Below are positions 1 to 64,000 of a stretch of 64,000 nucleotides of DNA, piece after piece. The notes below the pieces were generated by a model that made no database searches, was not told the DNA's origin, and worked only from the letters and a program-made list of their open reading frames with translations. How positions within the stretch are numbered: position 1 is the stretch's first letter; every line of letters begins with the position of its first letter. The DNA is from Paraphysomonas bandaiensis (taxonomy: Eukaryota; Protista; Chrysophyceae). Made by a program: the position numbers and the translations under genes. The DNA is taken from assembly GCA_965644295.1 (NCBI GenBank), contig CBFFRP010000146.1, forward strand, positions 372,001 through 436,000, given 5' to 3'.

Positions 1-133
1 ACACTCAGGACCTTAATACAGAACCCTGTACCTCAGAGCCAGGCGGAACCTTATCCTAAGGGGAGACCCCCGGACAACACGCGCCAGTGAGTCCTCAGAC
101 ACACGAGCAGGGTGAACTCACACACAACATCAA

Positions 134-880
134 GAACGGAAGTGGTTGCACCTTGGTGCTTGCGGCGACGCACAAGCAGCTTCTGTAGCGCTAAATAGTA
201 GGATAATAGAATTTGTGCTGACTAGTTATGGGTAGAGGACTAACTAGTAGATCTAGCATTCAACTAGCCACTGTATCGGAACGAGTTTTTAACGCCTATT
301 GCTAAATAAAAAGACCTTCAATATAAGTGTCACTTGTGTAGACGTAGACGTCTTTGAGTCTTGACACTAATAACAGGTATCTGGGAATGAACCCACGTCG
401 AGGGAATCCGGGGTATCGGGCTTTGAAGTAAGCAGATGTCATGTATATTATATATCAACATTCTGAGTGTAAATTGTTTTTGCTTTGAGTGATAGAGCAA
501 AAGTAGTTGCAGCTTGCTGAAGCACAAGCAGCTTTCGTAGCGCGAAAATAGTAGTATATCAGAGATAAGCACTAGTTAGTTAAATTCTTTTGTTACATTA
601 GTTCTTACTCTTACACACCTATTGCTAGTAATCAGAATTTCACTACAGGCTCACGTTAGTTTTTAAGAGAAAAATCTCCAGTACTTATCCCCAGAACACA
701 ACGAAAAGGTGTGAGTCCGACTTTGTTGAGGGTGCTTGACTATAGATTTTGTAGTTTGATTACCCACCAACTGTTTAGACTTCGTTATCTTCATACTTAA
801 GTCGTAGGAATACGTTCCACAGTGTACAACTACCAATGGTTCCATAGGTCCATAGGACACAATGCATTATCAAAACTGTT
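134..880. repeat. Cluster of fragments of a dispersed repeat family (two same-orientation copies, ~134-318 and ~319-650, plus an inverted fragment ~651-880)
   Basis: Blocks shared with 14780-15365, 44690-44870 and 48675-49420 include GGTTGCACCTTGGTGCTTGCGGCGACGCACAAGCAGCTT and the common end (A)CGCCTATTGCTA(A)T..AGA(C/A)TTTCA. 670-735 (ACTTATCCCCAGAACAC..CGACTTTGTTGAGGG) matches 49260-49313. Confidence 0.75.
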
Positions 881-2289
881 AAGAAACTGAAGTATCACTT
901 CAGAAAGTAACTCACTCTTGTGCTAGGCAACAGTACGTATTTAAGTATATCATTTTTCTGCTATTGACTGGTTAATACATACAAAGCATGCACATGTTCA
1001 CAGCTTCCAAAAAAACACTAATTCTGGTTCAGATTAATGTATACTGTATAATTTACAAGGGCTTCTTAAGCTGTATGCTTAAACTGGTAAAATAACAACA
1101 TTGTCGTATCTGGTATCCATAGTTTCGAAAACATGCTTTATTTGATTAGAGCATAAGACAACGTATAAGCTGAAAAAAAATATTACTGTACTTATATTCC
1201 ACATACGCTCCGATTGGAACACTACCAGTCAAAAAAGAAGCAGCCCATATGGCGAAGGTGCAAAGGTGCGCGCTAGAATATTAAATATAGCTAAATGGGT
1301 TTGTGTGGGAAGGATAATGCCAAAGATTCATGACTGCAATGTCCCTGTCTCTAATATTCCGAACAGCATTTCGGTAATCTGTACTGCAGGAAACAATAAA
1401 TAGTCAAATCTCTCGGGTATGAATTTACATTGTGCTTAATAGTTAGTTTATTAATCTCTTGACACAGTGCAGTATGCTTGTGGTATCTACAAGCACGGCT
1501 AGCCTTAGTCTGCATATGGTTGGAGAATGGTCGAAGAGAAATCCTTCGCTTATTAGGGTCTATCTGCAGAGCCTGTTGTAATAACTCCTTCATGCTATAA
1601 TCAGTATTGAAGACGCTGTTGCAATATGAGGCTATGGACAGTGTATCTCTGTGTCTACCATATCAACCAGTATGTACAAATCTTCTTATAGTGACTATCG
1701 TATGTATGAGAAGAGATCTTATATTACCACATTCAGATTGCAGATATCTATCATATTATTGAGGGTTAGATGTTAGATGTATGATATACTGGAGTAGCTC
1801 TTAAGGGGCGGCATGCATAGTCCTCTACTCGACAGTGCCGTGATCTTGTTTTCAGATATTAAGTATGGAAAATTCCGTATTTCATTACAGATTATTGTCA
1901 TAAAAGCAAATAAAATAGACATTTTTCATTCACATTCTATAATAATATGGATTTTTAGAGACAGTATATTATATACACTGCTGTACATGGAAATCTGATC
2001 CCATATTACGGCCTGTTTGTCCCAGTAGTTTTCAGTTTTTGAGTGTCTGTGTATCCTCGTATCACTGTTAAGGTACATATACATGTATATATATATATAT
2101 ATATATGTATATATAGCAGCCTACTAGCAGCACTGCATTACTATAATAGTTTAATTATTTCATTTGTTAGTAAACTTCTCATCTCTCTTATATTCTATTC
2201 TCATGTCATCAGTTGAAAGGAGTCATCATCAGCTGTATGTGATGATATAAGTACATGCATACATACATACATACATACACACATAAGAT

Positions 2290-5200
2290 ATGAACGTATT
2301 GGAGTCAACACTATCACAAGCAATATCTCTATTTCATCATGGAGAACGACAAGGAGCATATGAGGCATTAGATACATTACTTTCAGATGAGAATCAACCA
2401 GCCAGAGAGATGGAGTTAAACTATGAGTTAGTCAACTCATTAATTGGCCACTGTGTGAATGATCTTATCCAGTCTGATATACCTCTAAAGCTACGTTCTA
2501 TTGAAGTATTGGCTTGGATTTTATCAGATGATTTTTGTGTGTGTGATATTACTAAGAATGAAAAAATATATACGATGGACTCTGCACGTTTATTTGTGGA
2601 AGAGTTATGCACCACTGTGAAAAACCCGAGTGAGGGTGTCGTATGCACTGCACTGTTTCTTATATCTGAACAAACTAGCCCCAATCTCTTTAACGCACAC
2701 AGTCAATCTCTTCTTACGTCTATTATTGCGTGTCTGCACTCTGAGATGAGTCGAAATATCAGGTTGTATTCCTACAAAGCCATTGTATCCATGATAGAGT
2801 GGAAGCTTGTGGACCTCCAGAGTGCATCATCTGCACTCAGTGTATGTGATTCTGTGCTTGACTGGATGAGTGATGACGATAAGTTACGAGCTTCTGCCGT
2901 GGAGCTAGTGGAGAATTTTCCTGGAGAAATGATTCCAGAGACACTCTGTCGCAGTGTGGAAGAACAGACAAAGCCCTTGATGGCCTCGTTGTGGTGAGAT
3001 GACCTACCTCGCAATTGTGTTGTCGTAATCTGTTTGAAATAGTTCGAGGCTAGGGAAGGGGGGTATAAATGTGAAGGACGTGGCGAAGGTATGGCGAGTA
3101 TGGCTTCGATGTATGCAAGGAAGGAATATAGCGCCAGTGCTAAGACTGGGATCTACATCATTAAGCACCACAGGTGTGATTACTGCCCAATTAGACTACC
3201 GTGTTCTTAAATCAACTTAGGGTACGTTCTTCAGCCGTTTGAACTGATATATAGCCTAGACCCCCGCGAAGGGGTTTATTGCTGGAAATCACTCATAGAA
3301 ACCCTGTGCGCAGATGAGGTAAGCTACACAGTTTGTGCATATATCACTAACGCGCACTACACTGCAGAAATGGATGGACAAGAATCCAAAGGTAGTAAAG
3401 CTGGTACTGAGGTTTTTGAACAGTGTCCTATTGCACAATGGCCTATTCGGTAGTCAGGAGAACGAAAAAAGTGCAGCTGGTTATGCAGACAGCATTCAGG
3501 TGGACCTTGTGTTCAAATCTCTTCAATCCCTAGCAAAATGTTCGTGGTAAGCTCGCGCTGTAATCTTTTAGAAAAAAGAGCTGTATTGTGCTTGTGTGAT
3601 AGTACTGTATTGTTCAGGCCAGAACCTAAGAAACTTCTTGATTTCTGCTTTTCGTCTTCCGGCATGAATAGTGACAACAACAGGGCATCCCCCACTACCA
3701 TCGGGGAGATGCTCCACATGCTGCTGGGGAAATGCCAATGGATAGATGACTGCACGGGTTGTGTGGGCATCTTCCGCGTTCTTGAGCAGCGAGTACGGGG
3801 CAATATAGGTTCTGTGGATGACAATCAGTGGGCTCGATTTCTCGAGAGTGACATTGAGATTATTCTACAAGTCGGTAATGTTGTCACAGCCTTTGTTGCT
3901 GATTTGAATTCCGAAAGGAACCTTTCGTCGTCTACAGAAAAAACAAAGTCGAGTACATGCACCCCTATGTCGCTGTTTGAGGAGCGCCCGCAACGTTTCA
4001 ATAGCTATCATACGAACGGCACCCAACTGCAGGAAACTGTCAGCAGTGTTTTAAGACTAATTCAGAACACTATATGTTCTCTAGGAAGAGTCTACAGGTC
4101 AGTATCTCACCATCAGATGTGCCCTTGCACTCGACCTGGCACCAAGCCATGTGCACTCCATAAAAATGGGTGGGATTTCCTGTTATGCCGTGTAGAAACT
4201 GGAATTTGTCAACTAGTTGTGAGCTGGCAGAGTACTTTGGTGTACACTGGGCATTGTCTTGTGTCGATGTCGAATGGCATTGAAGGAGGGGCCTCACGCA
4301 CACCTACTCCTCGTAAGGAATGCAAAGAAAACCGCCAGTCTCCATCCTCTGAGACCAAGTCAATAAGCGAGGATGGGCACACAATACTCACATTTGAGAG
4401 CGATGGTGAGCAGGAGGTTGTGCTCACATCTGCAACTGAATCTACCACTGTTGTGGTAGAAGATATCTTGTCAATACTCCTCTCGGTAAGTATTGCTATG
4501 TGCATTGCAGTGCCATGACGTATGTGCAGATGTGGGAAGACGTATGGTGTGGACAGTTAGGTGTCCAAATGCACCTGCAGCGCGAGCTAATATTAGACTC
4601 TTTTTTATGGTTTTTACATCGTACTTCAGCGTTTGTGTGTGAAGTTGGCGAAGAAAATGTGTCCCGTCTCCATCGAATTGCTGGTGGAATGTATGGGGCT
4701 AGAAAGTACGCCCCACGCGTAGTTATTGCAGCCCAATGGCTGCTCTGTCTTTGTCATGCAGGTATGGTTGACAGCTGTATAGAAAGACGGTGTGAAAGCG
4801 GTGATAGCTGTAATATTAAAGAGGCCAGCAAATGCTGTGGAATTTTGCGCAAAGGAATAGTTCGTTGTATGAGAGGTATCACAGAATCAGTGGCAATACC
4901 TGGACTGTTGAAGTGGCTTCCGTATATGGCTTCTACATGTAGTGAATCGAATACCACGGATAGTCTAGCGCGGGAAATGCTCACCCCGGAATCGGAGACT
5001 GAAAGCGATACAACTAGACATGTTAGAGTAGGAGAATCAAACTTGAGGTCGATTCGAATACACTCCAGTGGTGGTGATATTGGCGACAGTGTGGCTGCTC
5101 TGATATATACGCTGGTTGGAGCCGCTATTTTCCAGTTATCTGAATTATCATTTGATGATAACAGCACAGCGCTATCACAGAGTTTAAGAAAAACTATGGC

Positions 5201-7286
5201 AGAATGCATTCGAAATCTTTTGATGGCTCCGTTTGCACTAATTCGCAAGTCCTGTTTCGGACTACAATACATGTGCCTGGCGACCAATGCGTTTCTCGCT
5301 GAGCCAGATATGAATCGTAGCTTCATATCTCGGGGTGTCGTCATATGGACAAGACTATATAAAATATGGTTGGCATTGGAGACCAGTGTCGAACACATAG
5401 TAGAGGCGTATGGTGGGTTGGGAAATGTTGTGTGCGGTACCTATACCTGCGATCCCCTTGTGGGTAGTGCTGTGACTACTCGCAAGACTGGAATTATAAT
5501 AGCTGCTGAAATCTTAATGGAGGCATCAAAGTGTATGACAGGCGTCACTTCTAACTTATCTTTTCCTTCAAGTCATTACAATACCGAGGTTGCATTGACC
5601 CTTGTAAACGTATGCCTTATGTGGTGGTCTGCTCTAAACAGCAGCTGCATTTCTCTTGCTAGGAGAGTGGGTTCATTTAGTGATAAAGATATAGTATCAA
5701 TTAGGGATTCAGATGGATATGATGCATTGAAAGATCTCACAGCCCAGCAAGTATTTGGAGCTTTGAGCAAAGCTATAAATATATGTCAAGAATCACTGCG
5801 TACCAGCGTAATTGACGTTAAACCTGCCGAAAAGCGGTGTGTGTTTTACTCAAGCACTGGTAAAAGCGAGAGTACAGCGGAATCTCTGGGTTTGGCGAGT
5901 GATGCTAGTTTTATTCAAGGCAACGGACTATATGTTTCGCTGGTTATGATATTCGACATCGTGTTGAAGCTGTGGTGTATAGCAGCTCAACCAGATACGA
6001 GCTTGGATAACGAAGTTATTGGGAATATTTCATCGGAGTTTACTCTTCGGGTGGTTACCTGCTTGACTCAATTCATCAGGGTGTTAGACGACACAAAGAC
6101 ATTGCCACATGGCGGACAATTAGCAGAAATGACTAGCCATTTCACGCAATATTGTTGTCATTTGGCTAGAATTTGTGGACACGAAGAGGTTGTACGCGTC
6201 TCCAATCAGCTCGTTTCTGAGGCCAGGCTACCTGATTCTGCAGCACATGTTGATATGGAGAACATTAATTTCCTTGGGTGTGGCCTATTTGATTTTCGAG
6301 CTCTATGTAACGGTTTCGCACGTAATGTTTCGAATGCATCTAACTCGGATGCCTGCTCAGAAGTAGTACGGAGTGCATCTCCATCAGCTGATGATACTCA
6401 CATCAAGCTAAACACTACACTGACACCGACACCAACCTCCAGGACTGCAGCTCAACTTTTGAACCGCTCTCATGTTGCAACTGCACCTGTTGATACTCTG
6501 GCGGAAGGTAGCTTATCTGGAAAATATATGCAACTCGACGGCAGAAGTGTATCAGACAATGTCTCCCTTCTAGGAAAGCGAATGCAGGAAAGATCTACGC
6601 AAGTGGTTAAACTAACTGATCACATAGAAAACGATTTTGATAGTGTGGAGCGATCCAAAAAAGTTAGACAGTGGGATGTACCGATAACTTATACCAGCTG
6701 TGACAGAGAGAATCTAGCAGCCCAGTCACAGCAACACTCATGCTCGCAGTCCCTCCACACGTTACCTGAGGAGAGAAGTATCCACGACATTGAGCTGCCA
6801 AAAGAGTCGTTCAAACAGCCCAATACCGTGGTGAGTGGGCCTGTAACTACGGATATCTTTGATCATGAGCGCAAGGATTGCGTTACTAATAGGGCCGTTG
6901 AGGGTACGGAGGAATCTCTCACCGGAGTCACTATTGATGTATCCAGTAGAGACCCAGAAAAGAGTAATGGTTCCAACGATTTCACAGTTAAGTTAAATAG
7001 TGTTTTGAGATGCATTCAACATGCCCACTCAAAACTGGACGACTTAAATATATCGAGCGGAGGGACTGATGGTAATCGTATGTGTTCAATAGATGTGTCC
7101 TCTACTACTGGAACACTCGTGGAAAGTGTCGATGATGTCGTTGCGAATGAGGCCACTGCTCTTACCGATGACTGTAAGTCCCACGTTGAGGAACAACTAG
7201 ATTTTGTGCTCGAGAGTTGCAATGAACTCATGGGGAAATTATTGCGAATGCGGTCCTCGTTTAGGAAAGTCGCGAATTTGAAGTAA
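2290..7286 (+). CDS. RIF1: Telomere-associated/replication-timing protein RIF1-like (N-terminal HEAT domain), 6 exons, ~1578 aa
   Basis: GT-AG exons 2290-2993, 3043-3173, 3221-3318, 3368-3546, 3618-4485 and 4530-7286 join into one open frame (4737 nt). Motifs recall Rif1_N: GAYEAL..., 'VCTALFLISEQ' (cf. animal ALWVISKQ) and 'CWKSLIE' (cf. AWKSLID). Long disordered C-terminal half. Confidence 0.65.
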
Positions 7287-7749
7287 AAATTAGATGTGTT
7301 GATACAACTTGTTATATGTGAATATGATACTAATACGGTATTGTGTAGTGTGTTATTCTCTATGTAGTAGTAAAAAACAATAGATTCCGAATTTAGGTAT
7401 GATTGATGATTGAGATTCCAGAATACGTACATTGGTGATTGGTGTTATTTGTACTTGACAGGATCGCGAGCGTGATAGAATTAGGACAGTTCAGTTAATG
7501 CAATCCTCTTCTATGTGGGTGATTCTGAAAACAATTACTAAACTACGCTAATACAAATACTGTGAGAAACTGGCAACTCATAATTAGTTACTAGCTACTA
7601 GAAGAAATAGAATTAGTGTAGTTTTCTCACAACTCGCAGGACTAGTGTAAAACGTAATGCAAATATCTTTACTACGTCATTTCAGCACTTACTTCGTCTT
7701 CGGCTTCAGAAGAATAATCCTTCGGTATGGAGTATACCTATAGTGACAT

Positions 7750-9798
7750 TTAGGCAAAATCAAATGCAGCATTCCTACGTAGTACCTTGGATTCAAATAA
7801 TTTCTCGGGGTAAAACACTGCCACCACAGTTTGCCCATTAAAAGTGCGCCCGTTGACAGCATTACGAGCCTTTGATGCACCTTCAGAGGATGTAAAAGAC
7901 ACAAATATATTCCCCACGCCACTTAGCGTGTCGCTATCGCCCCCATTGCCGCCAGGCCTTGGAATAACAATGTCACGAACAGTGCCGTAGTTGTTACACT
8001 CGTCCCCCACATCCTCCTGTAGCTCCTCATACGCCTCATCATCCTTGAGCTCTTCCACAGTAGTCATATTAGAGAGACACAGAACGGATGTTGGTCGGTG
8101 GTCACGGAGCATGTCCTGCTGGGTCGTTGCGCTTACTGCAGTGCTTCCCGCTGCTCCATTACCTTCTTTCTTCTGAGTCAACAGCACAGAGGCCATTTGT
8201 GGAGGTACACGGGTAATTGAAAGTTTAAAGTCACCTAGGGCAAGACCATTTAACCCCTGGATTGCGCTATCAGTAACGGATTTATTCTTGTACTCTAGCA
8301 CTGCTGCACCTCCTCTGGACACACTTGCATTCACTTTAATAAAATTAAATGCTCGAATCTGAAACAGAATTTATTAATGCTTTAAAACTAGCACATTGAA
8401 CAGGCATGGCAGGCAATATACCTCTCCAAAAGGTTCCAGTAGCTCTCGTACTTGGGCCTCTTCCAGAGCTTCGGGTAAATTGCTGACCATGATCACATCA
8501 GAAGAGGACGATGAGGACTCGCTACTGGAAATACCAGGAATACTACCCGTTCCAATAGCAGTCAATGCTCCGGGTACCATTCCAACACCTAAAGGAATAG
8601 AACCTAAAGCTGACAACGACGCTCCGGTTGGGGCATTAGTCTTGGGGCGTCCCACCCGCAGCTGATAAGCACCACACATTGTTCCACCAAGGTTGTTTAG
8701 ACAAGCTGATGCATCCTCCACAGTGCGAAACTCGACAAATGCATAGTGACCATCCGTACTTATCCACGCACCCACCACAGGGGGGCCAAATGGTGATGCC
8801 ACACATAGTTTCTTCTCCATCATTACTTTGTTTACAAAGTCTGTGAGCTGAGGGATCGAAATGCCGGGCGGAATATTGCCTATGTACACCTCACGCAAAA
8901 GTTTAGTCGCCTGGGACAAGGCTTGAGGGTTGGCCAACCCAGGACCACCAGGTCCTGTAAGTCCCATGCCGTTAGTGGCGTTAATAGCATGTAATCGCTG
9001 TAACGCCTCCGTAACACTAATACCAGGATTCTGTGCAATAATATCCTTCAGAGTCACGCTTGGGCGGTCATCATCTGCCTTCTTATCCGGGGACGCTTCG
9101 CGACGTCTATCACCACGGTCAGGAGAGGATTTATGGCTTCTCTCCTTATCTCGTCGATCGCGGTCTCTAGAACTTCTATCCCTGCTTCGCTCTCTGTCAC
9201 GTCGACGTCGGTCTCTGTCTCCACTGTCGCTTCTCTTTCTGTCCCTGTCCCTCCTCCTGCGCCTCTCGCGACTGTCCTCCCGGTCACGGCTACGGCGACG
9301 ATCCTCCCGATCACGGTCTCGTGACCTATCACGTCGACTCTCTCCACGACTACTGCGGGAACGACGACGCTCGCGACTGTTCTCCCTGTCACGACTCCGC
9401 TCATCCCTGCGTTTATCTTCCTTTCTTGCACTCTTCGATCTACGATCACTGTAACCATTATCATCATTCGATTCTGCATCTTCTGCTTTATCTACATCAC
9501 GACTCTTTGATCGTCTGTCTTTACTACTACGTTTCCTGTCGCGACTCTTCGATCGTCTGCTGTCTCTGTCTCTGTCTCTACTGCGATCACGTGTTTTGCT
9601 ATGATGTTTATGTTTATGTCGCTTACGTTCACGTGATTCCCCTCGTCTTGAGTCTCTGTCTTTATCTCTATGTTTCTTGTCTTTTTTACGGTGTCTGTTT
9701 GAGTCTGTATCACTGATATCTGTAGATGTTACCTTATCTTTATTGTCTGTATGTATAGAGGGACTAGAAGGCTCTTGATGATCATTGCTTTGTTGCAT
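7750..9798 (-). CDS. U2AF2: Splicing factor U2AF large subunit (U2AF65/U2AF2), 2 exons
   Basis: Long RS/RD domain, RRM1 (REVYIGNIP...YAFVEFRT), RRM2 (VIMVSNLP) and C-terminal UHM (VLCLSNM..EELKDDEAYEELQEDVGDECNNYG..GRTFNGQTV). GT-AG intron 8359-8421 joins ORFs 8374..9798 and 7750..8334 in frame (PFGE|IRAFN). Confidence 0.95.
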
Positions 9799-10007
9799 GA
9801 TGTTATAGAGACTGTATATGTGTGTTGGAGAGGTTCAGAAATATGTATAAGGTTATGTGTAGGGTGTATAGGAGGTAGGAAGGGGTTGAGTGTACTGTGA
9901 GATATATGCAGTGAAGAGATCACTATGAATATTAATGCAGAGCAAGCTGCTGGCATACTGCAATACATGGAGGCTAGAAGTATAGAACATGTACAGCAGT
10001 ACTCTGG

Positions 10008-10360
10008 ATGTATGTATGTATGTATGTATGTATGTATGTATGTATGTATGTATGTATGTATGTATGTATGTATGTATGTATGTATGTATGTATGTATGTA
10101 TGTATGTATGTATGTATGTATGTATGTATGTATGTATGTATGTATGTATGCATGTATGTATGTATGTGTGTATGTATGTATGCATGTATGTATGTATGTA
10201 TGTATGTATGTATGTATGTATGTATGTATGTATGTATGTATGTATGTATGTATGTATGTATGTATGTATGTATGTATGTATGTATGTATGTATGTATGTA
10301 TGTATGTATGTATGCATGTATGTATGTATGTGTGTATGTATGTATGCATGTATGTATGTA
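10008..10360. repeat. (TATG)n / (CATA)n microsatellite, ~350 bp
   Basis: Nearly perfect tetranucleotide run with a few CATG/TGTG variants. It lies between the divergent U2AF2 and sulfotransferase-like genes. Confidence 0.98.
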
Positions 10361-10631
10361 GGTAGGTAGGTGGGTATGTACGTATGTATGTATGTATATG
10401 TGGTATGTATGTATCTACGTAGCTATGTATGGTATGCACATACAGCAGTGTGTAGAGTACTCTGCTGTACGTGTATGGAATTTGGGACTTCCAAAACTGC
10501 AGTTTTCCGGACACCAGAAACAATGAGTATATCACACAATCAGAGACTGTTGAATTGCTGCTGCTCTGTCAAAATGAATATAAGTGGTATCATCCGTTGT
10601 TTACTCTGAGTGTTTGCTTTCATATTATTAG

Positions 10632-11582
10632 ATGCAATTGTTGTTTCATTGCATATTTGTACAGTTGATAGCATATGCCTCACTGTGGGTGGTAGCACCA
10701 TTTGAGTGTCCCATAATACACTCTAAATACGAAAAGAAAAAGCTTGAATTAGAAGCTGAGTATCGTGCACGTAATGACAGTGTTTCTATGCTATTTGGAC
10801 ACGTGCATCACGCTGGAGGAACAGCAGTGTGTGCGCTTGCACGTAATAACACTTCAGCAAACCCGAAATTCAATTGTAATCACCCCCTTGAGTTCAAAGG
10901 TGTGGCACCAACTACAGGTTCGATTGCTGAGCAGCTCAAATTTCGCAGCACCACGTCCTGGAAGTTCTATGCCGTCGAACTGAAAATGCCACAGTATATG
11001 AAATTTGGTGGCCCTTTAATTTACTCCATAGTAATTAGACATCCGTATATGCTCCTAGCGTCACAATACAGGCGCGGACAAAGAATTCACAAGTTTCAGG
11101 GAAGTATCACGGACTTGGTTTCCGCGCAATTGTCAAGAGTTGGTACCAGCCAACGTAGTAATAGTAGTCGCATATATACGAACTACTATAGAGGTCTTGC
11201 CGGGTTTATACTTGGTAGGTATGGCCCTACTAATGTCACAGATGATGAGATGCTGAACCGAGCGAAGTATAGATTGGAAAGGTTTTCAGTTATTATCCTT
11301 ACCGAAGAAATGCGTACGACAGGGAAACTGTTCAACATTAAGTTCGGATGGGACACAAGTAACTTTGGTACTCTGTTGGTCAATTCACATGGTGAAACTG
11401 ATGAGCTAGTACAGATGATGCACTCGTTTAACCAGGATGAAAAGTCATTTATTCGTAAACATGCTCTTATAGATATGCAGCTTTATCATTTTGCTCGGTG
11501 TCTCGTACAAAGAGACTTAAGTGTGGTTAATATTTCCTTGCCTGACTACTCATATTATGATGTCGATAATATATTTTCGTAG
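10632..11582 (+). CDS. Sulfotransferase-family protein (Sulfotransfer_2/Gal-3-O-type-like); 5' end uncertain, with a possible upstream exon from ~10475
   Basis: 5'-PSB-like LFGHVHHAGGT, 3'-PB-like IVIRHPY...SQY, then 'AKYRLERFSVIILTEE' and 'LIDMQLYHFA', as in algal membrane sulfotransferases. Hydrophobic N-terminus. Confidence 0.7.
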   Translation: MQLLFHCIFVQLIAYASLWVVAPFECPIIHSKYEKKKLELEAEYRARNDSVSMLFGHVHHAGGTAVCALARNNTSANPKFNCNHPLEFKGVAPTTGSIAEQLKFRSTTSWKFYAVELKMPQYMKFGGPLIYSIVIRHPYMLLASQYRRGQRIHKFQGSITDLVSAQLSRVGTSQRSNSSRIYTNYYRGLAGFILGRYGPTNVTDDEMLNRAKYRLERFSVIILTEEMRTTGKLFNIKFGWDTSNFGTLLVNSHGETDELVQMMHSFNQDEKSFIRKHALIDMQLYHFARCLVQRDLSVVNISLPDYSYYDVDNIFS

Positions 11583-12963
11583 TCTTTTTGATATTACAAT
11601 AATAAAAGAAGTGCGTATTCATTTACCAAATATTTTTTCTTTGATATTATTAAGAGTACATAATTTTCTTATATATAAGGAATCTACAACCGTATAACTT
11701 ATAATTGCATCTACCTTCAGATGTTTGCAGTCACTTTCACCTCACAGCTAGGAAAGCCGCAAGGAAACTATACATAAATAACTTATTAGAAGTCTACATG
11801 CAATGCAATTACTTTAGATGAGCTATAACTGTCTCACGATTGCATATTTCTGTGCGCTAGATAACGGTAGGAACGTAGTTGCGAAAACGAATTATGTCAA
11901 ATTAGATGGAAATATTATTAAACCTAGTCAATTGGCTAAATTACCTTTCCACGCAAATTTAGTAATAAACACTAATTTAGTCAAAGTAATAAACAATTCA
12001 ACCTAGTCGTTATTATATCCATTGGTTACACATTGTGACTGCCGAAGATAAGATACTTGCTCACACCTCACAACATATCAATAGCTTGTAGAGCATTAAA
12101 ACAAACATTCAAACACAACAATTAATTCCTATATACATATCTACTTAACACAGAGTATGTATATCCAGCTCATCTATATAGCTTATTAGTATATAACGGT
12201 GGGTCCCTTGTCATTGTTATGAGGAAGTGGAGGGTCAATGAAGCCATCGACATCTAAATCTAAAGGCATATCTTCATGTGCTATGAGTAATGGCGTTCAT
12301 CTTCCTTCACTTCTCCACATAAACAACTTCGATGACTGAAATTTAACCTGGTATAAAAACACACAATATCAGGAGAAATAAGTTAACTAACTAACATCAG
12401 CAGCAGGCTGATGCAATAGATATGACTTGTCATCATGTACAATAAGACGAACGTTACTGAAAAATAAAGATGGGACCGATTTCCATGTTTTCTGTGAGTC
12501 CTACAACCTCACAAACAAGGGAATGATTATGCTGTCAGCTAATAGTAACTTAACGAAGATAGTAGCCCTCGTACTGCCTGTAGAGTGTGGGCGGTATCTC
12601 TCCAACAGACATTGTGACATTGGGGTCTGAAAACAGATGATTTTTTATGGACTCACAACATATCTCATAAAAACCATCAATTTAAAATAAAAAATATTAG
12701 AGTTTTTACGAAATGGACAAGAGTGTATAGAATATTGAAGCATGAAGGACGCACAAGTCGCTCGAAGTGGGAAGATATGAAGTGAAAGTATGATCGAAGT
12801 GAACGTCAGTGAATATAAAGAGAATATACATACACATATATATGAGTCATACCTACATCCATCTTTCATTAACTCACTGCATATATATACACATATACAA
12901 TCACTATCCATAACACTCACACTCAGATTATCACACTCCAACAATCCCCCTTCTTTATCCATC

Positions 12964-13804
12964 ATGTCCCCTCGTCGATCCATAAGAAAACGTAAGCAAC
13001 CCTCATATTATAATCCCGATACAATCGAAACAAACAAATCAACTAAGAAACTTAACATACCAACACAACACATACATATTCATACAGAAACATCTGATAT
13101 ACCACATAGAAGATCAAATGGTGAACTTGTTTTCTTTGATTATCCTCATTTTCGTCCCAATATGACACCCGCAGAAGTTATACAGTCTGGTTCATTTGGT
13201 GGTACATATTTCAGGCCTATTTATAGTAATATTACAAAGAATTATTATCATTCAGAGGCATGGAAAGAGTTACCATCTGATTGGTTAGAGGGTTTAGATA
13301 TAGACACTGTCGTGGCATCACCGACATATGATATTAATATCAATACATATGGTGTGAAGTGTGGTCAAGGGCTTGAAGAATGGGAAAATTCTGGCTGGAT
13401 AACATCTGTTGATCCTTATGGATGGTTTCAATGGTACTGTAGATTTTATCAGGGGAGAAGATGCGATGATGATGAACGGCAAATTCAACGTGGTATGGGA
13501 GTCATGGTAAGTTAATACAATGTTTTATAAATCTTGCTATTTATTTAAATTTTTTTCACTTGAATTAAGGGCCCTAGAGGTCGCTGGAAAAGATTCATTG
13601 TTAACAAATGCAATGCGTCAGGTCTACCTCCGGAAGAAGCGTTGGTAGATTACAGCATTTCACCCAAGGTTCGGCAGTTGCTGCAGGTACGATGTAAATA
13701 GTGTATGATATATGTGCGTCGTTATACGTAGTAATTTTTTACAGTGTTCTCATTCTTATTTTTAGCACTGGGCATATAAAATCACATTGTCAGATTTGAA
13801 ATGA
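12964..13804 (+). CDS. Conserved uncharacterised protein (FRPN.TP...GSFGGTYFRPI / DPYGWFQWYCRFY.GRR..DDERQ family), 3 exons
   Basis: Exons 12964-13506, 13570-13686 and 13766-13804 (GT-AG) give ...GVM|GPRGRW...SISPKVRQLLQ|HWAY*, completing the family's recognisable C-terminal motif. Basic N-terminus. Confidence 0.85.
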
Positions 13805-14290
13805 GTCTACACAACAAGAAGAGACGATAAGTATATATTTTAGTTTTTCTTGAAGGGCAGAAAATGAGAGTTTACTTGGTGATATGTAGACATATACTAC
13901 ACTACACAGCAGTTGTATGTGATCACTAACCCTAATGTATTACGAAATATAACTACGCATTATTTGGTACAATTCTAATTATAGTTTCACGGTCATAGTA
14001 AATTTTAATACGCCATTTTTTGTCTTGTAATCGCATTTCGTATATTTTCTGAGTTGTTTACTGAATTTTTCACAACAGAATTTGACATTAAATACCAGAA
14101 ATAAGTACCTGACCTGAAATGCAACGTACTCTTAACAAGTCAAAATGGTAGTAAACATTTCTCATTACAGTATTGACGTTGTCATAACTGCTTACGATCT
14201 TATGTAGACGCGATCTTATGCAGTCAAATACATTTCAGTTATCTATCCATCAGTAATATATAATACTACTTTCCACTAATGTATTCTAAG

Positions 14291-14654
14291 CAGGCTTGCG
14301 TAACAATTAATTGGCAATTAATTGGTGACAGATGTCCAATAATAATAATTGCAATTATTAATCAAGCATCCAATTATTGGCAATGCAATTAATTGGCAAT
14401 TATTGGCAATGCAATTAATTGGCAATTATTGCCAATTAATTGCCTTCAATTCTATTGCTAGATTTTAGAATAACCTTCTGAACTATAATCTCATCCCAAA
14501 GATGCCGATTTGCACGCAGAAACATCAACATTTCAAGATGCTATATATAATTTAGCCAGCCAATTAATTGCAATTAATTGGCAACAATTTCCAATAATAA
14601 TAATAATTGGAATTATCATCATTAAAACCTATTAATTGTTACGCAAGGAGCCTG
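14291..14654. mobile_element. hAT-type MITE, 364 bp
   Basis: Left TIR CAGGCTTGCGTAACAATTAAT; right end ATTAATTGTTACGCAAG(GA)GCCTG. Perfect 8-bp TSD ATTCTAAG at 14283-14290 and 14655-14662. Many internal CAATTAATTGGCAAT subterminal motifs. Confidence 0.9.
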
Positions 14655-14779
14655 ATTCTAAGTACCTTAAAATAAAGTTTTTAATTGACTGAAATAAGCG
14701 AAATACAAAAGCTAACTTCGATTAAGTTCAATTTTTAATCTATCAAAGTTGTAATAGTTCAAATAACATGAAACGATTC

Positions 14780-15365
14780 ATAAATCTAAAGTTTCACAAA
14801 AAGCATGATACCTAGGTTTATCAGTGATTACTATCTTCCTGGGATGAATACTTGTCAGAATGGCATCTTTTCGTGGTGCTCTGAGGGGTACGTACCGAAT
14901 AGAATTTGAGAAACATAGCTCGAGCTGAAACCATAGACAGCTGATAACGTTCTGCCCACTCGAAGCCAAATGCTCGTGGGGTACAAGGGACACTAATATT
15001 AGTGTCAGTTGTGTGGATGTCTTTGGGTCCATCTCAAGGGCACCGGGTATTCGGCTGCCTGCTGATGTCAAGTATCTAGGCTGTTCATCTTAAGGACTCA
15101 AAAATCTGAAGTTGCAGATGTCAGGTATATCAACATTCTGCTTGCTTACTGCGTTTGCTTTGAGTGATAGAGCGACATTATATTGAAAGTCTAAAGTGAT
15201 AGAGCGAAAGTGGTTACACTTTGGTGCTTAAGGTGGCCCACAAGAAGCTTTCGTAGGGTTAAATATAGTAGGATATCAGAGTTCAGCACTAGTGAGGTAA
15301 ATTGTTTTGCTACATTATTCCTTCTGACTCTAAAACGCCTATTGCTAATGATCAGACTTTCACTA
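14780..15365 (+). repeat. Copy of the dispersed repeat family
   Basis: Collinear with 319-650 and with the reverse complement of 48675-49310: CCGGGTATTCGGCTGCCTGCTGATGTCAAG, CTTAAGGACTCAAAA, GCAGATGTCAGGTATAT, ending AAACGCCTATTGCTAATGATCAGACTTTCAC. Confidence 0.8.
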
Positions 15366-16154
15366 CTCGTAATCGCGTTATCTTCCGTTATGATGTGTCG
15401 CCTTTCGTCTTTTTGTCTGATTGTTGTCAGAGTGTGTAGCAGTAATGAATATTAGCTGGCTTGGTCATTGACACAAAGTATAAAAATATTGCAGGAAAGC
15501 GGAGCCCCTTATGGTACTTTCGAATAATAAAAATATATACACGAAAAATAAGTAGGAAGGTTTGATTAAATAAGAATGATACATAATAATTAGAGAATAA
15601 GAATTGTAGTCTGAGTAAATATGTGCACTCTAAAGATAAATGATAAAATGAAAAGCCATGCAACGACGGAAGGACCTCGTCTTATACATAAAAAATCGGA
15701 CCCGTGTAAAATATTTAACGTAACTAGTTTGTGATGAATATTGATTTTTTCAATATGTACTCCTTGCGACGTTGGATAACATCGAGCTGTATTCTATGTA
15801 TGTTGCTAGTAATTAAGCTTTCAAGAGTACTTCTAGAGCTTCATAAACTTGGTAGCTATCATGAGGCACCGTGTACATTTGTGGAGTGGACAGAAAACTA
15901 TGAAAATCTAACATCCATTTATCCGTGAGTACATAAAGCACTGTACACCCCAAATTGGGTCTCCACCAATGTGTGAAGACATGCAAGAGATAGATGTCAC
16001 AAACCACATTGTAATGAAAAAATACTTAAGAAACACTTCGTACTTTGCAGAGAGAAATATCATTCATAAAACATGTTAACCACTACACGTATACATAAAA
16101 ATAAAAGAATACTTCGATAATATTTCATGAGCTGTTTTATTCAGATTTCCAAGT

Positions 16155-19100
16155 TTACTTCGTCCAGTCAATGCTTGGAATATTACCTTCAACTTCAACT
16201 TCGACATTGGATATGTCATCATCATTTAGTTGCGTTACATCAAGCTGAAGTGCCTGTGAGACGTCGTCTTGTTCTGAAGTCGCAAAGAGGCCTTCCCATC
16301 CAGTTAATTCTTCGTTAGTAACGAGTTTGCCTCCTAAATCAGAGTCAACAACTTCACAGTCCACGCCTGGAGGACGCACTTCTGTCGGATCAGATGTCCG
16401 CTTTCTTCTCTGTCCTCGCCTCCTCTGTGGGGCGTCAATATAACTCCGGGAAGGCAACGCACTTTCGTCACGTGTTCTCCCCATTCTGACTGAGGTCGAA
16501 TCCAAATCATCCATTCCGAGAGGCATTGACAAATCGTTACTGCTTTGGCGAATCATGTCATGGATAGCATTTTCTTCCTCATTGGCAACTTGGCGAGCTT
16601 TTTTTCTTGATGCGCGATTTCGTTTTCGTGCGTTTTGATCATCAAAATACTTCTTCGATACCCGGGATACACCTTTCACACTTGACTTAATAGGTTCCAG
16701 ACGCATTCGTTGTGGGACCAAATCAGTATCTAGAACATTTACGCTTAATGCTGCAACATCAACGTTGGAGTAGGCCTTTTTTAAACCAGTTCCAGGCCGA
16801 TCTATAACTTTTTCAACGGACTCATCATCGGAAAAATCCGATTGCATGATATGGGGTACATCTTCACTGCATGCAACAGTGGAGTGAGATTTTTTAACAG
16901 ATCCTCGTCTGCATCTCTCGGTGGAAAAGTCAGAAAAAGGGGACGGGGATATTGCTTTTGGTTCTTCAATTTGAGTGTTGTCGGAAAGAGACAATGAGCC
17001 ACCCTTCGACAGAATTCGTTTGGAAGAACTCAGTGGTAGTGACGATTTTCGATCTGGCAAGTTAGCACTATCACTCTCTTTTCCATCGCCTCCAGGAGCA
17101 GGTACTTGTTGTTGATGGCGGGGAGGGTACTGTAACTCTGTCGTATCCTGAGGCACTAGACTCTGCTGCTCATTGGTACCTGCTGACGGCTTTGACATAA
17201 ACGCATCACTCGATACATCGTTTTCACTCTGTGGAAGAACGGCGCCAATTTTCACACTGCCAGTGGGACGCGGCTCTTCGATTTCACTGACACGGTATTT
17301 GTCAGTCAACCTTTCCTTGCGGTCAAAGTACATTTTACAACTTACAGTGAGAATCAGAACAATAACAATCACAACAGGAAGAGAAATGGATACAAAGCTG
17401 AGATTGTACAAACCAATAAAAATAACGCTGACAAGAGCGACGAGGCTGCCCTGAATTAATGTATTATAGCAAACAGATGGCAGTGACACAAGCAACGAAA
17501 AGATAGATATTATAGCACATGATAGAGGGCTGGTGTACGATGGCCGCGAAGAGAAAGTAACAGGTATATCCCAATCATTCAACTGCAATAAAAGACGGGA
17601 CAGTGGATAGTCGGGCCGCATCCGACAGACCCGGCACGCAGGATTAACTGACTGTAGTCGGCACTGTATCAAGCTGTTCCCTATGTATGGGCGCCGCAAA
17701 ATCAATTGGCCCCGATCTCTCAGGCGATGATGTAAACGAACAATATCTTCTCTTACAGCGGAAGCAAGGGCGACATAGAATACATATAACGCCAAAATAT
17801 CAACCAAAAAGAATTTCTCGCATATCGCTACTATTGATGCAGCAAGCCAAAGTTTCGCTGCGTCAGGATCAATATCAGGACCATGGCTATACACATACCA
17901 ACTAGTGAAAATGATATACACTACCACAGTCAAACAGCACACGATGTAGGTAGGACGATTGTGGTTCTTGTGGGAAGCAAACATTCTAGATGACGTCAAA
18001 AATAGTTTGCTGAGGTTTCTCTTCCACGGTATAGAGGAATACACCAGAAAGTGCTGAAACAGTATCAGCTGTTGATAATCAATATTAGCGGCTTTCGACA
18101 CATCAGATAGAATTTGTTTCGACAGAAGCCGAGATTTTTCAATATGTCGATGAGCGTGAAGGATGAAGTCCGCAGTTCCTCCTGGAGGCATATTCCGCGG
18201 TGCAAATAATGATGATACGTAGCCACGGGTTTCCAGTGGCTTCGTCCTGGCAATTTCGAGAGCCAACAATTCGTCTTCCACAGGAACATTATCCAATCGG
18301 TTAATCATCATATCTAGCCTACCACCAACACATATCTTTGATTTATTCGTTTGCCAGGAATCTAACGTCTGATTAGCCGCAAAGCTTTTTGCCCATGAAC
18401 TGTCGGTATATACCATTTTATCTTCAGTAAAATCACTAGCATTTTCATTGGTAACATAAATTCGGGCCTGCTCTCGTGTATCATAGCTCTGAAAGTGAAC
18501 TCTAGAATCAAATATTGACTCCAATATTATATTCACGACAACAATAAATGGAGTAGAAACGCTTAGAATAATAAGTACGAACACAATCACGGCAGTGAAA
18601 GTTACTTCTGGTGGTAAATAGCTGCAAGAATTAGATTCCGATTCCCAAGTACAAGCATGTGGACCGTCCCCAAATGACAAAAAGCTCCGTCGTAACTCAA
18701 GACAATCAACTTCTACGTTTCGATCTTGACAAGTACCATCGTCATCACAAAAGTGCTTTGAAAAGAGTACACTGATGAAGACAATCGTTAGCATGTGCAT
18801 AGCCGCTTTGCTAAGTTTCATGTACGTGTCAATGCCGGAAAATAACCCTACAATAGGGTGCAACTCGACAATCTTGCGGTAAAACCTCATGGGCCACGAC
18901 TCTTCCGACAGCTCGATAGGAAGAGCAGCAGCAAAAAACCTTTCTGCACTTAGTGGATGAGCTACCACGTCACGGGAACTATATTTTCCCATCAAGAGTG
19001 ATAGTAAGCCTACAATAGTTGAACACAATACAGCACTAAAGACAGCTATTACGATATCATTGTGCGTCGCAGTATCAGAAAAGTCAAAAGATTTCGTAGA

Positions 19101-22100
19101 CGAAATATATTCGATTTCGAATGGAGTAGAGAATTCTCCGACCCGTGTCCCCAGCATTAGCACATATGTGGATGGCTGAGACTGAAGTCGCCTCCTCTGT
19201 CGAACTCTGGCACCTCCGATTCCATCCGTTTTGCAAGAGCATGTCACAGATGTGGAAGAATACGATACAACAGTGCAGGCCGGGTCAAGTTCGTACGTCA
19301 TCCCATCAAATGTCACGCATTGAGGCTCGGTAAAGTGCGACGGACAGAAGTAAGATACATTAGATATTTCTGTTCCAGGGCATTCAACGTAATACTCTGA
19401 CGAATCAGAACAAAACACCGCTGTCTTGTACGGAGCTCCGCTATCAGTCAATGAACAAAATACGGTGCCAGCAGTTACATTGGCACCCACGTATGAAACT
19501 TCCTTGTACGTTGGAAGCGTGACCACAATAGTTTGTGATCCACTACTCAGTCGACGTCGGTCAGAGTTATATGCTGTTGTCTCAATTTGAACAGGTTGAG
19601 CTGTTGTTGCATTGGATGTGTTACCACTGAATCCAGAAGAACTGGTAATGATCGATGATCCGTAGCTTCCTGTGCTGACATAGCTATCCGAGTGAAAACT
19701 CGCAGATGATGTATTGGCAGTTCCGATAGCGTTTTCATAATCAGTACTCGGCGTTGTGAGTGTAGAATTATTAATATCATCTCCATAATTCTTGGAAGTG
19801 ATCAGTCGGATATTAGATGTAACAGAAGTCGATGCCTCACTGCCTGTTGCAAGAGAGTCTTGACGGCTAAATACAATGATCGATATCGCATCCGAAACGT
19901 CATTTCGAAGAGCAACAGGTAACGAATCACCCAAAGCTAATATGTTCGACAATGCCTCTAACACAGCTGCACTTACAGAAAATGATGCCAGGAGATCATC
20001 GAACTCAAATACAGTCGTTGTCAAAACTGCCGTGCAATTGTACAACGCAACGGTGGATATTAGCGCAGGATCAGTAACAAGGTCAGCGACGACACGAGCT
20101 CGATTAAATACCACATCACTGGAGGTATCCTGAACAGACATACTCTCGAACATGCCAATACACATGGTTTCGCGCAGCGAAAGAGAGGCTGCATATTCGT
20201 CACTGTTTAACCTGCAATCTTTTCCGTAGTAGTTATCTTTGCAACTGCACTCCGCGATACAGTTTAAATCTCCAGTTGTACAACGCTCGGTTGGCCACTC
20301 TGTGCCGTCCAAATTCCAGTACTTGCATTCTCCGTTGTATGAACAGTTCGCAGAGCATTCTTTTACTTTATACATACATGACCCATTGATGCACGCTCCT
20401 GTAAGACACATCGAGTCAGCAGTACAACTTTCTTCAATCCCTTTTATTTCGGTCAGTAAATAGCACGGGTCATTCGAATCACCAGGGGTGCCAATATATC
20501 CACCAGATTCACATGCTCCACAAGAGTGTGCAGATAATTTGCAAGGTAAGCGATTCAATGTGGCACAATCAGGGGCAAGAGTACAGTTCGCCGTGTTTAA
20601 GGCTTCGGCGGCAGAATTGGCAATCGTCAGAACGGCATCTGCATCATACGAGAGCAGAGCAGTCGACAGTAAGTTACTTGCAGTAGAAGATAGATCTGAC
20701 GCCGGCAACGGATTGACAATGACTGTAGTATTCGAAGAACCTTCGCTATTGTATATATCAGTTACAATTGCCCTACAAGTCACTTTGAATGACAATGCTT
20801 CCACACCCTGAGCAATTAATGTGCTCACGTAAGGAACATCAGTTGATGACTTCAAGATATTTTCTTTATTGGGGTTTTCATTGAATGCAGAGATTACATA
20901 CTTCAATGGATAATCTTCAGGGTCGTCATCCCAGTCAATAGAATTCAAAAAGTAGGTCGTGTTCAGAGCATAACCTGAAACTGGACTTGCAAACAGATAT
21001 CCCCCTGATGGCGGTTCATTTATATATATAGACACCTGGGACAATGATGTGAAACGCGTGCTATTCAAAGAGGAAGTCACAGCATATTGGAATGAATATA
21101 CTTTCCCCGGAATCAGGCTGTTGGCTTTGATACTTAGCGGGAATGTCAATGGCAAACCAGCAGAGACAGTTCTAATCAGCGTGGAACTAGCATACATTGG
21201 TAAGTCAACATCACTACTATTCCACATGACATATAACGAATTATCAGAATCAATAGTTCCACTGATTATAATAGTTGATGATGCACTGTACTTATCGTCA
21301 AGTTTCGCAAACGAAATTGTCGGAACCGGGGTTGGAGTGACCTTTACAATAGTACTCGTCGTGTCGAATAAGCCGTCATACGCAGTAACGCGTAGAGTAA
21401 AGCGAAAACTCTTCGCAACAGCTGAGAATTCGTCTTGCATCAGGGCACTGGCATCAAATTGCTGAGTTGAACTGTTTGTAAGCACAACACCGCACAAATC
21501 CCCATAGCCTGGCGAAATTTCAATACACGACCAAACGAACGTGGTCTCTGGTGAGTTGGGGAAGTCTAAGTCTCCACTTAAAGAACCATCTAGAGTGACA
21601 AAATCCGTACTCGAAACGGTTATATAGTCGCCCCCACGGACAACAGCCTGCGCATAAGATCGCACAACTTGAACATTCACTTTGTATGTGGTTGCAAAAA
21701 TGTCAGCAGTTCCGGCGGTTTTTACTTTCACAACAATTGTGTAAGACGTGTCAATATCCAATGCATATGAATTCAACTTGAATGCCCTCGGATCATTGGA
21801 AATAGATGTTAACGAAGAATCGTAAAAAACACCTTTATAAGCTGACCATGTGTATATTAGTTGAGTGAAATTACTTCTTGTCCCATTAGAGGAACAAGAT
21901 ATAAATCCAGCATCCGTAAATAAATCCAATTTCTGCCATCGATACATTGTTTTAACCCCTGGGCCGAATATGCTCGTTTCGGGTATTTCCTCATCCACTA
22001 TAGATATTGTTGAACTGACTGCTGATTGCCGGCCTAAGAAATTCCTTAATTTAAGAACAAAAGTCAAATCGCCTTCTTGAAGATATTGGCGTGGTATTAC

Positions 22101-25100
22101 AAACGTATGAGATGTGCTATCCGTATACGAAGCAGTAAGTTGTTGACGTATCGCAGAAATGTTTCCGCCGTCACCATGAATTTCCCACTCAACACTATCC
22201 CACGGTCGTGCGGAGCCACCTTTGTATGTCGATTGTGTAGGATCTATAACCAAATCTATACAGGGAGATATTTTTTGCGCCGAGGTTGATAAAGAAGCGA
22301 TCGGATAAATAGGTGACAGTGGCTTCTTTATCAATGTTGTATACCTATCGTTATACTCAAAATAACGGCAAACCCTATTTTCAGGACAAGAGGCACGAAT
22401 CATATCTTTTTCAACAACTAAAGTGTTACCCGGGTATACATACACGTTGGAGTTATAACGGAGAGTGACGACAAGAACAGCATTGGATGTCCATGCACAC
22501 TGTGAATTGCTAATTCCAGGAAACGATAAGAGTAATGAGCACAAAAATACGGAGTTATAATTCGAAATTTTAGTTTTACCAAAATCGGTCGCGGAATCAA
22601 ACGTAACATAAATCTTCCTGCCATCATTTGAAAACTGTGCACTGGAAACTTGAGGGGGTGGTAAATCTGAATCAGCAGGAAGAATTTCAAGCTTGGACGA
22701 TACACTCAAGTACGAACTGGACACAACATCAGAGTAATTCGTATAAACTAAAACAGTGTAGCAGCCACGATTTCCTCGCACAACAAAGACACCGTTAGTA
22801 GTGAGTGAAGAGCCAGTGAAAACGAAGAAATTAGGGACCGCGGTCGCTGTACCGGTTGAAATATTTTCATTATAAGCACAAGTAGATGGAGCTAACTCAA
22901 TTTCAATTTCAATGTACCCGTCAGGTTGAGCATTTAGATTGAAAGAGAACTCTTTCTCAGTAGTACCAGAAGTAAACTCCAGAATCGAAGACAAATTAGA
23001 TTGAAAATATATTTCACGACAGCATTCAGTCTTGAAGTGAACCATTGTTCCAGTGGCAACCTCAATAGACATGCGGTTTCCGGAAAAATCTTCCGTATAG
23101 CAATACAACACATAATGAGTATCTGGAGCTAAGTTTTCAACAACCAACTCAGCCCATGATGTACCATTGCTATCAGCAGTCAATATGGATGAAGTTCCAT
23201 CTGATTTAATTCTAGATATGGATGTGATTGAAACGGTCTCATACCGGTAGGGTGCGCACACGAGAGTACCTTCCGCTGATGCATTTGCAATTACTATCGC
23301 CTCACTCTTCATAGAAGTAACTGAAATGTCATGTATCAATGGATATAAAATTTTCTCACGAAACTTGGCTTTAACAACTGAAAAAAACACCTCATACGAG
23401 TTACCGTACCTACATGGACTTATCACAAAATTCGGATAATCAGAGCATCCATTGAATTCAGTGCTTTTACAATCGATACAGAGAACATCTCGGGAGTCAC
23501 AATTCGAAATATATGTCCACGTGTGCCCCTCGCATGACAGATTAAAGTCGTTACCATTAGCGAGGTTAGTGATTATCATATCTACAACCTCGATGTTGCT
23601 GCATACAACAGAATTGTTCGACACAGACTGAGACAAAGACGACTTGTATGCATACGACGCCTGTAGCATGTAAATTTCAAAACCACTTGTTGGAACAATG
23701 AGAGAGTTTTCCATGTAGGAATTCCAGTGTTCGCATTCTCCTTTAGGGCTTACTAATCCTTTGTAGTAAAACGACGAAAACATCAGAGTTGAATCGTTCG
23801 ACACATTATGCAACTCAAACATACGGTACAACTCATCTTCAGTATAGGCACTGTAGTCAATAGTGGGAGACATTGATGGTACGCTGGTTGGAGAAAGGGT
23901 TGGAGACGACGTTGGGCGCATTGTAGGGGGACTAGTTTCACCACTTCGAGTTGGGGATCTAGTCGGTAAAAACGTTGGCTGAACAGACGGGGCACTACTG
24001 GGGACAAGAGTTGGAAAACTAGAAGGTGGCAACGTTGGAGACAATGTAGGACATTGGGTTGGACTCTCTGTGGGGTGCGCTGTAGGAATTATAGTAGGGT
24101 GATCCGTTGGATATGTCGTGGGACTAGTCGTAGGATGTAATGTAGGACTCTGAGTTGGACTCTCTGTTGGGTGTGAGGTAGGAACCATAGTAGGAAAATC
24201 CGTAGGATACGCAGTCGGGTTAGCCGTCGGAGAAAATGTAGGATGTAATGTAGGACTCTGAGTTGGACTATCACTAGGATATGAAGTGGGAAGCATAGTT
24301 GGATAGTCAGTTGGATATTCAGATGAGTATGAAGTCGGAATAGCCGTCGGAGCCAAGGTAGGATGTAATGTCGGAAAGTTAGTAGGGTTCTCCGTAGGAT
24401 GGCATGTAGGGAACGTTGTCTCACCAGTTTGTGTAGGGTGTCTTGTTGGAAACAATGTTGGAGTAGATGATGGTAGCGAAGTAGGAAATAAAGTAGGTTC
24501 CACTGAGGGACTAACCGTAGGAACCAATGTAGGGTACTGTGTAGGATACTCTGATGGGTAAGAAGTAGGGAGCATAGTCGGGTGATCAGTAGGATACACC
24601 GTCGGAGTTGCCGTGGGATATATAGTTGGATACTGAGTTGGACTCTCCGTAGGATGGCATGTAGGGAACGTTGTCTCACCAGTTTGTGTAGGGTAACTTG
24701 TTGGAAACAATGTTGGAGTAGATGATGGTAGCGAAGTAGGAAACAAAGTAGGATCCACTGAGGGACTAACCGTAGGAACCAATGTAGGGTACTGTGTAGG
24801 GAACACTGTTGGGTGGACAGTGGGATGCATAGTCGGATGATCAGTAGGAAACACTGTCGGGCACGTAGTTGAAGGGAACGTTGGATACTGAGTTGGACTC
24901 TCCGTAGGATGGCATGTAGGGAACGTTGTCTCCCAGGCTTGTGTAGGGTGTCTTGTTGGAAACAATGTTGGAGTAGATGATGGTAGCGAAGTAGGAAATA
25001 AAGTAGGATCCACTGAGGGACTAGCAGTAGGAAACAATGTAGGGTGCTGTGTAGGGAACACTGTTGGGTGGACAGTGGGATGCATAGTCGGATGATCAGT

Positions 25101-28100
25101 AGGAAACACCGTCGGAGTTGCCGTGGGATATATAGTGGGATACTGAGTTGGACTCTCCGTAGGATGGCATGTAGGGAACGTTGTCTCACCAGTTTGTGTA
25201 GGGTAACTTGTTGGAAACAATGTTGGAGTAGATGATGGCAGCGAAGTAGGAAATAAAGTAGGATCCACTGAGGGACTAACAGTAGGAAACACCGTCGGGC
25301 TAGCCGTTGGAAACAATGTAGGGTACTGTGTAGGGAACACTGTTGGGTGGACAGTGGGATGCATAGTCGGATGATCAGTAGGATACTGAGTTGGACTCTC
25401 CGTAGGATGCACCGTTGGATACTTAGTAGGATTCTCTGTAGGGTATGAGGTGGGAAGCATAGTAGGGTGACCAGTCGGATAGGCTGTAGGATATGAGGTT
25501 GGATGCGACGTCGGATACTCAGTAAGGTTCTCTGTAGGATGGCATGTAGGGAGTGTTGTTGGATATTCAGTTGGGTGTAAAGTCGGAAACTGCGTTGGAC
25601 ACACTGTAGGATGAGATGTCGGAAGCATAGACGGCTGATTAGTCGGATACATCGTCGGATTGGCTGTAGGATACGGCGTCGGACTAGCCGTAGGAAACAA
25701 TGTAGGGTACTGTGTAGGATACTCTGATGGGTAAGAAGTCGGAAGCATAGTCGGATGATCAGTAGGATACTGAGTTGGACTCTCCGTAGGATGGCATGTA
25801 GGGAACGTTGTCTCACCAGTTTGTGTAGGGTAACTTGTTGGAAACAATGTTGGAGTAGATGATGGCAGCGAAGTAGGAAATAAAGTAGGATCCACTGAGG
25901 GACTAACAGTAGGAAACACCGTCGGGCTAGCCGTTGGAAACAATGTAGGGTACTGTGTAGGGAACACTGTTGGGTGGACAGTGGGATGCATAGTCGGATG
26001 ATCAGTAGGATACTGAGTTGGACTCTCCGTAGGATGCACCGTTGGATACCTAGTAGGATTCTCTGTAGGGTATGAGGTGGGAAGCATAGTAGGGTGACCA
26101 GTCGGATAGGCTGTAGGATATGAGGTTGGATGCGACGTCGGATACTCAGTAGGGTTCTCTGTAGGATGGCATGTAGGGAGTGTTGTTGGATATTCAGTTG
26201 GGTGTAAAGTCGGAAACTGCGTTGGACACACTGTAGGATGAGATGTCGGAAGCATAGACGGCTGATTAGTCGGATACATCGTCGGATTGGCTGTAGGATA
26301 CGGCGTCGGACTAGCCGTAGGAAACAATGTAGGGTACTGTGTAGGATACTCTGATGGGTAAGAAGTCGGAAGCATAGTCGGATGATCAGTAGGATACTGA
26401 GTTGGACTCTCCGTAGGATGGCATGTAGGGAACGTTGTCTCACCAGTTTGTGTAGGGTAACTTGTTGGAAACAATGTTGGAGTAGATGATGGTAGCGAAG
26501 TAGGAAATAAAGTAGGATCCACTGAGGGACTAACAGTAGGAAACACCGTCGGGCTAGCCGTTGGAAACAATGTAGGGTACTGTGTAGGGAACACTGTTGG
26601 GTGGACAGTGGGATGCATAGTCGGATGATCAGTAGGATACTGAGTTGGACTCTCCGTAGGATGCACCGTTGGATACCTAGTAGGATTCTCTGTAGGGTAT
26701 GAGGTGGGAAGCATAGTAGGGTGACCAGTCGGATAGGCTGTAGGATATGAGGTTGGATGCGACGTCGGATACTCAGTAGGGTTCTCTGTAGGATGGCATG
26801 TAGGGAGTGTTGTTGGATATTCAGTTGGGTGTAAAGTCGGAAACCGCGTTGGACACACTGTAGGATGAGATGTCGGAAGCATAGACGGCTGATTAGTCGG
26901 ATACATCGTCGGATTGGCTGTAGGATACGGCGTCGGACTAGCCGTAGGAAACAATGTAGGGTACTGTGTAGGATACTCTGATGGGTAAGAAGTCGGAAGC
27001 ATAGTCGGATGATCAGTAGGATACTGAGTTGGACTCTCCGTAGGATGGCATGTAGGGAACGTTGTCTCACCAGTTTGTGTAGGGTAACTTGTTGGAAACA
27101 ATGTTGGAGTAGATGATGGTAGCGAAGTAGGAAACAAAGTAGGATCCACTGAGGGACTAACAGTAGGAAACACAGTCGGGCTAGCCGTTGGAAACAATGT
27201 AGGGTACTGTGTAGGGAACACTGTTGGGTGGACAGTGGGATGCATAGTCGGATGATCAGTAGGATACTGAGTTGGACTCTCCGTAGGATGCACCGTTGGA
27301 TACCTAGTAGGATTCTCTGTAGGGTATGAGGTGGGAAGCATAGTAGGGTGACCAGTCGGATAGGCTGTAGGATATGAGGTTGGATGCGACGTCGGATACT
27401 CAGTAGGGTTCTCTGTAGGATGGCATGTAGGGAGTGTTGTTGGATATTCAGTTGGGTGTAAAGTCGGAAACTGCGTTGGACACACTGTAGGATGAGATGT
27501 CGGAAGCATAGACGGCTGATTAGTCGGATACATAGTCGGATTAGCTGTAGGATACGGCGTCGGACTAGCCGTAGGAAACAATGTAGGGTACTGTGTAGGG
27601 AACACAGTTGGGTGGACAGTGAGATGCATAGTCGGGTGATCAGTAGGATAAACCGTCGGAGTTACCGTGGGATATATAGATGGATACTGAGTTGGACTCT
27701 CCGTAGGATGGCATGTAGGATGCTCAGTTGGGTACTCTGTAGGGAATGAAGTAGGATGCATCGTCGGATACAGAGTAGGGTATTGTGTCGGGAATGGAAT
27801 TGGATTCAATGTAGGATGCTCAGTTGGGTACTCTGTAGGGCATGAAGTCGGATGCATCGTCGGATACTGAGTAGGGTATTGTGTCGGGAATGGAATTGGA
27901 TGCAATGTAGGATGCTCAGTTGGGTACTCTGTAGGGAATGAAGTCGGATGCATCGTCGGATACTGAGTAGGGTATGAAGTCGGGAATGGAATTGGATGCA
28001 ATGTAGGATGCTCAGTTGGGTACTCTGTAGGGAATGAAGTCGGATGCATCGTCGGATACTGAGTAGGGTATGAAGTCGGGAATGGAATTGGATGCAATGT

Positions 28101-31100
28101 AGGATGCTCAGTTGGGTACTCTGTAGGGAATGAAGTCGGATGCATCGTCGGATACTGAGTAGGGTATTGTGTCGGGAATGGAATTGGATTCAATGTAGGA
28201 TGCTCAGTAGGGTACTCTGTAGGGAATGAAGTCGGATGCATCGTCGGATACTGAGTAGGGTATTGTGTCGGGAATGGAATTGGATGCAATGTAGGATGCT
28301 CAGTTGGGTACTCTGTAGGGAATGAAGTAGGATGCATCGTCGGATACTGAGTAGGGTATGAAGTCGGGAATGGAATTGGATGCAATGTAGGATGCTCAGT
28401 TGGGTACTCTGTAGGGAATGAAGTCGGATGCATCGTCGGATACTGAGTAGGGTATTGTGTCGGGAATGGAATTGGATTCAATGTAGGATGCTCAGTAGGG
28501 TACTCTGTAGGGAATGAAGTAGGATGCATCGTCGGATACTGAGTAGGGTATTGTGTCGGGAATGGAATTGGATGCAATGTAGGATGCTCAGTAGGGTACT
28601 CTGTAGGGAATGAAGTCGGATGCATCGTCGGATACTGAGTAGGGTATTGTGTCGGGAATGGAATTGGATGCAATGTAGGATGCTCAGTTGGGTACTCTGT
28701 AGGGAATGAAGTAGGATGCATCGTCGGATACTGAGTAGGGTATGAAGTCGGGAATGGAATTGGATGCAATGTAGGATGCTCAGTTGGGTACTCTGTAGGG
28801 AATGAAGTCGGATGCATCGTCGGATACTGAGTAGGGTATTGTGTCGGGAATGGAATTGGATTCAATGTAGGATGCTCAGTAGGGTACTCTGTAGGGAATG
28901 AAGTAGGATGCATCGTCGGATACTGAGTAGGGTATTGTGTCGGGAATGGAATTGGATGCAATGTAGGATGCTCAGTTGGGTACTCTGTAGGGAATGAAGT
29001 CGGATGCATCGTCGGATACTGAGTAGGGTATTGTGTCGGGAATGGAATAGGATGCAATGTAGGATGCTCAGTTGGGTACTCTGTAGGGAATGAAGTAGGA
29101 TGCATCGTCGGATACTGAGTAGGGTATGAAGTCGGGAATGGAATTGGATGCAATGTAGGATGCTCAGTTGGGTACTCTGTAGGGAATGAAGTAGGATGCA
29201 TCGTCGGATACTGAGTAGGGTATTGTGTCGGGAATGGAATTGGATGCAATGTAGGATGCTCAGTTGGGTACTCTATAGGGAATGAAGTAGGATGCATCGT
29301 CGGATACTGAGTAGGGTATTGTGTCGGGAATGGAATTGGATTCAATGTAGGATGCTCAGTTGGGTACTCTGTAGGGAATGAAGTAGGATGCATCGTCGGA
29401 TACTGAGTAGGGTATTGTGTCGGGAATGGAATTGGATGCAATGTAGGATGCTCAGTTGGGTACTCTGTAGGGAATGAAGTAGGATGCATCGTCGGATACT
29501 GAGTAGGGTATTGTGTCGGGAATGGAATTGGATGCAATGTAGGATGCTCAGTTGGGTACTCTGTAGGGAATGAAGTAGGATGCATCGTCGGATACTGAGT
29601 AGGGTATTGTGTCGGGAATGGAATTGGATGCAATGTAGGATGCTCAGTTGGGTACTCTGTAGGGAATGAAGTAGGATGCATCGTCGGATACTGAGTAGGG
29701 TATGAAGTCGGGAATGGAATTGGATGCAATGTAGGATGCTCAGTTGGGTACTCTGTAGGGAATGAAGTCGGATGCATCGTCGGATACTGAGTAGGGTATT
29801 GTGTCGGGAATGGAATTGGATTCAATGTAGGATGCTCAGTAGGGTACTCTGTAGGGAATGAAGTAGGATGCATCGTCGGATACTGAGTAGGGTATTGTGT
29901 CGGGAATGGAATTGGATGCAATGTAGGATGCTCAGTTGGGTACTCTGTAGGGAATGAAGTAGGATGCATCGTCGGATACTGAGTAGGGTATTGTGTCGGG
30001 AATGGAATTGGATGCAATGTAGGATGCTCAGTTGGGTACTCTGTAGGGAATGAAGTAGATGCATCGTCGGATACTGAGTAGGGTATGTGTCGGGAATGGA
30101 ATTGATGCAATGTAGGATGCTCAGTTGGGTACTTGTAGGAATGAAGTAGATGCATCGTCGGATACTGAGTAGGGTATGGTCGGGAATGGAATTGGATGCA
30201 ATGTAGGATGCTCAGTTGGGTACTCTGTAGGGAATGAAGTAGGATGCATCGTCGGATACTGAGTAGGGTATGAAGTCGGGAATGGAATTGGATGCAATGT
30301 AGGATGCTCAGTTGGGTACTCTGTAGGGAATGAAGTAGGATGCATCGTCGGATACTGAGTAGGGTATTGTGTCGGGAATGGAATTGGATGCAATGTAGGA
30401 TGCTCAGTTGGGTACTCTGTAGGGAATGAAGTAGGATGCATCGTCGGATACTGAGTAGGGTATTGTGTCGGGAATGGAATTGGATGCAATGTAGGATGCT
30501 CAGTTGGGTACTCTGTAGGGAATGAAGTAGGATGCATCGTCGGATACTGAGTAGGGTATTGTGTCGGGAATGGAATTGGATGCAATGTAGGATGCTCAGT
30601 TGGGTACTCTGTAGGGAATGAAGTAGGATGCATCGTCGGATACTGAGTAGGGTATTGTGTCGGGAATGGAATTGGATGCAATGTAGGATGCTCAGTTGGG
30701 TACTCTGTAGGGAATGAAGTAGGATGCATCGTCGGATACTGAGTAGGGTATTGTGTCGGGAATGGAATTGGATGCAATGTAGGATGCTCAGTTGGGTACT
30801 CTGTAGGGAATGAAGTAGGATGCATCGTCGGATACTGAGTAGGGTACTGTGTCGGGAATGGAATTGGATGCAATGTAGGATGCTCAGTTGGGTACTCTGT
30901 AGGGAATGAAGTAGGATGCATCGTCGGATACTGAGTAGGGTATTGTGTCGGGAATGGAATTGGATGCAATGTAGGATGCTCAGTTGGGTACTCTGTAGGG
31001 AATGAAGTAGGATGCATCGTCGGATACTGAGTAGGGTATTGTGTCGGGAATGGAATTGGATGCAATGTAGGATGCTCAGTTGGGTACTCTGTAGGGAATG

Positions 31101-34100
31101 AAGTAGGATGCATCGTCGGATACTGAGTAGGGTACTGTGTCGGGAATGGAATTGGATGCAATGTAGGATGCTCAGTTGGGTACTCTGTAGGGAATGAAGT
31201 CGGATGCATCGTCGGATACTGAGTAGGGTATTGTGTCGGGAATGGAATTGGATTCAATGTAGGATGCTCAGTTGGGTACTCTGTAGGGAATGAAGTAGGA
31301 TGCATCGTCGGATACTGAGTAGGGTATTGTGTCGGGAATGGAATTGGATGCAATGTAGGATGCTCAGTTGGGTACTCTGTAGGGAATGAAGTAGGATGCA
31401 TCGTCGGATACTGAGTAGGGTATTGTGTCGGGAATGGAATTGGATGCAATGTAGGATGCTCAGTTGGGTACGCTGTAGGGAATGAAGTCGGATGCATCGT
31501 CGGATACTGAGTAGGGTATGAAGTCGGGAATGGAATTGGATTCAATGTAGGATGCTCAGTTGGGTACTCTGTAGGGAATGAAGTAGGATGCATCGTCGGA
31601 TACTGAGTAGGGTATTGTGTCGGGAATGGAATTGGATGCAATGTAGGATGCTCAGTTGGGTACTCTGTAGGGAATGAAGTAGGATGCATCGTCGGATACT
31701 GAGTAGGGTATTGTGTCGGGAATGGAATTGGATGCAATGTAGGATGCTCAGTTGGGTACTCTGTAGGGAATGAAGTAGGATGCATCGTCGGATACTGAGT
31801 AGGGTATTGTGTCGGGAATGGAATTGGATGCAATGTAGGATGCTCAGTTGGGTACTCTGTAGGGAATGAAGTAGGATGCATCGTCGGATACTGAGTAGGG
31901 TATTGTGTCGGGAATGGAATTGGATGCAATGTAGGATGCTCAGTTGGGTACTCTGTAGGGAATGAAGTAGGATGCATCGTCGGATACTGAGTAGGGTACT
32001 GTGTCGGGAATGGAATTGGATGCAATGTAGGATGCTCAGTTGGGTACTCTGTAGGGAATGAAGTCGGATGCATCGTCGGATACTGAGTAGGGTATTGTGT
32101 CGGGAATGGAATTGGATTCAATGTAGGATGCTCAGTTGGGTACTCTGTAGGGAATGAAGTAGGATGCATCGTCGGATACTGAGTAGGGTATTGTGTCGGG
32201 AATGGAATTGGATGCAATGTAGGATGCTCAGTTGGGTACTCTGTAGGGAATGAAGTAGGATGCATCGTCGGATACTGAGTAGGGTATTGTGTCGGGAATG
32301 GAATTGGATGCAATGTAGGATGCTCAGTTGGGTACGCTGTAGGGAATGAAGTCGGATGCATCGTCGGATACTGAGTAGGGTATGAAGTCGGGAATGGAAT
32401 TGGATTCAATGTAGGATGCTCAGTTGGGTACTCTGTAGGGAATGAAGTAGGATGCATCGTCGGATACTGAGTAGGGTATTGTGTCGGGAATGGAATTGGA
32501 TGCAATGTAGGATGCTCAGTTGGGTACTCTGTAGGGAATGAAGTAGGATGCATCGTCGGATACTGAGTAGGGTATTGTGTCGGGAATGGAATTGGATGCA
32601 ATGTAGGATGCTCAGTTGGGTACTCTGTAGGGAATGAAGTAGGATGCATCGTCGGATACTGAGTAGGGTATTGTGTCGGGAATGGAATTGGATGCAATGT
32701 AGGATGCTCAGTTGGGTACTCTGTAGGGAATGAAGTAGGATGCATCGTCGGATACTGAGTAGGGTATTGTGTCGGGAATGGAATTGGATTCAATGTAGGA
32801 TGCTCAGTTGGGTACTCTGTAGGGAATGAAGTAGGATGCATCGTCGGATACTGAGTAGGGTATTGTGTCGGGAATGGAATTGGATGCAATGTAGGATGCT
32901 CAGTTGGGTACTCTGTAGGGAATGAAGTCGGATGCATCGTCGGATACTGAGTAGGGTATTGTGTCGGGAATGGAATTGGATTCAATGTAGGATGCTCAGT
33001 TGGGTACTCTGTAGGGAATGAAGTAGGATGCATCGTCGGATACTGAGTAGGGTATTGTGTCGGGAATGGAATTGGATGCAATGTAGGATGCTCAGTTGGG
33101 TACTCTGTAGGGAATGAAGTAGGATGCATCGTCGGATACTGAGTAGGTATGTGTCTGGAATGGAATTGGATGCAATGTAGGATGCTCAGTTGGGTACTCT
33201 GTAGGGAATGAAGTAGGATGCATCGTCGGATACTGAGTAGGGTATTGTGTCGGGAATGGAATTGGATGCAATGTAGGATGCTCAGTTGGGTACTCTGTAG
33301 GGAATGAAGTAGGATGCATCGTCGGATACTGAGTAGGGTATTGTGTCGGGAATGGAATTGGATGCAATGTAGGATGCTCAGTTGGGTACTCTGTAGGGAA
33401 TGAAGTAGGATGCATCGTCGGATACTGAGTAGGGTATTGTGTCGGGAATGGAATTGGATTCAATGTAGGATGCTCAGTTGGGTACTCTGTAGGGAATGAA
33501 GTCGGATGCATCGTCGGATACTGAGTAGGGTATTGTGTCGGGAATGGAATTGGATTCAATGTAGGATGCTCAGTTGGGTACTCTGTAGGGAATGAAGTCG
33601 GATGCATCGTCGGATACTGAGTAGGGTACTGTGTCGGGAATGGAATTGGATGCAATGTAGGATGCTCAGTTGGGTACTCTGTAGGGAATGAAGTAGGATG
33701 CATCGTCGGATACTGAGTAGGGTATTGTGTCGGGAATGGAATTGGATGCAATGTAGGATGCTCAGTTGGGTACTCTGTAGGGAATGAAGTAGGATGCATC
33801 GTCGGATACTGAGTAGGGTATTGTGTCGGGAATGGAATTGGATTCAATGTAGGATGCTCAGTTGGGTACTCTGTAGGGAATGAAGTAGGATGCATCGTCG
33901 GATACTGAGTAGGGTATTGTGTCGGGAATGGAATTGGATGCAATGTAGGATGCTCAGTTGGGTACTCTGTAGGGAATGAAGTAGGATGCATCGTCGGATA
34001 CTGAGTAGGGTATTGTGTCGGGAATGGAATTGGATTCAATGTAGGATGCTCAGTTGGGTACTCTGTAGGGAATGAAGTAGGATGCATCGTCGGATACTGA

Positions 34101-36652
34101 GTAGGGTATTGTGTCGGGAATGGAATTGGATGCAATGTAGGATGCTCAGTTGGGTACTCTGTAGGGAATGAAGTAGGATGCATCGTCGGATACTGAGTAG
34201 GGTATTGTGTCGGGAATGGAATTGGATTCAATGTAGGATGCTCAGTTGGGTACTCTGTAGGGAATGAAGTAGGATGCATCGTCGGATACTGAGTAGGGTA
34301 TTGTGTCGGGAATGGAATTGGATGCAATGTAGGATGCTCAGTTGGGTACTCTGTAGGGAATGAAGTAGGATGCATCGTCGGATACTGAGTAGGGTATTGT
34401 GTCGGGAATGGAATTGGATTCAATGTAGGATGCTCAGTTGGGTACTCTGTAGGGAATGAAGTCGGATGCATCGTCGGATACTGAGTAGGGTATTGTGTCG
34501 GGAATGGAATTGGATGCAATGTAGGATGCTCAGTTGGGTACTCTGTAGGGAATGAAGTAGGATGCATCGTCGGATACTGAGTAGGGTATTGTGTCGGGAA
34601 TGGAATTGGATTCAATGTAGGATGCTCAGTTGGGTACTCTGTAGGGAATGAAGTCGGATGCATCGTCGGATACTGAGTAGGGTATTGTGTCGGGAATGGA
34701 ATTGGATTCAATGTAGGATGCTCAGTTGGGTACTCTGTAGGGAATGAAGTCGGATGCATCGTCGGATACTGAGTAGGGTACTGTGTCGGGAATGGAATTG
34801 GATGCAATGTAGGATGCTCAGTTGGGTACTCTGTAGGGAATGAAGTAGGATGCATCGTCGGATACTGAGTAGGGTATTGTGTCGGGAATGGAATTGGATG
34901 CAATGTAGGATGCTCAGTTGGGTACTCTGTAGGGAATGAAGTAGGATGCATCGTCGGATACTGAGTAGGGTATTGTGTCGGGAATGGAATTGGATTCAAT
35001 GTAGGATGCTCAGTTGGGTACTCTGTAGGGAATGAAGTAGGATGCATCGTCGGATACTGAGTAGGGTATTGTGTCGGGAATGGAATTGGATGCAATGTAG
35101 GATGCTCAGTTGGGTACTCTGTAGGGAATGAAGTAGGATGCATCGTCGGATACTGAGTAGGGTATTGTGTCGGGAATGGAATTGGATTCAATGTAGGATG
35201 CTCAGTTGGGTACTCTGTAGGGAATGAAGTCGGATGCATCGTCGGATACTGAGTAGGGTATTGTGTCGGGAATGGAATTGGATGCAATGTAGGATGCTCA
35301 GTTGGGTACTCTGTAGGGAATGAAGTCGGATGCATCGTCGGATACTGAGTAGGGTACTGTGTCGGGAATGGAATTGGATGCAATGTAGGATGCTCAGTTG
35401 GGTACTCTGTAGGGAATGAAGTAGGATGCATCGTCGGATACTGAGTAGGGTATTGTGTCGGGAATGGAATTGGATGCAATGTAGGATGCTCAGTTGGGTA
35501 CTCTGTAGGGAATGAAGTAGGATGCATCGTCGGATACTGAGTAGGGTATTGTGTCGGGAATGGAATTGGATTCAATGTAGGATGCTCAGTTGGGTACTCT
35601 GTAGGGAATGAAGTCGGATGCATCGTCGGATACTGAGTAGGGTATTGTGTCGGGAATGGAATTGGATTCAATGTAGGATGCTCAGTAGGGTACTCTGTAG
35701 GGAATGAAGTCGGATGCATCGTCGGATACTGAGTAGGGTATTGTGTCGGGAATGGAATTGGATGCAATGTAGGATGCTCAGTTGGGTACTCTGTAGGGAA
35801 TGAAGTAGGATGCATCGTCGGATACTGAGTAGGGTATTGTGTCGGGAATGGAATTGGATGCAATGTAGGATGCTCAGTTGGGTACTCTGTAGGGAATGAA
35901 GTAGGATGCATCGTCGGATACTGAGTAGGGTATTGTGTCGGGAATGGAATTGGATGCAATGTAGGATGCTCAGTTGGGTACTCTGTAGGGAATGAAGTAG
36001 GATGCATCGTCGGATACTGAGTAGGGTATTGTGTCGGGAATGGAATTGGATTCAATGTAGGATGCTCAGTTGGGTACTCTGTAGGGAATGAAGTAGGATG
36101 CATCGTCGGATACTGAGTAGGGTACTGGGTGGGATGTAAATTCGGATATAAGGGTGATTTGAACGTGGGATATTCTGTTGGATATGGAGTCGGGTATGTT
36201 GTAGGATACGATGTCGGATATTGAGTAGGGTACTGGGTGGGATGTAAATTCGGATATATGGGTGATTTAAACGTGGGATATTCTGTTGGATATGGAGTCG
36301 GGTATGTTGTAGGATACGATGTCGGATACTGAGTAGGGTACTGGGTGGGATGCAAATTCTGATATAAGGGTGATTTAAACGTGGGATATTCTGTTGGATA
36401 TGGAGTCGGGTATGTTGTAGGATACGATGTCGGATACTGACTAGGGTACTGGGTGGAGTATAAGGATGATTTGAGTGTGGGATATTCTGTTGGATAATGG
36501 GTGAAGTGCTGGTCAGATAAGATAGAGGGAATGCGATCGGAGTTCTCGGCATTAGTCAATATCTTAACAGTAGTTGTAGTTGAAAGTAGATACAATATAA
36601 TTAATGTTATCTGCACTCTAAATGTGCAGGTTAGGAATATACTTAAAGTCAT
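16155..36652 (-). CDS. Giant (~6,800 aa) mucin-like cell-surface protein: N-terminal hydrophobic leader, xPTx repeat stalk, REJ domain, EGF-like, GPS-like motif, ~7-8 TM, cytoplasmic tail. Split into three ORFs by indel clusters at ~33145 and ~30055-30180
   Basis: ORFs 33092..36652, 30121..33129 and 16155..30155 carry the same repeat and abut. REJ hallmarks: LKLRNFLG, LDGSLSGDLD..FVWSC, NEPPSGGYLFASPVSGYALNTTY..WDDDPEDYPLKY. EGF-like CSANCSYNGEC...CSCKDNYYGKDC. GPS-like CTVVSYSSTSVTCSC. Multiple hydrophobic helices encoded at ~17350-19060. Confidence 0.85.
25140..27610 (-). repeat. Coding higher-order repeat, 627-bp (209 aa) unit, ~4 copies
   Basis: GGAAGCATAGACGGCTGATT at 25621, 26248, 26875 and 27502 (spacing 627). 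Confidence 0.9.
27715..36120 (-). repeat. Coding tandem array of a 96-bp unit (32 aa FPTEYPTEHPTLHPIPFPTQYPTQYPTMHPTS), ~87 copies
   Basis: GGGAATGGAATTGGA recurs every 96 bp (e.g. 27790, 27886). Only a few variant sites (H/N, Q/S, E/A). Confidence 0.95.
36120..36500 (-). repeat. Coding 108-bp (36 aa, ...YPTFKSPLYPNLHPTQ) repeat, ~3.5 copies
   Basis: ATGTAAATTCGGATA at 36134 and 36242, with a third variant at ~36350. Confidence 0.85.
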
Positions 36653-38342
36653 TGAGTGTTGTTAATGTGAAGAATACATCGAAACGTATATACTAGTCTA
36701 GAAATATTTGATATCAATCATATGAGGAGGTTCTTATAATCTAATTATCTTTATTTACGTTAAGTCGTAGTGATTATACTCAATCCAACTACACTGTTTT
36801 ATGTACAGTAGATTAGATACGATGGTATCGACTGAAGTGAGGTACTTAGATGCGTTTATCCCCAATTAGCATACTAAAAGCACGCCCTTTCCAGTAAATT
36901 GAGATCTGTTCGTATTCCAGGCAAATTCGTTATCTGTTACAAAAAGTCAATTTTTCAGTGGAGCTAATCCAGAAAATTCATAAATTAATCAATTTCGAGA
37001 TTTTAGGTCTATAAATATAGGGTTTAGGATACTACTATTGTAGATTGTGGGTGTATTTAATAGATCGTTGTATCAGTCAAGATGATAAGAGGCAGAGAGT
37101 GTTCTCAGTGGGATAAGTTCATTAAAAGGAAGTTCTTCCATACATTTCTATTAACAGATGAACTGTTGATTCTGCTCTCCACTGTAGGACCCACTTCAAG
37201 ACTAAGATTTGCCACAGGAATGAACGATAATCGTGTTATCACAGTTTTATACTTGGAGATTGGTATAATAGTATAATCCACTGATATATGGTTCATGGTA
37301 GTGACAATAAAAAGAATGGGGAAACAAGAGCTCAATTTAGGGAGAAAGGTCCATTGGTTAATATCAAGCACATATTGATTTGTTCGCAGCGTCGTCACGC
37401 ATATGAATACGAGGATGCCATGACTACTGAGGAACAAGAGGAAATAATCATGAATTTTCCCCACGATATAACAGATATTTGACGTCACAATACAACAGCC
37501 TGTAAGGGAAAATATCAATATCTTTAATCTGCTATCTGCCATGCCACGCCCTTTTGTACCGATTATACATACGACAGCGTGCACCTTATCAAGATAACAA
37601 TACTTTGTCAATCATACTATAGCGCTATATTTCATACATCTTGTTCAACAGCATATAGGTGGGATAGAAGCAAGTTGTCTTGAACGTCACACTTCACTTA
37701 TTATGCACAAACAGATTTTAAGTTAAAGTTTGCTTATCCCGTTAGAGTAGAATATAACTCTATATTGGGTGCTTGACTCATCTGCACCATATCTCTGTCA
37801 ACAGTACTTCTGACTTCTGTAAACTCTACGGCCACTACAAACATCAATACTAGACGTACAAGTACTACACTATAATCTGCAATCATATATACTATATACA
37901 CTTTTAACTTTTAACACGTACTGTTGAAAGTTTTCAGTTCTGCTGTTAGAAACTTAGTACATATATTACTTCTCGTAGCTACTAGTGCCCTATCCATGCT
38001 ACTAAAGGAACTCTAGTGGAATGAGTTAAATGACATTTGCTTTGCAGAAAGTATGACACTACTCACTATTTCTGAGATGAAAAAGTATAACATCACAATA
38101 TCGTCAATAGAGTACAAATATAAATATAAGTAACTCTTATTTAAGCAAACAGAAAAAGGGCACTCATGCCCAAACCAGAAAATACACTGATATATAACAA
38201 ACAAGGCAACACACAATAGCAAGGAGCGGTGTTAAATAAACTATATATCACTCAATATTACAGTACATATCTCTCTATAAGCACAAATATTGAAGCATTT
38301 GCAACACACAACTATAACTCTGTATAGGTTCATACAATATAT

Positions 38343-40679
38343 TCATACGCCAGAAGAGTCGACGGGACCAGTAAGTGGTTGTCTCATTGATGGTGGTGCA
38401 ACAACACACCCATTTTCTGAGGAACCGTTTGTAGCACTGCGAAAGACAGAGCTGATTACATTTCCAGTGTTTGGATGATGAATACTACTTTTCCATTGAT
38501 CGAATGACGGCACCACACCACCATCTGCAATGTCCTTCGTCTTTCGCCCTTGTCTACCCACATTACTCCTGTCTGACGGGAGAGGAGGTGTGGTACCCGC
38601 ACCCTTATGCTGTGGCTGTATGGTAGTCTGCCACTGATCGAATGACGGCACCACACCACCATCTGCAATGTCCTTCGTCTTTCGCCCTTGTCTACCCACA
38701 TTACTCCTGTCTGACGGGAGAGGAGGTGTGGTACCCGCACCCTTATGCTGTGGCTGTATGGTAGTCTGCCACTGATCGAATGACGGCACCACACCACCAT
38801 CTGCCATGTCCTTCGTCTTTCGCCCTTGTCTACCCACATTACTCCTGTCTGACGGGAGAGGAGGTGTGGTACCCGCACCCTTATGCTGTGGCTGTATGGT
38901 AGTCTGCCACTGATCGAATGACGGCACCACACCACCATCTGCAATGTCCTTCGTCTTTCGCCCTTGTCTACCCACATTACTCCTGTCTGACGGGAGAGGA
39001 GGTGTGGTACCCGCACCCTTATGCTGTGGCTGTATGGTAGTCTGCCACTGATCGAATGACGGCACCACACCACCATCTGCCATGCCCTTCGTCTTTCGCC
39101 CTTGTCTACCCACATTACTCCTGTCTGACGGGAGAGGAGGTGTGGTACCCGCACCCTTATGCTGTGGCTGTATGGTAGTCTGCCACTGATCGAATGACGG
39201 CACCACACCACCATCTGCCATGCCCTTCGTCTTTCGCCCTTGTCTACCCACATTACTCCTGTCTGACGGGAGAGGAGGTGTGGTACCCGCACCCTTATGC
39301 TGTGGCTGTATGGTAGTCTGCCACTGATCGAATGACGGCACCACACCACCATCTGCCATGCCCTTCGTCTTTCGCCCTTGTCTACCCACATTACTCCTGT
39401 CTGACGGGAGAGGAGGTGTGGTACCCGCACCCTTATGCTGTGGCTGCATGATAGTCTGCCACTGATCGAATGACGGTACCACATTCGAATCAGCACTTCC
39501 TAAGGAGAGTGGAGGTGTGCCATCTCCGCTTGAAAGATTCGTCCGAATAATGCTCTGCCAGTGACATGACGGCTCCATCTCTGACGTGCTGCAATGGTAT
39601 GGTGATTGTTGGCATCCTGACGACGACGAAGCTCTACTTTGCAAACTAGACATTCGGCGCGCGGGAGTAGGCGTGTCTCTATGTTGTCTGAAAGATGGTG
39701 AAAACACAGACGGAGGGGATTCCCCCGAAACGAAATAGGGAATCCTGACACATGTTGGTGAAGAAGGTTTATGGTTTCCGGAAACGGCGGCAGTGTCATA
39801 TGACATTGTAAAAACAGATGAGGGAGAATTGGACTCTGTGTGCCGTTTCTGATCAATTATAACATTGACAACCGCATCTTCCATCACTGTCATGACAACT
39901 TCGGATACTTCTTTGAGGACAGTTTCCTTAGGTCGGACTAATAGCCAATTGATTACCACAGCATCCACGCAAACATCAAGCAAACACCAAAAGTAGCACA
40001 CAGAGCTGGTTTGATCACCATGCGCCAACGCATGCATCACAATATTGATAATCGAAGTAGAGAGACTTAGGGTTGCTCCAATAAAGTTTTTAATTGCGAG
40101 AGTGTAGACTGTCTTAGATTCAGCAGAATACTGAAATAAAGGGTACATAAATTGAAAAATCAAAATCAGACTGAGAGAAGCGTCATATATCAGTAGTGAA
40201 ACAGATGCTATATCACGCAGTCCGATATGACAATCTCCGTCACTATCAATGTAGTATTTCCTCTCTAAAATTCCGAGAACTAACATAAAAGCGCTGGGCA
40301 GAAGTAGCACGATATTTATTACATACTGTTTCGATTGCAACCTCTTCACAGGTGTCTTGCAAAATCTATTCGTTATCCGGTGAACTTTCTCAATGAGATA
40401 TACGTATATCATTACTTTACATGTCAAGTAAAGTATGAGGCAGAACCATGACGCGGAGTTGCAATAGGCACCCTCATCTGTGCGAGAATTCATCACAGTG
40501 ACAACCGCAATTTGAGCAACAAAGATCCAACACAATATCAACACAGCGATTCCAATATAATCTGTAGCATGCATATACCCCGTAATGCGTAAAGCCATTA
40601 TACGCCACCATATCAATTGAAGGATAACTGCAAAGGAAAGACATGATAATACTACTACGGAAAGATCAACCGTCTTCAT
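38343..40679 (-). CDS. 7TM receptor-like protein A with C-terminal 46-aa tandem repeats (7 full + 1 partial), intronless, ~778 aa
   Basis: ATG at 40679 (MKTVDL). Seven hydrophobic segments, a Cys at the start of TM3 (AYCNS) and one in ECL2 (DGDCHIG), 'IYVYLIEKVH' at the end of TM3. 138-bp repeats at ~38490-39485. Confidence 0.8.
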   Translation of the reverse strand: MKTVDLSVVVLSCLSFAVILQLIWWRIMALRITGYMHATDYIGIAVLILCWIFVAQIAVVTVMNSRTDEGAYCNSASWFCLILYLTCKVMIYVYLIEKVHRITNRFCKTPVKRLQSKQYVINIVLLLPSAFMLVLGILERKYYIDSDGDCHIGLRDIASVSLLIYDASLSLILIFQFMYPLFQYSAESKTVYTLAIKNFIGATLSLSTSIINIVMHALAHGDQTSSVCYFWCLLDVCVDAVVINWLLVRPKETVLKEVSEVVMTVMEDAVVNVIIDQKRHTESNSPSSVFTMSYDTAAVSGNHKPSSPTCVRIPYFVSGESPPSVFSPSFRQHRDTPTPARRMSSLQSRASSSSGCQQSPYHCSTSEMEPSCHWQSIIRTNLSSGDGTPPLSLGSADSNVVPSFDQWQTIMQPQHKGAGTTPPLPSDRSNVGRQGRKTKGMADGGVVPSFDQWQTTIQPQHKGAGTTPPLPSDRSNVGRQGRKTKGMADGGVVPSFDQWQTTIQPQHKGAGTTPPLPSDRSNVGRQGRKTKGMADGGVVPSFDQWQTTIQPQHKGAGTTPPLPSDRSNVGRQGRKTKDIADGGVVPSFDQWQTTIQPQHKGAGTTPPLPSDRSNVGRQGRKTKDMADGGVVPSFDQWQTTIQPQHKGAGTTPPLPSDRSNVGRQGRKTKDIADGGVVPSFDQWQTTIQPQHKGAGTTPPLPSDRSNVGRQGRKTKDIADGGVVPSFDQWKSSIHHPNTGNVISSVFRSATNGSSENGCVVAPPSMRQPLTGPVDSSGV

Positions 40680-42383
40680 ATTACAATGCAGATACAACGA
40701 TTAATACTACATACTGGTATCAAGATTACAATACATTTTGTTATTGGGGTTTAATGTATCTGCTCTGTCGTATCATCAGAATATAGAGATTGAGGTCAAG
40801 TACGGTACTCATAGGGTGCTATGACGATGAAACTCTGTGGACGAAAAATGCCATAGGAAAGACATACTAGAAATACAGTGTTGGATACTGTGTATATGGT
40901 ATGTATTTGGACTACAATTGTACACTGATAGACCCTTGGGAATTCCTGCAGTCCTACATATATATGTACTGTACTGCTGTGTATAGTCTAGAAGTACGTA
41001 TAGAAGTACATACAGCCAGCTTTTTATAGGAATTCCTGTGCATACGTAACTTTCTTGCTTTGTAGGACATTCTTCTTTTTTTTTTCCTTGCCCATGTACT
41101 CTGTATATGTGGTTAAGCGCTGCAGCGGGATTGCTTGATTGCTGTATATGTACGTATCAGCATCCTTTGTATATTTTTGTTCCAAGATGCCTCTAATATT
41201 GAGACAATAATTATCTGTATTTCAGCCGTAGTTGTATTACAGTAATATATAGGAGTTTTGCTTCAATTTACTTCCGAAAAATAATCAATTTGCTGACTGC
41301 CGATATATATACCTTCAAACTCCTCATAGTTTAGGATGATATTTCAAAACCCTCTCGCCATTCTTCACACTAAATTAATATCTCAATGAGAATATTGTCT
41401 CTACACTTACTTGCTACTACTTTTCATCAATGAATAACTAATTCTTACACTAGCAGCCCTATGAAGTCATATATATCCACTGCTATAAGAATCTCATCAC
41501 TCATTCGATATTTAACATTCGACTAGTTGTAATATACATATCAGTTGATACTTAGACATATGAAGTTGTCAGATATTATATTACAAACATCATCTGGTGT
41601 TATAATCGTCATTATCTTTTGTTTAATAATATTACGTGTGACTGAACTTCGTCGAGCTGTCGATGGAATGTTTGCAAGTGATTATATTGGAATTTCTGTT
41701 CTTATACTGTCACTGTTATTCGTGGTACAGACTAGTTTGGTCTCATTCTTCATTTTTTCCACGGAAAATATAATATATTGCAGTGTTGGGTTATGGTTTT
41801 GCATAGTGCTTTACATGCTAACCAAGGTATTCATATATATATATCTGCTCGAAACAGTGCACAGAATGAGATGCCTCTTTTATAAAAAGACTACCGCTAG
41901 ATTTCACTCGAAACAGTATTGGATGAACTTGGCATTGGTACTACCGAGTTTCGGAATGCTGGTGCTGTGTTCAATGAGCAGGAAGTATAGTATGAACGAT
42001 AGTGGACACTGTCATTTCGGGTTGAAAGATCGAGCTTCGATACCTCTAATATGCTGTGATGCAATACAGAGTCTAGTTTTTGCGTGTCAATTTATGTACC
42101 CTTTATTTCAGTATTCTGACGAATCTAAGACAGTCTACGCACTCGCAATTAAAAACTTAATTGGAGCAACCCTAAGTCTCTCCACTACGTTTGTCAATCT
42201 TGTGATGCATGCGTTGGCGCATGGTGAACAAACCAGTTCTGTGTGCTACTTTTGGTGTCTGTTTGATGTTGCCGTGGATGCTGTGGTAATCAATTGGCTA
42301 TTAGTCCGACCTAAGGAAACTGTCCTCAAAGAAGTATCCGAAGTTGTCATGACAGTAATGGAAGATGCGGTTGTCAATGTCAT
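39859..42383. repeat. 296-bp inverted repeat pair (39859-40154 and 42088-42383) inside the two 7TM genes
   Basis: Manual alignment gives ~18 mismatches in 296 bp, no indels, and an 84-bp perfect run (42273-42356). Confidence 0.9.
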
Positions 42384-44133
42384 TGTTGGAACTGCAACAG
42401 AAAATCCTCCAGGTCCCATTGATACTGCTGATAGTGCTTGTTCAGAGTCGTCGTCTAATGATGTACTAGTACCGTGCTTTGTCCAAGGGAAAGCTATGCC
42501 CAATGTGCTTTCACCTTCGTGTCCAACGGTAGGAAAGTGTAAAAGTGAACCAGTCGGTGCTGCTCACTCCGGCCAGGTACGGCCACTCTGCCAGTGGAAT
42601 CACACTCCTCAGCCACAGTATACTCACAGGAGTAGAGTATCTTCACCCTCTTCTGGAAATTACAAGAGAGAAACATTGTGTGCTCAGATGAATGTTGGTA
42701 CTGGTGCAGATATGGTACCGTCATTCGATATGTGGCAGAACACACTTCAGGAGGGTGGCACCCCTTCATTCACCCCAGAAAGGAGTAGTTTGCCTTCATA
42801 TGCGAGTAAAACAAAGTGTGGTAGGAGTGCTGGTGCATTGTTGCCGTCGAAGCAATGCAATAACACTGCTCAGCCGCAACAACCATCTCACTGTAAAGCA
42901 ACTCCGTCCCACATAGGTAGACATACTACGATCACTCCTAGGTGTAAAGAGATGGGTGATGGACATGTTGGTGTCGTACCATCATTCTCTCAGTGGCAGA
43001 GCACTACCCAACCGCAACCTACTTCCGGGGATAATACTCTTCCACTTCCTCCAGACAGGAAAAATTTGGGTACACAAGAGCATAAGAAAAAAGATGGTGC
43101 ATCTTCGGATGTGGTACCCTCATTCGATCAGTGGCAGAACACTATTCAGTCACAATGCACCAGCGAAGGTTGCACCACACGACCTTTACCGAAGAAGAAT
43201 GGTATAGACACAGCAGGCAGTGAGAAGAAGGGTGGCGTGAATGCTAGCATAGTACCATCATTCTCTCAGTGGCAGAGCACTACCCAACCGCAACCTACTT
43301 CCGGGGATAATACTCCTCCACTTCCTCCAGACAGGAAAAATTTGGGTACACAAGAGCATAAGAAAAAAGATGGTGCATCTTCGGATGTGGTACCCTCATT
43401 CGATCAGTGGCAGAACACTATTCAGTCACAATGCACCAGCGAAGGTTGCACCACACGACCTTTACCGAAGAAGAATGGTATAGACACAGCAGGCAGTGAG
43501 AAGAAGGGTGGCGTGAATGCTAGCATAGTACCATCATTCTCTCAGTGGCAGAGCACTACCCAACCGCAACCTACTTCCGGGGATAATACTCTTCCACTTC
43601 CTCCAGACAGGAAAAATTTGGGTACACAAGAGCATAAGAAAAAAGATGGTGCATCTTCGGATGTGGTACCCTCATTCGATCAGTGGCAGAACACTATTCA
43701 GTCACAATGCACCAGCGAAGGTTGCACCACACGACCTTTACCGAAGAAGAATGGTATAGACACAGCAGGCAGTGAGAAGAAGGGTGGCGTGAATGCTAGC
43801 ATAGTACCATCATTCTCTCAGTGGCAGAGCACTACCCAACCGCAACCTACTTCCGGGGATAATACTCCTCCACTTCCTCCAGACAGGAAAAATTTGGGTA
43901 CACAAGAGCATAAGAAAAAAGATGGTGCATCTTCGGATGTGGTACCCTCATTCGATCAGTGGCAGAACACTATTCAGTCACAATGTACCAGCGAAGGTTG
44001 CACCACACGACCTTTACCGAAGAAGAATGGTATAGACACAGCAGGCAGTGAGAAGAAGGGTGGCGTGAATGCTAGCATAGTACCATCATTCTCTCAGTGG
44101 CAGAGCACTGTTCAGTCGCAACGTATTGGCTGA
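41560..44133 (+). CDS. 7TM receptor-like protein B (paralogue of A) with C-terminal 2x46-aa repeats (4 dimers + partial), intronless, ~857 aa
   Basis: ATG at 41560 (MKLSDI). Same TM/Cys pattern (IYCSV, SGHCHFG, IYIYLLETVH). 276-bp repeat: GTACCATCATTCTC at 42976, 43252 and onward. Confidence 0.8.
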   Translation: MKLSDIILQTSSGVIIVIIFCLIILRVTELRRAVDGMFASDYIGISVLILSLLFVVQTSLVSFFIFSTENIIYCSVGLWFCIVLYMLTKVFIYIYLLETVHRMRCLFYKKTTARFHSKQYWMNLALVLPSFGMLVLCSMSRKYSMNDSGHCHFGLKDRASIPLICCDAIQSLVFACQFMYPLFQYSDESKTVYALAIKNLIGATLSLSTTFVNLVMHALAHGEQTSSVCYFWCLFDVAVDAVVINWLLVRPKETVLKEVSEVVMTVMEDAVVNVIVGTATENPPGPIDTADSACSESSSNDVLVPCFVQGKAMPNVLSPSCPTVGKCKSEPVGAAHSGQVRPLCQWNHTPQPQYTHRSRVSSPSSGNYKRETLCAQMNVGTGADMVPSFDMWQNTLQEGGTPSFTPERSSLPSYASKTKCGRSAGALLPSKQCNNTAQPQQPSHCKATPSHIGRHTTITPRCKEMGDGHVGVVPSFSQWQSTTQPQPTSGDNTLPLPPDRKNLGTQEHKKKDGASSDVVPSFDQWQNTIQSQCTSEGCTTRPLPKKNGIDTAGSEKKGGVNASIVPSFSQWQSTTQPQPTSGDNTPPLPPDRKNLGTQEHKKKDGASSDVVPSFDQWQNTIQSQCTSEGCTTRPLPKKNGIDTAGSEKKGGVNASIVPSFSQWQSTTQPQPTSGDNTLPLPPDRKNLGTQEHKKKDGASSDVVPSFDQWQNTIQSQCTSEGCTTRPLPKKNGIDTAGSEKKGGVNASIVPSFSQWQSTTQPQPTSGDNTPPLPPDRKNLGTQEHKKKDGASSDVVPSFDQWQNTIQSQCTSEGCTTRPLPKKNGIDTAGSEKKGGVNASIVPSFSQWQSTVQSQRIG

Positions 44134-44689
44134 GATTAGACCATGTATTCTTGTCCTGCTGGTGTGGATACTTTAAGAGGATTCACAAGTTTAGTAAGTG
44201 TGCTGCTACAATAATGTCTCTGGCTCAGTGGCAGAACACTCTTCGCTTGAAACACATCACATATATTTATATCTTTGCTTTGTACACATCTGAGATTACT
44301 CCTTGTGAGAGCACAATTGTTGAGTACCTACGTTACTATGTTAGAGGTAGAGTTGTTATAGGGTGTTCGTTTTTGTTTATTTCTTAGATATATTGGGTAT
44401 ATATTGAATTTAGGTGGTGCAGTAATTTTTGACATGTGGCACCCCGCACCCGTCATCTATACACATTCCGAGCCGCTTTGTTGAGTGTTGCTTATAGTAG
44501 GCAATTAAATACTTCAGTTCAATGTTTTGAACTATAGCCGTTGGTGAAGAGTACGTGAGTTAAAGGCAGTATTATATGAATTCAATGAAATGATAATAAT
44601 GTATTTTAGACTATCTGAAATATTGTAAGCCTAACAGTATGGAAATTAGCAATGTAAGATGAGAAATAATTGTCACAATTTTGATTATA

Positions 44690-44870
44690 TGAAAGTCTTA
44701 TTATTAGCAATAGGCGTCGAGAATCAGCACCAGATAAGTAGCTAGATGAAAACTAGTCAAGCTAGGTAGACTTCTACCTGTAACTACTGTAACTAGTTCA
44801 AGTTCTCATATCCTACTATGTAACGCTACGAAAGCTGCTTGTGCGTCGCCGCAAGACAACTTCCATTCAA
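44690..44870 (-). repeat. Fragment of the dispersed repeat family
   Basis: TGAAAGTCTTATTATTAGCAATAGGCGT...AAGCTGCTTGTGCGTCGCCGCAAG is the reverse complement of ~150-318. Confidence 0.8.
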
Positions 44871-45072
44871 TTTTGATTATTAATTGATAGATAGTGTATT
44901 TTCTCTGAGTTCACTTTTATTTACTTCTAAGGTTAAATATGTCAAAATTTGACACGCTGTACATCACTGAGTGTATCATGTTGCTGCTCTGGTTTAGGTC
45001 GAAATAGTAGTTGGCGCATGATTGTGATAGTCGGATAGTGATTAGTTTTGATTTCAACATCTAGACATCGGT

Positions 45073-45305
45073 AAAAATATTTTGAATAGAATAAATATTT
45101 TTGATAAATTATTTTGAAAAAATATTTTGAATAGAATAAATATTTTTGATAAATTATTTTGAAAAAATATTTTGAATAGAATAAATATTTTTGATAAATT
45201 ATTTTGAAAAAATATTTTGAATAGAATAAATTATTTTGAAAAAATATTTTGAATAGAATAAATATTTTTGATAAATTATTTTGAAAAAATATTTTGAATA
45301 GAAAC
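45073..45305. repeat. AT-rich 45-bp minisatellite, ~5 copies (one shortened)
   Basis: GAATAGAATAAA at 45084, 45129, 45174, 45219 and 45251. Confidence 0.9.
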
Positions 45306-45789
45306 TGGCATTATGGCACTGGATTTTTATAACATAAACTATATAATAAATTTTACATCATCACTACACCATCATCATCACGATCATCATCACTGTTACA
45401 ACACCACCATCATCATCACCACCACAACTGGCATTATGGCACTGGCTTTTTATAACATAAACTATATAATAAATTTTATTTTATAACTTTTTCTAATTTT
45501 CATAAAAGCCAAAATGCCAGAAAGCCAAAAAGCCAAAACTATATTTTTATTTTATTATAAGATAATTATTTAATATTATATAAAGTAATTAATTTTTATT
45601 TAAAGTATAGTATTATTAATATAATTATATAGGCCATAATAATTATATTTAAAGATAGAGTGAAAAGGAAGAAAGATTGAGTGAAAAGGAAAGAGTAATA
45701 AAACGAAGTTTTATTACGATACGAGAGCCTTTCTGGCTCAGGAAGAATGCCTAAGCGGCAAGAGCGACCCCTCGGCCCTCCGCCTCTCT

Positions 45790-46872
45790 GTGTGTGCTGT
45801 GATTGCATATCGAGGAGATCCAGAGGTTCGTTCTCGAATGGAATTCCAAGTTCAGTTTGAGGATGGTTCGTTATTATGGCTTCCATGGTCACAGGATATC
45901 GCTTCCACCTCGCAATTTCAGTCGTTTTGTGAGCAGAAACCTCAATTGTTCCCTCTGTTGTTTTCTGCTGCTATGGCAAAATCTGAACGTGCACGTTTGA
46001 AACGTATTCCTATTGAAGGGGTGTCACCTGGTCAAACAATTCATGTAGATTTGCGTGCATGGGGTTCAGATTTCTATGATGAACTTAATCTGCCGAATTG
46101 TTATACAACGATGTATGTTGTCGAATGTTCTTATGTGCGGTGGGCTGGCCGTCGCCAGTTACGTATAGACCTCTATTGCCCTTTGTTCCAATCTACATAT
46201 GAATGGAGTGCCTATGACGTTCACTGCTATGGTCGAGTCACGGAATTTGATCCTTCTACTATGGTATTGGTGGATGCTGCATTCTGCCAACAATATCCTA
46301 CTATTCTCCTCTAATTGTTGATTACTTTTATTTATTTACTATTTCATGATTATATCATATATATATTATAACATTCATACTATTATTCATACTTATTATC
46401 ATAATATTGCTCTACGTATGTTTAGTACTTTTATTTCATGAATTGGATTTTTATTTGCTAATGCTTGGAATGACGCTTTATTGGCTGATACAAGTATTAC
46501 TTCTATTTATCCCAGATATGTATTCTTATTTCTTTTCTCTAGCTGGAGGGAGAAGGGGTAGTGTCACGCATACCTGTAGTTACTGTTATACGTGGAGTTA
46601 TACTGTGTTATACTGCGGTACTCAAGGCAGCATGCTGTTGTACTTTCATTTTCAGTTTATTTAGTATACATTGCGGTTACTGTATTCTTGAAGGGATATA
46701 AGTCCCGTATAACTACAAGTATGATACTGTAAACTGTAGATGATTCACAGCAAGATAGAGTGTTGTATGTTTTCACTTCTTTTCTTTACACGTTTTAACG
46801 TAATTTAATTCATTCTATACTCGCGGTTTGCTTGTGTTAGGAGGCAGTTTCACCGGTTTGGTGTTCTGGACA
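45790..46872 (+). mobile_element. 3' remnant of a chromodomain-bearing Ty3/gypsy LTR retrotransposon (pol C-terminus, PPT, 3' LTR)
   Basis: ORF VIAYRGDP..RMEFQVQFEDGSLLWLPW is chromo-like and has a C-terminal extension, stop at 46314. Purine tract GGAGGGAGAAGGGGTAG at 46545-46561 is directly followed by TGTC (46562) ... GACA (46872), LTR-like termini. Confidence 0.7.
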
Positions 46873-47439
46873 GTGTATTCTCGGTTTGGGAAGCACTTTA
46901 AATTAATAAAACGTTGTAAACACGGTCTTTCTCATCAGAAAGATTACAGGCCATTTGGTTTAACAAATATGTCATCCTCAAAATTTTCTTATTTCCAACA
47001 ACTAGCGTTGAATGAATCTCTGAAGGGTTCCGCAACCCGTGCTCTCAAGTTCAAAGACGTCAGATTCTTATTTGGCTCAGAGGATGTGTGTAACTGTAAC
47101 CTACGTAACTTCAGCAATGATCCTGTGATATGCTTTCCTGAGGACGGTCGCTGTCGCCCCAATAGGTACGGTGGTTTGGGGTGCTGCGACACCTCAAAGC
47201 GTACGAATCTTGTAGTGAACACCTGTGGAGATGTCATCCAAGGACCAAGTCGCCTTCAGCGGGGACTCCTATACATGCAGTACCTGTCTCATATATGGTC
47301 CACAAGGCATAAACTTAGTAATGGGACCTATGTCGTTACAGATGCTTTCACTCCTACTTATGAGGTCATTCCGAATATGGGCCATCATAGTTTTCCTTTT
47401 TATGCTTCGAAAGCTATGAACCGGTGGCTAACAGTCTGA
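46873..47439 (+). pseudogene. 5'-truncated C-terminal part of an alpha/beta-hydrolase-like gene, starting right after the LTR
   Basis: KDVRFLFGSED...C..IQGPSRLQRGLLYMQYL...IPNMGHH..FYAS matches the acid/His C-terminal half of a secreted alpha/beta-hydrolase family. No nucleophile-elbow N-terminal half is seen upstream. Confidence 0.55.
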
Positions 47440-48674
47440 ATACAAATAGGGTTGTTAGGTTTATCACTTGCATAGTAGCAATTTTTGCGGTTTCCGTGTT
47501 TTGATCTATACATTATATTACACAGGCTTATATGGTTTGTTGTATCGTAGTAACTATAAATTAAATTTATACAAGTCTGTAGAATTGCAGAATAATTCAA
47601 CTTCTGCGAAACCATTTGTTAATTAAATTTACCACAAAGCAAGACAGAACTTAATTAATAAAAAATTATGAAAACCATTGTTAATTGCGATTTTGCTACA
47701 TTATACTAGTCAATTAAATATATGACCTGATTGTCAAGTTATGACACAATCGGATGATTCACTAAGTTAACTGGACATGTATTCACTCATTAATCTTATT
47801 ATAAAATTATAATCAATATCTCTTCTCATTCATGATTTCATGTTTTCTCTACGACCAATCATTTCTCGTATGATCTCACATCGTCACTATCTTGTATGAT
47901 CAATATATTATATTCAGTTTCATTACTACAGTAGCCATCATGTTGTTAGTTCTCATAACGCAAGTAACCACTACTGTATTCTTCGACAAACGGTAATAAT
48001 TCCAATACCTTAGAATTACAGCAAAACTCAACACTCCCTCTCAATTCAAAGCTGTACATTGAATCTTCAAACCATGAGACATAACTGATGGGTAGAATTA
48101 CAGCTATTAATTGCCCCAACAGCAATACTCAACACTGACTGGAATAAATATTATACACCAGTGTCCGCGGTTGTGGGACAATAGCGAGGTATGTGTGAGA
48201 TATATATTGTCCTCTATATAATATATATCTTAATGTTGTCCTCAGGGCCCGGGGGACATTGATATCAAGCTCCATTTTTGTCTTAAAGTAAAGCGTAAAG
48301 CAATCGCTGCAATAAAGCGAGTACCCTCATCAACCAGGCCAGTAAATTAGAAGAACTCTTGAATATATGTATACCCTTGGTTTGGTGCTGATAGACACGA
48401 ATAAGAATTTTTTTATGTTTTCTGATACCCCTAAGATTGTTGGATTAGATTATCATGAAATGAAGAAATCTGTGGAGCTTCACCGGATTTGTTGGTCACC
48501 ACGAACTGCCCAATTCTCATTTCGTTGTTAAATGCGTAAATGTGATGTATAACATGAATGTGATCTCTGCATTCATTGGTGACTTAGGTATGGTATTATT
48601 TTTTAGAAAATATTTTTACTTCTGACAACGTGAATACCATAAGCCATAAAGGTTAGGTTTTTACACCAATTTCG

Positions 48675-49420
48675 GTGGGAGTATTATTGTTAGCAATAGG
48701 CGTTTCAGAGTCAGTGCTTAACTCTGATATCCTACTATTTAACGCTATACCAAAGCTGCATATGAGTCATAACAAGCACCAAGGTGCAACTACTTCCCCT
48801 CTACCATTCAAAGCAAATGCAGTGAGCAAGCAGAATGTTGACATACCGATATACCTGACATCTGCTGACTTCAGGATTTTGAGTCCTTAAGGTGAACATC
48901 CCTGATGCTTGACTTCAGCAGGCAGCCCAAACTAGTTAGACCTCTACCTGTAACTAATCAGTACATACTTTTTTTATCCTACAATTTAACGCTCGGAAGC
49001 TGCTTGTGCGTCGCCGCAAGCACCAAGGTGCGACCACTTCCGCTCTGAGTTCTTAAGGTGAACATCCCGGATGCTTGACTTCAGCAGGCAGCCCAATACC
49101 CCGGTTACTCTTCAGGTGGGCCCTGCCCGGATGTCTGTTCATTCGTAAGGGTCAAAGACGCCTACACAAGTGACACTTATTGGTGCCCCTTCTACCACAC
49201 AAGCATTTGCTGACTATGCTTGCAGCTCACGATAGTTAGTTTCTTGGAGAAATATTTCCGGAACTTATCCCCCAGAACACCACGAAAATGTGCGATTTCG
49301 ACTTTGTTGAGGGCCACTTTCCACTTTCAGTGTGACTAGGAAACTCACCCGGCTTGATTAGATCCAATATAATATCCCTGATCTTATACAGCCAGTGTTT
49401 CATTTTTTCTTACAACTTTG
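48675..49420 (-). repeat. Longest copy of the dispersed repeat family, with an internal duplication
   Basis: CTTAAGGTGAACATCCC(T/G)GATGCTTGACTTCAGCAGGCAGCCCAA occurs twice (~48886 and ~49052). Ends TTAGCAATAGGCGT at 48690. Confidence 0.8.
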
Positions 49421-49687
49421 TGAGACTTCATTGAACAGTATAGTACCGTATTAACAAAGTATGTACTTATGTAGTAAGGTATTCCTTAACTAATGGTCAT
49501 TATCACACTGTCATCATCGGCCGCTTGATATATGCGAGCGAGTATTCCTTGCAGTCAAATTGTATCAGACACAACAACCGAAATGTTGATTAATTACAGA
49601 CATAAGAAGAAATAAACGCGCATGACATCCACTACTTCTACCCACTAGCTAGCCAATAATATCTACTCCTATGCGTTCTACATGTGA

Positions 49688-50910
49688 CTATTTCGCTGGT
49701 GGCTCAAGAGGCTCGCTCTTGGCACCGTCTAGCCACGGAGCTTTAGCGTCGTGATAACCCCATTTTCGATACGACTGTAACTCCTCGGGATCACAAGGTA
49801 GTCCTACGTTCCTTGGGTCCTCGGGGAGACAGCAAACAGAATGATTTAGAAACAAGCTAATGTCAAGTGTACCTCGGTTTTCTTTGATATGGTCAAGAAT
49901 ATCGATGCTTCTATGGTCGACCCTGCCCTGTCCCTCTGCCTGTACAACTTTATGCTGCAGCCTCTCGACAGCACCATCCACCCACTTGAAGTGCATCACT
50001 GGCAACACTTGTCGCAAATATACCACTTTTGTGTGCTTGGCTCCCCGTATACCAACCACCTTGTGCTTCCCATCTGAGACAGCAAGAACTGCACGGCGAA
50101 CCATGATCTTGCCAACCGTCCTCAGATTGCACATCACAGGGAATTGGGCAAAAATACTTGCCTCTTCTGGTGGGGTAACTTTGTTGAGTGCCCCATCGGT
50201 GGCCACCCTGTCACGCCACACCCCAAAGATAGCATTGATTCCTTTAGCTTCGCAGGCAGAGAGGAAAGCAGGGAGAGAGTCCCAACCAGAGGGGTACACT
50301 TGCAACTCGTCCGCATCCAACTCTAATATCCAGTCCTCATTACGTAACAAATCCCCATCCCTCAGTTCAGACAAAATCCGCTCCCGTACTATAGCCATGT
50401 TAGAGTTAGACCATAACCCCGTCCACAGGTAGTACCCCGGTAGTCCCCGTGCCCTGAGCACCTCCAGTAGAGGAGAAGAGGGTGTGAGAATACCTTTTTC
50501 GTCGCTTAGAACCAACAGTAGATGCTTGGGCTGGACACCTAGTTCAATGTAGTGTCGAAGAAGGTGGTCCATCATAACCACAGATGTGTCGGCAGCTACA
50601 ATTCCGAAGAGTAATAATCGTCCCGATGTGGCAGGAATGTCAACTTTGCCCAAAGTCGGGAGTTTTCAATACTACCATACGGCGATGAAGAGAAGCTGAC
50701 CCAAGATGCATGAGATTTAGGGTCCCGGTACGGACATCCCTCTTTACTAGCGCATCTGCTGGCAGCAGAGTCACGCTCTAACTGAGACTCTGATTTCCAT
50801 ATTCTCGGAGCGACAACAAACACACCCAACACAACAGTCAAAGCCGCGATATACTTTATTCCAGGTCTTGATATCCATCCCCCGCTATCTCCAGGGACAG
50901 AGCGCCTCAT
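49688..50910 (-). CDS. Type II membrane glycosyltransferase (GT2-like, Glyco_tranf_2_4-type); an intron or frameshift joins the two ORFs near 50645-50750
   Basis: ORF 50596..50910 gives the N-terminal TM (IAALTVVLGVFVV). ORF 49688..50653 has HLLRHYIELGV, the DXD motif WILELDADEL, DRVATDG, GKHKV and MHFKW. Confidence 0.75.
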
Positions 50911-51353
50911 CTGATAACACGATCACACATATAGATACATACATACACATACATACACATATGAACAGAGAGATATACAGACAACAGAGTATTATAATAC
51001 AGCAATACAGAGAAGCTACTCACATTGACTTGTCTGACTGCCTCAATTACGATCACACAGTTAGTTGACGTACACTTTAATGCATCGCTCGCATGTGTTT
51101 AACTGAATCAGCCACAGCCAGGCAGCAGCACCATGAGGCAACAACACGCACATTGAGGAATACGTACGTAGTCTGTAGTCGTACTACTCCCCAACAGCAT
51201 GGCATAGATACGGTATCTATTTACTACATCGTCTGTATTCCATTGTAGTTTATGTACTATGTGTGTATGCATGTATGTGTGTATGCATGTGTGTATCGTT
51301 GTATGGGTCCACTGTGCGCATCTATTGAGAGGCGGTGTTCCGTCAGCACACAC

Positions 51354-52769
51354 ATGACAATGAGCATCACAGGTGGAAGTGGGTCAACTGCAGATGCAGG
51401 TACAGTGAGGCGGTCCTCTCGAGTGCCTCAGTATTCTCTTAGCAGTCGAGTGAGGTCTCTCTTCCACAGCAGCTCCGAGGCGTCTCTTCCTCATAAGTGG
51501 GAGCGGATCAACAGCGACCCCTCTGTGTATTTGATATATGATTTCTTGTCTCCCGGGGAGCACCATCATCTCGACCAGATATGCACGCAGTACAGGCGAT
51601 CGTTTTCTGCCTCTTACACAGAGAACGACTCCAACGCAAAGGTCACAGTCACAGTGGTATAGTCGACAGTTGTCAGATATGAGCAGGTGATATCTGAGGA
51701 GAGGACATCGAAATACATATTTCTTTCGAAGTCACAAGATAGCGTGGTGAGAAGAATTGAACAGCGGGCAGCAGATTTTGTTGGTGTGTACTCTGCTGTG
51801 GAAAGGTATTTGCAAGTGATTTGTGTGTTTCACAGGCATGAGTCCGCTCAATGTAGAGCCCCTACAGGTAATTAATGTTGTGTTTAGAGTAAGTAGGGAT
51901 AATTATACCGCTGTCAGATTGTTTCTTACACCGAAGGGCAGAAATTCAATACCCATCATGACAGTGGGACTCTAAATGATGACGGTAGTGTGGACCCAGT
52001 ACCTCCACGGAGAGTGATTACTTTTTTCTTGGTAAGCTAAATACTTTTTCTTGGATTGCTGAAATAATATCGTATTATAATCATGTGTGGCATAGTACCT
52101 GAACTCCATGCCGGAAGGGAATGGTCACACACGTTTTCCAGAGCTCGGCTTGTCAGTGCAGCCCCAGAGGAATACTGCAGTACTCTTCTGCAATATACTT
52201 CCGAACGGTTAGTCTGGCTTCCTCTGTGTTCTTCTCTGATATTATATGTCGTCCATATATCCTGAGGGTGATATGTCTTGGTTTTTATAGGCCTTCCCGA
52301 TTCGAGACTTGTACACTGCGCTGAGCCGGTTGTCACTCCGGGATTGCGCAAGTTTGGTATGAACATATGGATAACTGACAGCAGTATGCAGCATCTAGCC
52401 TCAGTACCAGCAGCATCACCATTGACTTGTAAACTTAGTCCAGGGTCAAACCAACTTGTCATAACAGGGAAATCCAATCAATGTAAGAATGATAATCCGA
52501 TTACCTCCACCACAAAGAGAAGGCATAATTCGAAGGACTCTATTCGAGAAAGCGGAAAGGTGAGTACCACCACCACGAAGAGAAAGTGCACCGCCACCAC
52601 GAAGAGGAAGTGCACTTCGAAGGACTCTATTCAAGAAAACAAAAAGCCGAGTACCATCTCCACGAAGAGAAAGTGCACTTCGAAGGACTCTATTCAAGAA
52701 AACGAAAAGCCGAGTACCACCTCCACGAAGAGAAAGCGCACTTCAAAGAGCCTTAATCGAAAGAACTAA
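51354..52769 (+). CDS. Prolyl 4-hydroxylase alpha-like 2OG-Fe(II) oxygenase, 6 exons; start uncertain (51252/51303/51354)
   Basis: Exons ..51641, 51687-51783, 51836-51867, 51918-52031, 52096-52207 and 52291-52769 give DPSVYLIYDFLS, ERTS, EPLQIVSYTEGQKFNTHHD (HxD), TFFLYLN, T.FP.LG, LVHCAEPV (His) and K.GMNIWI (2OG-binding Lys). Confidence 0.9.
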
Positions 52770-54212
52770 TCGAAAGGTCGAATACATCCAGCACGACGAG
52801 AAAGCGCAATGCAATAGATATATCCTTGTACCTAGTACAGCATATTATTATCACGGTGTAAACATTTCATGCGCTTACATATTGAAATGTAAATTTTGTA
52901 ACATGTGGACATTTGTTGTTGAACACATTCGGTCACCTTCTTGTGTGCGTTTATGTGAATGTATTTCTGGTTATGATAAAATAGTTAAGTATAGAATGTG
53001 TAGCAATGTATGATTCTTTTTTAGCAGTGAAGGTGTAGTCAGAGAGGAAGCCTGGGTCAAATATTGGTATACGATATGGGTAGCTTGTAGTCTTACGCTG
53101 AGAGTGCTGTCAAGTGGTTAATCTCAACAGTTCCTGTGTACGTGGGGGAGAACAATACTATCAACCAGGCTAAGGAACAATATATAGCAATACTATTGTT
53201 AGATAGCGTTTCAACTGTTGAGTTTGCTTCTTTGTAAGCTATTAAGAACTGATTTAAGGTATTCAAGAATTATGACCGTTGAAAACTGTAGTACATGAAT
53301 TTATGACATGGTTTGAATTATAGCAGTGAAACTAAAGAGATGTTGACTATAGCTCTTAATTTTTACTAATTTATTGATTGTTAAGAAAGTACTAGGATTC
53401 AATCTAATATAAGGTAGAAGTCGAGGTAATACCAAAACCTGGTAAAGCGATTTCACCAGGTTTCATATCTCAGTGTAGCAAAATTGGGTATGACAAGTAT
53501 GGGTGATTTAGGAGGTTGTTATGTCTGAAGAGTAAGATGAAGTGATGTAGGTTGTAGTATGAGATGAGATGTAGATGGTAGATAAGATTAGATTAGAAGA
53601 TACGAGTATTAAGGCCAGATATAGGGTTGGAGTGTACCGTGACTATCCGTATATACGGATGTAACGGGCGTTTATGGTAACCCGTACAGTATTATGATGG
53701 TATACGTAGGTATTCTGTAGGATGATATAGGAGTAGATAGCAGGATGTTAAGGGATTTCTATATGATTATTTCTGGAAGTAGAAAACTAGCTATTTATGG
53801 CTGGGAAACCACTTCTAGAATTAACTATGGGGATATAGGTAGAAGAATATGGAGTTTTAGATATAATAGTGAAAGTTGATATTGTAGTTGTTGAAAGTTA
53901 AGAAGTAGCGAAGTAAAGAGTAAGAAGAGGAAGTTAAGTGAAGAGTGTCGTGAGAAGACTATCCTACCTCACATCACCTGTGCACATGGACAGGGATGAT
54001 AAGACCAGCAATGTTAGTCATGATAGCGAGACTCAATCACCCGTAGTCGTTACATCAGTATTGAGTTATTTTACTGTAATTTGTATCTGAGAGGTTAAAG
54101 ATAAAGAAAAAGCTGCAATTATAGTTGTTATTAGCAAGTTGGCCCTGCCACGACTTGTGTTTTGTAATATCATATTCTCATATCGCTGCATTTGCCTCTC
54201 TTGAGATTAGTA

Positions 54213-54504
54213 CAGGGCCTGGTACCCATTAATGGCCCATATTATATAGATAGCACCACTCATATTATAGATAGTGCTGTGGTCCCTTAATTACTAATTT
54301 TTAGTTAAATAGCGGACTCTACAAATTTTAACTACTTCTCGCTCTCTACTGGCACATCAGGATCTTCTTACAGGGCTTCATGGAGGGTATAAACATCCCA
54401 CAACATGTAATTGGCTCGTAGGAATAGCAACGATTCTAGACGATATGGATTTATGTTTCTACGCTTAGGTGTCATAATCAACTTTGCACGGTTACCAGGC
54501 CCTG
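54213..54504. mobile_element. Putative hAT-like MITE, 292 bp
   Basis: TIRs CAGGGCCTGGTACCC / GGTTACCAGGCCCTG. The flanking 8-mers GATTAGTA and ATATAGTA match only in the last 5 nt (degenerate TSD). Confidence 0.55.
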
Positions 54505-54753
54505 ATATAGTATATGTAAATAGTATTGTTCAATGAAATATATCACAAACACAAACTGAATTAATGATAGTATCAGTTGAGGATTCAGAATCGTCATCAT
54601 AATGATCGTCATTGTCAGTTATACTTATAACTATTCCGTTGTGTGCGATAGTTATGTTCTGCATTATTATTCACTTTTCTACATTAATGTGTTCATCACC
54701 TTACACTTTAATACTCACAAACATTCTCTTTACTATATTATTACGGAGTTTAA

Positions 54754-57700
54754 ATTGTTCCACCTTTTGAATTAGAGGTAGATAGGGATGCCTGGGAACA
54801 ACCAAAACATTGTGGTCCGCCACGAAAGATGGATCGAGTACGACAGTATGCTTGTAAAAAGCAAATCGATACATTTGTGGAGCATGGAATAATACAACCA
54901 AGTACGGCTCCTTATTATAGCCAGGTATTATTAGTTCCCAAACCAAATGATAAATGGCGATTCTGTGTAGACTATAAAAGTCTAAACAAGCACACACAGA
55001 GGGAACGTTGGCCAATACCTAACATCAAAGAAATGTTAGAACGTATTGGGTCTAAGAAACCCAAATACTTCATAATTCTGGATTTAGTATCTGGTTATTA
55101 CCAGGCTAAAATTTCAGAGTACTCGAGGAAGTGGACGGCATTTATAACCTTCTGGGGAGTATTCGAATGGCTCCGACTACCCATGGGTTTGAGTGGTGCT
55201 CCATCATACTTTCAACGAGTATTAACAACAATTGTGCTTGCCGGGTTGATTATGTTCATATGTGAATTATATCTAGATGACCTGATTATATATGCTTCTA
55301 CAGAAGATGAACTAATTGAAAATTACGTTAAAGTTCTAGAACGCTTCAGGAAATACAATGTTTACATTAATCCTGAGAAAGTGAAAATAGGAGAGTCCGA
55401 AGTACAATATGTAGGACATACTCTAAATGAGGAAGGGTTACACTTTACTAGAGAACGTCTGGATAGTGTATTAAATTTCCCAAAGCCTGAAACTATGAAG
55501 GGTCTAAAATCTTTCCTCGGATTGGCAAATTATTTTCGGGATCACGTGCACAACCACTCCTTAGTGGTGAGACCGTTAAATAAAATGCTTCTCAACTATC
55601 ATAGACGTAAACGTCTACAATGGACAGAGGATGCCAATGAAGCATTTGAAAAGATCAAATTGATGATCCATGAATGTCCAACATTATTTTTCATTGATGA
55701 CGAGTCACCAATATATTTATTGACCGATGCATCTGATTATGGAATAGGAGCATACCTCTACCAAGTAGTAGATGGTGTAGAACGTCCAATCGGATTTCTC
55801 AGTAAAACATTCGATGAAAGAATGATGAATTGGGATACACCTCAGAAAGAAGGATATGCTATATACTATGCCTTAGATAAATGGGACTACCTATTAAGGT
55901 ATAGATACTTTACGATCAAAACAGATCATAAAAATATTACTCAGTTGAGAACTGATTACGCTAAGGATAAGAAAGTTCAGCGATGGTTGAAATGTTTCCA
56001 AGCATATGATTATGATCTATGTGATATTAAAGGATCTGATAATGTTGTTGCTGATGCATTTAGTAGACTATGTGCATTAGAATCTAAAATGGAAACAAAA
56101 TGTGCTTCCCTAATTCCCGATATTAAAGTTCCAAACAAGGAATGGGAAATTATTAAAAGATTTCATAACAATGTTACAGGTCATCATGGTATTGATCGTA
56201 CAATACAAAAATTACGAGACAATGGTCATAAATGGTCAAAGCAAGGGGCACATGTGACAAAATTTATTAAAACTTGTCCTTGTTGTCAAAAGATGAGTAG
56301 AATTAAACCAATAATTAATGCTCATCCCTTTACTGTCTCAACATATGGCCCGATGCAAAGAATAGCAGTGGATTTTATTCAGAGTCTGCATCCAGATGAG
56401 GATGGATACACTAATATATTAGTGATTATCGATTCTTTTTCTAGGTGGGTAGAATTAATCCCTACTAAGAATCTCACTGCCATGGCGGCGGCAAAGGGAT
56501 TGCTTCAACACCTGGGTAGATATGGAGCACCTATTGAGATTCATTCGGATCTTGGACCAGCATTTGTGGATGATTTAACAAAATCATTGATAGAAATGGT
56601 TGGAAGTAATCAATCATTTTCGATGGCGTATTCTAAAGAAGAAAATGCTATAGTTGAACGTGCTAATAAAGAAATTTTAAGGCACTTAAGGAATATTATA
56701 TTTGATAAAAATGTACTAAATAATTGGTCAATGTATCTACCTTTAGTACAAAGAATTATGAATTCTTCTAAACATAGAAGCACCGGCGTTACTCCCGCTA
56801 GTATTCTATTTGGGAATGCAGTAGATTTAGATAAAAGTTTATTCATTGAACACAATGAGTACTTGGACGGGAACGAACAAAAGCTATCACATTGGATAGA
56901 TAGAATACAAAAGGTTCAGTCCACTATTATGGATATTGCAAGACGAAATCTTCGCAAACATGATGAAATCCACATGGCAACTGCACCAAATATACAAACA
57001 AAAGAATTTCCAATAAATTCTTATGTGTTAGTTGAGCATAGACAAAATGCTTTACGTCCTGGACCGGCAAGTAAGTTATTACCATATCTTAAAGGTCCAA
57101 TGCGAGTAGTCAATGTTATTGGAGATAAATATACTCTTCAAGATATTGTTACTAAACGTAATAAAGACTATCATATAAAGAAATTAAGGGAATTTAATTA
57201 CGATCCCTCTACTATTGACCCCTTACAAGTGGCATGTAAAGATGGTGGAAACTTTTATGCTATTGACCATATTTCAAAAATAAAAGGTCGAGCTAAAGGT
57301 CCGAAAAGTCAAATAAAATTTCTAGTACATTGGATAGGGTATGAAAAACCTACATGGGAACCATGGGCTAACGTTAGAAAAACGTATGCTCTACAAAATT
57401 TCCTAACTCAACATCCTGATGAAAATGTAAGAAATTTACTACCTCGAAATGTGGTTTATTCTTCTGATGAAGAAGATTAATAACAAAGTTTACAGAATTG
57501 AGTGTCAATATAACACATTAACACATCAATTATAAGGGGAGGTAGTGTAGGACTATCCACTTACATATAGAATATATACGTGTACATGTCCTGTATTATA
57601 TGATTAGTAGTACAGTACTGTATTGTATACGTGTACCATGTAGTTAGGAATACAAACTGTAGGGAATGTGATTGTTGTTGGGATTAGCAATAGCCGTTGA

Positions 57701-57872
57701 TATTGTAGACAGTATTATTAGCCGTTGATATTGTAGACAGTATTAGTATTCATGATTCATTATACGATAATAATCATTATTTTGTACTTCTGTACTTGGG
57801 TATTGCTTTGCACACATACACATATGTATGCAAGCCCACATCACAATGAACGAATATATGTCTACAACTACA
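54754..57872 (+). mobile_element. 5'-truncated chromoviral-type Ty3/gypsy LTR retrotransposon (RT-RNaseH-IN-chromo, PPT, 3' LTR ~57546-57870)
   Basis: PPT AAGGGGAGGTAG at 57534-57545 is followed by TGTAG... and CTACA ends at 57866/57872. No gag, protease or 5' LTR; the frame is closed by TAA at 54751. Confidence 0.85.
54829..57480 (+). CDS. pol: Ty3/gypsy Pol fragment (RT, RNase H, integrase, chromodomain)
   Basis: WRFCVDYK, LPMGL, YLDD (RT); TDASDYGIG (RNase H); H..GHHG..CPCC, AVDF, HSDLG, VERAN (integrase); FLVHWIGYEKPTWEP (chromodomain). No stops over 883 aa. Confidence 0.95.
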   Translation: MDRVRQYACKKQIDTFVEHGIIQPSTAPYYSQVLLVPKPNDKWRFCVDYKSLNKHTQRERWPIPNIKEMLERIGSKKPKYFIILDLVSGYYQAKISEYSRKWTAFITFWGVFEWLRLPMGLSGAPSYFQRVLTTIVLAGLIMFICELYLDDLIIYASTEDELIENYVKVLERFRKYNVYINPEKVKIGESEVQYVGHTLNEEGLHFTRERLDSVLNFPKPETMKGLKSFLGLANYFRDHVHNHSLVVRPLNKMLLNYHRRKRLQWTEDANEAFEKIKLMIHECPTLFFIDDESPIYLLTDASDYGIGAYLYQVVDGVERPIGFLSKTFDERMMNWDTPQKEGYAIYYALDKWDYLLRYRYFTIKTDHKNITQLRTDYAKDKKVQRWLKCFQAYDYDLCDIKGSDNVVADAFSRLCALESKMETKCASLIPDIKVPNKEWEIIKRFHNNVTGHHGIDRTIQKLRDNGHKWSKQGAHVTKFIKTCPCCQKMSRIKPIINAHPFTVSTYGPMQRIAVDFIQSLHPDEDGYTNILVIIDSFSRWVELIPTKNLTAMAAAKGLLQHLGRYGAPIEIHSDLGPAFVDDLTKSLIEMVGSNQSFSMAYSKEENAIVERANKEILRHLRNIIFDKNVLNNWSMYLPLVQRIMNSSKHRSTGVTPASILFGNAVDLDKSLFIEHNEYLDGNEQKLSHWIDRIQKVQSTIMDIARRNLRKHDEIHMATAPNIQTKEFPINSYVLVEHRQNALRPGPASKLLPYLKGPMRVVNVIGDKYTLQDIVTKRNKDYHIKKLREFNYDPSTIDPLQVACKDGGNFYAIDHISKIKGRAKGPKSQIKFLVHWIGYEKPTWEPWANVRKTYALQNFLTQHPDENVRNLLPRNVVYSSDEED

Positions 57873-58711
57873 ATGCTATCTACCAGCAATTTCAAGAGTA
57901 AGGAAATTGCATCTTATTATCAATAATATAAATATGTCTACCTACGATTCCGTGATCAATGGAATGAACATCATTCATATTCAATACCAAACACATCAGT
58001 CTAACACAGTTGATCATAATAACTCATTACAACTGTATAAGGGAAGATACATTCAGTATTCTCATTGTAGTTGAAGCCTGGTATTCGTACTCTTTAGTAC
58101 AATCAATCCCCAATAAGCACTGAAGGAAATACGTAATGTATAACTGTATTACTGGATAATCTGGCAATACACATCTATCAGCGTGGATATCAAACCCGGA
58201 ATTCTCCAGTAAACTTCTCCAGCCTTAAAGTCAATATATATATATAATAAGAACATATATATATATCATCCATCATCAGTATCATCATTATGTCTCATTA
58301 TTGATAATCATGTCTTTCTTTGTCTTTTGAATGATTATATAAATATCAATGATAAGCATGAATTGTCATAGTCATAATATATCATATATCTCAGTGTGAG
58401 TTATGGTAATAATAATAATATTCAATCTATGTTTGCACAGATGGTATGTACAAACTTAAGCATATACAATAGAGAGCTTGTAGAATAGAATAACCTGATA
58501 GCTGGTTATTACATGTACAAGATTTGTACGACGTAACCTCCACAGAATACAGCGGTATATATTGAAGATACAGCACGTCTACATGATCCTCTTGTTCACA
58601 CCTCCTCCTCTGGTCTGTTAACAGAGAGGACACACACTGGATACTCTCGTCTGGCGAGCTCACTGATGAATAGCAATGTATATTTAGAACGGTTATGAAA
58701 GCAATACGTCA

Positions 58712-59999
58712 ATGATTCACAATATGGAAACTCCTTCGACTCATAAAAAATGTTCAAAGGCGACTGACGTCAGTGAGGGGTTACTTGTAGATTCCAAGTC
58801 ATTGTATTACTTGAAGCTATATTTTTATGCTGTTGGTATATCTGCGAATAAGGATCAGGACCCAGTGTGGTTTAAATGGCTCACATTGTTCGTTAATGTT
58901 GCAGTATGGGCTTGTTTTTTTGTCAGTCTTGAATTCATGATATTTGAGTACAGCACTGGAGGAGGGGTGGTATTGTTCTACAGAATTGGGCTGTCCGTAT
59001 GGACCTTACAAGCCTGTATTGTCTACTCGTTTTTTTCATATTGCATGCTCTATGGGACTAATGTGCTTTCGTTTATACGGCGATTGACTGCTACCGAAAG
59101 CAATGAATTCGGTAGGGAGCATGCTTGTGTCGACAACGAAACCAACTCTAAGTTGTTAGAGTGTATGTGTTTGGTATGGATAGGAGCAGTTTTGCTCATT
59201 AGTTTGTCAACTTTTATAGCCTCCAGCCTTCTGTTTGGACCTGCAAGTCTGGTGTCTGATATGGTTCCATTCAGTAAATCCGCGGGATATGTCGTTCTTG
59301 TATTTGCTTTTATTTTATCTGTGGCCATGCCTCTACAAATAGTTATTGTGCGGATTGCCTCATACTTCACAGAAAAACGATTGATGCAATTGATAAATTA
59401 TGTTGAGAAACAAGAAACAGCGGATATTTCTGTATGCGGACTCATGGGTTGGTATGATGACCTCTACAAGCTCAACAGTGTGCTATCGTGTGGAGTTAGT
59501 CCATTTGTGACCCTATCTATTGTCCTTACACTCCCGCGTCTAGTACTTACATTGCAAGTAGGTAAATTTTGCTGCACAGTTGGAGGTTAGTAACCTCGCA
59601 AATAATATATGTAGGGTCTGGCTTTGCATGAAATTTCAGTACGTGAAGGCTCTGCATTAATGATATGGATTGCTATAGATGCGTTTACTATATTAGTTAT
59701 AACTGGAAATGTCGCTGGCCTTCATGCTTTGAACCGACGGTAATTATTATACACTGCAGTAAGACTTTTATTTCACCATCCGTTGCAGTTTTGAAATTGC
59801 TCTGGGAAAAATTGTAAGCAGAGACCGGTTCGCTACGGCCGAATCTTACAGTGCTTTTGACCTTGCATTAGCTAAAGCGCGGGCTATTCCATTTGGCGTT
59901 TGTTTTATGGGAACACGAGCGAGAGTGTCGTACGGAGCAATGTGGACAGTGTCTTCAGTAGTTGTGTCTATGTTCTTATTTGTGTTAGGATATTCTTAG
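58712..59999 (+). CDS. 7TM ion channel (OR/GR superfamily, GRL/DUF3537-like) candidate, 3 exons, 393 aa
   Basis: Exons 58712-59557, 59615-59739 and 59789-59999 (57- and 49-bp GT-AG introns) give one frame. N-terminal S0-like helix, TM1-4, long loop (WYDDLYKLNSVLS), TM5-6, and a split TM7 (PFGVCFMG...SYGAMWTVSSVVVSMFLFVLG) at the extreme C-terminus. Confidence 0.6.
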
Positions 60000-60602
60000 C
60001 TGGTTAGCTGGATATACGACATTCGTATGAAATGACGTTATATAGTAAATGGTATTTATGACAGTATATACGATATCTACGCGAGTTGAAATTTATCGTG
60101 ATATCAACATACATTGTTTTGTATATACATTATGCTTACTGCTTACATGCTTGCCATATGCCAACATATCGGTTGTTGGCTGGTGAGATCTCGTTCAGAA
60201 GTTAAAGTCTTGTGAACTTGATAAGAATATCTTGCTTTCAAAGTTGTGTTTTCAAAGCTAAATCAATATTACTATTATAATATGGCATACAATCTTAGAT
60301 ATATCACGATCTTATGCGGTCAATAATATATCACTACTATAGTTGCTATAATGACATTAGTTCTCATAATATAGTTAACTACTGCTGCCACTAACAGTCA
60401 TAATTCAAATACCTTTGAACTACAGCTTTTAATTGCTCTCTAACATCGAAACTCAAAATAGACAAACGGAGTAGAGAAGTAGTAACACACACCAGACTGT
60501 TTACTTATTGCCATTGAAGTCATGTTCGTAGCAAGTTTGCTATAGGAAACGCTAACACTCACATTGTAGTACCAATAAGTCATTGCAACAACTCACTATT
60601 CA

Positions 60603-61724
60603 TTATTTTCTAGTAAAACTTTTTCCACTTGCAGTTTTTTTCTCAGTTTCCAACTGAGGTACGGCGCGATTAAGCACCTGCAGCCATCCAGCTACTCGCT
60701 TTCTCATGCGCATGTGCAGATAAGTCTTCGAGCATTTGATGTGATAGTGAAGGTAGTTACGGAAACCAGTCAGCATGGTCACGGCCTTCTCAAGGCGATC
60801 CCCCTGGACATGTCTGTCTTCCAGAGCAAACGCAAGAAATCCCGCTGCATCAGGGTTAAAATTCGAAACCATAGACGCAATTTCCCTTGGAGGCTCCCGG
60901 GTAAAAGATACAGGAGGGGCAGTACGGACCGTCCGCTGGGCCTCCACAAACTCCTGTAAGAATACCCGGGCAACTGCGCGGTCGGTTGCATCTGCAAAGT
61001 CTACATAAAACACCACCACTACCTTCGATGCGCTTGGGCAGACATAAATTGCTTCATTCTTGCGATAACTGATAGTTTCTGCTGATGCACTGCCACTCGA
61101 TTTGTTTGCTAAGGCGGTGAATGCTTTATGCAACGGTCCTCCAAGAACATGCCTCTTCAGTTGGGAGATTTGCTCTAGGGTCTCCTCCGGATTAGCCAAA
61201 TTGTCACAATCAAACTGCAGAGCGATATCAAATCCGGGGTCAGGGCGTGTCTCCATACCCGGAAAGTGACGATCCAAAAGGTCCGAGCTACCCATTCTGG
61301 AAGGTCAAAGTTATACCAATCGCATTAATACGGCACAACGCACCTCTTTAGATCAGCTGCTCCTTTCATAGCGAGATGTACTGTAACCAATTGCGGGGTC
61401 TCGGGCTGACATGAAATCTTGAAAGAAACATCTACAATTCAAAAAGAAACTGTGAATACAGCTACAGATATATCTCCAATGAATTTCGTACCATCGAAAT
61501 CATCGAACGTAATTTCACAGGGTTCCCGCTTCCCTCTTTAAACAGAAATTAGCATATCTAATAATGTAAGCAATGACTTTGTTATGCTTCTTACTCTAAG
61601 ATACGAGGCTGTAAATTTTCATGCAGGATGGCGCTTCTGGAATCCAGAAAAATGAGACCCTGTGACACGCAATGATTAACCGCTCTCGAGGGACAGTAAT
61701 GCCACTAGCCTTTGTTGATGCCAT
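60603..61724 (-). CDS. ARPC2: Actin-related protein 2/3 complex subunit 2 (p34-Arc), 5 exons
   Basis: GLIFLDSRSAIL, EPCEITFDDFD, RVFLQEFVEA, FRNYLHYHIKCSKTYLHMRMRKRV..WLQVLNRA, EKKTASGKSF. Short introns; the first is probably GC-AG (61660-61709). Confidence 0.95.
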
Positions 61725-62228
61725 AATATGTCTTCTACTACAGAGATATTGTTAAGTCTAGTCCGATTAACACCCCCGTTCTGGACTAACTGAGTTGAGT
61801 GTTTGCAAATCTGGAGAGCTGATCGAGCTGTGTATGTATATATATATACATTCATACATACATATACTATACATCTACATATATACACCATACTGAGTGC
61901 TGCTGTATGTGCAGCCGAATGCCATGAGCAATGAAGATAATTTTTGTGGTATTTATGTTGTAGTATTGGTATACCGGTATACCGCTGTATATATCTGGAT
62001 ATCCCTGCAGCTGTTGCTGGTGCTGTCTGGATGTTGTGGATATCTCTATGATGTGGTGACGATAACATGCTGCTGTGGGCGCCTATTAACAGATATAGAG
62101 CCTGCGAGACGTGTCTATATCATCCTCCCACAGTGGAGATTGCAATACCTGCTGTTCAACTTCACTCGTAGGGGCCTATCTAATCTATAGTCTATTGATA
62201 CATCCCTATTGCTGATATAATCGTTGCA

Positions 62229-63902
62229 ATGGCTGAGGCAGATTGGGAGCCCGGACTGTTAGATAAAATACTTCGATGTGGAAAAGGAAGCCCGAATATT
62301 CGTGCCCTGGCCGGATACCACCTCCTTCGGATAATGCTAGCGATCATGATTGTGCATTCCGGTGTAGTCTTTGCCGGCGTCCTCACTTACGAGGCCTTAA
62401 AAGTGAGTGACTGTATTAGTGACGACGACAGCGACGAGTCGTGCTCTGCTGATAAAGACGACGATTCAAATGATAATAGTGATGACTGTCGTCGTCTCTG
62501 GGGTCTTATTAAGCCAGATTCTCTTCTGACAGTATTAGCCACTACTGCCGCTGTAGTGCTGGCGTTGTCTTCCATGTTCATGGGCACAATCGCTGATGCA
62601 ACGCCTTACAGACGCCAGTTTGGTATAATTGGAACAAGTATGTGTGTAGTTGGTATGGCTCTCTGCACAAGTATACTGCAGCCGAATGAAGTCACCATTG
62701 CCATATGTGGCGCCGGACTAGTAATTCACTACATATTTAAAGACTACCATTATATTGTCATAGAGAGTTACACCCCCGAATTATCCCACATTCCAGAGGA
62801 AGTATCGACTATACTAAGTGTGACTAGTGTTTGGTTTTATGTCTTTGAGGTTTTAACAATCGTAGTGTGGGTCATAGTTGGCAGTTTTATTGCTGGGTCT
62901 CTCTTTGGCTTTGTGGTTACGGTCGTATCTGTAGTTGTTGTCGGATGCTTGATACCAGTGGCGTATTCCCGCCTTCCAGATGTGGCCACTCCGCGGCCTT
63001 TTCCTCCTGGCACCTCGATAGTTTCATACACTCTTTCTCGTCAGGTGGAGATATTTTCAGAAATTTGCACAAAGTACCCTGACTTCGGCATCGTGTTACT
63101 GGCGAATATGATATACGATCCCGCACTTTCAGCTCTATTTGTGGCTGCCATACAGGTCCTCGTATCGAAATATCACTTCACCGCGTCGGATATACCCATC
63201 ATTCTTGGAGTAGCTATTATTAGTGCGATAGTTGGAGCCTACTTTGCCCGATGTGTATCATATGCCCCGGATTCATCTTGCCCGCCGAGTTCACTCTTAG
63301 TTAGGCAGAGCTCATTTCATTTGGACGCCAAATCGGGGAACGATACAGCTGTAAAACTATCATCAGAAGCTAAATTAGTGCAGTCTGTATCCAAGCATCC
63401 TAAGCGACTGAAGTGGTCCATTGTCATCGGTCTCATAGTAGTCACGGGCATTACAATATGTGGAACCTTTTTCTTAGTCCCGTGCGCTCTGGGTCTGGCT
63501 TGCTGGTTTGGTGCGATGTGGGGTATGTCACTCGCTTTCTGTTGGACATGTAGTAGCATTCTCCGCTCTGCGCTTGTTCCTGGAGGCTCTGAGGCTGAGT
63601 ACGCCGGGATCCTTTATACCACAACCAATGCCGTAAATTGGCTTCCGCTACTTATATTCTCTATTGCCAACGAAGTGTGGACAATAGAAGGGGCGATGCT
63701 CACTCTTGTATTGTTTTACCTAGCTGGGGGACTCGTGTTGGCGGCTGCCGATACGGATAGAGCTCTAAATGCAACTGTGGGCTCCTTGGAATTAAGACGA
63801 TGGGCGAATAAGGAATCGGCTTACTGGCTCAACAACATTGTCAAGGAAAACACGACTTGTGATACTCAATTAAATGATCACGTTGTCGACATAGAATTGT
63901 AG
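62229..63902 (+). CDS. MFS transporter, UMF1/ATG22 (vacuolar amino-acid efflux)-like
   Basis: About 11-12 TM helices; MGTIADATPYRRQF (motif A-like), SYTPELS, LVPGGSEAEYAGIL. Single exon. Confidence 0.8.
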   Translation: MAEADWEPGLLDKILRCGKGSPNIRALAGYHLLRIMLAIMIVHSGVVFAGVLTYEALKVSDCISDDDSDESCSADKDDDSNDNSDDCRRLWGLIKPDSLLTVLATTAAVVLALSSMFMGTIADATPYRRQFGIIGTSMCVVGMALCTSILQPNEVTIAICGAGLVIHYIFKDYHYIVIESYTPELSHIPEEVSTILSVTSVWFYVFEVLTIVVWVIVGSFIAGSLFGFVVTVVSVVVVGCLIPVAYSRLPDVATPRPFPPGTSIVSYTLSRQVEIFSEICTKYPDFGIVLLANMIYDPALSALFVAAIQVLVSKYHFTASDIPIILGVAIISAIVGAYFARCVSYAPDSSCPPSSLLVRQSSFHLDAKSGNDTAVKLSSEAKLVQSVSKHPKRLKWSIVIGLIVVTGITICGTFFLVPCALGLACWFGAMWGMSLAFCWTCSSILRSALVPGGSEAEYAGILYTTTNAVNWLPLLIFSIANEVWTIEGAMLTLVLFYLAGGLVLAAADTDRALNATVGSLELRRWANKESAYWLNNIVKENTTCDTQLNDHVVDIEL

Positions 63903-64000
63903 TTGTGATTCATATTCAGATATTCGATCTTACTAGTGTTGTGTCTAGTGCAACTCCAGTAGTTTCTACTTGATATATTTTCATTTGTTATAGAGTTTTC

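Follow-up and report, generated by a model that had tools for sequence, protein, structure and literature searches.

Two genes with predicted seven-transmembrane (7TM) products lie head to head in the genome of Paraphysomonas bandaiensis, and one internal block is nearly identical in both and forms an inverted repeat around their common upstream region. The question raised by this locus is how two otherwise clearly diverged genes came to share such a block. The original prediction for the window, which is the whole analysed stretch of 64,000 nucleotides, was that the block is at least a gene-conversion tract, and that a crossover within it might flip the intervening segment in the manner of a bacterial shufflon. 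The host is a marine flagellate, a Paraphysomonas-type chrysophyte (stramenopiles). The features of the locus, numbered from the first letter of the window, are:

38343-40679, minus strand: gene A, an intronless ORF of 778 amino acids from the first ATG, with a predicted GPCR-like 7TM domain and a repeat tail
38479-39606, minus strand: tandem 138-bp repeats of the A tail from a repeat search, the units being 96-97% identical to each other
39859-40155, minus strand: A arm of the probable conversion tract, ORF codons ~182-280, encoding the end of TM5, TM6, TM7 and helix 8
40156-42086, no strand: spacer of 1931 bp between the arms, composed of the TM1-5 half of A (40156-40679), the TM1-5 half of B (41560-42086) and the 880-bp intergenic region
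41154-41306, plus strand: MITE-like dispersed element of ~153 bp that has inserted between the two genes, with the terminal inverted repeat GTATCRGCA...TGCCGATAC
41560-44133, plus strand: gene B, an intronless ORF of 857 amino acids from the first ATG, with a paralogous 7TM domain and a repeat tail
42087-42383, plus strand: B arm of the probable conversion tract, 93.9% identical to the A arm with no indel, its helix-8 part including a perfect run of 84 bp
42950-44141, plus strand: tandem 276-bp repeats of the B tail (two 138-bp sub-units), from a repeat search

The expected pair of intronless, divergent 7TM paralogues with a shared upstream region of about 880 bp was confirmed by the ORFs, by the 880-bp gap from ATG to ATG and, for the 7TM part, by AlphaFold2 and Foldseek. 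The gene coordinates start from the first ATG; the full ORFs cover 38343-40697 on the minus strand and 41545-44133 on the plus strand. In gene A the 7TM domain occupies residues ~1-275 and is followed by a predicted cytoplasmic tail with eight copies of a 138-bp (46-aa) VVPSFDQWQ repeat, and the tail of gene B has four copies of a 276-bp unit made up of two alternating 46-aa VVPSF[SD]QWQ units. The MITE-like element between the genes is found in more than 40 copies across the genome, with 85-94% identity. A sigma-70 promoter and terminator scan of the intergenic region gave nothing above shuffled sequences, and its model is irrelevant to a eukaryotic host.

The AlphaFold2 model (pLDDT 91.2, pTM 0.86) displays seven long helices, a short eighth helix and a β-hairpin between TM4 and TM5, the helices being placed at residues 3-33, 38-66, 70-106, 117-138, 156-184, 189-218, 225-247, and 252-269. 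When it was compared to the PDB using Foldseek, the top 50 matches were all GPCRs of class C and class A (E from 4e-4, TM-score 0.41-0.58). As judged from the model, the domain of A and B has a GPCR-like fold, with seven TM helices and a helix 8, similar to solved GPCR structures. C73 at the start of TM3 and C150 in the TM4-TM5 hairpin are invariant in an alignment of 40 sequences, and their placement makes them a candidate TM3-ECL2 disulfide pair.

In this model the shared block begins in the final turns of TM5 and ends with helix 8, as had been proposed. An inverted-repeat search placed the arms at 39854-40238 and 42004-42388 with 85% identity, and blastn trims them to 297 bp at 94%, so that the indel-free inverted repeat with its 84-bp perfect run and 1931-bp spacer was recovered as first described. 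Pairwise alignment of the arms gives 18 mismatches in 297 bp, with the reading frame kept and with sharp borders. The identity between A and B steps sharply at codon 182. Upstream of the block it is about 52-55% at the nucleotide level and 36% at third positions, inside the block it is 91-96% and 90-92%, respectively, and in the tail the nucleotide identity is 40%. The maximum chi-square for a block with two breakpoints is 153.8, compared to at most 18.5 in 200 shuffles. The 84-bp run is mildly longer than expected given 18 mismatches in 297 bp (P ~0.04), so the tract may have arisen in two separate events, or additional constraint may act on its helix-8 part.

Protein constraint alone, as was also argued originally, does not explain this identity, since the low dS is confined to the block and gives way to high values on either side. 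Between A and B synonymous sites are saturated in the head (pS 0.82) as well as in the tail (pS 0.78), while dS in the tract is 0.136 and 0.116 (about 0.13); along the genes it is low solely inside the block and not equally low over the TM region. The saturation of synonymous sites in TM1-5 and in the tails shows that A and B diverged long ago, and that the ~300 bp from the end of TM5 to helix 8 were homogenised after this divergence. The claim that most of the residual differences change amino acids holds by count (~12 non-synonymous and 8 synonymous), but per site dN is lower than dS, the 5' part of the tract having a dN of 0.08 and a dS of 0.14, and the 3' part 0.012 and 0.12, respectively.

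Trees of the head and of the block are incongruent. In the head, B groups with the unlinked gene C both for protein (91/95) and for DNA (94/96), and a clade of A and B is rejected (p-AU 0.036 and 0.021, respectively). In the DNA tree of the tract A groups with B (93/97), and the A-B path length is 0.076 vs 1.15 in the head. When it comes to the unlinked paralogues, the 5' 189 bp of the tract are 55-67% identical to them (third positions 32-44%), and the 3' 114 bp encoding helix 8 are 79-88% identical among the closer members A-F and 62-73% identical to G and I. Conservation of the block in all unlinked family members, which would speak against a local conversion, is thus found for the last 114 bp alone, and the 5' 189 bp are not conserved. 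The minimal proposal of a conversion tract is well supported by the dS being low only inside the block, by the incongruent trees and by the unconserved 5' part. The block very probably arose by interparalogue (non-allelic) gene conversion between two 7TM paralogues that are old and adjacent and lie head to head. Gene conversion as such is a well-known process.

The genome encodes 11 members of the family, and E and F on contig C393 are its only other head-to-head pair. These two genes have an inverted tract of 329 bp with 95.4% identity and a spacer of 2.06 kb. Relative to the A/B tract it is shifted in the 3' direction and covers helix 8 and the proximal tail, not TM5-TM6; both tracts overlap the helix-8 coding segment that is conserved across the family. 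An all-against-all blastn of the 11 members found high-identity tracts in these two pairs only, besides the near-identical D/E copies (dS 0.02-0.04). The E/F tract is an independent replicate of that in A/B. Two independent tracts in the only two head-to-head pairs of the family fit the view that close linkage and a conserved helix-8 seed drive conversion. Contig C384 was considered as an alternative arrangement of E/F and rejected: it matches gene E and the 230 bp upstream of it in collinear order and is no inversion. Past this part come ~1.1 kb without a match elsewhere in the assembly and then transposon sequence of high copy number.

The conversion may have started with a break in one copy, for which the neighbouring copy served as repair template, through synthesis-dependent strand annealing or heteroduplex repair. 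Pairing was probably nucleated in the helix-8 coding segment, given its strong conservation across the closer members. The transfer probably went from B to A, as weakly suggested by the head of B being sister to the unlinked C and by the shared tract being closest to C. Donor polarisation with outgroups at the 20 tract sites that differ between A and B gave no signal (34 vs 31 matches). About 6% differences have accumulated since (dS ~0.13), so frequent recombination is not keeping the two copies of the tract alike. That the arms form an inverted repeat simply follows from the divergent orientation of the two genes, and the arrangement is not a programmed switch. A rare inversion by homologous recombination is possible, as the geometry in principle allows it.

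If inversion were active or recurrent, a crossover in the 297-bp arms would flip the 1.93-kb head-promoter-head segment and join each TM1-5 head to either tail, giving a mixed population. The geometry permits this, the E/F pair has nearly the same geometry (329-bp arms, 2.06-kb spacer), and both tracts overlap the same helix-8 segment. Any crossover would also be in frame; this part of the shufflon proposal stands, but it is automatic for homologous codons and no evidence of design. Where recombination maintains inverted repeats, their identity usually exceeds 99%, and a divergence of 6% is a strong barrier to homeologous recombination. The arms here are just 94% identical, and their dS of ~0.13 is about five times the divergence of the D/E copies. 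Nor was any tyrosine or serine recombinase domain found in a Pfam scan of ten large ORFs in the window, a scan at the ORF level that could miss spliced genes. It did detect a Ty3-type retroelement pol (RT, RNase H, integrase) at 54829-57480, PT-repeat ORFs and Arp2/3 p34, and the integrase nearest to the gene pair is the one in this retroelement, ~10 kb away. The assembly contains one copy of the spacer in one orientation, and blastn against it found neither a second haplotig nor the opposite orientation of the locus. A past swap of heads and tails was likewise rejected, as the proximal tail of A groups with D/E/F (59-62% nt) rather than with C (46%), the sister of the B head. Searches of protein databases with the N-terminal domain, with a piece spanning head, tract and tail, and with the whole protein (region 100-340) brought up transcripts of the paralogues C and G only; transcripts of H are present as well, but no peptide of A, of B or of a chimera was found. 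With A and B themselves absent, the missing chimeras are uninformative. Protein A was not on record in a lookup of encoding contigs, and an exact 35-nt pattern from the perfect run had no match in metagenome contigs. Swapping would moreover add little diversity, as both tails share the VVPSFxQWQ repeats. Neither a nearby recombinase nor near-identical arms, as would be seen with a programmed invertible cassette, are found here, and the proposed shufflon-like switch is unsupported: the arms are diverged, the scanned ORFs and the assembly offer no recombinase and a single orientation, and there is no trace of a swap. Active inversion is therefore unlikely. We consider it just as doubtful that the ~300-bp tracts in A/B and E/F are substrates of occasional reciprocal crossover, with orientation polymorphism, chimeric receptors and the helix-8 segment as a shared exchange point. 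Programmed DNA inversion switching eukaryotic receptors would be remarkable if true, and finds no support here.

It is more improbable still that selection on the nucleotides has kept the identity, for example because the arms carry a conserved cis element, or because a transcript reading through both of them folds into a hairpin RNA or dsRNA with a regulatory role in the family. The helix-8 dS between unlinked members is indeed lowered too (0.66-0.76 for A/B vs E/F) and saturated elsewhere, but this estimate comes from just ~27 synonymous sites, no other member has conserved the 5' two-thirds of the A-B tract, the E/F tract spans a different region and no transcript is known over both arms. 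Least probable of all is an assembly or polishing artefact in which reads of one paralogue corrected the other in the conserved part. Nothing speaks directly for it, and although short reads could cross-map between paralogues in the helix-8 part, where these are similar enough, the 5' part of the tract would have been too diverged for it, as judged by the 55-67% identity in other paralogues. The 18 clean differences, the kept frame, the lack of indels, the sharp borders and the independent tract in E/F also argue against an artefact. Peptides from the MMETSP1103 transcriptome match the genome-encoded C and G by 100%, which suggests that the assembly is sound.

Gene conversion between paralogues has parallels elsewhere. 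Interlocus conversion is found in Drosophila hsp70Aa/Ab, and arm-to-arm conversion in the palindromes of Y chromosomes. For adjacent inverted paralogues, conversion tracts of hundreds of bp are documented for instance in the hsp16 and hsp70 inverted pairs of C. elegans (PMC3966223). The A/B pair resembles these in several respects: the paralogues lie close together in head-to-head orientation, the sharply bounded tract is a few hundred bp long, dS rises from low values within it to high values beyond it, and the trees are incongruent. It differs in that homogenisation is limited to part of the coding region, the rest being saturated at synonymous sites, and in that the tract has aged (6% diverged), which points to episodic conversion and not to continuous concerted evolution; in addition the pair belongs to an uncharacterised gene family and is found in a chrysophyte. 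Partial conversion also occurs among clustered chemoreceptor and GPCR genes, such as the olfactory receptor clusters of primates. A and B are similar mosaics of homogenised and diverged helices, but have no sequence relationship to these receptors, and the pair is inverted and not a tandem cluster. The bacterial invertible cassettes comprise the shufflons (Rci/sfx of IncI plasmids) and the systems of the Hin/Gin/Cin invertases. The likeness to shufflons is one of formal geometry alone, with inverted repeats in coding sequence, placed such that inversion would swap the C-termini in frame. A and B are eukaryotic, have no dedicated recombinase among the ORFs scanned and no short specific crossover sites, have arms that are ordinary diverged homologous coding sequence, and display no orientation variants in the assembly or chimeric products in database searches.

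The pair is thus a clean, textbook-grade case of interparalogue gene conversion over part of a gene, from the little-studied chrysophyte stramenopiles, and an ordinary kind of finding. For annotators and phylogeneticists it means that trees of this receptor family should be built on TM1-5 only. When it comes to family membership, Pfam assigned no family to proteins A, B or ten homologues, the matches of A and B being spurious, below threshold or driven by the repeats. Their named relatives are 'hypothetical' or 'transmembrane protein' entries of Agaricomycete fungi, and the Atlas clusters carry no family. On sequence, A and B would accordingly be placed outside the curated GPCR families. The family is possibly the more useful lead, being a confidently folding GPCR-like 7TM domain that lacks a Pfam model and is common to Agaricomycete and other fungi; in A and B this domain is joined to tails of repeated VVPSFxQWQ motifs.

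Genes A and B, two paralogous seven-transmembrane (7TM) genes, point outward from a shared region with an ATG-to-ATG gap of 880 bp, and both reading frames are unbroken. The features of this part of the window are:

16155-36652, minus strand, giant ORFs of 4666, 1002 and 1186 aa, with a very strong GC skew (~0.54)
38343-40679, minus strand, gene A, ORF of 778 aa counted from the first ATG
41560-44133, plus strand, gene B, ORF of 857 aa
39859-39972 and 42270-42383, helix-8 coding segment of A and B, also found in paralogues C-F
38479-39606 (A) and 42950-44141 (B), tail repeats, also present in genes C, G and I
41154-41306, MITE-like element of ~153 bp in the A/B intergenic region, with 9-bp terminal inverted repeats GTATCRGCA / TGCCGATAC
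45073-45329, AT-rich tandem array of a 45-bp unit, AAAAATATTTTGAATAGAATAAATATTTTTGATAAATTATTTTGA, ~0.9 kb downstream of gene B
54829-57480, plus strand, open Ty3/gypsy-type retroelement pol of 883 aa, with RT, RNase H, and integrase zinc-binding and core domains

The MITE-like element has more than 40 copies genome-wide (85-94% identity). The two 3' giant ORFs, which were the two scanned, matched the Pfam PT (Pro-Thr) repeat dozens of times (E 1e-134), and a mucin-like giant gene adjoins gene A.

A and B share an inverted tract of 297 bp (39859-40155 vs 42087-42383) that displays 93.9% identity, no indels and a perfect run of 84 bp. It was recovered in three ways, by repeat search, by blastn and by MAFFT alignment. 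In the structural model it spans the final turns of TM5, TM6, TM7, and helix 8, and the block is as originally described. The codon-wise identity shows a step at codon 182. In the TM1-5 head the two genes are ~55% identical (36% at third positions), in the block 91-96% (90-92%), and in the tail beyond codon 280 only 40% (31%). A maximum chi-square analysis gave 153.8 for a two-breakpoint block, compared to at most 18.5 in 200 shuffles.

That the block is the result of gene conversion, as was also proposed in the original prediction, is supported by a low dS limited to the block, by discordant trees, and by the lack of conservation of its 5' part. Using the Nei-Gojobori method, synonymous sites were found to be saturated outside the block (pS 0.82 in the head and 0.78 in the tail), while within the block dS is 0.136 for the 5' part and 0.116 for the 3' part. 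The TM1-5 tree joins B to the unlinked gene C as its sister (support 91/95 for protein and 94/96 for DNA), and an A+B clade is rejected by the AU test (p 0.036 for protein and 0.021 for DNA). In the block tree, A is sister to B (93/97), and the A-B path length is 0.076, compared to 1.15 in the head. Conservation of the block in all unlinked family members would argue against local conversion, and such conservation is seen only for the 3' 114 bp, which encode helix 8 (VDAVVINWLL.RPKETVLKEVSEVVMTVMEDAVVNVII). This segment is 79-88% identical within A-F and 62-73% identical to G and I, with dN among A-F of 0.012-0.066. The 5' 189 bp are 55-67% identical to the unlinked members (third positions 32-44%). 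Protein constraint thus accounts for some of the identity at the 3' end; the remainder is attributed to conversion. The helix-8 dS between A/B and E/F is 0.66-0.76, based on only ~27 synonymous sites and below the saturated remainder; this could reflect either older inter-locus conversion or constraint at the nucleotide level.

The assembly (62.5 Mb, 669 contigs) encodes 11 members of this family. The only other head-to-head pair is E/F on contig C393:

C393:6677-7522, minus strand, gene E
C393:8187-9035, plus strand, gene F
C393:6498-6825 vs 8887-9214, E/F inverted tract of 329 bp, 95.4% identity, spacer of 2.06 kb

The E/F tract contains helix 8 (100% identical, dS 0) and reaches ~70 codons into the proximal tail (dS 0.16). 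The region encoding the end of TM5 and TM6, which belongs to the A-B tract, lies outside the E/F tract and is 58% identical and saturated. All-against-all blastn of the family members revealed no further high-identity tract apart from the D/E copy, and none is found in the tandem pair G/I on contig C199 or in the convergent neighbours F and C. The tracts are thus confined to the two head-to-head pairs, which are the closest-spaced neighbours of the family. The helix-8 segment is inside both tracts and might plausibly act as a homology seed. The 9078-bp contig C384 carries gene D, which is 98-99% identical to gene E (dS 0.02-0.04). Collinearity with the E locus is lost 230 bp upstream of D, and is followed by ~1.1 kb that matches nothing else in the assembly and then by repeats, namely elements of 2.27 and 0.67 kb that each have many copies of 99-100% identity. 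This contig is either a haplotig that has received TE insertions, or a duplicate of very recent origin.

Given that B pairs with C in the head tree, and that the A-B tract is nearer to C (66-67% identity, dN 0.21-0.23) than to D, E, and F (54-60%; dN 0.375 against E and 0.44-0.49 against F), B would be the likelier donor. The 20 sites differing between A and B show no polarity (34 vs 31 outgroup matches). Five differences are found within 15 bp (alignment codons 273-277) directly before the perfect run, and here A has E/F-like and B has C-like residues; the tract could thus consist of two patches or include an island that escaped conversion. For the perfect run, the deviation from expectation is only mild (P ~0.04). 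The tract dS (~0.13) exceeds the D/E value about fivefold, and the exchange therefore appears to be neither recent nor continuous.

The original prediction further suggested a shufflon-like switch, where a crossover in the arms flips the 1931-bp spacer (40156-42086) and trades heads and tails. That such a crossover would be in frame was given no weight, since a crossover between homologous codons always is. The arms differ by 6%, and the spacer is present in the assembly as one copy in one orientation. A Pfam scan of 10 large ORFs in the window identified no recombinase; the matches were the PT-repeat ORFs, the Ty3-type pol ~10 kb away, and Arp2/3 p34. A past swap with B would have left the proximal tail of A nearer to C than to D/E/F, but the opposite is seen (46% vs 59-62%). 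Large protein-database searches returned no A, B or chimeric peptide, and an exact pattern from the perfect run had no match in metagenome contigs. A swap would also change little, as the same VVPSFxQWQ motif is repeated in both tails. The switch is thus unsupported, and a rare inversion by ordinary homologous recombination is unlikely. The features that define shufflon-type systems include a nearby recombinase and near-identical arms; the A/B arms are not near-identical, and no recombinase was identified among the 10 ORFs scanned. The pair is more like the hsp16 and hsp70 pairs of C. elegans, which exemplify the well-documented conversion between adjacent inverted paralogues, where tract lengths range from tens to hundreds of bp (PMC3966223). 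Homogenisation of A and B is an ordinary process, and the tract adds a further lineage and gene family to a mechanism that is already known.

The chief remaining value of the locus lies in an uncharacterised GPCR-like family with repeat tails. Neither A nor B matches any Pfam family. An exhaustive HMMER search of a 1.8-billion-protein library with residues 1-283 of A gave 594 relatives (E ≤ 1e-3). Those named relatives that were looked up come from Agaricomycete fungi, where they are annotated as "hypothetical" or "transmembrane" proteins, the relatives checked lack Pfam domains as well, and Atlas clusters of the protein family also name Mucoromycota and Ascomycota. AlphaFold2, run with an alignment of 40 sequences, gave a confident model (pLDDT 91.2, pTM 0.86) that displays seven long helices, a β-hairpin joining helices 4 and 5, and a short helix 8. 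All of the 50 best Foldseek matches in the PDB are GPCRs (E from 4e-4, TM-score 0.41-0.58). Given this model and these matches, the predicted domain may justifiably be called GPCR-like 7TM at the level of fold. Among the invariant residues are two cysteines (C73 and C150), positioned as in the TM3-ECL2 disulfide of GPCRs, and a glutamate (E97) at the cytoplasmic end of TM3. The cytoplasmic tails of most members carry tandem 46-aa units around a V/A-P-S/T-F-D/S-Q-W-Q motif, with gene-specific unit structure and copy number (8 × 138 bp in A, 4 × 276 bp in B). Gene I is 83% identical to a transcript peptide of MMETSP1103 (Paraphysomonas, taxid 36769) in a repeat-rich alignment, H is 99.3% identical, and C and G each have a stretch that peptides from the same source match at 100%. 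The assembly thus derives from this chrysophyte or from a strain very close to it, and the C and G matches show that repeat-tailed genes are transcribed.
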